From: Eledone cirrhosa
Taxonomy: Eukaryota
Reading direction: 5' to 3'
Assembly (NCBI GenBank): GCA_964016885.1
Contig: OZ024746.1
Location: 33,046,001-33,110,000, forward strand
DNA: 64,000 nucleotides
The notes below the pieces were generated by a model. The model saw nothing but the letters and a program-made list of their open reading frames with translations. It had not been told where the DNA came from and ran no database searches. Below are positions 1-64,000 of this stretch, in pieces. Positions within the stretch are counted from its first letter, which is position 1. The number at the start of each line of letters is the position of its first letter. The position numbers were made by a program, and so were the translations under genes.

Positions 1-538
1 TGTGCATATATATGTACATATAAAACTTTATAATGTATGTATATCCATCTATACAGAGAGGTACACGGATACGTAAATACATACACATATTCATGAATAT
101 ATGTATATATATACATGTATGTAGAGACACAAGCGCACACAGATGCCTGCTTGTACACAAGATTAAGATATACATAGGATTTAATAAAAAAAAAAAGCAG
201 TCTGAACAATCATTAAGTAAGATAACATCAACATTATTGACAACAACAACAACAAAGAACAAGTATAACAACAAGATTAACATTAAAATATAAAAAAAGC
301 ACCAATAACTAATAAAATTACAAACATTAGATGTTTGGTAATTTTTGTAGTGGCAAATACTAAGTAATGGAGTGTAGTACAATTTTTCCTAGTTGTAGGA
401 AAACTTATAAAATCACTTGAATAATTTGATTGAAATTCACTTTAAAGTCAAACATTATGAACACATGGTTATGCATACGTACACACAGAACGATACGCAC
501 ACACATATACACACATATATATATATATGTACATACAC

Positions 539-604
<66 letters not shown>

Positions 605-954
605 GAGTCTTTGTATGTATGTGTGTGAAGATTCCAATTTGTTAAAAACGTAGTGTAATTACAAACTCTCCTTCTATTATATAATTACAGTAAAAGGGGG
701 TTTATATGTATTTTTTCAGTTCTTTAATCTTTCTTAAAACATTACATACTAAAGCAGGGAAGAATTTACGCAGCAATCATACAGAAGACCTTACATAAAT
801 ACATACATAGATATATGCATACATACATATATACAAACATACATACACATATGTTAATGTTGGCGATCGGCTCCTTCCGAACTCATTTGAAATGTGAAAA
901 AAAAATGCATACACACATTTCTTATATTCTCTTATCTATCTATCTATCTATCTC

Positions 955-2790
955 AGCAGCCGCATCTGCTCTAGGGTCAAGGTGAACGGCTACCTCTCGG
1001 AGCCGTTCAAAATCGCGCGGTCCATCCGACAGGGGTGCCCTCTCTCCTCCCTTCTGTATGTGTTGACTCTCGAGCCACTACTGCGGAAGTTGGAGTTGTT
1101 GCAGGGCATCCCTTTGGAACCGGGATTGCGGAAAGCGGTGTCGGCCTACGCCGATGACGTGACAGTAATGGTGTCGACGGCCTCCGAAATCGAGGCGGTC
1201 GGCACCTTACTGGAGGAGTACGAAAAGTTCACAGGGGCTAAGCTGAACCGGGACAAGTCGATCGGTTTGCAACTCGGCACGTGGAGGGGCAGACCGATGC
1301 CCTCCGATGGCGTCGTCGGACGCTGGACGGAGGGCCCGGTGAAGTTGCTCGGGGTCTGGTTCGGACCGGACCTCCAGGTGGAGAAAAACTGGGCGGAGGT
1401 TACGAACAGGGTGTTTGCACTGACCCAGAAGTGGGCCAGTTGCAAACTATCCCTGAAAGGTCGGGCGGAGGTGGCGAACACCTACATAGCGTCCGTCATC
1501 TACTACCGCCTGACCGTAGTGCCCTGCCCAAGGGAAACCCTCACCAAGATGGAGCGCGCGCTCTTCCAATTCCTTTGGAAGAGGCGGGCTCCTATGGTGA
1601 GGAGATCCATCTGCTGTCAACACCCTTCGAAAGGAGGGCTGGGGATGCCGTGGCTAATGATGCGTAAACACGCATTAAGGCTACGGCACCTCTACGTATT
1701 CCTCACCGGACAACCGGTGTGGGCCTCGTTTGTGAGGCGAACCTTTCCCAGACTCGTCTCACTCACCGAGCTGCAATCCTGGGTCAAGCAAAGACCGAGA
1801 AAACTGGGCGCCTGGCACACTGAGTGTGCCCAGGCGCTCACCGCCCTCTGGCAGGCGGATCCGGTTATCAGTGGAGACTCCACCGCAACATTCTATAGAG
1901 GGCTGGTACGCAGCAGGTGCGACGACGCCCTCGGAGAAGCCCTAGACATGGAGGAGGACGAACTGGCCAGCCTGTTCGGTAGGACATTCAGCCCGGGACC
2001 TATGGACAACTTCCAGAAGTCCCTGGCCTGGCAGTGCTACCGAGGGGCTTTACCCGTTCGAGAAAGGCTCTACAGACACGGGCGCCCGGGTAGGGACCCC
2101 GCCAAAAAGATCTGTCCCAGATGCGTGTGCGACGAGGAAACCGTTGCACACGCATTGGTACACTGCTCGGGCGTAGCCGATCTGTGGGGCTATGTCGAAC
2201 AACTGCTGTCAAGGGTGGAACCGATCCGGTTGACCACCGAGTCTATTGTAATGATCAAGCCGCCTCCCCCCTTCAAAGATGAAGCAGAGGCGGTGTTTCT
2301 GTGCGTAATAGCCATGGCGAAAGAGGTTGTATGGTGGACGCGTCTGAAAGGACTGAGGTCAGGCACCTTTCTCTCTGGCCAACAACTGGTCCGTTTCTTC
2401 CGATATCATTTCGGAAGAAGGATCAGGATGGAGAGAGAGGTGCTGCACCCCAGCCGTTTCTATGAAAGATGGGTGAAAGTGGCGAGAATGGCCCGTGTGA
2501 ATGGGCCTTCACTCTACATCAGACTATAGGTGAGGAAGATGAAAGACCAAGGGAGCACCCCTTCTCTGTGCTCCTGAGGAGAAGGGTTGCACACTTTTTT
2601 CGGGGGTGTGTGCGACCCCCCAAGGCGCCTCCTCTCTATTGAGGATTTTGTTAAAAATTTTATTTTTTGTTATACCTTATTTTATTTTTATATTTTGTTA
2701 TTGCCTCCTCCTTATTGAGGACGCCTTTTTGTGTAAACTCCCCCCTTTGTACTTGTCCCACTTTTGATGCCCTAGTGGCAAATAAAAGAA
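955..2790 (+). mobile_element. 5'-truncated Tx1/L1-clade LINE inserted in (TATC)n
   Basis: GC-rich block with RT ORF, 3' UTR and AATAAA at ~2781; (tatc)n on both sides (935-953 and 2795-2893). Confidence 0.9.
982..2529 (+). CDS. Tx1-type ORF2 C-terminal part (RT + zf-RVT zinc finger), open but 5'-truncated
   Basis: RQGCPLS, YADD and LLGVWF motifs; GGLG; CPRC..ETVAHALVHC. Confidence 0.9.
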   Translation: MNGYLSEPFKIARSIRQGCPLSSLLYVLTLEPLLRKLELLQGIPLEPGLRKAVSAYADDVTVMVSTASEIEAVGTLLEEYEKFTGAKLNRDKSIGLQLGTWRGRPMPSDGVVGRWTEGPVKLLGVWFGPDLQVEKNWAEVTNRVFALTQKWASCKLSLKGRAEVANTYIASVIYYRLTVVPCPRETLTKMERALFQFLWKRRAPMVRRSICCQHPSKGGLGMPWLMMRKHALRLRHLYVFLTGQPVWASFVRRTFPRLVSLTELQSWVKQRPRKLGAWHTECAQALTALWQADPVISGDSTATFYRGLVRSRCDDALGEALDMEEDELASLFGRTFSPGPMDNFQKSLAWQCYRGALPVRERLYRHGRPGRDPAKKICPRCVCDEETVAHALVHCSGVADLWGYVEQLLSRVEPIRLTTESIVMIKPPPPFKDEAEAVFLCVIAMAKEVVWWTRLKGLRSGTFLSGQQLVRFFRYHFGRRIRMEREVLHPSRFYERWVKVARMARVNGPSLYIRL

Positions 2791-2793
2791 ATA

Positions 2794-2906
<113 letters not shown>

Positions 2907-3221
2907 ATCTTATTCTTTAATATAATCTCCTATAAGAAACTTTGACGAATTTACTTGTAAAACTTGGTGGTTTTATGCATAATTCAGTTATTTATATTAT
3001 TGTTTACTGTTTATACTGATTGGGTGAGTAACGAGAAGTCAGTGTACTGGAAAACAAAGAAGCTAGTGATGGCTACTTCATGTTGGATTAACTTGACTTT
3101 AGTTCTACTTCCATTACCGAGATTTATGCCTGTAGCCTCTCATTCAAAGAAAAATGTCGTTACACCTCGCAATGAGACTGTTGTCTCATCAAATTATGAT
3201 AAATATTCATTCATCAATTAC

Positions 3222-3539
<318 letters not shown>

Positions 3540-3753
3540 GAATAATCGAGTATCGAAAAATCGGCGCACGAGTTCACGATAAACAAAATTCGATATGAGC
3601 GGCAGAGGGCTCAATAATTTAGATAAATCAGAGCTATAACTATCGTTAAAATACCGTCACACATAGAACAAGTCTATAATCAACCATACGACCGAAACAT
3701 TGCGATCTGGAAGATTCGGGACACTCAGATAAAAAATCAATAAATCAATAAAT

Positions 3754-3790
<37 letters not shown>

Positions 3791-3791
<1 letters not shown>

Positions 3792-3950
3792 GTAATAATA
3801 ATAAATGTGAAGACAAAAATCCAAAGAGGGCTCGATACAGCGATTATTTGCTTAAACTTTAATCTGTTATTTTAATATATATATATATTAAAATAACAGA
3901 TTAAAGTTTAAGCAAAGAATCGGTGCTTTCACCCTTAACGGGATCTTATA
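3791..3950. repeat. Fold-back repeat related to 41735-41900
   Basis: ttgcttaaactttaatctgttattttaa inverted around a TA core; same sequence recurs at 41828-41890. Confidence 0.6.
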
Positions 3951-4136
3951 TAACGAAGGAAGTGTGGTAAGGAACCATATATGTATACAGAGGTACATGC
4001 ACACATACATATATGTACGTATGGATTCACCGAACATTTATTATAATGCTCGGTGTGTCTGTAAACAAACATCCCAAATTAAGCCGTACAGTGTCTAGCA
4101 ATCATCGTTGCTCATTTGTTCAACGCTGACAAAGGA

Positions 4137-4179
4137 ACGCTGTACTAGTTTCAAGCTTATTAGCTATCGTCAGCAACGT
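4137..4179 (-). ncRNA. Minimal type I hammerhead ribozyme
   Basis: ACGUUG-CUGACGA-U-AGCU aata AGCU-U-GAAA-CUAG-UA-CAGCGU; second partial copy at 4228-4243. Confidence 0.75.
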
Positions 4180-4419
4180 ATACATTCCTGCCAGATGATT
4201 GAACGTCTGAAAGTATATACTTTCCTTACGCTGTACTAGTTTCTGTACGTCTGTATACATATATGTATGTACGTATACATACTTATATACATGTATACAT
4301 ATATGTATGTACGTATACATACATGTATGTACGTATACATACGTACTAAGAGTGAGAAATGAAATTTTGTTTCATTTTTTCCGTTTATATATATATATAT
4401 TAGTTCAAAAAGGACAAAC

Positions 4420-5460
4420 AATCAAATGCAGGAGTCAATAGTATATAGTTGTATTAGCTTCACGCTTGGTGAGGTAGAGAGGTCCTCCGAGAGGGAGTGA
4501 AGAGTGTAGTAAGGAGGGAAGTTAACAAGAACACGAAAAGAAGGGAAAAATGAAAAATAAATAAAAACAGAAAAACAGAAAAAAAAGTGAAAATGAAGGG
4601 GGTGGGAGGGGTGTGCAGGTCCGGGATGGCAAGGTTGTGGTAGTCTGTTTAGGGGTGGGTGGAGGGTGAGAGGTGGGAAAGAAAGTGTGGGAGGAGGGAA
4701 GGGGTAGCAAGAAAATCAGGTCCGGGCGAGAATGGCGGAAGGTAAGGTGTGCGTGTGTTTGTGTAGATGTAAGTGTGTGTGTGTGTAGGTGTGTATGTAA
4801 GTGTGAGAGTCGGAAAGAAGCGAATGTATGTGAATGTAAGCTTTGATAAATCATTGCGTGTGTTGGGTGGAGTATATGTCTGTGCGTGTATAGTCCCAGT
4901 ATGGGTGTTGATGTGCATGTGTGTGTATGTGGACGGAGGGGGCTGGATGGGCTGAGATGAGAACGTGTCAAATTCAAAGGCGGTGTGGGGTATGTGTGTG
5001 TGGGGTGGGGGTGTAACCCCTCCGGTTGAAATGACGGACCGGGGTTTTAAAGTCGGGGTTTTAAAGTCCGCATCTCGGCGGCTCTGGAGAAGTTAGGAGT
5101 AGGGAATGGAGTGTTTGGTGTGAGTGGGGTGGGAGGAGGTAAAGTCGAGGTAGGAGTGGGAGTCAGTAGGTTTAAAGAAAGTGGAGGTGATGAGTGAGCG
5201 GTGAGGGGGATCAATGGCGACGGAGATGTCCAAGAAGTGAACAGTGATGGTGAAAATGGAGTTGGTGAAGTGGAGAGAGCAGGGAAGGAGCAGAAGAAAG
5301 AGAAAAAGGAGTCGAACTGTTCCCGGGTGAGAATCGTGTCACCGACACAGTCGTCAATATAACGACCATATATTTCGGGCGTGGGACCAGTGTATTGGGC
5401 AAAGATCTGGGCCTCAACGTGACCAACGAAAAGGTTGGCGTGTTTGGTGCCCATTTCTTG
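4420..5460 (-). pseudogene. Degenerate PLE RT fragment with putative 3' region
   Basis: MGTK.ANLFVG...YGRYIDD motif in ORF 5047-5568; frameshifted downstream. Confidence 0.7.
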
Positions 5461-5677
5461 TGCCCATTTCAATTTGAACCAACGCCAGCATGTGTTCCCT
5501 GTAAATTGGTCAGGCCTGGCTAACCTCCCCTTTGATGTGACGTCATGCGTCACAGAAAGTTTTACCACATCTCCATACTTATCATACTCACACCATTAGA
5601 TTTTCATTTGTTTAGATCACTTGAACATTTTATCAATGGGAAAAGATTCACAATTAATCAGGAGGTTGAGCTAACAC

Positions 5678-5971
5678 ATATTTCCTTCTTTTTCCTTCAA
5701 AGACCCAGATTTGTTTGACCGGGAAATAAAAACAACTTATCTCAAGAAGGACAAAGGTTATTTCTAATTATGGTATTTATGTTGTCGATGAATAAATTTG
5801 TTAATATTGTATCTTTTGTTAATTATAACACATAACGAAAAAGAGACTTATTTTCTCATGTCTGGTACATAATCTATCGACCTCTTTGTTGTCGAACTGT
5901 TGGGTTAGGTGCCATACAAACAGATACAGTCACAAACGTATATATAAACGTTGAAATATAAACACACACAC

Positions 5972-6049
<78 letters not shown>

Positions 6050-6613
6050 CTGTTTGTATGTCACCTAAATTAACAGTTCAATAACAAAGAGGTCGATAGA
6101 TTATGTACCAGACATGAGAAAATATGTACACACGAATACACACGCACACGCACACATACACACATACACACATACACACACACATACACACACACACACA
6201 CACACATACACACACACACACACACACACGAATATTTATATATATGAATATATATAGTGGCATGGGTTTCAGAAGAAATAGAACAAAGGTGCTTCATGTA
6301 ATGTAGAGAGCCAAAATGTATTATATGAATAACATCTCAACACAAATGCATGCTACCTAAAGTTTCAAACTGAAATCACCACAGATACATTGATAACTAA
6401 ACTAGCAGGCATAGAACTTTATGTCCTAAGTTGGTTGAAGTTTGAAACCTTAGGCATTGAAATCTGATTCATATAATATACATATATAATTCAAAATTCA
6501 ATAAGTGCAACATAAATACTATAATTAGAATTAACCTTTGTCCTTCTTGAGATAAGTTGTTTTTATTTCTCGGTCAAACAAATCTGGGTCTTTGAAGGAA
6601 AAAAAGGAAATAT
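5678..6613. repeat. Nested inverted repeats around a (TA)n core
   Basis: 5678-5772 vs 6521-6613; 5849-5901 vs 6072-6124; 6317-6371 vs 6438-6483. Confidence 0.7.
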
Positions 6614-6778
6614 TATTTATTGATACATCTGCGCTCGTTTCAATGCGGCTAGAGTATTTCGTCAATTGTGGAGAAAACACAAATATTATCAGTCAAGTTA
6701 TTCCATTAAAATACTCCATGAAAATATAGCGAACTACTTCACTATAACCTCATATACTCATATACTAATATATATATA

Positions 6779-7327
<549 letters not shown>

Positions 7328-7333
<6 letters not shown>

Positions 7334-8307
7334 CAAATAACGAAACGAAATTAAATTTCGTTTCGCTTCTAACTCACTTTTGTATGACTGACGCTTAAAC
7401 AATTAAGTTAAAGTGTACATCTACATATGTATACGGAAGTATTAGTATGCATATAAATACACACATGTATACACATGCACATGTACTGAGCTTTTCACTA
7501 GACACTTTACAGTGAGTGTCAGCTAGTCTGTATGTAACCACACAGACGGACCGGGTTTTAGAGTCATACGAGTTTTCAAGGAAACACATTTCCTCTATTC
7601 TCCAGAGGGCCAGACAGGAATATTGGACTCTGGAGAATAGAGGAAATGTGTTTCCTTGAAAACTCGTATGACTCTAAAACCCGGTCCGTCTGTGTGGTTA
7701 CATACAGACTAGCTGACACTCACTGTAAAGTGTCTAGTGAAAAACTCAGTACATGTGCATGTGTATACATGTGTGTATTTATATGCATACTAATACTTCC
7801 GTATACATATGTAGATGTACACTTTAACTTAATTGTTTAAGCGTCAGTCATACAAAAGTGAGTTAGAAGCGAAACGAAATTTAATTTCGTTTCGTTATTT
7901 GTTTTTATCGTTTCCGCTGAACCGGTGCGTACAATGACTCACGTTCTATGCAAATTAGTCTACCCACTACTAATTTTCATAGAAAAAGCATATAACGATA
8001 TGTGCTTTTACAATTCTCCAGAGAAGCCGGAAGATGGGTAAATATTGCTGATGAGATGTAATAACATCGAAACTAGTCCAATATTCCTGTCTGGCCCTCT
8101 GGAGAATAGAGGAAATGTGTTTCCTTGAAAACTCGTATGACTCTAAAACCCGGTCCGTCTGTGTGGTTACATACAGACTAGCTGACACTCACTGTAAAGT
8201 GTCTAGTGAAAAACTCAGTACATGTGCATGTGTATACATGTGTGTAGTTATATGCATACTAATACTTCCGTATACATATGTAGATGTACACTTTAACTTA
8301 ATTGTTT
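7328..8307 (+). mobile_element. Inverted plus tandem non-coding repeat with an HHR (PLE terminus or retrozyme-like)
   Basis: 7328-7627 inverted vs 7628-7908; third direct copy 8097-8307; short related fold-back at 62123-62225. Confidence 0.8.
8041..8085 (+). ncRNA. Canonical minimal type I hammerhead ribozyme
   Basis: AAUAUUG-CUGAUGA-GAUGU aata ACAUC-GAAA-CUAG-UC-CAAUAUU; 7-bp stem I, GUC cleavage triplet. Confidence 0.9.
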
Positions 8308-8327
8308 ATATATATATATATATGTGT

Positions 8328-8613
8328 GTATTGTTATACTTTGGGAGGGTCATGTTGCCCATAAGAAACACACGCACCAGCTGCTTTCACTTCAATTTAT
8401 TATAATAAATTTATAAATTTAGGAATTTATAAATTTCCGGTTGGTTGGTTCCACAACCAGATGGTTGTTTATATATTGTCAAAGTTTTTTCGTCACACAT
8501 TCTGTGACACTCTTCAGTGACTGGGGATTCTTTTCTTTGTTTTTGTGCCTCTCCTTTGTTCTGTCCTACGCCATCTTGTTTCTGTCAAATTCTGCTAAAC
8601 AAATTCAGAAACG

Positions 8614-8617
<4 letters not shown>
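8328..8617 (-). mobile_element. PLE terminus with HHR (8478-8521) and a short inverted long-end piece
   Basis: GUCA-CUGAAGA-GU-GUCACA..UGUGAC-GAAA-AAAC-UU-UGAC; same family as 28370-28620. Confidence 0.7.
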
Positions 8618-8652
<35 letters not shown>

Positions 8653-8654
8653 TA

Positions 8655-9222
<568 letters not shown>

Positions 9223-10034
9223 TACATACATACATATACATATATACCATATCTCCTAAACACCTAAAATATCTAAAATATCTGATAAATATCCGAAGCC
9301 AAATATTATGGAGTGATAAGAGGAATACCCCTTGTCAGTATTGGATAAACAATCTATATTGAGATTGAGTGAAAGTATATTGTTGGACTAGGTTATCAAA
9401 TTTGTAGATGTTACTTGTTTATAGGCTATGCGATCGCAGAACGTTACAACAGTCAAAACGTGTGTTTAATTTCAATAAACACATCCATTTACTCACTATT
9501 AATCTCCCATTTGGCCGTAATTGAAGATTTTCTGTTTATTATATGAAGCCAAGATAGGAATACGAGTGATTTTAATAAAATCTGAAATCGTACTTTTCAA
9601 ATCGTACGTTTCAAAAATATATTTACATAAGTCGCGAGACGCAATACTTTCAAAGGAGATTAAGGTCTATTAAAGTCCACTAACACTATTCACTTTAATC
9701 TGCCACTTAATAACAGTCCTTTAGTATGTTGCAGCTTAATATAATCATATTTTATAATTTAATTCCGACACAAAACTGAATGAACTGTCACGTAAACATT
9801 TAATACTCGTCTAGTATAACTCAATGAAGTAGCAGAAAGGATACTGCTCCAACTAACTATTTAATAATAGTTATTGTCAACTCTCTACATTGTATTTATA
9901 TTTCTCTATATATATTTCTCTATATTTACTTTCCTTCTGTATGTAGCGATAGGGTTTCATTTTCGTGTTGAAATCATTTCTATTCATTTAACCACAGACA
10001 AATTCCAGCAATGAATACGAATATTTTAGTATTT

Positions 10035-10238
10035 TGGGAGAATCGGTAGAGCGTCGGACAACATTCTTAGTGGCATAGAGTTACGATCCTTTACGTTCTG
10101 AGTACAAATCTCGCCGAGGTTAGCTTTGCCTGTCATCCTTAAGAGGTCGATAAAATAAAGCACCACTGGTGTCGATATAATCGATTTTCCCCTTCCCTTC
10201 AAATCGCTGGCCTAGTGCCTAAAGTAGAAACAATAATT
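10035..10238 (+). mobile_element. tRNA-derived SINE (diverged)
   Basis: Homologous to 63523-63710. Confidence 0.75.
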
Positions 10239-11139
10239 AACGGTATTTCTTTTATATTCTCTCACTTCTCTTATTCTTTTATTCAATTACTAATTTGCAG
10301 TCACTCTGCGGTCAACATCTTAAAGGATATAATCGATCATATTTTCCTTAATACTTATTTTTATGTCTAGTTTAGATTCTTTTGGAGTCTGCCCATTGAG
10401 TTGTTAATTTGCGAGACATAATAAAATAACAACCATTGTTAAGGGTGTCAACACTAATAGAGCTAAGAGGGGTCACACACATACATATTTCCATATTTCC
10501 AATTGCATTGCTCAGTGAGTGGGTGAGGTGGAGGATGGGTGGTTTTGCTCATTTTACTTTTTTTCGTGTGCGACCTCTTGCTATACACACACATACACAC
10601 CACACATATATATATAGCAAAGCAGCCGCATATATATGTGGGTGTCTGTATGTATATACACACTCACGCACACACACACACATTGTAGATGTGGTTTCAG
10701 TTGACTGGTGCAAGAACTGAGTTAAGATCTTTAAGAATTTAATTCCACGAAATTACTATACATATTTCAATGGCTCATGATGGAAGAGTTAGACATTTTC
10801 ATCAATTATTGATTGCAGAATTAGTTATATAAGACAACAGGGCTATGGTGGACATTGGCGACTGTGTCAGTTTGTATGTCACTTAAATGAACAGTTCGAC
10901 AACAAAGAGGTCGATAGATTATATACTAGACATGAGAAAATAGGGCACACACACACACACGCATACGCACACAGACACACACACACATATATATACTAAG
11001 TTGATATATCATAATATATATATGTATGCTAAATATGTTTCTCAGTAGAAAAGCTCAATGGATGTTTCTACAGAACATAAATAATTCAAAGTATAAAATA
11101 TATAGTTATATATATATAATGGGGATGAATTAAAACGGC

Positions 11140-11478
11140 GATGAAAATAAAATAAACAAATAAATAAATAAATAAACAGACTAAATAAAGATGGCGTAGG
11201 CATAAAATGCAACGGGAGGAAACACAATAGCACCACTGACGATGTTGCAGATGTGCAACGAAAGAACATTGTTATACTATATATATATGTGTTTGTGTCT
11301 TTATTGTATCTGTATTTTTGACCGTTGGTCAGTCAATGGTAACATTGAGGACCGAATAAATTAAATTAACCGATATAAAAGACACAGAAGCGAAAACCAA
11401 CCAAACAGTGAGTGTGTTCTGTTATTAATTCTGGCAATATTATTACACAAATATGACTTTCCTCAAGTATAAGAATAT
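11140..11478 (+). mobile_element. PLE terminus related to 42549-42900, with HHR-like motif at 11232-11273
   Basis: CUGACGA-U-GUUGCA gatg UGCAAC-GAAA; sequence matches the reverse complement of 42600-42890. Confidence 0.65.
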
Positions 11479-11499
11479 ATATATATATCTATATAAAAT

Positions 11500-11704
11500 A
11501 TTAAAAAAATAATGAATAAAACAATGAAACAGTTCCTTATATTAAACAAAAAAAGTTCATTATTTAACGATCGTTTCTAGGATATATATGTGTTAGAATT
11601 GGCATGCATATTCAACAGAACTATGTACAAAATTATACAAAATTATACAAACTCAAAATTAAATATACATACCAAACACATATATATGCCGTCTTCAGAA
11701 ATAA
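11500..11704 (-). mobile_element. PLE terminus with HHR, family of 60576-63262
   Basis: Matches the reverse complement of 62937-63125 (cttcagaaata ... acgatcgtttc). Confidence 0.75.
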
Positions 11705-12190
11705 TCGATATATGGCTATGTATATCTATATATCTATATATATATATCTATATATATCTATATATCTATATATATATACATAGCCATATATCGTTAGAGA
11801 AAGACACAGTATTTTGTACACATATATAAAATACATACTTTAAAGTGGAGACATTCTTTATTCCTTACGGTAACGTTTCCTAATTCGTAAAAGTGAGGCA
11901 AGAATCGATCTAAGTAATCGATTATCGATTACATACCATCGATTTTGGTAAAGCCACAGAAGATGTGAAACTAATCAACAGAGTAAATCCTGTTTGGATA
12001 AGTTTCTACAAAGAACAAAATACCTGTCAGGTTCCGAGAATTAGTCAAAACTACAACTGCATGGTACGAAGAACGTTTTGACTGTGGTGGCAGATATAAA
12101 TAATACTAAATATGGCATTTACTAAAAAGAGGTCGAAGTACTAGTCGCGGTATAAGCTGATCAACAAATTACGAATTTGGAGCAGTTACA

Positions 12191-12234
<44 letters not shown>

Positions 12235-12375
12235 GTTGAGGAAGGCGAGGCTGTGTGGTTACTGACAACGAGTGTTAGAAGGTAAGGCGACACAAACAAG
12301 AGATGAAAAAGTTTCCTTCGTCAGCTGTTTAGTACGGATAATAGATGTTTCGGCGCATTATAAACAGACATCGAT

Positions 12376-12449
<74 letters not shown>

Positions 12450-12455
<6 letters not shown>

Positions 12456-13195
12456 CGTAAAATAAGAAAATTATAAAATTAACTTACTTACTAAAAAATC
12501 ACTTCCAACTAATTAGTTTCTCGAATGGAGTAAATATATTTTCCGAAGAAACATATCGAAAATCATTCCGTCATCAGGAAAGTCTTTTTCCGTATAGGTC
12601 TCCAGGCATAGCGAGGACACTGGAAACTTATTAAAAAAATAATTCAGTGGAATGGAAATAGCGATGCGTGGACTGGATTCCAAGCCATTGAGAAAATTAC
12701 TGCTTCTACGTCAGTGACAAATTCAAAAAGAATCAATCACGTGACATCGAGGTCAATCAGTGGAAAGCGAGTGGTTATTAAGACAGCGGCTAGCGTAGAA
12801 GCAGTGATTTTCTCAATGGCTTGGAATCCAGTCCACGCATCGCTATTTCCATTCCACTGAATTATTTTTTTAATAAGTTTCCAGTGTCCTCGCTATGCCT
12901 GGAGACCTATACAGAAAAAGACTTTCCCGAATGGCTTGGAATCCAGACTTTCCTGATGACGGAATGATTTTCGATATGTTTCATCGGAAAATATATTTAC
13001 TCCATTCCAGAAACTAATTAGTTGGAAGTGATTTTTTAGTAAGTAAGTTAATTTTATAATTTTCTTATTTTACGTCTCTCATATTATTGTTCTGCAACCC
13101 CATGCATTAAACCACATTGTTAATAAGACAAAACCTATATATTTGCTAGCATTGGTATGCATCTGTGTGTATATAAATGTTACTAGATATAAATT

Positions 13196-13198
<3 letters not shown>
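12450..13198 (+). mobile_element. Fold-back PLE terminus in (TA)n
   Basis: Arms 12450-12710 and 12794-13082; right arm extends ~115 bp further to (TA)n. Confidence 0.8.
12947..13029 (+). ncRNA. Hammerhead ribozyme with long stem II (mirror copy at ~12501-12583 -)
   Basis: ACUUUC-CUGAUGA-CGGAAUG...CAUUCCA-GAAA-CUAAUUAG-UU-GGAAGU. Confidence 0.75.
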
Positions 13199-15381
<2,183 letters not shown>

Positions 15382-16573
15382 ATGCTGTTTTGTTACTATT
15401 TCTCTTTTCCTCCCTTTGCTTTCGTTCCCTCCTTCCTTCGATTTCCCAGTAACTTATCCAGTTATGACGCCCTGGGGTGAAGTGGTATCTTGTCTTTAAA
15501 GCGTAGAAATATCCTAGACCCCCAGTAGACAACTGATGAGGAGAATCCCCCCATGCTCTTGCTTTCTTCGTATTCCCACTGCATTTTAAATTACCTTATA
15601 ACAACTACACAGCCATTCTATTCTCCATATATATATATATATAGTCTTAAAGACTATTTCATGAAAACTTTCAGTGGAGATGGTCACGGTTGGATTTCAA
15701 TCATCAGCAGAGCTCAACTCGATAACCAGGACTCTCACAGATTTATATGCCAAAAAGGGAATTTTAAAACTGGCTAGTTCACCATCATGCGTGATTATGA
15801 AAAACGCACATGAGGAAATATATATATATATATATATATGGAAAGTTATATTTAAATTGTTGGGTTAACAACGAGTAAATATTTATAACTGATATAAAAG
15901 CACTCAACAAGTATTTGGAGTATATTTATGATATTAAATAAATGGAAACTATATTTATAAAACCATATTTATTTCGTTATATATATTTCAGGGATATCAT
16001 ATTAACAATATGTTATGCCATCTTCAGACAAAATACAATATAAACAGTCTTATAAATAAATAGATACGACATACCTTTCAATCACCTTGCATTTGGGAGG
16101 TTGATTTGGTAGTAAAAAATGTGGACAGTTGTAAAAAGAAAGAGATAAAGAGAGAAAGAAAGAGAAACGAAGAAAAAGAAGAAATGCATGTGACTAAATA
16201 GAGGGATATAGAAAGATAGATAAAGAGAAGAACTTCATGTAAAGAAACAGAGAGAAATATATATAGAGAGAGGAAAAAAGAAAGAGATAGATAGAGATAG
16301 ATAGAGAAATTAGGAAGTTGAGTATCGGTTGATACATTTATTTATTTATTTAATTATTTATTTAGCTCTAGTATTAATGTAAAGAGAGATGTATGTAGTT
16401 AAGAGAGAAAATAGCCGTTATATAGAGAGAAAAAAGAGAGAATGAAAAAGAGAAAATGAAACAACCAGACATAAACGATGCAGAATTTAAAACCGCTATG
16501 TTTTATCCGTAGAAAATATTAGTTCGTATAAAACAGGCATTATAATGTAAGTACCAGTATTCATGAATGAGAC

Positions 16574-18153
16574 ATGTATCTTGACAGGGTGATACAGCAA
16601 ATTAAAAACTTGAGTTGTTTACCTAACCTGAGCTTGTGGAAGGGAACTGGTGAGGTTGTTGAGTGGTTTAAGCAAATTAAATATAACAATAATAATAAGT
16701 TTATTCAACTTGATATTGCTAACTATTATTCTTCCATTACCCCTAATCTACTAAATAAGGCACTAAATTACGCATTCAAACATACAGACCTAACTAGCAA
16801 TGAAATGCACATTATATTATCGGCTAGGAAAACATTGATAGAATTTAATGACCAACTATGGACCCGAGCAGATAGAGATAACAATTTTGACATTACTATG
16901 GGATCATCCGACTCAGCTCAGGTAACTGACCTTGTGGGCTTATTTTTAATCAATTCGCTGCATAGGAAAATACCTGGTACTACCGGAGGTTTATATAGAG
17001 ATGACATGCTTTTACTTATTGATAATAATAACTCTGAACTAAATAGAAAAAGAAAACAAATTACACAATTTTTTAATCACTTTAATCTAAAAGTAGAAAT
17101 TGAGAATAGCCATAGAATAGTCAACTTCCTAGTTATAACATTAAATCTCAACACTTGTCTTCACTATCCATTTCACAAGTTGAATGAAAACTTAAACTAT
17201 GTCAGCTTTAACTCTAACCACCCCAAATCTGTTAAAAATACTATAGTAAACTCTGTTCAATCACGTATCTCTAGAATCTCATCTAATAAAAAGATTTTCG
17301 ACGAAAAAGCCCATTATTACAATGAAGCGTTAGCTAGAGCAGGATATAGTGATAAAATGATGTACATAGATAATGATAAACAAATTAAACAAAATAACAA
17401 CTATTTTAATTATGGCCACAACCTTAACAACTATAATAGAAAGCATTACAATAATTCCAAAAGCCATAAAAGAAATAGAACTAGGAATATAATATGGTTT
17501 GCCCCCCTTTCTCACTAAACATTAAAACCCACATTGCTAAACTATTTTTTAAAGCTCTCGATAATCGCTTCCATAGAACACATAGGTATCACTCAATTTT
17601 CAATAGACATACTATAAAACTAACCTACTCATCCACCAAAAATTTAGCGCAAAATATTAATAGAATAAATAACAGGAACTTAAAACCTAGCGATAATAGC
17701 ATAAATAATATCCAAGTTAACAAATGTAACTGTAGAGATAGATCTAAATGTCCGTTAAATAACAACTGCTTAGTTAAAAATATAATATACAACTGTAATG
17801 TTAAAACGGACGTTAATTCTTTTAACTACGTTGGTTCTACATCGACGGAATTTAAACTTCGCTATAACAACCACAAGAATTCTTTCACAGATCCATCCAA
17901 AAAATCTTCAACATCACTATCAGGCGTACTCTGGCAACTTAGGCATGATAACGTTAGATATTCGACGACTTGGAATATAGCTTCAAGGGGGATTCCTTTT
18001 AATTCATCCTCTGAGACATGTGACCTCTGTGCGGAGGAGATATTCTTTATACTAAAATCTAAAAATTCCCTTAATCTACGGACAAATTTATTCAGTTGCT
18101 GCAGACATAGATTGAACTCAACGTTTAAATATAAATTTAAATTTAAAATGTAA
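16574..18153 (+). pseudogene. PLE RT-GIY-YIG, one frameshift near 17505
   Basis: DIANYYSSI, TMGS, GLYRDD; NIIY..YVGST; CDLC..E; CRH. Confidence 0.85.
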
Positions 18154-19104
18154 TTATGTTTGTTTTGATTTGATTTGTAATTATTTATGAAACTAGCCGA
18201 TAAATCTTTCGATTTCTTCTTTTTATTAAAACATTCTTTTTATTAAAACATTCTTCATGAATAATTAAACTACCCTAAAAGCTGATGCTCCAAATATATC
18301 GAATTAAATTTTAAACTAGATAAACTTCTATATTATATATAAGAACATATGTAGACCAAATGGGTATCCTAAACTTTTGGAATGATTTCTGCTAGACAGG
18401 ATTTGCTAAACAATTTTTGTTTTATCTGTTTCGACTCTGATGCTTATGATGATCTTGGCAATATATTGTCAATTAACTTTGAAAGGCTGATCTCTGTGTT
18501 TTATTTGTATTATTTTTTAATATTTTTTAATATTTTGTAATATTTTTTATTTTTAATATTAAATGTTTTAGTTTTCTATTTATTTATTTATTTATTTTCT
18601 TGTCTCTGATATTTTTATTTTTATTTTTATTTTTATTAATATATTGAAATCTGTTCTCTATTTCTGCTTGATCGACAATCAGGTAGAATAAAGACAAGAA
18701 TAGTATTGTTAAAATTAATATAGACTCTATATATATATGTGTATATATACACACATATATGTATACTTGAATTTTTATAGCACAATGAGAATGTTTTCGT
18801 GTGAATTGGGAGTTTGTTTATAATTATGATATAAACATATGAATTTTTAAAAACTAGACATAAGATCATTACATTTCACACATTATAGATACATGTCTCA
18901 TTCATGAATACTGGTACTTACATTATAATGCCTGTTTTATACGAACTAATATTTTCTACGGATAAAACATAGCGGTTTTAAATTCTGCATCGTTTATGTC
19001 TGGTTGTTTCATTTTCTCTTTTTCATTCTCTCTTTTTTCTCTCTATATAACGGCTATTTTTCTCTCTTAACTACATACATCTCTCTTTACATTAATACTA
19101 GAGC

Positions 19105-19139
<35 letters not shown>

Positions 19140-19444
19140 ATGTATCAACCGATACTCAACTTCCTAATTTCTCTATCTATCTCTATCTATCTCTTTCTTT
19201 TTTCCTCTCTCTATATATATTTCTCTCTGTTTCTTTACATGAAGTTCTTCTCTTTATCTATCTTTCTATATCCCTCTATTTAGTCACATGCATTTCTTCT
19301 TTTTCTTCGTTTCTCTTTCTTTCTCTCTTTATCTCTTTCTTTTTACAACTGTCCACATTTTTTACTACCAAATCAACCTCCCAAATGCAAGGTGATTGAA
19401 AGGTATGTCGTATCTATTTATTTATAAGACTGTTTATATTGTAT

Positions 19445-19505
19445 TTTGTCTGAAGATGGCATAACATATTGTTAATATGATATCCCTGAAATATATATAA
19501 CGAAA
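19445..19505 (+). ncRNA. Hammerhead ribozyme in pseudo-LTR (copies at ~15972-16032 - and 57951-58010 +)
   Basis: UUUGU-CUGAAGA-(imperfect stem II)-GAAA-UAUAUA-UA-ACGAA. Confidence 0.65.
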
Positions 19506-19544
19506 TAAATATGGTTTTATAAATATAGTTTCCATTTATTTAAT

Positions 19545-19713
<169 letters not shown>

Positions 19714-19817
19714 TACCTCCCTTAACGAATCATACTCCTTTCACCGTATTTATACCCATAGCATCTAAAATCACCAAAATCAGGGTTTGTAATTAAGTAC
19801 TTTACTTATTAATATCT

Positions 19818-19857
19818 GCCTCTGATGAGCCCCCATGTGCGAAACACGTGTAAGAGC
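19818..19857 (+). ncRNA. Minimal hammerhead ribozyme in a ~200-bp TA-flanked insertion (19714-19913)
   Basis: CUGAUGA-GC..GC-GAAA-CACGUG-UA-AGAGC. Confidence 0.65.
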
Positions 19858-19911
19858 TATATAAAGATATGTTTTAACGGCTTGTAACTCTTTCATTGAC
19901 TCATTCTTTTG

Positions 19912-20128
<217 letters not shown>

Positions 20129-20423
20129 CATTTCAAGACATTGAGCATCACGCGACTATAGTAGAAGTCTCTTCATAAAGGCATTTTAGCTGGACCCGAA
20201 ACCATGTGGATGCTAAGCGAAAATTATAATCACAAAATCAGGCTTGTATCTTTTTTCTCTTTCTGATTAAACACATCTCAAACTTGATATCTTTTTGTTA
20301 CATTCCTGTTATTGTTTTCTTTATCTTGCCTTCGGTTGCAAGAGTGCATCTCAATTGGTAAATGTGAATAGAAAATAGAAAATTTGTTTGTATACAATTA
20401 TTCAATTAACCTAGATTTTCTAT

Positions 20424-20455
<32 letters not shown>

Positions 20456-21194
20456 ACAACCCTACCAAAATCAACTCCCTCCTTCACCTCTCTCTCTCAC
20501 TCTCCCCTCTGTCTCTCTCTCTTCTCTCTCTCTCCCTCTCTTCTCTCTCTCTTCCCCGCTCTCTCCCTCTCTCTCCTCTCCTCTCTCTCTCCCTCAATAT
20601 CTAACTTTCTCTTTCTCTTTCTCCAGTGGGGAATATTCAATTTTTCTATGTTTATCTTGTGATTCAATCACTAACACCATGGCTGATTGCCAATAATTAT
20701 GTTTTCACTGAAGATCCCAAACTGAAGATGAAATGTCGTATTTATTTCTAAGCTGTCCAACAAATCAAATTATATGAGTCACCAAATAATGCGACTTTTG
20801 ACTTTATAACCACGTATGGGATCTATCTACCTTAGACTTAATGTTGCTCCCGAAAATTGGAAGGAGAATATAATCCGTTAAATCAACACCAAAACTGGAA
20901 TCGTGACTTATTTTATTCACCATGTAAGGTTGGAAGTCAAAATCGACTTTGACGGGATATATCGCAATAAGATATCGCATGTATTTATCAGATCCTCTTA
21001 AGATTCAATAAAACTACATTCGGGCTTTGAATATCTCTCTGCCTATATGGTTGTATTATCAACTCATCCAATCTATCTACCTATATATCTTACTCGTTCC
21101 TATTACCCACTCTACTACCCTAAGTATTGAGTACTTTGGTGCGTTATGGTCCACCTGGATCCTTACCACATTTCTTCCGTTCTATATATATATA

Positions 21195-21236
<42 letters not shown>

Positions 21237-21263
21237 TATATATATATATATCTATCTATCTAT

Positions 21264-21711
<448 letters not shown>

Positions 21712-21713
21712 TT

Positions 21714-24680
21714 ATGGGTTAAATAACTACCTTATTCGAGTGGCGCCGGTAAGGTATTGTCAGCCATTGAAAAGAAATATGGAGAGTCGATCTAACAGCA
21801 CTAGGGTTAGAGCCCCTAATTACACTGTTCGAGGAGAGTGGTATACAGATACTTGCGTTCCAAGAACACAGGATTCTACACGATGAGCCCGTGAGGAGTG
21901 TGATGATCGGGAGGAAGAGCCAGCTCATCACTACATCGGCAGTGAAGAACACAACAAATGCTGCAGTAGGAGGAGTGGGTTTTGTGTTCAGTGCAAAAAC
22001 CAATCTGTTGGTGAGGGAAATAATGCCTATCTCCCCGCGAGTGTTGAGGGTGACCTTCAATGGAAACCCAAGACTGACAGTCATCTCAGCCTATAGTCCA
22101 ACCGAGGGGGACAGTGATGTGAATGCGGAAGAGTTCCATGAGGAGGTGTGTAGAGCTGTCAACACCACCCAGGCACACAATATCCTGCTTGTATAGGGGG
22201 ACTTCAATGCACATCTGAGTAAGGAGGGCAGTGAAGATCCTTGCTGGTACTTCCATAACAACACCAACCGAAATGGAAGACTACTGAGAGACACCCTGCT
22301 GGAGGCGAACTTGATGGCGACCAACCTAAGGTTTAGGAAGAATCTGGGGAAGATGTGGACCTACATCTCAGATATGCACCTGTCCAAGTCCCAGATTGAT
22401 TTCATTCTGGTGAGGAAAAAGTGGCGGAATAGTGTTCTGAACACGGAACCATACAGCTATTTCAGTACACTGGGTAGTGACCACCGGCTTGTTATGAGTG
22501 AGGTCCGCGTGAGCTTAAGAAAGAGCAAGGCTCAGCCCCGGAGAACAATCTATGACTGGGGAGCTTTCAAGGAAGATGATAAGCTACAGGAGAGGTTCAC
22601 AGTGGAAGTGAGAAACAGGTTTAGTGCTCTGTGTGGAGAGTCAGAGGAGAGAGAGATTGGATGCACTGAGGAGAGTGTGACGAGGAGGTACGGGCACTCC
22701 ACCAATGCAGTGGCGGAAGCAAGTGAAACATTGGTGCCGAGGAAAAAGAACACAGGGAAGCACGTCAGCTCTGCAAACCCAAAAGTATGTGCAGCCAGAG
22801 AACACCTGAAAGCTGCCAGGGACCAATTCTATGCTGATCCTACGGAGGAGAGGATGGAGACTGTGGAGGTGATGAGGGAAGAGCTCTGTACCGCTTACAC
22901 TGAGGTCAGAGAGGAGGCACTGATATAGAAGATCAGAAGTGTGGAGAGAGCGGTTGACAGATCTGGATGTAAGGAGAGCTGGATGATCATCAACGAGATC
23001 ATAGAGAGGAAGAGAAGGTGTTCGAGTCAGATCCAGGGAACGGGGCCCGAGGATAGGAAGAGGAAATGGCTAGACCATTTTAGGACCCTACTAGGAGAGC
23101 CACCCTCCACAGCCCAGAGCACTGGGGAGATCAGGCGGCTGTTTGAGGAACTGGATGTTGAGACAGAGCCCTTCACCAGAGAGGAGCTTCAGAGAGCCAA
23201 GAAGAGGATCAAGGAGGTCAAGGCTCATGGAGAAGATGGAGTGGCATCAGAGGTGATGAAGAGGTGTGATTTTGATGATATCATCCTGGGGTTCTGTAAC
23301 GGGGCACTGGAGAAAGGAGTTGCCCCGAATCAGTGGAGGATCAGTAACATCGTCCCAGTGCCAAAGAAGGGAGATCTCTCTAACACTAACAACTACCCGG
23401 GGATCTCACTGACGTCACTTGTGGCAAAGACCCTCAACAGGATGATTCTTAACAGGATCCAGCCTGAGATGGAGAAGAAGCTCAGGGACAACCAGAACGG
23501 CTTCAGAGAGGGTAGATCAACCACCAGTCACATCCTGATGCTGAGGAGGATATTAGAGGGAGCTAGAGCAAAGTGCCTTCCTGCGGTCATGGTTTTCATT
23601 GACTTTAGGAAGGCCTTTGATTCTGTGGACCGTTACTGCCTGATGAAGATCTTACAGGCTTATGGAATCCCCAAGAGGATAGTGGACCTGATATCACTGC
23701 TCTACACCAACACCAAAGCCCAAGTCATTACACCTGATGGGATGACAGAGTTCTTTGAGATACTGGCTGGAGTGCTCCATGGAGATACATTGGCTCCCTA
23801 CCTTTTTATCATCGTAGTGGACTATTCTATGCGCCTTGCACTGGAGAAACACCAGGACTCTGGCTTTACTGTAGCACCGGCTCAGAGCAGGAGAGTTAGG
23901 GCGAAAAAGGTATCTGATTCTGAATTTGCCGACGACATAGTTTTGGTGACAAATACAGTGAAGGAGGCAGAGGATTTGATGCGGGAGGTTGAGACTGTGT
24001 CGATGAGTGTGGGGCTGAGAATGAATGAGACTAAAACAAAATATCTGGTAGAGAATGTTGAGAAGCCAGAGGGGATCACTAATGTAGGCGGGAAGCCGCT
24101 GGAATTGGTTGAGGACTTCCTGTATTTGGGAGCAAAGATTGGGAATACGGAAGATGATGTCGTTGAGAGGAAGAGCAAGGCCTGGGCGGCGTGCCACAGC
24201 TTGAGATCGGTGTGGAAGTCGGACCTTCGTAGAGACCTGAAAATCCGCCTCTTCATTGCTGTAGTGGAGTCTGTGCTGCTGTATGGGTCTGAGACTTGGA
24301 CACTGACCAAGAAACTCACTCAGATGGTGGATGGGTGCTACACGAGAATGCTGAGGATGGCTCTGAACATTAATCAGTATACACTGAGGATGAAAAACTC
24401 AGAGCTGTATGGGAGCATCCCAAAAGTCAGCTCAAAAGTGACACAGAGGAGACTGATTTGGCTGGACATGCTCACCGACATCCAGAGTTGACATTGCACT
24501 CAGTGCTCCTTTGGGAGCCCCTACATGGACACACTAGAAGAGGAAGACCAAGGTTAACGTATGTTGATGCCCTAAGGACAGACACTGGTCTGTTGGAGAT
24601 GCAGGACATGGCAGCGATAATGAGGGACAGAGACCGCTGGAGAGAACTCGTCCATGGATCTCGGGAATTTTACCCGCCTT

Positions 24681-24684
<4 letters not shown>
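21714..24684 (+). mobile_element. Near full-length RTE-clade LINE (APE endonuclease + RT), disrupted
   Basis: GVGF, YSPT, GDFNA, IDF and SDH (APE); FIDFRKAFDS, HGDTLAP, FADD (RT). Stops at 22196 and 22928, frameshift ~24457. Confidence 0.92.
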
Positions 24685-24731
<47 letters not shown>

Positions 24732-24733
<2 letters not shown>

Positions 24734-25436
24734 AATTGTTCCCACTGAAAAATAGTTTAATTAGGAATAAGTAAAAATTAGTAATAGTATTGGTTAGTAT
24801 TCAATTTTGGTTTTAAGATTTTACCGGTTGCGCATTTCTAATGCTTTTCAAAAATAATTTTGAGATAGAGCGCCCGTGATGTTTGCTCTAGTCGACATTT
24901 GGCAGAGTCAACCCGCGTATCGTTGTTCCTCGCCTCTGCCACGCTTTGTCACTCACACACGCATTGTACCTCGTATCGTCGCTTCATGTGAAAATAAATA
25001 GCTGATTGAATTTACATCTCGCCTTGCTTCGTCCTTTCAACTTGTGCTTTCGTCTGTCCATCCTCAACAGTTCTTTTAAGGGCTATATGCGACAACAGTC
25101 CTTTTAAGGGCTATCTTCAGATCTCATCAGACCGTATGCGATAACAGCCCTTCTAAGGGCTATTCTCGGATCTGATCAAAAGTAGTGACCAGACTGACTA
25201 ACCACGTCGCTACAATTAGAGAAAACATCAAGGGCGCTCTATCTTAAAATTATTTTTGAAAAGCATTACAAATGCGCAACCGGTAAAAACATAAAAACAA
25301 AACTGAATACTAACCAATACTATTACTAATTTTTACTTATTCCTAATTAAACTATTTTTCACTGGGAACAATTTGTCAGCATTTTCTTTTCCTTTTACCA
25401 ATATATCATAACTCGTGTGTTACACCTCTATTCTTT

Positions 25437-25440
<4 letters not shown>
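24732..25440 (+). mobile_element. Fold-back element with variant HHR-like motif; family also at 29913-30018 and 44040-44400
   Basis: Arms 24732-24890 and 25217-25376; right arm extends to (TA)n. Confidence 0.7.
24891..25214 (+). mobile_element. Possible LTR 3' part captured between the fold-back arms
   Basis: AATAAA at ~24994, internal ~30-bp repeats, ends ...gtcgctACA. Confidence 0.35.
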
Positions 25441-25503
<63 letters not shown>

Positions 25504-26080
25504 AGAGAGAGACACATATATATATATGAATGAATATTTCAGTGATGTAAGGACAGTACATAGCCTTTGATTTATGTTGTCAACGTTTTGGTTAAGTATG
25601 ATATAAGTTTGTTGGCTTTTATAGACATTATTTATTCCAGTAAAGTAATTTATTACGAATATGGTTGGGGAGTGAATATTAGACGAAATCTTTTTTGCAA
25701 GATCTCCGAACTGAAATGCAGTTTGGTTGTAAGTCTATTGACAGCTGAGCCGAATAGTTAAATAATTCTTTCGAATGTGTGTACGTCGTTCTTATAGCGA
25801 CGAAAGTGGAATACATGGAACTGCGTACCAGTTCACTAAAATTTATCAAATATCATTGATTTAGTGTTTGACAGTTTATTTCATATGTATTAGTAACTCT
25901 ATCTTAATGCCGTACTTATTTTGAAGTGGAATGCTCTTTTTTGCGATACTTTTTTACCAATATGATATATCTGGCAACACCCTGATAGGTCAGCTGTAGA
26001 CTAAATGTACATACATACACACACATATATACGTATAAGTATATGTATATATATATATTTACACACACACACATATATAA

Positions 26081-26114
<34 letters not shown>

Positions 26115-26117
26115 ATG

Positions 26118-26198
<81 letters not shown>

Positions 26199-26542
26199 GA
26201 AGAGATAGGAAATCAAAATTTGGAAGATCAAGGATTTCTCTACAAATCATGTTATATAGAACACAGCGAAAACATCAAAAGGAATAGTCTTTGTAGTTTT
26301 GTACTTGTATGTTACGTGTTTAGTATACAATGAAAAGAATCTTTCGTTGTGGATTATACATGTGTCATCTATATAAAATAAAAACACATTAGGTGCTTTT
26401 TGTTGAAATGGTTATCATTTTTCTTAGATGAAATGGTTTTTTGCAAAATCGCCGAATTGAAATGCAGTTTGTTTACATACACACGCACACACGCACGGAC
26501 ACGCACACACACACACACATACACACACATACACACACACAG

Positions 26543-26669
<127 letters not shown>

Positions 26670-26828
26670 ACACACGCACATACGCACACATATAAATCAG
26701 GATGGAATAAGTTTGAAACTGATTACACCACCACTCAGCAAAGTACTCGATACTTGTGTAGTAGAGTATGGTTATATTATAAAAGTCGGGACCCGACGGC
26801 TGAGCTCTTGCCATTTCAATAGCTAGTT

Positions 26829-26880
<52 letters not shown>

Positions 26881-27026
26881 CAAAGTGGGTGTGGTAAGAT
26901 ACCAGGTGGACCATAGGACCATAACGCACCAGAGTACTCAGTACTTAGGGTAGTAGATTGGGTAATATGAAAAGAGTCAGCACTCCGACGGCTGTCTCTT
27001 TTCATATATATATATATATATATATA

Positions 27027-27225
27027 CGTAGGTCCCGGGTTGAGTCGGGGATAACCACAGTAAGTAAGGTACTCAATACATGGCAGAGTAACATTTTTTT
27101 ATTTTATAGAAGGAGCTTCTACAGGACTAGTACTGTTTCATTCAGATGAAATCTTCAGGAAGCTTCCTGAAGATTTCATCTGAATGAAACAGTACTAGTC
27201 CTGTAGAAGCTCCTTCTATAAAATA
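27027..27225 (-). mobile_element. PLE terminus with a perfect 126-bp palindrome holding two back-to-back HHRs
   Basis: Palindrome 27100-27225 centred at 27162/27163. Confidence 0.8.
27161..27211 (+). ncRNA. Hammerhead ribozyme (mirror at 27114-27164 -)
   Basis: AGCUUC-CUGAAGA-U-UUCA uc UGAA-U-GAAA-CAG uacuaguc CUG-UA-GAAGCU. Confidence 0.8.
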
Positions 27226-28280
27226 TATATATATATATATATATATATTCATTAAGAAAATATTCGAATATCGGAATTTGGAAAACAGAATGTGTACAAA
27301 AGACACTCTCCGTATATATACATACACACGTATACTCACGCACAGGCCCACAAGTGCATAATATGATGTATATGTCTTTATATTGAGAAATCACTGCTTA
27401 TTAAACAAAGTCCACCTAGTTACAGTGGGTTACTTATCATTCTCGCTCTAAGAAATACAGCAAATACAGTGTGGGAAAGGGTGGACATCAGTAACAAAAG
27501 AGGTTACTGATAAGAAATTACGATGCCAATCAAAAGCACATACACATGTAACCTACATGAAAGCACTATACACATATATCCATATATACACGTGTCAAAA
27601 TGTATCTAACATTATACAAACGCTCATACATATAGATTCATACAGACTTTGTAATGGAAAGTAAGAGACAGAATGAGAGAGGCAATATTAACTAAATTTT
27701 TGCATGTCACGATCCAATTTCATCTGCACTGACCTTATTTTTCTGGTGATCGTCATTTTTGTAGTGATCATGTCCATTCTAGAATCGCTTTCAGAATATT
27801 TAAATCCGATTTGGGCATCGGCCATATTCAAGACAATAATTCTTAATGGAAATGAGAATCATGCCAGCGTTGCTAAAAACATCGTTTACATCTTCACACC
27901 TCATTCACATCACATTTGTACTTTACTCGCTTTTATAGATTCGATGGTTTCTCATTTTCTTTATATCTTCTCAACTATTTGACATTTTTTTCTTTCTCTT
28001 ATTTAATCATTCAATCTTTCGTACTTTTCGGTTTTGTCCTTTTGCAGCAATTTATAAAGAAAATTTCCCCATTATATATATATATATATATACATGTGGA
28101 AGCTTAGTAAAATCGAAGCTTTGGCTGTGGGCAAGCAAAGTCGACCTACAATATGAATGAGTTAGAAAAGCACTCAATAAGGGTAGGTCCTTAGAGTAAC
28201 AACATACGTTTAAATAGCTTGACAAATTGACATTGTGGTAGGCAACACCTAACACACGATACCAGAGCGACGAAAAAACT

Positions 28281-28367
<87 letters not shown>

Positions 28368-28369
28368 GT

Positions 28370-28616
28370 GTGACCACTTCAGAATGTGAGACGAAAGAAC
28401 TTTGACAATATATGAACAATCATCTGGTTGTGGAACCAACCAGCCAACCGGAAATTTATAAATTCCTAAATTTATAAATTTAATTTATAATAAATTGAAG
28501 TGAAAGCAACTGGTGCGTGTGTTTCTTATTGGCAACATGACCCTCCCAAAGTATAACAATATCGGTTTCAACACACGTTTTCAGATAAAGAATCTTGCTA
28601 AACAAATTCAGAAACG

Positions 28617-28620
<4 letters not shown>
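28370..28620 (+). mobile_element. PLE terminus, same family as 8328-8617
   Basis: Reverse-complement match to 8328-8503; ends cagaaacgaaat-(TA)n. Confidence 0.7.
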
Positions 28621-28670
<50 letters not shown>

Positions 28671-28943
28671 GATTAAAATGACAGGAGGCTGGACTAGTGA
28701 AATTCCTTCAAAGATTTTACTCAGTTTACTCAATAATAATTAACTCTGTTCTCGCACCACCAACAAGATTTAACATAAACGAAGATGGATGAGTTGCATT
28801 ACGTCGAATGCTTTTCCTAATATTACATCACGGTTGATTATACGGAATGACCAGTTCTATCCAGTGGTGAACCAACAAACCTAAATGAATATATATATAT
28901 ATATATACATACGGGATAACAAATTATTGTTATAGGTAGTCCA

Positions 28944-28995
<52 letters not shown>

Positions 28996-29008
28996 AAAAC
29001 AAAGACGG

Positions 29009-29049
<41 letters not shown>

Positions 29050-29197
29050 AAAACAAAGACGGTTGAACTGCTTTACGTTGAGTACTCTCTATATTATTGT
29101 ATTACGATTGACCATACGGAATAGACCAGCTCTATACAGTGGTGAACCTCAAACCTGAATATATATATATATATATATAGATAGATAGATATAGATA

Positions 29198-29594
29198 AAT
29201 CTATCAAAATATACGGTAGTGTCCAATCCGTATGAAGAACTCAATGTAATCCAAATATCATGAAAAGAGAAGATGTATTCAAATTTTTTTCGATAAAAAA
29301 AACACAGGAAAACAGAGTCAAGATAAATTAATAAAAATAATGAATAAAAACAAAGAAACAGTGCCTTATATTAAAAAATTCATCATTTTACGATCGTTTC
29401 TAGGATATATATGTGTGTGTTGGTATGTATATCATATAGATCTATGTAAAATTTTTACAAACTATGAGAGGGAATATACATACCTACACATATATGTCCT
29501 ACACACACATATATATCCTAGAAACGATCGTAAAATGATGAATTTTTTAATATAAGGAACTGTTTCTTTGTGTTTATTCATTATTTTTATTAAT
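29198..29594 (-). mobile_element. Fold-back terminus of the 60576-63262 PLE family
   Basis: 29329-29419 vs 29501-29594 inverted; 29198-29330 matches the reverse complement of 63125-63260. Confidence 0.8.
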
Positions 29595-29815
29595 ATATAT
29601 ATATATATATATGACTATTCTTCAAACTTATAATTATATATATACATATATATATGCTCTGAGGAACACCAACAGTGTGAAACAGAATCTGTCAGCTTCT
29701 CTCCCTTCCTTTGCCGAAAAATGAACGTAAGTGACATAGTCACTACTTTAAAGATAATAGCGCAAGGTCTTCAAAATGTTTTAAATTAAACATACGGTAT
29801 ATTGCCAAATATACT

Positions 29816-29916
<101 letters not shown>

Positions 29917-30506
29917 TAAACGGAATAGAAAATGCTGACAAATTGTTCACAGTGAAAAATAGTTTAATTAGGAATAAGTGAGAATTAGTAATTGTATTGG
30001 TTAGTATTCAGTTTTGGATATATATACATAGAGAGAGAGGGAGACAGAGGCCCTCGGTGATGCCAAGCTCTACCGTTTGAACCGATCAAGTCTCTTCTAA
30101 TAAGAAGTGTTCAAATACAAAAATGATCATATATTCCTTCATTATAAAGATACTCCTTGTATTTCTAACTATTTCTGCACCTTCCTCTTCTTCTCACACA
30201 ATTTTTAACTCTTCTTTCTCTTCCTTGCTTCTGTCTTATTTCTTTCTACAATTCCCCGTACTTTATTTTAGCCAAACATACTTTTTTTCTAATAATTATT
30301 CGATATATTCTATACATAACCAATGTTCATGTATGTTCGCACACGCGCAATTTATTTGTGTATATATGTATGATTGTGTATATGTGAATAAAACTATGTT
30401 TTTACCGCTAATACTAATTCTCTATATAAATTAGTCCAGCACTGCTACACGAGTGTATGGTTTGCATGCAATCTGTGTGAGTAAGAAGGTACACGTGTGT
30501 GTGTGT

Positions 30507-30598
<92 letters not shown>

Positions 30599-30769
30599 CG
30601 TGTGTGTGTGTGCGTGCGTGTGTGTCTTTATGTTTATATAGAGAGGACATATTTCTGCCAAAATAAGAAGCTTGAAATCTCGCAGTCTTCAATGAGACAT
30701 ATCAATCATTTCAGTCTATCTAATTCGGTCTTCGGTATCCGAGTCTACCTACCTACCTACCCCACCTCA

Positions 30770-30833
<64 letters not shown>

Positions 30834-30838
30834 CATAA

Positions 30839-30881
<43 letters not shown>

Positions 30882-31452
30882 CATACACACACACTCTCTC
30901 TCTCACACGCACACACATATAAATATACACCTATCTCTCAAAAGACACATTTAAGATATGTCTGTGTTCATGTCTACACTGGACAATATACAGATGGAAA
31001 TACATTTCCACATAATTACACAGACACATATGTAGGTACTCACCCGCTGGTAAACAGACAGATACTTGATAGAAATAAGTATAAGAAATATATAATGCAT
31101 ATCAGCATGCTATGGCCACCTATCATACTTTTTGTAACACAATGCCTATAAATTGCTATTAGACGACTGAACGATATATCATATCTGTTTATAAAACATA
31201 ATCGTTTCAACAGGAATGCCATTTCGGGATTTTCGATCACATTTAACTACCTTTAAATAAATATATAAAGTAAACCCCCCAACAGAAATCCATTTCTAAC
31301 GGAACCTTCCAAAAATATTTACAGGCCAGTCTCCGTTTAAATGAGACCTTTCCTTCTAAAAAAACCGAAGTATCACATAGGATTATGTGGTCCTATAAAT
31401 ATTTAAAAAAAGCAGTTTGAGCTTCGCTGGAAATTATTTGTTCATAGCATAT

Positions 31453-31762
31453 CTGAGGATGAAAAACTCAGAGCTGTATGGGAGCATCCCAAAAGTCAGC
31501 TCAAAAGTGACACAGAGGAGACTGAGGTTAGCTGGACATGCTCACCGACATCCAGAGTTGACATTGCACTCAGTGCTCCTTTGGGAGCTCCTACATGGAC
31601 ACACTAGAAGAGGAAGACCAAGGTTAACGTATGTTGATGCCCTAAGGACAGACACTGGTCTGTTGGAGACGCAGGACATGGCAGCGATAATGAGGGACAG
31701 AGACCGCTGGAGAGAACTCGTCCATGGATCTCGGGAGTTTTACTCGCCTTAGATAGATAGAT
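31453..31762 (+). mobile_element. 3' fragment of the RTE LINE with (TAGA)n tail
   Basis: Near-identical to 24384-24682 and lacks that copy's frameshift. Confidence 0.9.
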
Positions 31763-32074
31763 ATCTGCCACATCGGGTCCAATTTGACGGTACACAAGAT
31801 CGGATAAGTATATTTTAACACAATATCGCACCTGCCCATATCTAAACATTAATCATCGCACTTACGGGCTTATTTACATCCTCTAACCCTGCTCTCTATT
31901 TACTCAAGAACTAGACATATGTAAATAGATATATCAACACCCATTTGAAGCCGTTTTTAACTAGGTTTATTTCGCTAAAAGAGCGGTGTGTCTCCATTTT
32001 CATACTTTAATAATAAATGTACAAATTTCTTTTCTCTTCCCTCATTAATATTGCTCTCCTTCTCGCTATCTTTC

Positions 32075-32293
<219 letters not shown>

Positions 32294-32306
32294 ATATATA
32301 TATGTA

Positions 32307-32373
<67 letters not shown>

Positions 32374-32390
32374 ATATATATGTATATATG

Positions 32391-32421
<31 letters not shown>

Positions 32422-32422
32422 G

Positions 32423-32480
<58 letters not shown>

Positions 32481-32996
32481 ACCGTACAGACATTTATATA
32501 TAATTATTCATACATCGCTGTTTCCTTTAGTACAAGAAATGGAGGAGCTAAAAATAGAAGTGTGAGACACAAAAGAAAATTGGTAAAACATTAGCTAAAG
32601 CCATATTTTTATCAACGACAGAAATTGGATAAATGTCGGTTTCTTGGCGGGATATGCCAAGTAAAATTCCTATTTTCATATATCCGTTGATATATCTATT
32701 TACGCCTCTTTCTCTCTCTCGCACTCCCACATACGCATGTACATAAAGATATATATAAAATGACGTTCGCAGATATAGGACATATGGTCCTGGGTTATGT
32801 TAATAGCATTTTGCGGATGCAACAACGCTAATTTTGTTTTGCTTCACGTCTTGGGGATTTGGTTTGATTCGGATGAACCATCCCCGATCATCATTCAATC
32901 TTCTGCAAAATTGCTTTCTTTCTTTTTTTTAACACTTCCTCTTTCTGGCCATTTATACTTGAACCACTAATAATAATAGTAATAATAATAATAATA

Positions 32997-33167
32997 AATG
33001 GGAACTGCCCATATATTAAGGAATATTCTGTCGATATAAGTACATCACCTAAAGATGCATCTGTGTGTATGTGTGTTCTTTCTTGAACATAGCGCACCAT
33101 GTTGTCTCTTTAGGTCACGGGTTGTGACTTGGTGATAACACGTATGAACATAAAGCAAGATAAATGA

Positions 33168-33168
<1 letters not shown>
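32997..33168 (+). mobile_element. R4/Dong-like LINE 3' end in (TAA)n
   Basis: Homologous to 36410-36590; (aat)n on both sides. Confidence 0.75.
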
Positions 33169-33197
<29 letters not shown>

Positions 33198-33198
<1 letters not shown>

Positions 33199-36179
33199 TT
33201 TTCTTTATTAACCACAAGGGTTTACATAAAGTAGACATTAAGGACAGTACAGGACAATACAGGACGGTACAAATGGGCATTTCTGCGTGTAAAAAAAACA
33301 GAGGATGTAATAAAATAACAAAGAAAAATTCCCCAATAGGGGGGAGACTTCCGAGGGACATTTGTGGAGAAAGCCCATTAAAAGGCCACAGTGACCCTGA
33401 CCACCAAGGCAAGTGCCCTCTCCCAGTTTTCCACCTTTAATTTACAGATACGTTCTCAGAGTAGCCCCATTCACTCGGGCCATTCTTGCTTCTCTCACCC
33501 ATCTTTCAACAAAATGCTGGGAAGAGAGCACTTCCCTCTCTACTCTGATTTTCCTTTTCAAATGAAATTTGAAAAGGTCAATCAGGGCATCACCGAAGAG
33601 GTAAGTGCTCGTCTTCAGCCCTTTCAAACGTGTCCACCATACTATCTCTTTCGCCATGGCCACCAGACAGATAAAAACTGCCTGCCCTTCCCGGCTAAAG
33701 GAAGAGGGCGGGGCAATCCTCACGATGGACTCAAATGATAGCCGGATCCGTCCTACACGTGACAGCAGGTGTTCGACATAAACCCACAAGTCAGGAATGC
33801 TCGGACACTGGACGAGTGCGTGCAGGACGGTTTCGTCGCCCTGCGCGCATCTCGGACATGCCCGGCTTACGGCACCTCCATGCCTGTAGAGTTTATTCCG
33901 AACTGGCAAAGCTCCCCGGTAGCACTGCCAGGCCAGGGATTTCTGGAAGTTGTCCATAGGCCTCGGCCCGAAAGTCCTTCCGAAGAGATTGGCTAGTTGA
34001 TTTTCGTCGACGCCTAGAGTTTCTCCAAGTACGTCGTCGCTCTTCTCCTCCACTAATTCTCTATAGAACGCCAAGGTGGAGTTTCCACCGATCACCTTGC
34101 CCGATTGGTCGAGGGCTGTGAGCGCCTGAAGACATTCCAGTCTCCAAGCGCTCCCTCTCGGTCTTCGCTTGACCCAGGACTGCAGCTCCGTCAAGGAGAC
34201 GAGCTGGGGAAAGACGTGTCTAGCAAACGGCGACCACACCTGATCACCGTCGAGGCAGAGGTGGAGATGTCGTAGCCTGAGCGCGTGTCTGCGCATCATC
34301 AGCCACGGCATGCCCAGCCCTCCACGTAGCGGGTGTAGTCAGCAGATGGACCATTTGACCATCGGAGCGCGTCCCTTCCACAAAAAGCGAAAGAGCAAAC
34401 GCTCCAGCGCAGTCAGGCGGGGCTTAGGACAAGGTACGACGGTCAGGCGGTAGTAGATGACGGACGCGATGTACGCGTTAGCCACCTCCGCTCGACTTTT
34501 CAGGGATAGCTTCCTCTCGGCCCATTTCTGGGTGAGAGAAGCCACCCTGCTCGTCACCTCGTCCCAGTTTTTGTCCGTCTGGAGGTCAGGACCGAACCAG
34601 ACCCCTAGCAATTTAACCGGTCCGTCCGTCCAGCGCCCGACGACGCTGTTGGACGGCATGGACCTGCCTCTCCAGGTACCGAGCTGCAGGCCCACTGACT
34701 TTTCCTGGTTGATCATTGCTCCTGTCACCGCTTCGTATTCTCTTAGTGTAGTGCCGATCGCCTCGATGTGTTTGGCGTTCGACACCACTACGGTGACATC
34801 GTCCGCATATGCTGACACGGATCTTCGGAATCATAGTTCGCGCGGGACCCCCCTCAACGTCTCAAGTTTGTGCAGTAATAGCTCGAGAGTCAATACGTAC
34901 AAGAGGGACGAGAGGGGACATCCTTGGCGGACCGAGCGCATGATGTTGAACGGTTCCGAAAGGTGACCGTTCACTCTCACCACAGAGCAGATGTCGCTGT
35001 GCATGGCAGCGATCCAGCCTCTGAAGACGGGCCCAAAGCCAGCCGCCCTCAGGACTGCCGCTAGGTAACGATGGTCGACTCTATCGAAGGCTTTCGACTG
35101 ATCTAAATTTATCAAAGACCCACCCGTGCCAGGTTCCCTAGCTACCCTCTCTACGATGTATCGCATGAGGTGGAGGTTGTCGTGGATGGATCTGTCAGGA
35201 ATGGCGCATGTCTGCGCCTCTTCCACCAGACCACCAACGTCAAGCGCCAACCTCTTTGCTAGCACCTTGGCCAAAATTTTGAACTCTGTGTTTAGCAGAG
35301 TTATGGGCCGGAAATTATCTATGTTATCCCCCTTGTTCGGATCCTTTCTCAGCAGCGCCACCGCTCCTCGGCTCACAGAACTGGGAATTCTCCCGTTCTG
35401 TTGCCAGTTGCAGTAGACGTCCGCTAAGAGGCCTCCGAACAAGTCTGGCATTTGTACGTAAAGTTCATAGGGCAGACCATCCAAACCAGGCGATTTACCC
35501 CTTGTGCAGCCAGTCATTGCCTCCCGTACTTCAGCGGCTGTTATCGGCTTTTCGCAACACTCCGCCTCAGTGGCCGAGAGCCGCGGCAGTCCGTTGAGGT
35601 AGACACTAAAGTCCATCCCTCGATCCGGCCCGCCACTGCCCCCGAACAGTTGAGCGAAGTGTCGCTGAAAAGCTCCACACATTTGCCCGGGATCGAGTAG
35701 CATGCGCCCCTCGTGGTCCACCAAATACCGGATCGTGGCTTTGTTTCCACGACGCGCCTCCGCCACTCGGGCCCATTGAACAGCTTCCGTCCCCTCGTGT
35801 CTGAGAGCACGTACCCTAGCTCTGACAACACAGCCTTCGTTGTTAGAGAAGGGAGGGAGAGAGAAGGGAGGGAGAGAGACAATTTTCTCTCTGCTGTAGT
35901 GACGATTGAGGAAGAAGAAGACGGAATGAGTGGAGTGACCTATGAAAATTCATTTTCGTAGCCATGTTTTTTTTTGTTTAAAATAAATATTGGGCACAAA
36001 ACCCCAATAAGCGGTTATTTAACCCCGAAGGGCCAAATAACGGGCAGAAAGACCCCTCTCACGAGGAGGAGGGTGTTTTTGTCTACAATTTGGTTAAAGT
36101 TTTAAACAATTTACAATTGTTATAGCGGTCTAAATTTACAATACCTTACAGAGCCGAGCCTCCGTCAGCCATAGCATTC

Positions 36180-36180
<1 letters not shown>
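33198..36180 (-). mobile_element. Tx1-clade LINE in (TTA)n, ORF2 disrupted, probable internal deletion
   Basis: ORFs 34831-35766, 34339-34818 and 33442-34311 (KSPGLDG, DQSKAFDRV, RQGCPLS, YADD, CPRC). AATAAA on - strand at ~33205-33210; (aat)n on both flanks. Confidence 0.9.
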
Positions 36181-36208
<28 letters not shown>

Positions 36209-36211
<3 letters not shown>

Positions 36212-36590
36212 GAATGTATCTATAAAAACATTTGAAAAATTGAGCAAGTATAAGGACCTGGAGATAGAAATTGGAAAAATGTGGAAATTGAGAACTAAAA
36301 CTATACCAGTGGTTGTAGGCGCTCTAGGAATGATACCTAAGGGGTCTAATGATTACTCATCGCAAATCCCAGGAAACCCGCGTATAGGAGAAATACAAAA
36401 GATAGTACTAATGGGAACTGCCCATATACTAAGGAAGATTCTGTCAATATAAGTACATCACAAGTCTAAACACCTAAAGATGCATGTGTGAGTATGTATG
36501 TTCTTTCTTGAACATGGCGGACCTTGTTGTCTCTTGAGGTCACTGGTTGTGACTTGGTGATAACTCGTATGAACATAAAGCAAGATAAAT
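36209..36590 (+). mobile_element. R4/Dong-like LINE 3' fragment (REL endonuclease C-terminus)
   Basis: KYKDL..E...MW...PVVVGALG...IQK.VL.GTAHILRKIL; (TAA)n flank. Confidence 0.8.
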
Positions 36591-36609
36591 GCAGCTGTAA
36601 TAATAATAA

Positions 36610-37350
<741 letters not shown>

Positions 37351-38238
37351 TCACATATGGTGGCATGAAGAAAACAATTAAAACGGCACAGGGCGGTACA
37401 TGACAGTAAATATGCATTTTCTTTCTTCATGTAGAAAGTTTTATAACAAAAACATTATACATGAAAATCAAAAGAAAATTTCCAATAGGAGGAAGATATT
37501 TGAGTATCGCTTGTAGAGAAAACACAGTCACGGCTAGCCTGATCGCTAGAGCAAATACCTCCTCCCAGTTATCTCATTCTAATCTACAAGCGCAGTCTTA
37601 GACTAGGCCCTTTCAATCTTAACATGCTCGCTGCACATCTACTTGTCAATGTGTATGCTCTAATTATGGCCCTGTCAACAGAAAATTCGTAATCATTCTC
37701 TGGTGCAGGTTTAACAAATCGATAAATTAGACAAATTTATCTTTTTCAAATCCGTGCCGTAATCGGTTTGAATACAGAATTCTATGTTAATTAGAAATGT
37801 AAATAAATCACATTTGAAATTAACCATATATTCTGTGCTTACACTTTTATAAAAGGCACGAACATATCAAACTCTCAAAAACCAGACTAGACCAGAATAC
37901 ATGCCACGGACTCCATGTCGTCAAATAGCGTGCTAGAAATATCTTTAAAACGTGTTAAAGTTTATGTATGTATTTACAATGTATACAATCAAATACGTGA
38001 GGGCTCGAGTTGGAACATCTGTGAGGTGTATGAAGAAGCATAACTATACAAGCACGACAAAGGTAGTCTACATCGGGAAACATATGTTCGTAAGTTTTTC
38101 TGTGTATGCCACAGTCTAAACCTGATTATAAAGTTATGTGTGTGCACGTGTGTGTATGTTAATGTTTCAGTATATTTATAAAATATGTTTGTAAGTTTTT
38201 ATAGTTTTATTGATGTCGAAACAGCGTTCCAATGGACA

Positions 38239-38310
<72 letters not shown>

Positions 38311-38313
<3 letters not shown>

Positions 38314-38730
38314 GTAGGAGGTGAGTTTTATTGTAGTACAATAAGGCAATGCAGATATCGGATAAGAAGCACTCTACAGTTTGTAGGACTGGAGTATACA
38401 TAATATATAAGATCAAAAGATGGTTAAAAGAGTTCCATGTATTTTATTATGCGCATTTCAAAAACAAATATCATCATGCAATAACATTTGTGTTTTCATC
38501 AGATAAAATAGGAAGACATGATATGGAGGTTAAAAACACTTGTGGATAGTGCAGTTTTAAATCAACATGATATGTTGATTTAAAACTGCACTATCCACAA
38601 GTGTTTTTAACCTTCATATCATGTCTTCCTATTTTATCTGATGAAAACACAAATGTTATTGCATGATGATATTTGTTTTTGAAATGCGCATAATAAAATA
38701 CATGGAACTCTTTTAACCATCTTTTGATCT

Positions 38731-38737
<7 letters not shown>
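38311..38737 (-). mobile_element. Fold-back PLE terminus; hairpin with ~165-bp arms and a 3-nt loop
   Basis: 38401-38568 vs 38572-38737; left side extends ~90 bp to (TA)n. Confidence 0.8.
38630..38700 (+). ncRNA. Hammerhead ribozyme (mirror at ~38439-38510 -)
   Basis: UAUUUUAU-CUGAUGA-(long stem II)-GAAA-UGCGCA-UA-AUAAAAUA. Confidence 0.8.
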
Positions 38738-38809
<72 letters not shown>

Positions 38810-38821
38810 TATAGATAGGTA

Positions 38822-41687
38822 AATATACACGGGTGTGTATGATTGTGTATAGAAGATTATATTAATAAGAGGAATTCCAACTTTGTCTGATTTACTCGTT
38901 TTATTTACAATCCTTTAAAATATATATAATGGTATTATAATGAAATAGTATGATAGAATATTAAATTCTAAGTGTTAATTGAACAAGTACTTTCATGCTT
39001 TCGCAATCTTCAGGTTCATGATATGTGGTGACAGTCGAGTTTGCAATTTTCAACTGTAATGAGATGGGTAAATTTCCTACCTTTTATACATTTTATACAG
39101 AGAAAAGTGGCTCCAGAATGCAAAGCCCTGTAAACTGTATTTCGACCAATCAGTGTGTAGTTTCACTGAATTACTACAGCTGATTGGTTTAAGCGTCACG
39201 GCTGGTTGAACATGCTAACGACCAATAGTCATATCCAACGTATCAATTGTTTTGCTTTTTTGAAATGATGAAAATAGCATTTTCTATTAATCATCACCAT
39301 CAACATCACTTTTATTATTATTATTATTGTTGTTGTTGTTGTTGTTAGTGGTCGTGGTCATAGTGGTAGTAGAAGTAATACCCCTAGGCGTTATTATTGT
39401 TCATTTAGCTTGGGTTTGAATTTATCAATAAAATTCTTTTCTTTGATTTTTCTCTTGATTTCATTTGGGCTGTGTAATTTGTAGAATGGGAATATTATAA
39501 ATATTCCCTGACCACATGTTTCCAGGTGGCCGCTTAGGGGTATCTGACGGACATTTGGGTCTCTGATTTGTTGACGGTGTACCCGTGCACGTTCCGATAG
39601 TGCATTTCCAGTTTGACCGACATATAGTTCTTCACAATTCGGGCATTTAATGCAGTAAATTAGATTTCTGCTTTTGCAGTTCATATTTGCATTTGTGAAT
39701 ATTTTTCCAGTTTTTGTTTTCATATATTGACCGGCGTGTATGGATTGACATGTGCCGCATCGATTATCATTGCATTTAGATACAGTGAATGATTGGTCTT
39801 TGTTGTTAAGGTCAAACTTTGCTTTTGTTAGCAATTGCTTCAAATTTTTTGGCTGTCTTTTACTAAGAGTCAAAGATCGATCTGTGATTAAGCCTTTTAA
39901 TTCATTACTTTGAGCAATGATCGGTAGGTTTGCTTTGGCAGTGTTGAAGATATTCTGGTGACATGGGTTGTGTGTCATTATAAATGGTATGACCAGTTCT
40001 TGGTTTCTTCTTCTTTGGGTTGTTCTAAGTTGTTGTATAGGTATTTTTATAGCCCGCTGTATGCCATTTTCTATAAGTAGAGATGGGTATTTTTGTTTGA
40101 GCAAAAATTCTCTTAGTTCTGTTAGGCGTTTGTACCTGGTATTCGTATCTTCTACAATGGTACAAATTCTTCTGGCTAGGCAGTATGGGATGTTGCGTTT
40201 TGTATGAGGTGGATGGCACGACTTAAAATTCAGATATTGATGGGTGTCTGTGTGTTTATAATATATATCCGTGGTAATGGTGGTGTCGTTTTTGATTATC
40301 ATTATATCTAGGAATGGTAATTTGGTCCTACTCATCTCTTTTGTGAATTGGAGAGATGGGTGTAGGTTATTCAGGAGGATATTGAACTCATCCAGAGTAT
40401 CTAGAGATTCTGTCCAGATGATGAAACAGTCGTCAAGGTATCTCTTCCAAGATTTTTCAATGTACTTTCTAAAGTCAGTACTATATTTTTCCTCTATTTC
40501 TTGGTAGAGTTGTTGTTCTAAGTATCCCATTACAGAGTTCGCGTAAACGGGAGCAAACTTCGTTCCCATCGCTGTGCCTCTAATTTGGATGTAATTCTTT
40601 CCATTGAAGAAGAAAGTGTTATTTTCCAGAATAAGTTTAACTGCGTCTAATATAAATGGCGCTGTGAATCTAATGGGAATCACTTCTCTATGTTTTTCCA
40701 CCCAGTATTTAACCGCCTTTATTCCTAAATCATGTGTAATGTTGGTGTAAAGGCTTACCACATCAAAACTGAGTAGAAGTGAATTCGTTTCCGTGGTTTT
40801 GGGAAGATGGGACAGGAAGTCGATATCATCCCGGATGAAACTGGGTATGTGAATACATAGTGGTTTCAAAATAATGTCAACAAAATTGCTTAGACGGTGA
40901 GTGGGGCATGTTGGACCAGCTATAATAGGTCTAAGTTTTAAGTCTTTTGGGTGTAATAATTTAATGTACTCACTGTTTTGTTCTCTTACTGCCAGTTGTA
41001 TTTCTTTTGACTTGTGAACTTTCGGTAGGCCATACAGGTTGCTGGGTTTCGGCTCAAAATTGGTGATGTAGTCTCTTTCCTTATCAGTAAATGAGTTGTG
41101 GTATTTTGAAGCCAGGTTGTTGATCTTCTTCATGATGTTGTGGTCTATATTTGACGGTATTTCATGATAGAATGTTGTGTCTTTCAGTTGTTCCTCAACC
41201 AAATCCTTGTAGTATTCAGTATCCATTATAACAACTGCACCCCCTTTATCTGCTTGTTTAATTATTATTGTTTTATCATTTTGTATACGTTTAAGTGCAG
41301 ACATTTCTGATTTGTTAATGTTTGGCCTAACATTAGTATTATGTCTAAGAGGAAATTTAGACAGGATGTCAATGTATTGGTCGAGATAGATATTTCTTCC
41401 TTTTGGCGGAGTGAAATTTGATTTATTCTTTACTAGTGATTCATCACTCTCATTATTTTTATCAGCGAAGAATTCTACAAGACGTAATTTTCGACAGAAT
41501 TCTTGGGTATCCTCCTTCAGTTCTTGGTGGTTGACTGTTGGAGTCGGTGTGAATTTCAGTCCTTTTGACAGAATTTGCATTTCATCATTGTCAAGATCTC
41601 TTTTAGATAAATTAATTATTTTAGGATCTACGTGTACAGCTGTTTTGGGTATGTTTCCTCCTGGAGTTTTTCTTTTTCCGGTTTTAA

Positions 41688-41690
<3 letters not shown>
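38822..41690 (-). mobile_element. Neptune-like PLE, 5'-truncated, in (TA)n
   Basis: Uninterrupted ORF plus 3' pseudo-LTR with HHR. Confidence 0.9.
39394..41580 (-). CDS. PLE reverse transcriptase + Cys-rich linker + GIY-YIG endonuclease
   Basis: KGLKF, ADKG, YGLPKVHK, RPII, FDVVSLYTNI, GTAMGT, RYLDD; C..RC.TC; LIY..C..C..YVGQT. Confidence 0.93.
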   Translation of the reverse strand: MQILSKGLKFTPTPTVNHQELKEDTQEFCRKLRLVEFFADKNNESDESLVKNKSNFTPPKGRNIYLDQYIDILSKFPLRHNTNVRPNINKSEMSALKRIQNDKTIIIKQADKGGAVVIMDTEYYKDLVEEQLKDTTFYHEIPSNIDHNIMKKINNLASKYHNSFTDKERDYITNFEPKPSNLYGLPKVHKSKEIQLAVREQNSEYIKLLHPKDLKLRPIIAGPTCPTHRLSNFVDIILKPLCIHIPSFIRDDIDFLSHLPKTTETNSLLLSFDVVSLYTNITHDLGIKAVKYWVEKHREVIPIRFTAPFILDAVKLILENNTFFFNGKNYIQIRGTAMGTKFAPVYANSVMGYLEQQLYQEIEEKYSTDFRKYIEKSWKRYLDDCFIIWTESLDTLDEFNILLNNLHPSLQFTKEMSRTKLPFLDIMIIKNDTTITTDIYYKHTDTHQYLNFKSCHPPHTKRNIPYCLARRICTIVEDTNTRYKRLTELREFLLKQKYPSLLIENGIQRAIKIPIQQLRTTQRRRNQELVIPFIMTHNPCHQNIFNTAKANLPIIAQSNELKGLITDRSLTLSKRQPKNLKQLLTKAKFDLNNKDQSFTVSKCNDNRCGTCQSIHAGQYMKTKTGKIFTNANMNCKSRNLIYCIKCPNCEELYVGQTGNALSERARVHRQQIRDPNVRQIPLSGHLETCGQGIFIIFPFYKLHSPNEIKRKIKEKNFIDKFKPKLNEQ

Positions 41691-41734
<44 letters not shown>

Positions 41735-41738
<4 letters not shown>

Positions 41739-42300
41739 ATAATAATAAATTTGAAGACTAAAATCCAAAGAGGGTTCGATAAGGACAAATATATATAAGA
41801 TAAGATAAGAACCGTAGAGTAAATATTTATTAAAATAACAGATTAAAGTTTAAGCAAAGAATCGCTGCTTTCACCCTTAACAGGATCTTCTGAAACTAGA
41901 TAAGTCAATCTGTGAACGCAGAAGTAAATATTTCAAAAAACGTTGCAACCGAAGGAAGACAGGAAGACGATACTTTGGTTCGTGGAAACGTTCCCTGGCA
42001 AAGAACGGCAAAAAACTAAGATAATACGTCATTGTTTGGTGCGTTGAAAACAATTACACGCAAAGACAAAACCACGTTTATGGTATAAATGAAGTCGTAG
42101 ACTAATATTCTATTAGGTGGTTCATGGAGACGTTCTCTGGCAATGAACGAAAAAAAAACGAAGATAATACGTCATTATTTGGAGCGGTGAAAACAATTAC
42201 ACGCAAAGACAAAACCACGTAAATGGTATAACTGAAGTCGTAGACTAAAATTCTATTTAGGAAACCGAATGATTCTCGGCTTCAGAGTTAAACATAAAGT
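41735..42300. repeat. TA-flanked repeat with a 2 x ~141-bp tandem duplication
   Basis: 41977-42117 ~ 42118-42261; left end matches 3791-3950. Confidence 0.65.
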
Positions 42301-42548
42301 AAATTAAATACAGAGGTAATTGAAATTAAATAAATACATACACGCATCCAAATACGTACATACACAAGCATACGCTAAAACACACGCTATGAGTATGCAA
42401 ATACATGCACGTACACAAAAAAAACACGCACCCACATACAGAACCCACGCAACGCCTGTACCCGCACACATACGAACGTATACACCAAATACACATAAAA
42501 ATATATATATTAAAAAAAAAATATATAAATATACATATATATATATAT

Positions 42549-43985
42549 TAGTTTTGCGAGGTTTTTGATATGAAATCGTGTGTCGAAACAAATATTGTTA
42601 TACTTGGGGAGGGTCATATTGTTGTAATGATATTGCCAGAATTAATAACAGAACACTCTCACTGTTTTGGTTGGTTTTCGCTTCTGTATCTTTTATATCA
42701 GTTAATTTATTCGGTCCTCAATGTTTACCATTGGCAAAAAATACAGATATAATATAGACACAAACACATATATATAGTCTAACAAAGTTCTTTCGTTGCA
42801 CATCTGCAACATCGTCAGTGGTGCTATTATGTTTCCCCCTGTTGTATTGTATGTCTATGCCATCTTTATTTAATCTGTTTATTTATTTATTTATTTTTGT
42901 CTTCTCTGCGCATGCGTTTGCGTGTGTGTATAGTGTTTGATGTGTGTTCGTGTTTGGGTGACTGTGTTTTGGTTATTGTATTCTATCTTAATTTACTTGT
43001 GTGTGTTTATATGTGTTTATTGTTATTGTGCTTGTGTATGTATTTATTTATTTATTTATATTTCTCTTAGGTCAGTATTGTTTGTTTGGGTGTTGTTGTT
43101 ATTCCATTCATTTTTCTGTTTAGCTTTGGCCTTCTAGGTTCTATTTCACTGGCCTCTCTGATTTGCCTATCTGCTGGGTCGTTTCTATGTTTAGATATTA
43201 TTTTAATTTCTATGTTGTCTACGTTACCGTCATGTTGTCTGGCGTGTTCGTATAGTACTCAACCATTTTTTGTCCTTGGTCTATCCTTTCACCTATGCTA
43301 CGAGGTGTCTCGCCTATGTATGTTGTTGTCATGTTTCTGCAAGTACCCTCTGTACATCTTATGCTATAGACTACGTTTTTAGTTTTACAGTTTATCCGGG
43401 GGCTTATTTTACATATAATACATTTCCTATTAGTACAGTGGGTTTTCTTAAAAGGCTATGTTTTGCTGATCCGGGATTTTATGGTGGTTCCTAGCTTTTC
43501 TACCACTTTAATCTTTAAGTGGGTCTTTTTCAGGGCATTTCTACACTGGTTAGCTAATTTCCCTCCAGGAGTAGCGTCCATGAACATGACACTCTGGTAT
43601 CTCTGGTTGTTGTACCATGAGGTGGCTTTCCCTATCTTATGTTTTGTCCTATCTAAGCTATTCCATGATTTGCTCCTGTATAATCGCAAATTCCTTTCAT
43701 GTCCAGTTCTATGAGGATCTTATACTTCTCCGTGGCTCCTTCGTCTACTCTGATTCTGTCTCTTTGGTTGTAGCCAGAGAACTGCATGCGGTTGATGAAG
43801 TGTTGGATGTGTCTTTCCATTTCTGTTGAGTCTTCATCACTCGTACCAAGTCTGCGATCAGAATATTAAACTTAGCACTACTGGACATTGCTGAATGTTT
43901 GAGTACCAGGTATTTGGAGGCTATGGGTTGAGCGTAGTGTGAGTGGAGAATTTAGGCTCTCTCATCTATAGTGTTAATCGAGAGT
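42549..43985 (-). mobile_element. Degenerate PLE (RT thumb + GIY-YIG; possibly Nematis-type) with pseudo-LTR
   Basis: ATPGGKLA..KVVEK.G; NVVYSIRC...YIGET.RS..ER; RQIREA..LN.KNEW read through stops; HHR-like motif at 42783-42822. Confidence 0.75.
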
Positions 43986-44526
43986 TCCGTAAATATATAT
44001 ATTTAAAAAAATGTGTGACACACGAGTTCTGATATATAAATAAACAGGAAAAGAAAAGGCTGAAAAATTTTTCACAGTGAAAAATATTTTAATTAGGAAT
44101 AAGTATAAAATAAGTATTAGTTAGTATTCAGTTTTAGTTTTAAGTTTTTACCGGTTGCTCATTTCTTATGCTTTTCAAAAATAATTTTGAGATAGGGTGC
44201 TCGTGATTTTTGCTCTAATCTTATCATTTTTGGAAATTCTTCCTGTTTTATGTGAAAAAAGTGGCTTGGGATGTATTAAGATTTGGTTGAAATTTCTCGC
44301 CAATTCGTGCTGCAAAAATTCTTATAGTCAAAACAATTTTGATTGGTCGGTAGAAGTCACGTGAATGTTTAAATTAATTTTAGCGCGAACTGGTTTCACG
44401 CCAAATGTAGGTTTGTCGAAGAGTGTCCTTTTCCGCTTGATTGAGTTGCAGTCATGTTGAGAGGTCAAGTGTTCAGGTTAAGACAAATATGTTAAGACAA
44501 TATCAGTTAAGACAAATATGTGTGTG

Positions 44527-44639
<113 letters not shown>

Positions 44640-44948
44640 CAAAGTGGTTCATTGTTGTGATAATGGAAATGAAAATATATACATACATATATATATATAT
44701 TTTGCCCAATATAGGTCTGTTATTTTTCTTAATTTTTCTTAATTTAATATTTAAAGTTAAGGATAACAAACTATATTGCTGTAGTTAGTATTTTTTCACC
44801 CTAGCAAATTTGGTCCTTACGATTCGAACACATGTATGTTTATATAAGTGTTCATCTCTCTTGTTTATTCAATTATATTGTACGGCTCGGAAAAGCTTTT
44901 TTCTTAGAGCTATTTAATTGTAAGAGACTACCCTGAGTTCTTAACTCA

Positions 44949-44996
<48 letters not shown>

Positions 44997-45318
44997 TTGT
45001 GTATATACATACAAATTCAAAATAGGGGGCGCACTGTGTAGACAATCACCGCAATTTGTGTCCTCGTCACTTCCGGCAAGTTGCATATTTTGCATTTTCC
45101 GAATGTGTACGATACTACTAGGGTAATAAAAGTTTTTGAAATGTTGTCCTTTTGATTCACAGAAATGACTGTAAGTATCCATATGAATCACTCTAGATAT
45201 TTTGCCGCCTTTTTTGTACGTAGATTTTGAAGTTGGTGAAATCGAACATAAGTAGGCCCTATTTTATTATCTCTTTCTGTCATGTATTACTAGGATCTCT
45301 TTTTGTCATGTATTACAC

Positions 45319-45412
<94 letters not shown>

Positions 45413-45779
45413 AGTGATTCTATCAGGCCGATCAAATCTATAATCAAATATGTTCCAGCACTCACTCTTTTGCCACAATATTTATTCAATAATAGCGTAT
45501 TTTGTACATATTATTGAAAGTGACATATTTTTAATAGGCTATAATGTGATTTGCTTTTCTACTTTGCTACTTTTTGAAGCAACAATTTAGATGCTACTTC
45601 GTTAGATTAGTAATATTTTTCAGTAGTCGTACTAGCTTCACCTAAGCTTAGCACTTCTCGTGCAAACTTAATATAACAGCTACTGCAACGGTAACTTTTC
45701 TATATGTTTTTCAAAAGGACTACGTTATCCAATGTATATTTCCTTTTTTTATCACTACAGAAGAGTAGATGTGAAAACT

Positions 45780-46432
45780 GAGACACGTGTCTTCTCACGA
45801 AAGCCTCTGCGTTGCACTCTACAAGCAGAGAAGTTCAAATATCTCAGGGTCGTATTCACGAGTTATGGAAGGTAGGAGGCTGATTTAAGTGCAAGAATTG
45901 CAGGTACTGGTGCAGTAATGTGCCAGAATTCAGTAATCAAAAGAAGGTATGTAGGCGTAAAAGTCAAACTCACTATCTTCAATTCGGTATTCGTGTCAAC
46001 CCTTACACGAATCTTGGGTAATGACCGAAAGAATACGATCGCGAATACAAGCGGCCGAAATGGGATTCCTCCGAAGGGATTTGAAGTATCGTTATTTTAT
46101 AGAGTCAGTAGCTCGGAGATCAGAGAGTCACTCCAGATAGATCCACTACTACTCCGAATTGAGAAATCACAGCTCCGATACTATGGACATGTGGTTAGGA
46201 TGTCTCAGGAAAGAATCGCTGGACAGATTTTACGGGCAAAACCAACAGGCAGGAGACCCAGGGGTAGACCCCGAGCAAGATGGTTGGATAACATCCATGA
46301 GTTTGGCTGGTCTCACTTGGGGAGCCAGCTGGATCAGTTCGAGACGGTTGGTTCTGGCTGGACCTCATGGAAGGAGTGTTTGAGGACTCTGACCCCACGA
46401 CCCTCTTAGCAATGGCGAAGAAGAAGAAGAAG
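45780..46432 (+). mobile_element. RTE-clade LINE 3' fragment with (GAA)n tail
   Basis: FKYLG; QLRYYGHVVRM..ER...GRRPRGRPRARW. Confidence 0.8.
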
Positions 46433-47158
46433 TTCAGAACTAACTACTAGATAGAGGATTCCCGTTGGCATGACAACATTGATATATTTTGGGAATTTCT
46501 AAAATTGAAATTATTGTCATTTGAACTGTATTTTAACTGTTGTTATTGTTAGAGCTATTGTTTACTCTGTTGTGGCAGTTATTATTCGTGTTGCTGCTCT
46601 TTATTTGATACATTGTATAGTCTGTCTCGGTTGAACACATCTGTAACTCTGTTTGAATGAGTGAGTGAGTCAGAGTACAAAAGTAACAGATACGGAAACC
46701 GGAACCAAGAAACGCCCTACTAAGTGAACTTTTATAAGTTTGCAGGAACAGGAACAGTAAATTCAAAATATTCCCCTTTTCTTATAAATATTCCACCAAT
46801 GATCCAAATTACCGACTAGAAATACAGGCATTGTTTACGAAGAAATTTACTCCGAATCTAAATCTTTATAGCTCATACACATGGACATTCCGGTTTGTAT
46901 ACCCTTTAATATAAACTAAATTTTGTATTTCTATAAATCTTGTGAAAGACAGGAGAGCTATACACAAGGCTTTATTGTTATATTTTTACCTAACTGATAA
47001 GCAGTGTTTTATACGTAGAGCAATCATAGGGTGTGGATAGGTATGTGTGTATGTCAGTGAATGTGTCACACACTCACACGCACACGTGTATATAGTTCGA
47101 GAAATCCTTAGGTGTGTGTATGTATATATATGTGTGTAAGTGTACACCCCCCCACACA

Positions 47159-47202
<44 letters not shown>

Positions 47203-48137
47203 AATACAATATCGGAGAAAGCTTTTTAGCGATACTCCGGCCAAATTCCAACTCACTCAACAAACATTAGGAAATAAGTGATTATATTCCCAATTATGTG
47301 TTTCGGGGTGCTAACTAAAAGTATTGCGTGGAAAATTGGCTGTATTATTTCAAATGAGACATATTTAATATCTCTTCCCAGACGGACGTCTCGTTTCATT
47401 ATAGGATTCCTACAATTTGGGTGAAATTATACCAATTAATGTAGGAGCTTGTATACCATCAATAGATATATATTCAAGTGGGCTCCTATAATTGATCAGT
47501 GGGTGCCCCAATAATACTAATATTGATAATCTAACCAACATCAGCATTTAGCGATAATCACTTTCTGTGCCTGAGGTATCTGTCAGGTTGCCAGTCCAGC
47601 AGTTCTGAAAGAAGTGCTCGAACTGATTCAAAAATGAGGAAGTGAATTACCGCCAAAAAATATATATATATACACACACACATACCATCAAAGGCTGGTG
47701 CGAAAATGTTTGAGGGCAGATATCTACATGATGTGCATGCATTCGAATAAAGTCTCACTTTCCACATATAGTGAGTTGGAAAAATTCCAATCAACCGAGA
47801 CTGTCCTTGCAATTTCAAGGTAGAAACTCCTTTTAGAGATATCTATGTAAGACGAAGTACACAAAGAGAGACATTCTATAGCCTCGCTTGATCCAAAACT
47901 TTTGGAAGAATATCAGTCAATGCAGTTGGAGTTGGCATCCTGATCCCTGAAATTATAGGCACCGTGCCAATACATGCTATTTCTCGTATTTCTTTATAAT
48001 GTTACCTGAAATATTGTTACAAAAGAACGAAATGCATTATAGCAGTTATATTGTTCGCAGCATAACAGTAGTTGTCTTTGTCACCGTCACCTAACTTATA
48101 TCTAGTTAAAGGGATTTGAGCAGTATATAAAATGAAT

Positions 48138-48214
<77 letters not shown>

Positions 48215-48221
48215 CATACAT

Positions 48222-48401
<180 letters not shown>

Positions 48402-48440
48402 GTATATATATATATGTATATACATACACACACACATATA

Positions 48441-48472
<32 letters not shown>

Positions 48473-48499
48473 TGATAGATTTCTCATGCGTAAATACTA

Positions 48500-48532
<33 letters not shown>

Positions 48533-48847
48533 TTACATATGTTTCACAGATGTTTGGCTTCAGGAGTTTCCAGGAGAAAAATGATTCGATTGATTTCACA
48601 CGTCTGAAGTGCAGATTGATACTGGAGTCCGGTATATCGTATCGATAATACCCCAGAGCCAATCATCTATGAAACATATCTAACGTTCAATATCCAAAAA
48701 AAAAAAAAAAAAACAATTTAAAGTGAAACTTAGTTCTCTCATACATGCGGAACATTTACAGTCACCTGTAACATTAATTGCTCATACTGATGTAGACTCC
48801 AGGAATCAACAAAATTACTGCACCACATACATTATATATGCATACAG

Positions 48848-49580
48848 GGCGGTGAATTGGCAGTATCGGTAGAGAGTTGGACGCCATACTTTCTAGCATA
48901 GTTACGTCCCTTTACAGTCTGAGTTCAAATCTCGCCGAGGTTAACTTTGCCTTACATCCTTACGGGGTCGATAAAAGAAAGTACCAGTAATGTACTGGGT
49001 AATTTGCTGGCCTTGTGCCTAACGTATAAACAATTATATATGCATACAATAATAATTGTTTCTACTTTTGGCACAAGGCCAGCAATTACTCAGTGCATTA
49101 CTGGTACTTTATTTTATCGACTCCGTAAGGATGAAAAGGCAAAGTTAACTTCGGCGGGAGGTAACTCTATGTTTCAAAGCATGGCGTCCGACCCTCTATC
49201 GATACTGCCAATCTACCGCCTATGCATACAATAATAATAATGATTTGTTATTTAGGCACAAGGCCAGCAATTGGGGGGGGGGGGGGGGGGAGTCGATGAA
49301 ATTGACCCCAATACGTGACTGGTACAATAATAATAATGATGATTGTTTCTACTTTTGGTACAAGACCAGCAGTTAGTCTAGTTCATTACTGATGCTTTAT
49401 TTTATCGACCCCGTAAGGATGAAAGGCATAGCTAACATCGGCGGGATTTGAACTCAGAACGTAAAGGGCCATAACTCTATTCTGAAAAGCATTAGGGGAG
49501 GAGGAAATCGATTAAATCGCCTGCAGTGCATTACGGGTATTTTATTTTATTGACCCCGTAAGGATAAAAGGCAAAGCTAA
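48848..49580. mobile_element. Cluster of tRNA-SINEs in both orientations
   Basis: + copy 48848-49032 with TSD attatatatgcataca; - copies 49056-49220, 49240-49325 and 49342-49580. Confidence 0.8.
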
Positions 49581-50884
49581 TTACCTAAATCTTTATGGTG
49601 GTTGTCTGTAGTTGAGGGATTTTTAGCTGCTATTTATAGGATGTTAAGCGACCACGTTTAATACCTATGTATTAACTGTACAGTTATCCACTATTAGACA
49701 GCGATATATGTTAATGAGCAGCTTCCAGTAAATGATGTGCAAAGCGGAATTGTTGCATAAAACACCAGAAGGCAACGAATGAGTCATTAATTAAACATTC
49801 TATCCGAATATTAGACATTTCTCTTATGGCAATGACAACATGCATAATACCATAAGTGCTTAATCATTTTCTCTATTAGTAGAAATACTTAGTAGAAATA
49901 TTCTAGCTTGTCACTCTGAGTTAAGAAGTCATTACAGGGTGGGTGACTCAAAAATAATTGGCCTCATTTTTATTTTTCTTTATATTATTCTTTTCTTGAA
50001 AAAAAGAACTGATGAAAATTCGTATATATTTAGTTTAAAACTTTAAAAGCTACCAAAAATACATTATTTGAATGAATGAATGTTCAAAACTGAATTTGAG
50101 TATAAGTGGTGAGCCTTGATACTTAGGAGTTTCACCCGCGCATTTAAACGTCAGACAAATCTAAATATGCAATAAAAGAGACTGTAAAAGTCGGGAAAAG
50201 TCAGGGGAAGAGGTGGGTGATTTCGAATGGGTGTGTAGGGCAGGAAAAAGGGGATTTATGAAAAAAGAGAGGTCAGGCAAATGGAAGTAAAGAGAAAAAC
50301 TAAGAGAAATACGAAAGACATGGACATAGTATGTGCGATGATGATGATGATGATGATGAAGATGATGATAATAATAAAGTTAATGATAGGAATTAGTATG
50401 ATTTGCAAAAGTGGGGAAGTTTCAGGTGATGATGATGATGAATAGTGTAAATAAGATGAATAGAAAATAACTTGGGTGTCTATATATATATATATATAAA
50501 TTCATAGGGATATATGTATATATTTAGACATATATTTAGACATAGTCACAGATACATATATGAGTGTGGCTACCTTTCACGGTGTGGCTCAATGAAAAAT
50601 TTAATTAAGCAAATAATTATTAATCAGAGCTATATATAAAATTGCAAGTTTGAAGAATTATTAGATAAAATATACTCAATCTTTCTTCAGCCTATTCCGT
50701 AGAAATCAACTAGATAAATAATCAATATATATCAATTGGTTAAGGTGAATAAAATATTTACTGAAAATGAAAAATATTTACTTAAATATTTCTAACGAGT
50801 CGAAAACCATTTTCACTCTCAAATGTTTCGATGATCTTTTTGATGATGCCTTCTAACCACATCTCAGTACTGATGGCACACATA

Positions 50885-50977
50885 CAGGGAGTCCCGCAAA
50901 AATGTATACACAATTCAACAGCATTCTAATAAATATTGCCTAATCAAAGTATGTATACATTTTTGTGGGACACCCTG
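50885..50977. mobile_element. Tc1/mariner-type MITE
   Basis: ~26-bp TIR cagggagtcccgcaaaaatgtataca / tgtatacatttttgtgggacaccctg with TA flanks. Confidence 0.75.
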
Positions 50978-51934
50978 TATATCAAATGCTTCATTAGTCC
51001 CAGGTCATTTCTAACTGAGTAGACATGTGATTAATAACGTTCAAATTAATAACGTCCCATCTGTTTCTATGTAAAGTCCTAAGATTATATTGGCGAATAT
51101 TTTGTTATTTTTATTTTGGATGATGGAGTCTGATTTCCAGGAATGTGGTACATAGATCTGTTAATCACACTGGCCAAAGAGATTTTACATATTTTCCACT
51201 GTATAAGTGTCATTGTTTATACTATATTAATGTAGATATAGCGATAAATGGAATTTCACTCCAATTGTCTATTTTAAAGTGTCACCATATATTTTCGAGT
51301 GTGTTATTTGTTAAATTTTACACGCAAGTGTGACATTCAAGTGTTATCTCCCATCAACGATGAGAAATATCATCTAAAAAACATTATTTTGTTTGCAATC
51401 TACATATCCAAGAAATATAATTAAAATAATTTTAAAGAAAACAACTTGAGGTTAGATATATACTTATAGAAATATTTCGCGGAACAATGACTCTACTTTC
51501 GCCAATACAGAAATACGGATTCAGAATAGTATTATACACACACACATACAAAAACACCAGCACACACACACACACACACACAGACACACACACATATATA
51601 TATATATATATATGTGTGTATGTGTGCGTGTGCGTGCGGGCGCATGTATATATATATATATATGGCCATATGTGAATGCTTATATAAGCAGGTGCAGTAA
51701 AGGCAAATAATAATCTTTTGTTTCTCCACGAATCTGAAAATCTTAAACCAACGGGAGGAAGAAATTTCCCATAAAGCAAAATACTTCTTAATACTCCAAA
51801 TCTTTCCATTCCTTTACGCTTTTCCATTTACAGAACTATTTTTGGTTAACTACGATTCACTTTTATGTAGATTGAATAAAAGATTGCATGCATGCATGCG
51901 TGCATGTATGTATGTATATATTTATGTATGTATG

Positions 51935-52560
51935 TTCTTCTGGTTTTATAAGTTCACAAATTTTTGCCTATAGAGTGAGAGTAGGTTTCTAATATAGACA
52001 CAAGACTCTCTCATTGGAATTTACACAACATCAACTAGGTAGATATGTATGTATGTCTGCATGCATGCATGTGTAGATATGGATGTTATTGTATGAGTGG
52101 ATGTGTATGTTTTGAGTTGTATGTGTGCATGTGTATATGCTTAGTATCTGTACATGTGTATATGCAGTTATTAGATGCAACATTTTCGGAATGTTTTACA
52201 TATTTTTACTGTTCCATTAATGAATTGTACTTGTAATTTCCTAAATAGTTGTGTTCTTTCTGTTCCTGTGAAGCCCACCTTCTCAAGATTTGTATTGAGG
52301 CAGTTACTAACATATCCCAGTGCCCCAATAATCACAGACATAAATCTGAAGGTATAATCAGGGTGGAGTATCTGCAGATTTCTCCTCAGTTCTGCATACA
52401 TATTCTCCTTTTCGCTAATCTTTGATATTATATTGGCATCTGCTAGACAGCTAACTTCCACTACTGTGCATGCTTTCTTCTCCCTGTCCCATATCCTAAT
52501 ATCTGGTCTGTTGTGCTTGCATTTTATTGGGGTTTTTACTGAAACATTCCACCAGTACTC
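51935..52560 (-). mobile_element. REL-endonuclease non-LTR retrotransposon 3' fragment in (CATA)n
   Basis: HNRPDI..WD.....VVEVSC..D....K..EK...Y..L..IIGALG (PD-(D/E)xK type); (atgt)n on both sides. Confidence 0.8.
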
Positions 52561-52691
52561 TATGTATGTATGTATGTATGTATGTATGTATGTATGTATG
52601 TATGTATGTATGTATGTATGTATGTATGTATACACACACATATGTATATATTCTATGTGTATATATATATGTATATACATACACACACACA

Positions 52692-52742
<51 letters not shown>

Positions 52743-52746
<4 letters not shown>

Positions 52747-53274
52747 AGTGTAATTTTCTACACAAAACGAAGGTTATAGAGAAAATTGAGGTTGGTAATG
52801 GCACATGGAATATATGAGACAGAATACTTTTTTGTAAAAAAACATAATTTTATAAGGTAAGGAAATAATAAAGGGTATAAAAAATGACCGGTTTCGATGG
52901 GTCTGCAAAAGCCATCTTTTCAAATGTTGATTAATATTAAGAAAAATTAATAATACGAAGAGTTAAAACTTGAGATTTGAAAATTCAAGTATAAAATTCA
53001 TTGTGGGATTTCATAGCAGTTTTCATCTAGGTAGCAACAACAGGTTGACTGCTGTGTCCCTTTCTGGTAGTGAATGAGAAGTTATTTGGGGTGTGGGTTA
53101 TTTTATAAAGGTCAGATTTAGCAATCGTCAACTGGCCAGCTGCTGGTCAGTGAGGAGGTGGAAGCAATATACATACACATATCTTCCTGTGGTGGGTAGG
53201 AGAGTAGAGCGTGATAGTAAGGGATTTAGTGCACTTACACCTATATATACACACATACCTTCACCCACACATAC

Positions 53275-53307
<33 letters not shown>

Positions 53308-53392
53308 TATATATATATATATATACATATACACACATACATACACACACATATACATATACATACACACATACACACACATATATACACAT

Positions 53393-53449
<57 letters not shown>

Positions 53450-55990
53450 TATATATACATACACATACATCCAGATACACACATACATACACACACACAC
53501 ACACACATATACACATACACCCACACACAGAGAAATGGCCTCCAAATATATATATATATATACATACAGACACATATATTTTTTCCATAATATAAGAAGT
53601 TGGGACAGTGAAATTAAAATACAAGTCATTCTGATCACATTGAGTTCTTCATGTAGATTGGGCCCCGCAACCGACAGTGGTGAATTCTGTGTGCGCATAT
53701 ATATATAGATATATGTGTGTGCACGTGCAGGGTTTAACATGGATGTGTTGGTCACACAAAGGCATGGTCTGTCAACGAATAAACCTGATTCTACAGAATT
53801 GGTCTCTGGTCTTTAATAGTAGTGATTCCGTGCGTATGTGTGTTTATATTTTATGACAATTCTATTGGGGTGATAACCCGTTTAGTTTTGGTTTAAATTT
53901 GTTAAGGAATAGATTTTCTTTGTTTATTCTTTGTTGCTGTGTGAACGAATCTGAGCACTTGTAGAAGGGAAAGATTTTAAAGTTGGGTAGTGTCATTCCT
54001 GCGCAGTTCGCAATATGGCTGCTCAAGGGGATTTTTCTTGTGTTAGCGTCCCGGATTTGTTGGCGGTGGATGGTCATTCGTTTGCGTAATGAGGTGCCCG
54101 TCTGTCCTATGTAGTTGTGTTTGCACCCACCGCAAGTTATTGCGTAAATCAAGTTCTCCGAGTTGCAGGTGAAATTGTTTTTTACTGTAAATGTTTGGCC
54201 ATCTTTGAATGTAAATGTTTGTCCTTCAGTGAGGTAGAGGCACGTTCCACAGTTTGTTCTACCACATTTGGTAACTGTAGGGTTGAGGATTGGTTTGGGT
54301 ATATTTGTTCCAGTGAGAATGCGTTTAAGTGATTTGGGTTGTCTTTTACTTTTAAGGATCTTGTGTGTTTCAAGAATAGACTTCATTTTTACATCTTTAA
54401 GTAGGATGGGGAGGTTTTTGTGTAGGTGATCAAACATTTCGGTATTTCTGGGGTTGAAAGTGGATACATATGGCAGGGTGTTTAGTGTGGTTTTCTGTTT
54501 TGGATTGTTAAGTTGATGGGGATTTAGGTGTTTTGCCCTGTCTATTCCATTGTTGATTATTTCAAGTGGAAAGGCTCTTAAGATAAGGGTGTCTTTTAGT
54601 TCCTTTAGTCTTTGCTCCCGTTCAGGTGGATCTGATACTATGGTACATATACGTTTGGCCAAATTGTAAGGAATGTTAAGTTTTGTATGTTTTGGGTGAC
54701 TTGATGTGAAAAAGAGGTATTGCTTGGAATCTGTGGGTTTATAGAATATATCTGTATCTAATTTCCCGTCTATTACAGAGATGAGAATATCCAAGAAGGC
54801 TAATTCCTTAGGATTGGATTCCATTGTGAATTGTATGTTATTATCTATGTTGTTTATCATGTTTTTAAACGTAGTAAGTGAGTTCATGTCTTCTTGCCAT
54901 AGGATAAAGCAGTCATCTAGATATCTTTTCCAATTGGCTTTGAGGTGTGTGTGGAAAGAGTCTCCAAATAAGAGAAGAGACTGACTGTATATTTGTTGTT
55001 CATGGAATCCCATGACTCGGTTGGCATATGTGGGTGCTACTTTCGTGCCCATTGCCGTACCTGATACTTGTCTGTATGTTGAACCATTGAATGTGAAGTA
55101 GTTATTTTGTAGGATAAAGCGGAGTCCGTCAGTGATAAAATCTGTGTTGATGCGTGTCGGTATTTCTGATGGGTGTGTGTTAAGCCAGTATTGGACTGCT
55201 GTTATTCCATAGTTGTGAGGTATGTTTGTGTAGAGGTTTATTACGTCAAAGGAGACAAGAATTGTATTTGCACTTACTGTTTTAGGGAGGTGTTTCAGCA
55301 TGTCAAGGTCATCTCGTATGTAGCTCTGTATATGTTGTAGAAAGGGTTTCAGTAGGATGTCCAGAAAGTTGCTAAGTCTGTGGGTTTCACATGTAGGGCC
55401 TGCTATAATTGGCCTGAGTTTTAGGTCTTCTGGTGGTGTTAGTTCAATGTAATTGTTGGTTGAGGTGTCACATGCATCGTTTATGGGTTTACATTTGTGG
55501 AGTTTCGGTAAGCCGTAAAAAGAGCTTGTATTGCATTTGAAGTGGCTTATATAGTTAAACTCTTTTGTGGTTAAGCTGTTGCGGTATTTATTCAGTAAGG
55601 TCAAAAGGTTCCCCATTGTTTTGGTGTGTTTGTAGTTTTCTGTTTTTTCATAGTATGTGTTGTTTTCTAAAATGTTAAGTGCGAGGGTCCTATAGTAGTC
55701 CGTATTCATAATGACAACAGTACTGCCTTTATCGGCTTCTTTGATAGTTATCTCAGGGTTGTTTCTAAGTGTGAATAATTCTTCCCATTCGTGTGTAGAT
55801 AGGTTTGATTTCGTGTGTTTATTTGTAATTTTTTCATAGGGAAAGTTGGTGATGTGTTCGCAGTACGTGTCCAGTGCTTTATTTCTTCCCTTTTGTGGGC
55901 AGAAATTGCTTTTATTTCTAACCAGTGATTCGTCTTCAGTGTTGGTGTCGTTGTGGAAGAATTCCGTTAGTCTCAGCTTTTGAAAGAAAT
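52743..55990 (-). mobile_element. Second Neptune-like PLE, 5'-truncated
   Basis: ORF 53862-56018 plus a 3' region ending at (TA)n; the link to the 3' terminus is inferred from position. Confidence 0.8.
52881..52928 (-). ncRNA. Hammerhead ribozyme, U3-A8 core variant
   Basis: AACAU-UUGAAAA-GAUGG..CCAUC-GAAA-CCGG-UC-AUUUU. Confidence 0.6.
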
Positions 55991-56018
55991 CCATCTGTTT
56001 GTTGTTTCTTTTTTTCAT
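53862..56018 (-). CDS. PLE RT + GIY-YIG (the first ~10 codons are probably flank)
   Basis: ADKG, YGLPKLHK, FDVINLYTNI, GTAMGT, RYLDD, LIY..C..C..YIGQT. Confidence 0.92.
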   Translation of the reverse strand: MKKRNNKQMDFFQKLRLTEFFHNDTNTEDESLVRNKSNFCPQKGRNKALDTYCEHITNFPYEKITNKHTKSNLSTHEWEELFTLRNNPEITIKEADKGSTVVIMNTDYYRTLALNILENNTYYEKTENYKHTKTMGNLLTLLNKYRNSLTTKEFNYISHFKCNTSSFYGLPKLHKCKPINDACDTSTNNYIELTPPEDLKLRPIIAGPTCETHRLSNFLDILLKPFLQHIQSYIRDDLDMLKHLPKTVSANTILVSFDVINLYTNIPHNYGITAVQYWLNTHPSEIPTRINTDFITDGLRFILQNNYFTFNGSTYRQVSGTAMGTKVAPTYANRVMGFHEQQIYSQSLLLFGDSFHTHLKANWKRYLDDCFILWQEDMNSLTTFKNMINNIDNNIQFTMESNPKELAFLDILISVIDGKLDTDIFYKPTDSKQYLFFTSSHPKHTKLNIPYNLAKRICTIVSDPPEREQRLKELKDTLILRAFPLEIINNGIDRAKHLNPHQLNNPKQKTTLNTLPYVSTFNPRNTEMFDHLHKNLPILLKDVKMKSILETHKILKSKRQPKSLKRILTGTNIPKPILNPTVTKCGRTNCGTCLYLTEGQTFTFKDGQTFTVKNNFTCNSENLIYAITCGGCKHNYIGQTGTSLRKRMTIHRQQIRDANTRKIPLSSHIANCAGMTLPNFKIFPFYKCSDSFTQQQRINKENLFLNKFKPKLNGLSPQ

Positions 56019-56779
56019 TTTCCTCGCTATAATGGTTGACTAAGAAATCAATAATGTACTGGAGGTTAGAATGCATCTTTATCTACGTTTTACGGTGTGG
56101 GTTTTCTCATGAAACTCATTTTCTTTCTAAGTATATATTTATAAATAGGGAGAAAGAATCATTCGGAGTGTATGCATGATACTTGTATACAGAGCTATAT
56201 GGAATACATTTTGATAATTATATGGATGTGCAATGTTAGTGTGCAAGAACGAAGAATCATGCAAGCACTGAAGAAGAAAGGAATGCATTGGTATCTTTTA
56301 TAATAGTGATGATAGTGATGCTGGTTAGTAGAGATATTGTGTATAGTGCTCATAATGGTTCTGGTGGAGTATTTGTTGATGGTAAGGCAGTGAAATGTCT
56401 AATGTGGTTTAATGATAACAGTAGTGGAATAGAAGATGTTAGGGGCAGTAAAAGCTTTGGCTTTAGAGCTGTTGCAAGGTTGTAAATTAATAAGTGCCTA
56501 ATGATGACTATTTACAAACAATATCATGATCTTCGTTATCGAAGCTACCGTCACAATAACAAGCACCATCATCAACTTCCATTTGTCGTCATAATCAGAA
56601 CCACACCCACTCGCACTATCATCACCATCGACAACGATAACTCCATTAACGCCACCATCATTTTCATCATCACTATCAAGATCACCGCCTTTCACTACTA
56701 CAGCAGCTAAAATAAACCATACCTTAATCCAATAGTAGCCTTATCACTCCATAATTTCATAGATATTGCTATTTGGCTA

Positions 56780-56990
56780 TCACCATCTTCTCCAGTATAA
56801 TCAAGACTATCAAGAAGGGTAAACGTAGATGTCTCAGAGACAGCAAGTGGAGTATCAGAGCAACAGAGTAGATACCAAGCAGTAGAGAAGAACCAAATTG
56901 TGCAACTATCTGACGTTAACTCCACATGGCCTGATTTGGCAAGAGATAGGAAGCGGTCGCGGTCCACCATGGACGGGTTCCTCTAAAAGG
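56780..56990 (+). mobile_element. Possible eroded LINE 3' end
   Basis: W.DLARDR..SR-like peptide resembling an RTE C-terminus. Confidence 0.3.
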
Positions 56991-57626
56991 AGTGAGAAGG
57001 CTCTGGATTTTGGATTTTAGATCATCTCCAAAATCAACAGCCTTCATAAATCTAAACTTTATCTATCATCATGTTTTCCAATGCCAAAATGAACCCCAGC
57101 GCATTTTTCATCAACGTTATAAACACCTCCGCAGTCATTATCTTTTTTGTGGTTGACGAAAAAATTAGGGTGAATTTCGCTTAGAATCTATTATTATTCC
57201 TTCACTTACTATCTCGAGTATGTCTCTGATAATAATCCATACTAAGAAATGGCTTTATTTTACAAATGCGTTCATATAAAAACAAAACATACCACGAAAA
57301 GGGAAAAAAGAAAATGAAAAGATTGAAAGAAAACAAGATTAATTATCTTTTGTGCACAACTAATACGGTAACTCACTCCTCTATGGGTACGTGCGTACGT
57401 GTATGCGGTAGTGTGTCTGTGTGCGTGTGCGGATGTAGTCCTTTTGAACATCCAAGTGAGCTTGCTATTCTGTGTCACAGCTGCAACTGAACGCGAAAAC
57501 TCTACCCTTCGGTTAGAAATGAATGGCTATGTTATATTACATACACTCCCCGCATGCTCGTTCCACCCCCCTCTCTCTCTTTATCTCATTCTCTTTCATA
57601 CCCTCTCTCTCACGCACACACACACA

Positions 57627-57693
<67 letters not shown>

Positions 57694-57697
<4 letters not shown>

Positions 57698-58144
57698 ATT
57701 AAATAAATGGAAACTATATTTATAAAACCATATTTATTTCGTTATATATATTTCAGGGATATCATATTAACAATATGTTATGCCATCTTCAGACAAAATA
57801 CAATATAAACAGTCTTATAAATAAATAGATACGACATACCTTTCAATCACCTTGCATTTGGGAGGTTGATTTGGCAGATCAACCTCCCAAATGCAAGGTG
57901 ATTGAAAGGTATGTCGTATCTATTTATTTATAAGACTGTTTATATTGTATTTTGTCTGAAGATGGCATAATATATTGTTAATATGATATCCCTGAAATAT
58001 ATATAACGAAATAAATATGGTTTTATAAATATAGTTTCCATTTATTTAATATCATAAATATACTCCAAATACTTGTTGAGTGCTTTTATATCAGTTATAA
58101 ATATTTACTCGTTGTTAACCCAACAATTTAAATATAACTTTCCA
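57694..58144 (+). mobile_element. ORF-less fold-back copy of the 15840-19549 pseudo-LTR
   Basis: Arms 57694-57870 and 57878-58054, right arm extends to 58144; near-identical to 15840-16108. Confidence 0.9.
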
Positions 58145-58475
58145 TATATATATATATATATATATATATTTATGTATGTATGTTTATATAAAACTGCCGC
58201 AATAATGAACTCGTAAATAAATTCCTTCATTTGGAAGCAAATCTGTTTTCTGTGCTAACAGTTAGCTCTGCTTGCAACTGCTCGTTCTGATGACAGCGTA
58301 GGTGTCAGAAACGGCTTCTTCTCACATACATATTTGACTCAAAGTGGCTTCAAGTTTCAATACTGATTCTAAAGCACTTGAAATATATACATACCCTTCG
58401 GTATGATATAATCTTATATTTTGGCATGTAATATTCATGTTAAAAATTGTTTGTAACCCCATATATAAGTGAAGC

Positions 58476-58744
58476 CGCATGGCCTACTGGTTAAAATGTT
58501 TGGCGTACGTTTGTAATGTCGTCGGTTCGATTCCTAGCCAGGCTGCTGCGGTGTGTTCTTGAGCAAAACACTTTATTTCACGTTGTTCCGGTGAGTTCTA
58601 GCAGTAACTGGGGAATTAAACCTGCGATAGGTCAGCGTCATATCCAGGGAGGTTATTCTACTCTTAGTCTCTTAGCGCCAAGGAAACTGGTGATAATCAC
58701 CGGCTTATTGACTCTTTGGGTTAAAACAGACTTTAACTTTAACC
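58476..58744 (+). mobile_element. tRNA-derived CORE-like SINE
   Basis: A box tggcctactgg, B box ggttcgattcc, gtgttcttgagcaaaacactt core, ctttaa tail. Confidence 0.65.
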
Positions 58745-59621
58745 ATATATATTTTGAACAATGATTTAAACAAACTAATTTTCTGTTTCCTCGCAAACAA
58801 CACCATCACCGTAAATACTACATCATTTCTTTAACAATCCTACCACATTTTGTGGCGCAGAGGAGATTGTACGGTTATGTGACTAACTTCATTTGCCTCA
58901 TAAAACAGTATTTAGAAAGTTGTAAAATATTAAAACGAATATCACACGGAAAACAAAGTGAATAAGTAGTGTGCTTTCACAGGAATTTGACAACTCTATT
59001 TGAAGTAATTTCGTTATGGTATAATTGGCGCTGTTTAGCTTAAAACAGCCATAAATTACTGACGTTCCAGCGCCACTTTTCGTCTTGTGAGAAAGAGTCA
59101 ATTAGTACAATATTATCTACTATATCCTTATTGTTTCAATTTGTGATTTGATGGCAATTTGGCTACCATATCTTGCAGAATGATTGACAACATAGTGGCT
59201 GACTGTAAACCTGTCATAATCTTAGGATCTTAAAGCAAGCTAAAGACTGATAAGCATATCTAACAATGAACATCGCATTTCAATTTGTTCGGTTAAAATA
59301 TGAACTTCTTTTTGTTAGACTCTGAACTGATATTTATGATTAATAGAAAAGACGGTATGATCACTGTTGGAAACGATTCACTAAAATACTTGTTTCAGAA
59401 CACGTCTTTATCAACATGGGCATAGATTATGCAAACACTTATTCTTGATGTTGCCAACGATGGTGCTATTGCTGCTGCCATTGCTGCTGCTACTGCTGCT
59501 GTATTTCTAGTTGATATTGTTGCTGATTTTCACCCAAGTAAACACATGATGAAAAGAAATCACCCCTCCATTGGCCTTTCAGATATTACGAGCAACTAGG
59601 TTGATATTATACTATATACTA

Positions 59622-59802
59622 AGGGTGGTGGATTGCCAGTGTCGGTAGAGCGTCGGACATACTACTTCGAAGCATAGACTATACGTTCTGAGTTCAAATC
59701 ACACCGAGCTTAGCTTTGCCTTTCTGTGACTACTAGGATCGATTTAATCGACTTTCCCCTTCTCTTCAAATTGCTGGCCTTGTACCTATAGTAGAAACAA
59801 TT
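59622..59802 (+). mobile_element. tRNA-derived SINE
   Basis: Homologous to 63523-63710; TSD attatactatat. Confidence 0.8.
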
Positions 59803-60468
59803 ATACTATATGCCGCTGTACGCCTCCTTTATTTTTCGAATGTTTCAATGTGGAATGAAAAAGATTTGTTGTATTTCCTGGGCAGTATTTTATGCTATGC
59901 ACTACATACCTACATCGACTATCCGTTTATATTACTGGGTGTAATATGATGCATTATATAACCTTTTCAACAGAACTCACCATGTGTATGAATGGCTTAG
60001 AAGTTTAGATGTATATATCATCGTTTGTTTGTTTGCTTGTTTGTTTGCTTGCCTGCTTGTTTGTTTGTATGCATAAATGCATGCATGTATGTGTTATGTA
60101 TGAAAGTAAACATGTATGTTCATATGTACGTAAGTAGGTATGTTTGTAAGCATATATGTATATATGAATGATGCTATATGTATGTGTACATCCACAGGCA
60201 TCCATAGAATGGAGTAAATGAGTTGAATTTTTAATTTAATCTATGTATTAATCTCTTTCATCTCTCTCAATCTCTTTGTCTCTCCCCATCCCTCGTTATA
60301 CACTCACATATATATGTGTGCGTGTGTGTATATGTATTTATATATATATATATATATATACATATCTATGCATATATATACATATATATATATACATACA
60401 TATATATGTATATATATTTATATATATGTACATATATATATATATACATAAGTATATATATGTATATA

Positions 60469-63361
<2,893 letters not shown>

Positions 63362-63522
63362 TAATACAATAACAGAGATAGTTTAAAGCTAATCTCTGAC
63401 TGGTAACCATCTCACTCAACAAACATTAGGTTATATTTTAATATAAACCCAATTTAAGTGTTTGGGGTGCTAACAATATGTATTATGTGGAAAAGCCAGT
63501 TGTATTATTTTATGAGATATAA

Positions 63523-63710
63523 GGGCGGTGGATTGGCAGTATCGGTAGAGGGTCGGACGCTATGCTTTCCAGCATAGTTACGTCCCTTTACGATCTGAGT
63601 TCAAATCCCCCCGAGGTTGACTTTGCCTTTCATCCTTACGGGGTCGATAAAATAAAGTACCAGTAATGCACTGGTTAATTGCTGGCCTTGTGCCTAAAGT
63701 AGAAACAATT
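63523..63710 (+). mobile_element. Young tRNA-derived SINE with 19-bp TSD
   Basis: A box tggcagtatcgg, B box gagttcaaatcc; TSD attattttatgagatataa (63504-63522 / 63708-63726). Confidence 0.88.
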
Positions 63711-64000
63711 ATTTTATGAGATATAATTAAAGTTAAAATATATCTCTCTTTCCAAACAATTGTTTCATTATAAGTTTTCTACAAATTCGGAGAATATTTC
63801 CAGTTTATGTAGAAGCCTAATATACATTCATGTAAGAATATATTTAGGTGGGTGCTTATAAATCATCAGTGGAAGCCCAATAAACTTTGATATAAGAAAA
63901 ACATTTCTTACCACAGTTAAAAATCGTGTCCGTTAAGTTGCTCCTTCCCGCATCGAATGACCGGCAAATTTGAAATTCCAGCAGTTTTTGACTGAGGAAG

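Follow-up and report, generated by a model that had tools for sequence, protein, structure and literature searches.

What kind of RNA molecule gave rise to the 469-nt repeat described here, and which enzyme wrote it into the genome? The locus lies in a window of 64,000 nt (the whole stretch of DNA analysed, positions 33046001–33110000) within a 3.0-Gb genome that we searched. A sequence-only reading of the window had described, at 7628..8307, a segment A (7628–7908), a segment X, a hammerhead motif and a second copy A′ with a period of 469, and had taken them for a hammerhead-delimited tandem unit. The order and the period were borne out: the direct repeat 7628–7839/8097–8308 measures 212 nt, with 1 mismatch, at an offset of 469. 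A′ is indeed a repeat of A, of which it covers just the first 212 of 281 nt, and the extent given was that of a real right arm, to which a left arm has to be added. The complete element spans 7327–8308 and consists of two head-to-head arms of a non-coding 469-nt unit, with a (TA)n tract on either side. If unit position 1 is the base directly 3′ of the predicted cut (window 8079), and the most frequent unit of a long array serves as reference, the features are as follows:

7290..7326: left-hand (TA)n tract of the target
7327..7629, minus strand: left arm, unit 466/468 to 299 (0.65 unit), whose outward-facing 3′ end meets (TA)n at site S2 (unit 299)
7626..7629: head-to-head junction, 2 nt common to both arms
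7628..8308, plus strand: right arm, unit 19–469 then 1–230 (1.45 units), ending 3′ at site S1 (unit 230)
7749..7820, plus strand: predicted long hairpin, unit 140–211, directly 5′ of S1
7834..7908, plus strand: interval from S1 (unit 225–231) to S2 (unit 294–299), a 'tail' of ~70 nt
7870..7896, plus strand: predicted hairpin, unit 261–287, directly 5′ of S2
7909..8035, plus strand: X segment, unit 300–426
8036..8088, plus strand: type I hammerhead motif, predicted to cut 3′ of C8078
8309..8323: right-hand (TA)n tract of the target

The inverted arm 7327–7607 is 100% identical to 7628–7908 over 281 nt. As the sequence-only reading had noticed, it ends within 2–4 nt of the predicted cleavage site: the match reaches 7629, equivalent to 8075 and 2–4 nt past the site, and 7627 corresponds to 8077. 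The left arm is without a hammerhead core and the right arm, with its 1.45 units, contains one complete core. In this copy the unit is therefore not bounded by two hammerheads, and the first 18 unit nt are absent before A. Because just one hammerhead is present, the window copy cannot release a circle itself; it is a dead-end product and not a possible source of circles. The proposed lack of protein-coding capacity was confirmed, the circularised unit having no ATG ORF longer than 64 aa on the plus and 22 aa on the minus strand, and no Pfam match was found for the 116-aa stop-to-stop frame at 8055–8402.

The hammerhead comprises stem I (8041–8047/8079–8085), CUGAUGA (8048–8054), stem II (GAUGU/ACAUC), GAAA and GUC (8076–8078), with a short stem III (CUAG) of 2 bp only; 8013–8023 is predicted to pair with 8097–8107, closing the hammerhead arm. 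Rfam HH9 matched 8030–8100 with 31.8 bits, below the gathering score of 52 (E 4.6e-4 for the whole window, 1.4e-6 locally). Across 25 hand-picked variants of three related families (A, B and C), the core was nearly invariant and the stems covaried: 91% of cells were paired, compared with 35–52% in slid controls, and 6 pairs had changed on both sides, which reflects few events because the compared rows are related. The fold predicted for a 469-nt circle had an MFE of −155 kcal/mol (z −9.7), and 0 of 60 shuffles were as low. We infer that the transcript would cleave itself after GUC. For Xenopus, one of nine predicted retrozyme dimers was cleaved in vitro and eight were not, according to the part of that work drawn on here (10.64898/2026.07.22.740005).

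The arrangement recurs throughout the genome. Exact 40-mers across the A–X junction, whose recurrence elsewhere had been proposed as a check, were found 1,029 times, and exact 32-mers of the hammerhead core 1,453 times over many contigs, with 0 matches for either reversed control. Using the X–hammerhead stretch as query yielded 1,051 candidates, and all 40 that were scored were 100% identical over 251 nt. Many arms of 1–7 units are also present. The longest array that we fetched has 49.5 units with a type I hammerhead in each (50 cores), a spacing of 469 in 48 of 49 cases and no ORF inside; a second array has 14.7 units, and a third, at 95.62–95.66 Mb of contig C1, extends over at least 35 kb with ~470-nt spacing, judging by positions among the listed matches. 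Since the long arrays contain block duplications of 2–3 units, unit number is uninformative on rolling-circle copying, and we rejected the long arrays as evidence for it. Two relatives were identified, subfamily B (~467 nt, 88% identical) and the sister family C (~430 nt). A two-armed copy of family C lies in the window at 3975–4390, with a hammerhead at 4130–4187 on the minus strand, and the window also holds a miniature two-armed fragment of the 469-nt family in (TA)n (62121–62224), with an S1 end on one strand and an S2 end on the other. At another locus (L148:2144–4883), a subfamily B element is inserted at the hairpin of an element intermediate between A and B.

By ORF content, Pfam and GC, the unit has no protein, no LTR arrangement and, at 37%, a GC content under 50%, and it occurs both as tandem dimers to multimers and as dispersed mobile copies. 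With all checkable features of the class present, the repeat is almost certainly a non-LTR retrozyme, and as such a further member of a class already known. The hallmark of an autonomous PLE, an RT plus GIY-YIG ORF between pLTRs, was not found, A being joined directly to X. Nor does the outcome that the sequence-only reading had set against itself apply, namely a unique junction with other copies 3′ of an RT ORF: the junction recurs, and there are pure 469-nt arrays without an ORF.

Clues to the enzyme come from the 3′ ends. In a survey that, after removal of 12 duplicate loci, left 119 complete arms, 113 had their 3′ end at S1 or S2, and TA followed in 109 of them; a predicted hairpin lies directly 5′ of either site. 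Family C ends at two matching sites. The two sites were also paired with each other. Among loci chosen irrespective of their ends, 14 pairs were S1+S2, 3 had another end and 1 was S1+S1 (a nested double insertion). Where loci had been chosen by S1, the partner was S2 in 11, S1 in 1, another end in 1 and off the edge in 2; where they had been chosen by S2, it was S1 in 8, another end in 1 and off the edge in 5. A further 80 loci comprised 54 S1+S2 pairs, 0 same-site pairs, 2 with other ends, 7 running off the edge and 17 without a second arm. Pooled, the two-armed copies amounted to 87 S1+S2 (33 + 54), 2 S1+S1 (one of them the nested double insertion) and 0 S2+S2, and S1 was paired with S2 in both long arrays (49.5 and 14.7 units), too. 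TSDs were unreadable in (TA)n, and the five non-TA flanks examined showed no clear pattern. A one-ended tail with inverted 5′-truncated copies is a reported PLE trait (PMC8557442, PMC3846280), and ends with one site per arm are, to judge from their positions, the footprint of this Penelope 'tail'. Two internal 3′ ends, an inverted 5′-truncated arm and an AT-rich target, which together mark mobilisation by a PLE, were all found, and a PLE enzyme very probably mobilised the 469-nt family.

The 5′ ends were spread around the unit, with 122 arms falling into ten bins of 7–15 each (131 further arms: chi-square p 0.053). In two sets, 93 of 115 and 97 of 131 arms crossed the predicted cleavage site, so a linear cut monomer copied once was not the template. 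An arm end at the cleavage site, as in the window copy, did not hold as a family rule and was rejected as such: stops ≤6 nt from the site numbered 4 in 119 encounters, with 2.75 expected. Given this spread and the lack of a clear excess of stops, the coincidence in the window copy is no evidence that copying ran off a cut end. Ends at unit 466–468, which overshoot the site by 2–4 nt, made up 6 of 253 (~1.6 expected, counted post hoc) and represent at most a weak pause.

The nature of the template can be read from what the units of one insertion share. We compared 86 A-like insertions at 24 polymorphic sites, excluding 20 duplicate, nested or poorly aligned loci. Adjacent units within arms were discordant in 14 of 2,183 comparisons, compared to 631 expected from the family pool, and units of opposite arms in 5 of 1,062, compared to 307 expected. 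Each insertion, with both arms and all units, is one haplotype. Variant classes were then scored in 149 of 150 insertions (one mixed A/B insertion excluded, 16 loci dropped beforehand). Rare variants fixed in every unit copy (n = 84) included 40 A>G and 9 T>C changes on the RNA strand (p 9e-6), and single-unit variants (n = 369) showed no A>G excess, with 35 A>G and 50 T>C. The fixed A>G changes were distributed over 23 loci, in 14 of which they were found in both arms; among sites seen in both arms only, 19 were A>G and 7 T>C. One locus (L145) accounted for 10 of the 40, repeated in all units, and has a hyper-edited look. In the window copy, A>G changes at unit 148 and 152 (7757, 7761) recur at 8226 and 8230 as well as in the left arm, i.e. 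in all three copies, and are located inside the predicted 13-bp stem of the hairpin at 7749..7820. The ADAR neighbour preference was not significant (5′ U in 18 of 40, p 0.09).

A strand-asymmetric A>G excess points to an RNA stage, and A-to-I editing is the likely cause of the fixed changes; a strand-biased DNA mutation in the source unit would do as well. In either case, a change fixed in every unit of both arms implies that one monomer was copied repeatedly, either in this generation or in a previous one. We therefore regard a single-monomer template as highly plausible and a covalent circle as its probable form; haplotypes and variants alone do not separate a circle from repeated jumping on a cut monomer. 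Seven variants occurred in both arms yet not in all units (0.3 expected). A single monomer circle does not explain these mosaics, and gene conversion, dimer circles or linear multimers may be their sources.

A PLE is the partner enzyme that the ends suggest. The linkage to a PLE ORF that the sequence-only reading had envisaged was seen at one locus, with no sharing of the unit in 50 PLE loci. The genome contains 10,596 GIY-YIG candidates, of which 150 were scored. Homology of the unit to PLEs was absent from the 50 loci (30 GIY-YIG and 20 long-ORF), separately inserted retrozymes and chance-level matches of 15–30 nt aside, as well as from 6 PLE-like ORF regions in the window; unit 34–48 matched GIY-YIG ORF ends over 15 nt (E 0.26), which we put down to chance. 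Of 238 matches to a variant-hammerhead pattern, 30 of the 100 listed were fetched, and all 30 resembled the sister subfamilies. No recurring PLE partner was present in 26 and 7 unpaired 5′ flanks, and PLE fragments lay somewhere within 29 of 127 retrozyme loci. The only direct joining that we saw (L047:3652–7390) joins an arm of 2.7 units, its end at S2, head to head to 41 nt of unit sequence plus a 5′-truncated PLE, which ends in TA and has a CX4CxxC motif before GIY-YIG, characteristic of the Neptune/Nematis type (PMC8557442). This one case may be a template switch that reveals which PLE is the partner; alternatively, an insertion accompanied by a deletion may have occurred later.

The window itself contains one RT + GIY-YIG ORF and several PLE-like ORFs. 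The former is a 787-aa PLE frame at 39394–41757 (minus strand) with a hammerhead at 39013; head-to-head 3′ ends of this PLE, with a tail on one arm, lie at 8650–9090, 350 bp right of the element studied here. Further PLE-like frames are found at 53862–56039 (−), 16571–18153 (+; flanked by 444-nt perfect inverted repeats), 60653–61579 (+) and 14040–14897 (−), and LINE-type RT frames at 898–2529, 22197–24491 and 33442–35949. The 3′ end of another PLE family (6870–7290) adjoins the left TA tract. In several PLE families (6870–7290, L159, L163–L169, L174–L177), the ends are hammerhead-like, the first core strand being degenerate and stem III being CCGG. Two other inverted pairs, at 38395–38747 and 12450–13080, carry on each arm a hammerhead of another type, with a long stem II and a palindromic stem III.

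Overall, we consider it probable (roughly 0.7) that a young, protein-free 469-nt family was written into TA microsatellites by a borrowed PLE RT-endonuclease from a single, probably circular RNA monomer. Copies with at least two hammerheads would be transcribed and self-cleaved after GUC, and the monomer would be ligated to a circle, with some A-to-I edited. A PLE complex would nick both (TA)n strands and prime two cDNAs, at unit 225–231 and 294–299, one site per strand, as suggested by the observed ends. Each cDNA would pass the cleavage/ligation site, stop near-randomly and join the other head-to-head, the pattern seen in the arms, and some insertions later expanded to long arrays via the DNA-level duplication visible in them. 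PAc of Anolis, which is predicted to be a dimer, starts RT at two internal sites in vitro and extends both target strands at AT-rich targets (PMC11167929). A more specific model, which we put forward tentatively and at slightly worse than even odds, is a PLE dimer on one RNA circle, with each subunit bound to its own start site and target strand and both circling the same edited molecule; the 'optional tail' would then reflect an asymmetry that is obligatory in the integration complex, and the copies would be direct genomic proof of circle templates. The original interpretation of the locus as a non-autonomous hammerhead retrozyme mobilised by a PLE is supported by these sequence data.

With the same family and PLE, a homogeneous array could have been read through into a linear transcript that was copied uncleaved, the hammerhead being unneeded for insertion and arrays being renewed by DNA-level duplication. 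The block duplications and the seven mosaic variants common to both arms are in line with this, as is the finding that PLE RT in vitro copied uncleaved RNA, cleavage being dispensable (PMC11167929). However, editing of a multimer predicts single-unit A>G changes, where there was no excess (35 versus 50, as opposed to 40 versus 9 in all units); rare variants are fixed across the inverted arms of many small insertions, and the hammerhead covaries, so that we regard this template as unlikely. Much the same low probability applies to a cleaved linear monomer on which the RT, on reaching the 5′ end, jumps back to the 3′ end and so makes concatemers of that one molecule. It would explain one haplotype per insertion equally well, and the slight surplus of ends at unit 466–468 could be counted in its favour, but these ends overshoot the cleavage site rather than stop at it, stops at the site are without a clear excess, and the junctions are exact (469 in 48 of 49 spacings).

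It is very improbable, and largely refuted, that the repeat belongs to an autonomous PLE as its ordinary partial-tandem end (pLTR), or that only DNA recombination has spread it as a satellite. Autonomous PLEs in the window do share the footprint (8650–9090) and one copy is joined to a PLE ORF; against this, direct A–X joining occurs 1,029 times, arrays lack an ORF, dispersed copies keep fixed ends in (TA)n and the A>G asymmetry indicates an RNA stage. The reading favoured here, a single and probably circular monomer copied by a PLE enzyme, makes base-exact predictions: starts at unit 225–231 and 299, one per strand, a (TA)n target and one monomer. Circle-templated, PLE-driven copying of retrozymes has been proposed, not demonstrated, in the sources consulted (PMC7229834; 10.64898/2026.07.22.740005), and the origin of the tandem or inverted ends and tails of PLEs has been called undefined (PMC8557442); with these start sites, an assay with one protein and a 469-nt RNA could address both questions.

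In the main texts of openly accessible papers, our literature search returned no octopus hammerhead repeat, PLE twin priming, A-to-I marks in retrozyme copies or insertion footprint of this kind. L1 twin priming likewise gives a head-to-head inversion primed from both target strands. Unlike in L1, both arms here begin at internal sites that are fixed and run through the same sequence more than once, and there is no poly(A). The family resembles the metazoan non-LTR retrozymes of coral, mussel and axolotl (PMC7229834, 10.64898/2026.07.22.740005) in its non-coding tandem units, each with a single type I hammerhead, its GC content of 37%, its dimers to 50-mers, its stable predicted circle and the presence of PLEs in the genome. 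At 469 nt, it exceeds the 150–450 bp given by Cervera and de la Pena 2020 (PMC7229834) and is inside the 51–972 bp of Li, Clavereau and Pollet 2026 (10.64898/2026.07.22.740005). The parts of those two papers drawn on contain nothing on two-armed insertions, fixed internal 3′ ends, (TA)n targets or traces of edited templates in the genome, and no pLTR homologue was found here in 50 PLE loci, compared with 24 of 57 Xenopus families (10.64898/2026.07.22.740005). Chlamys MRC1-type elements are similarly non-autonomous, inserted as multiple copies in head-to-tail order and with pLTR-like ends, but unlike the 469-nt family their 3′ ends are similar to those of their autonomous families, and their clade is reported, in the sections concerned, to be without canonical hammerheads (PMC8557442). 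With EN+ PLEs (PAc, PMC11167929; Craig et al., PMC8557442; Adineta, PMC3846280), the family shares a partial tandem with an inverted 5′-truncated arm, two RT starts downstream of a hammerhead, a one-end tail and AT/(TA)n targets; it differs from them in its 469-nt unit without an ORF and in a tail of ~70 instead of 30–40 nt. Whereas the tail of EN+ PLEs is called 'optional' or 'often at one end' in the passages cited (PMC8557442, PMC3846280), it is present on exactly one arm in 87 of the 89 scorable pairs of the 469-nt family.
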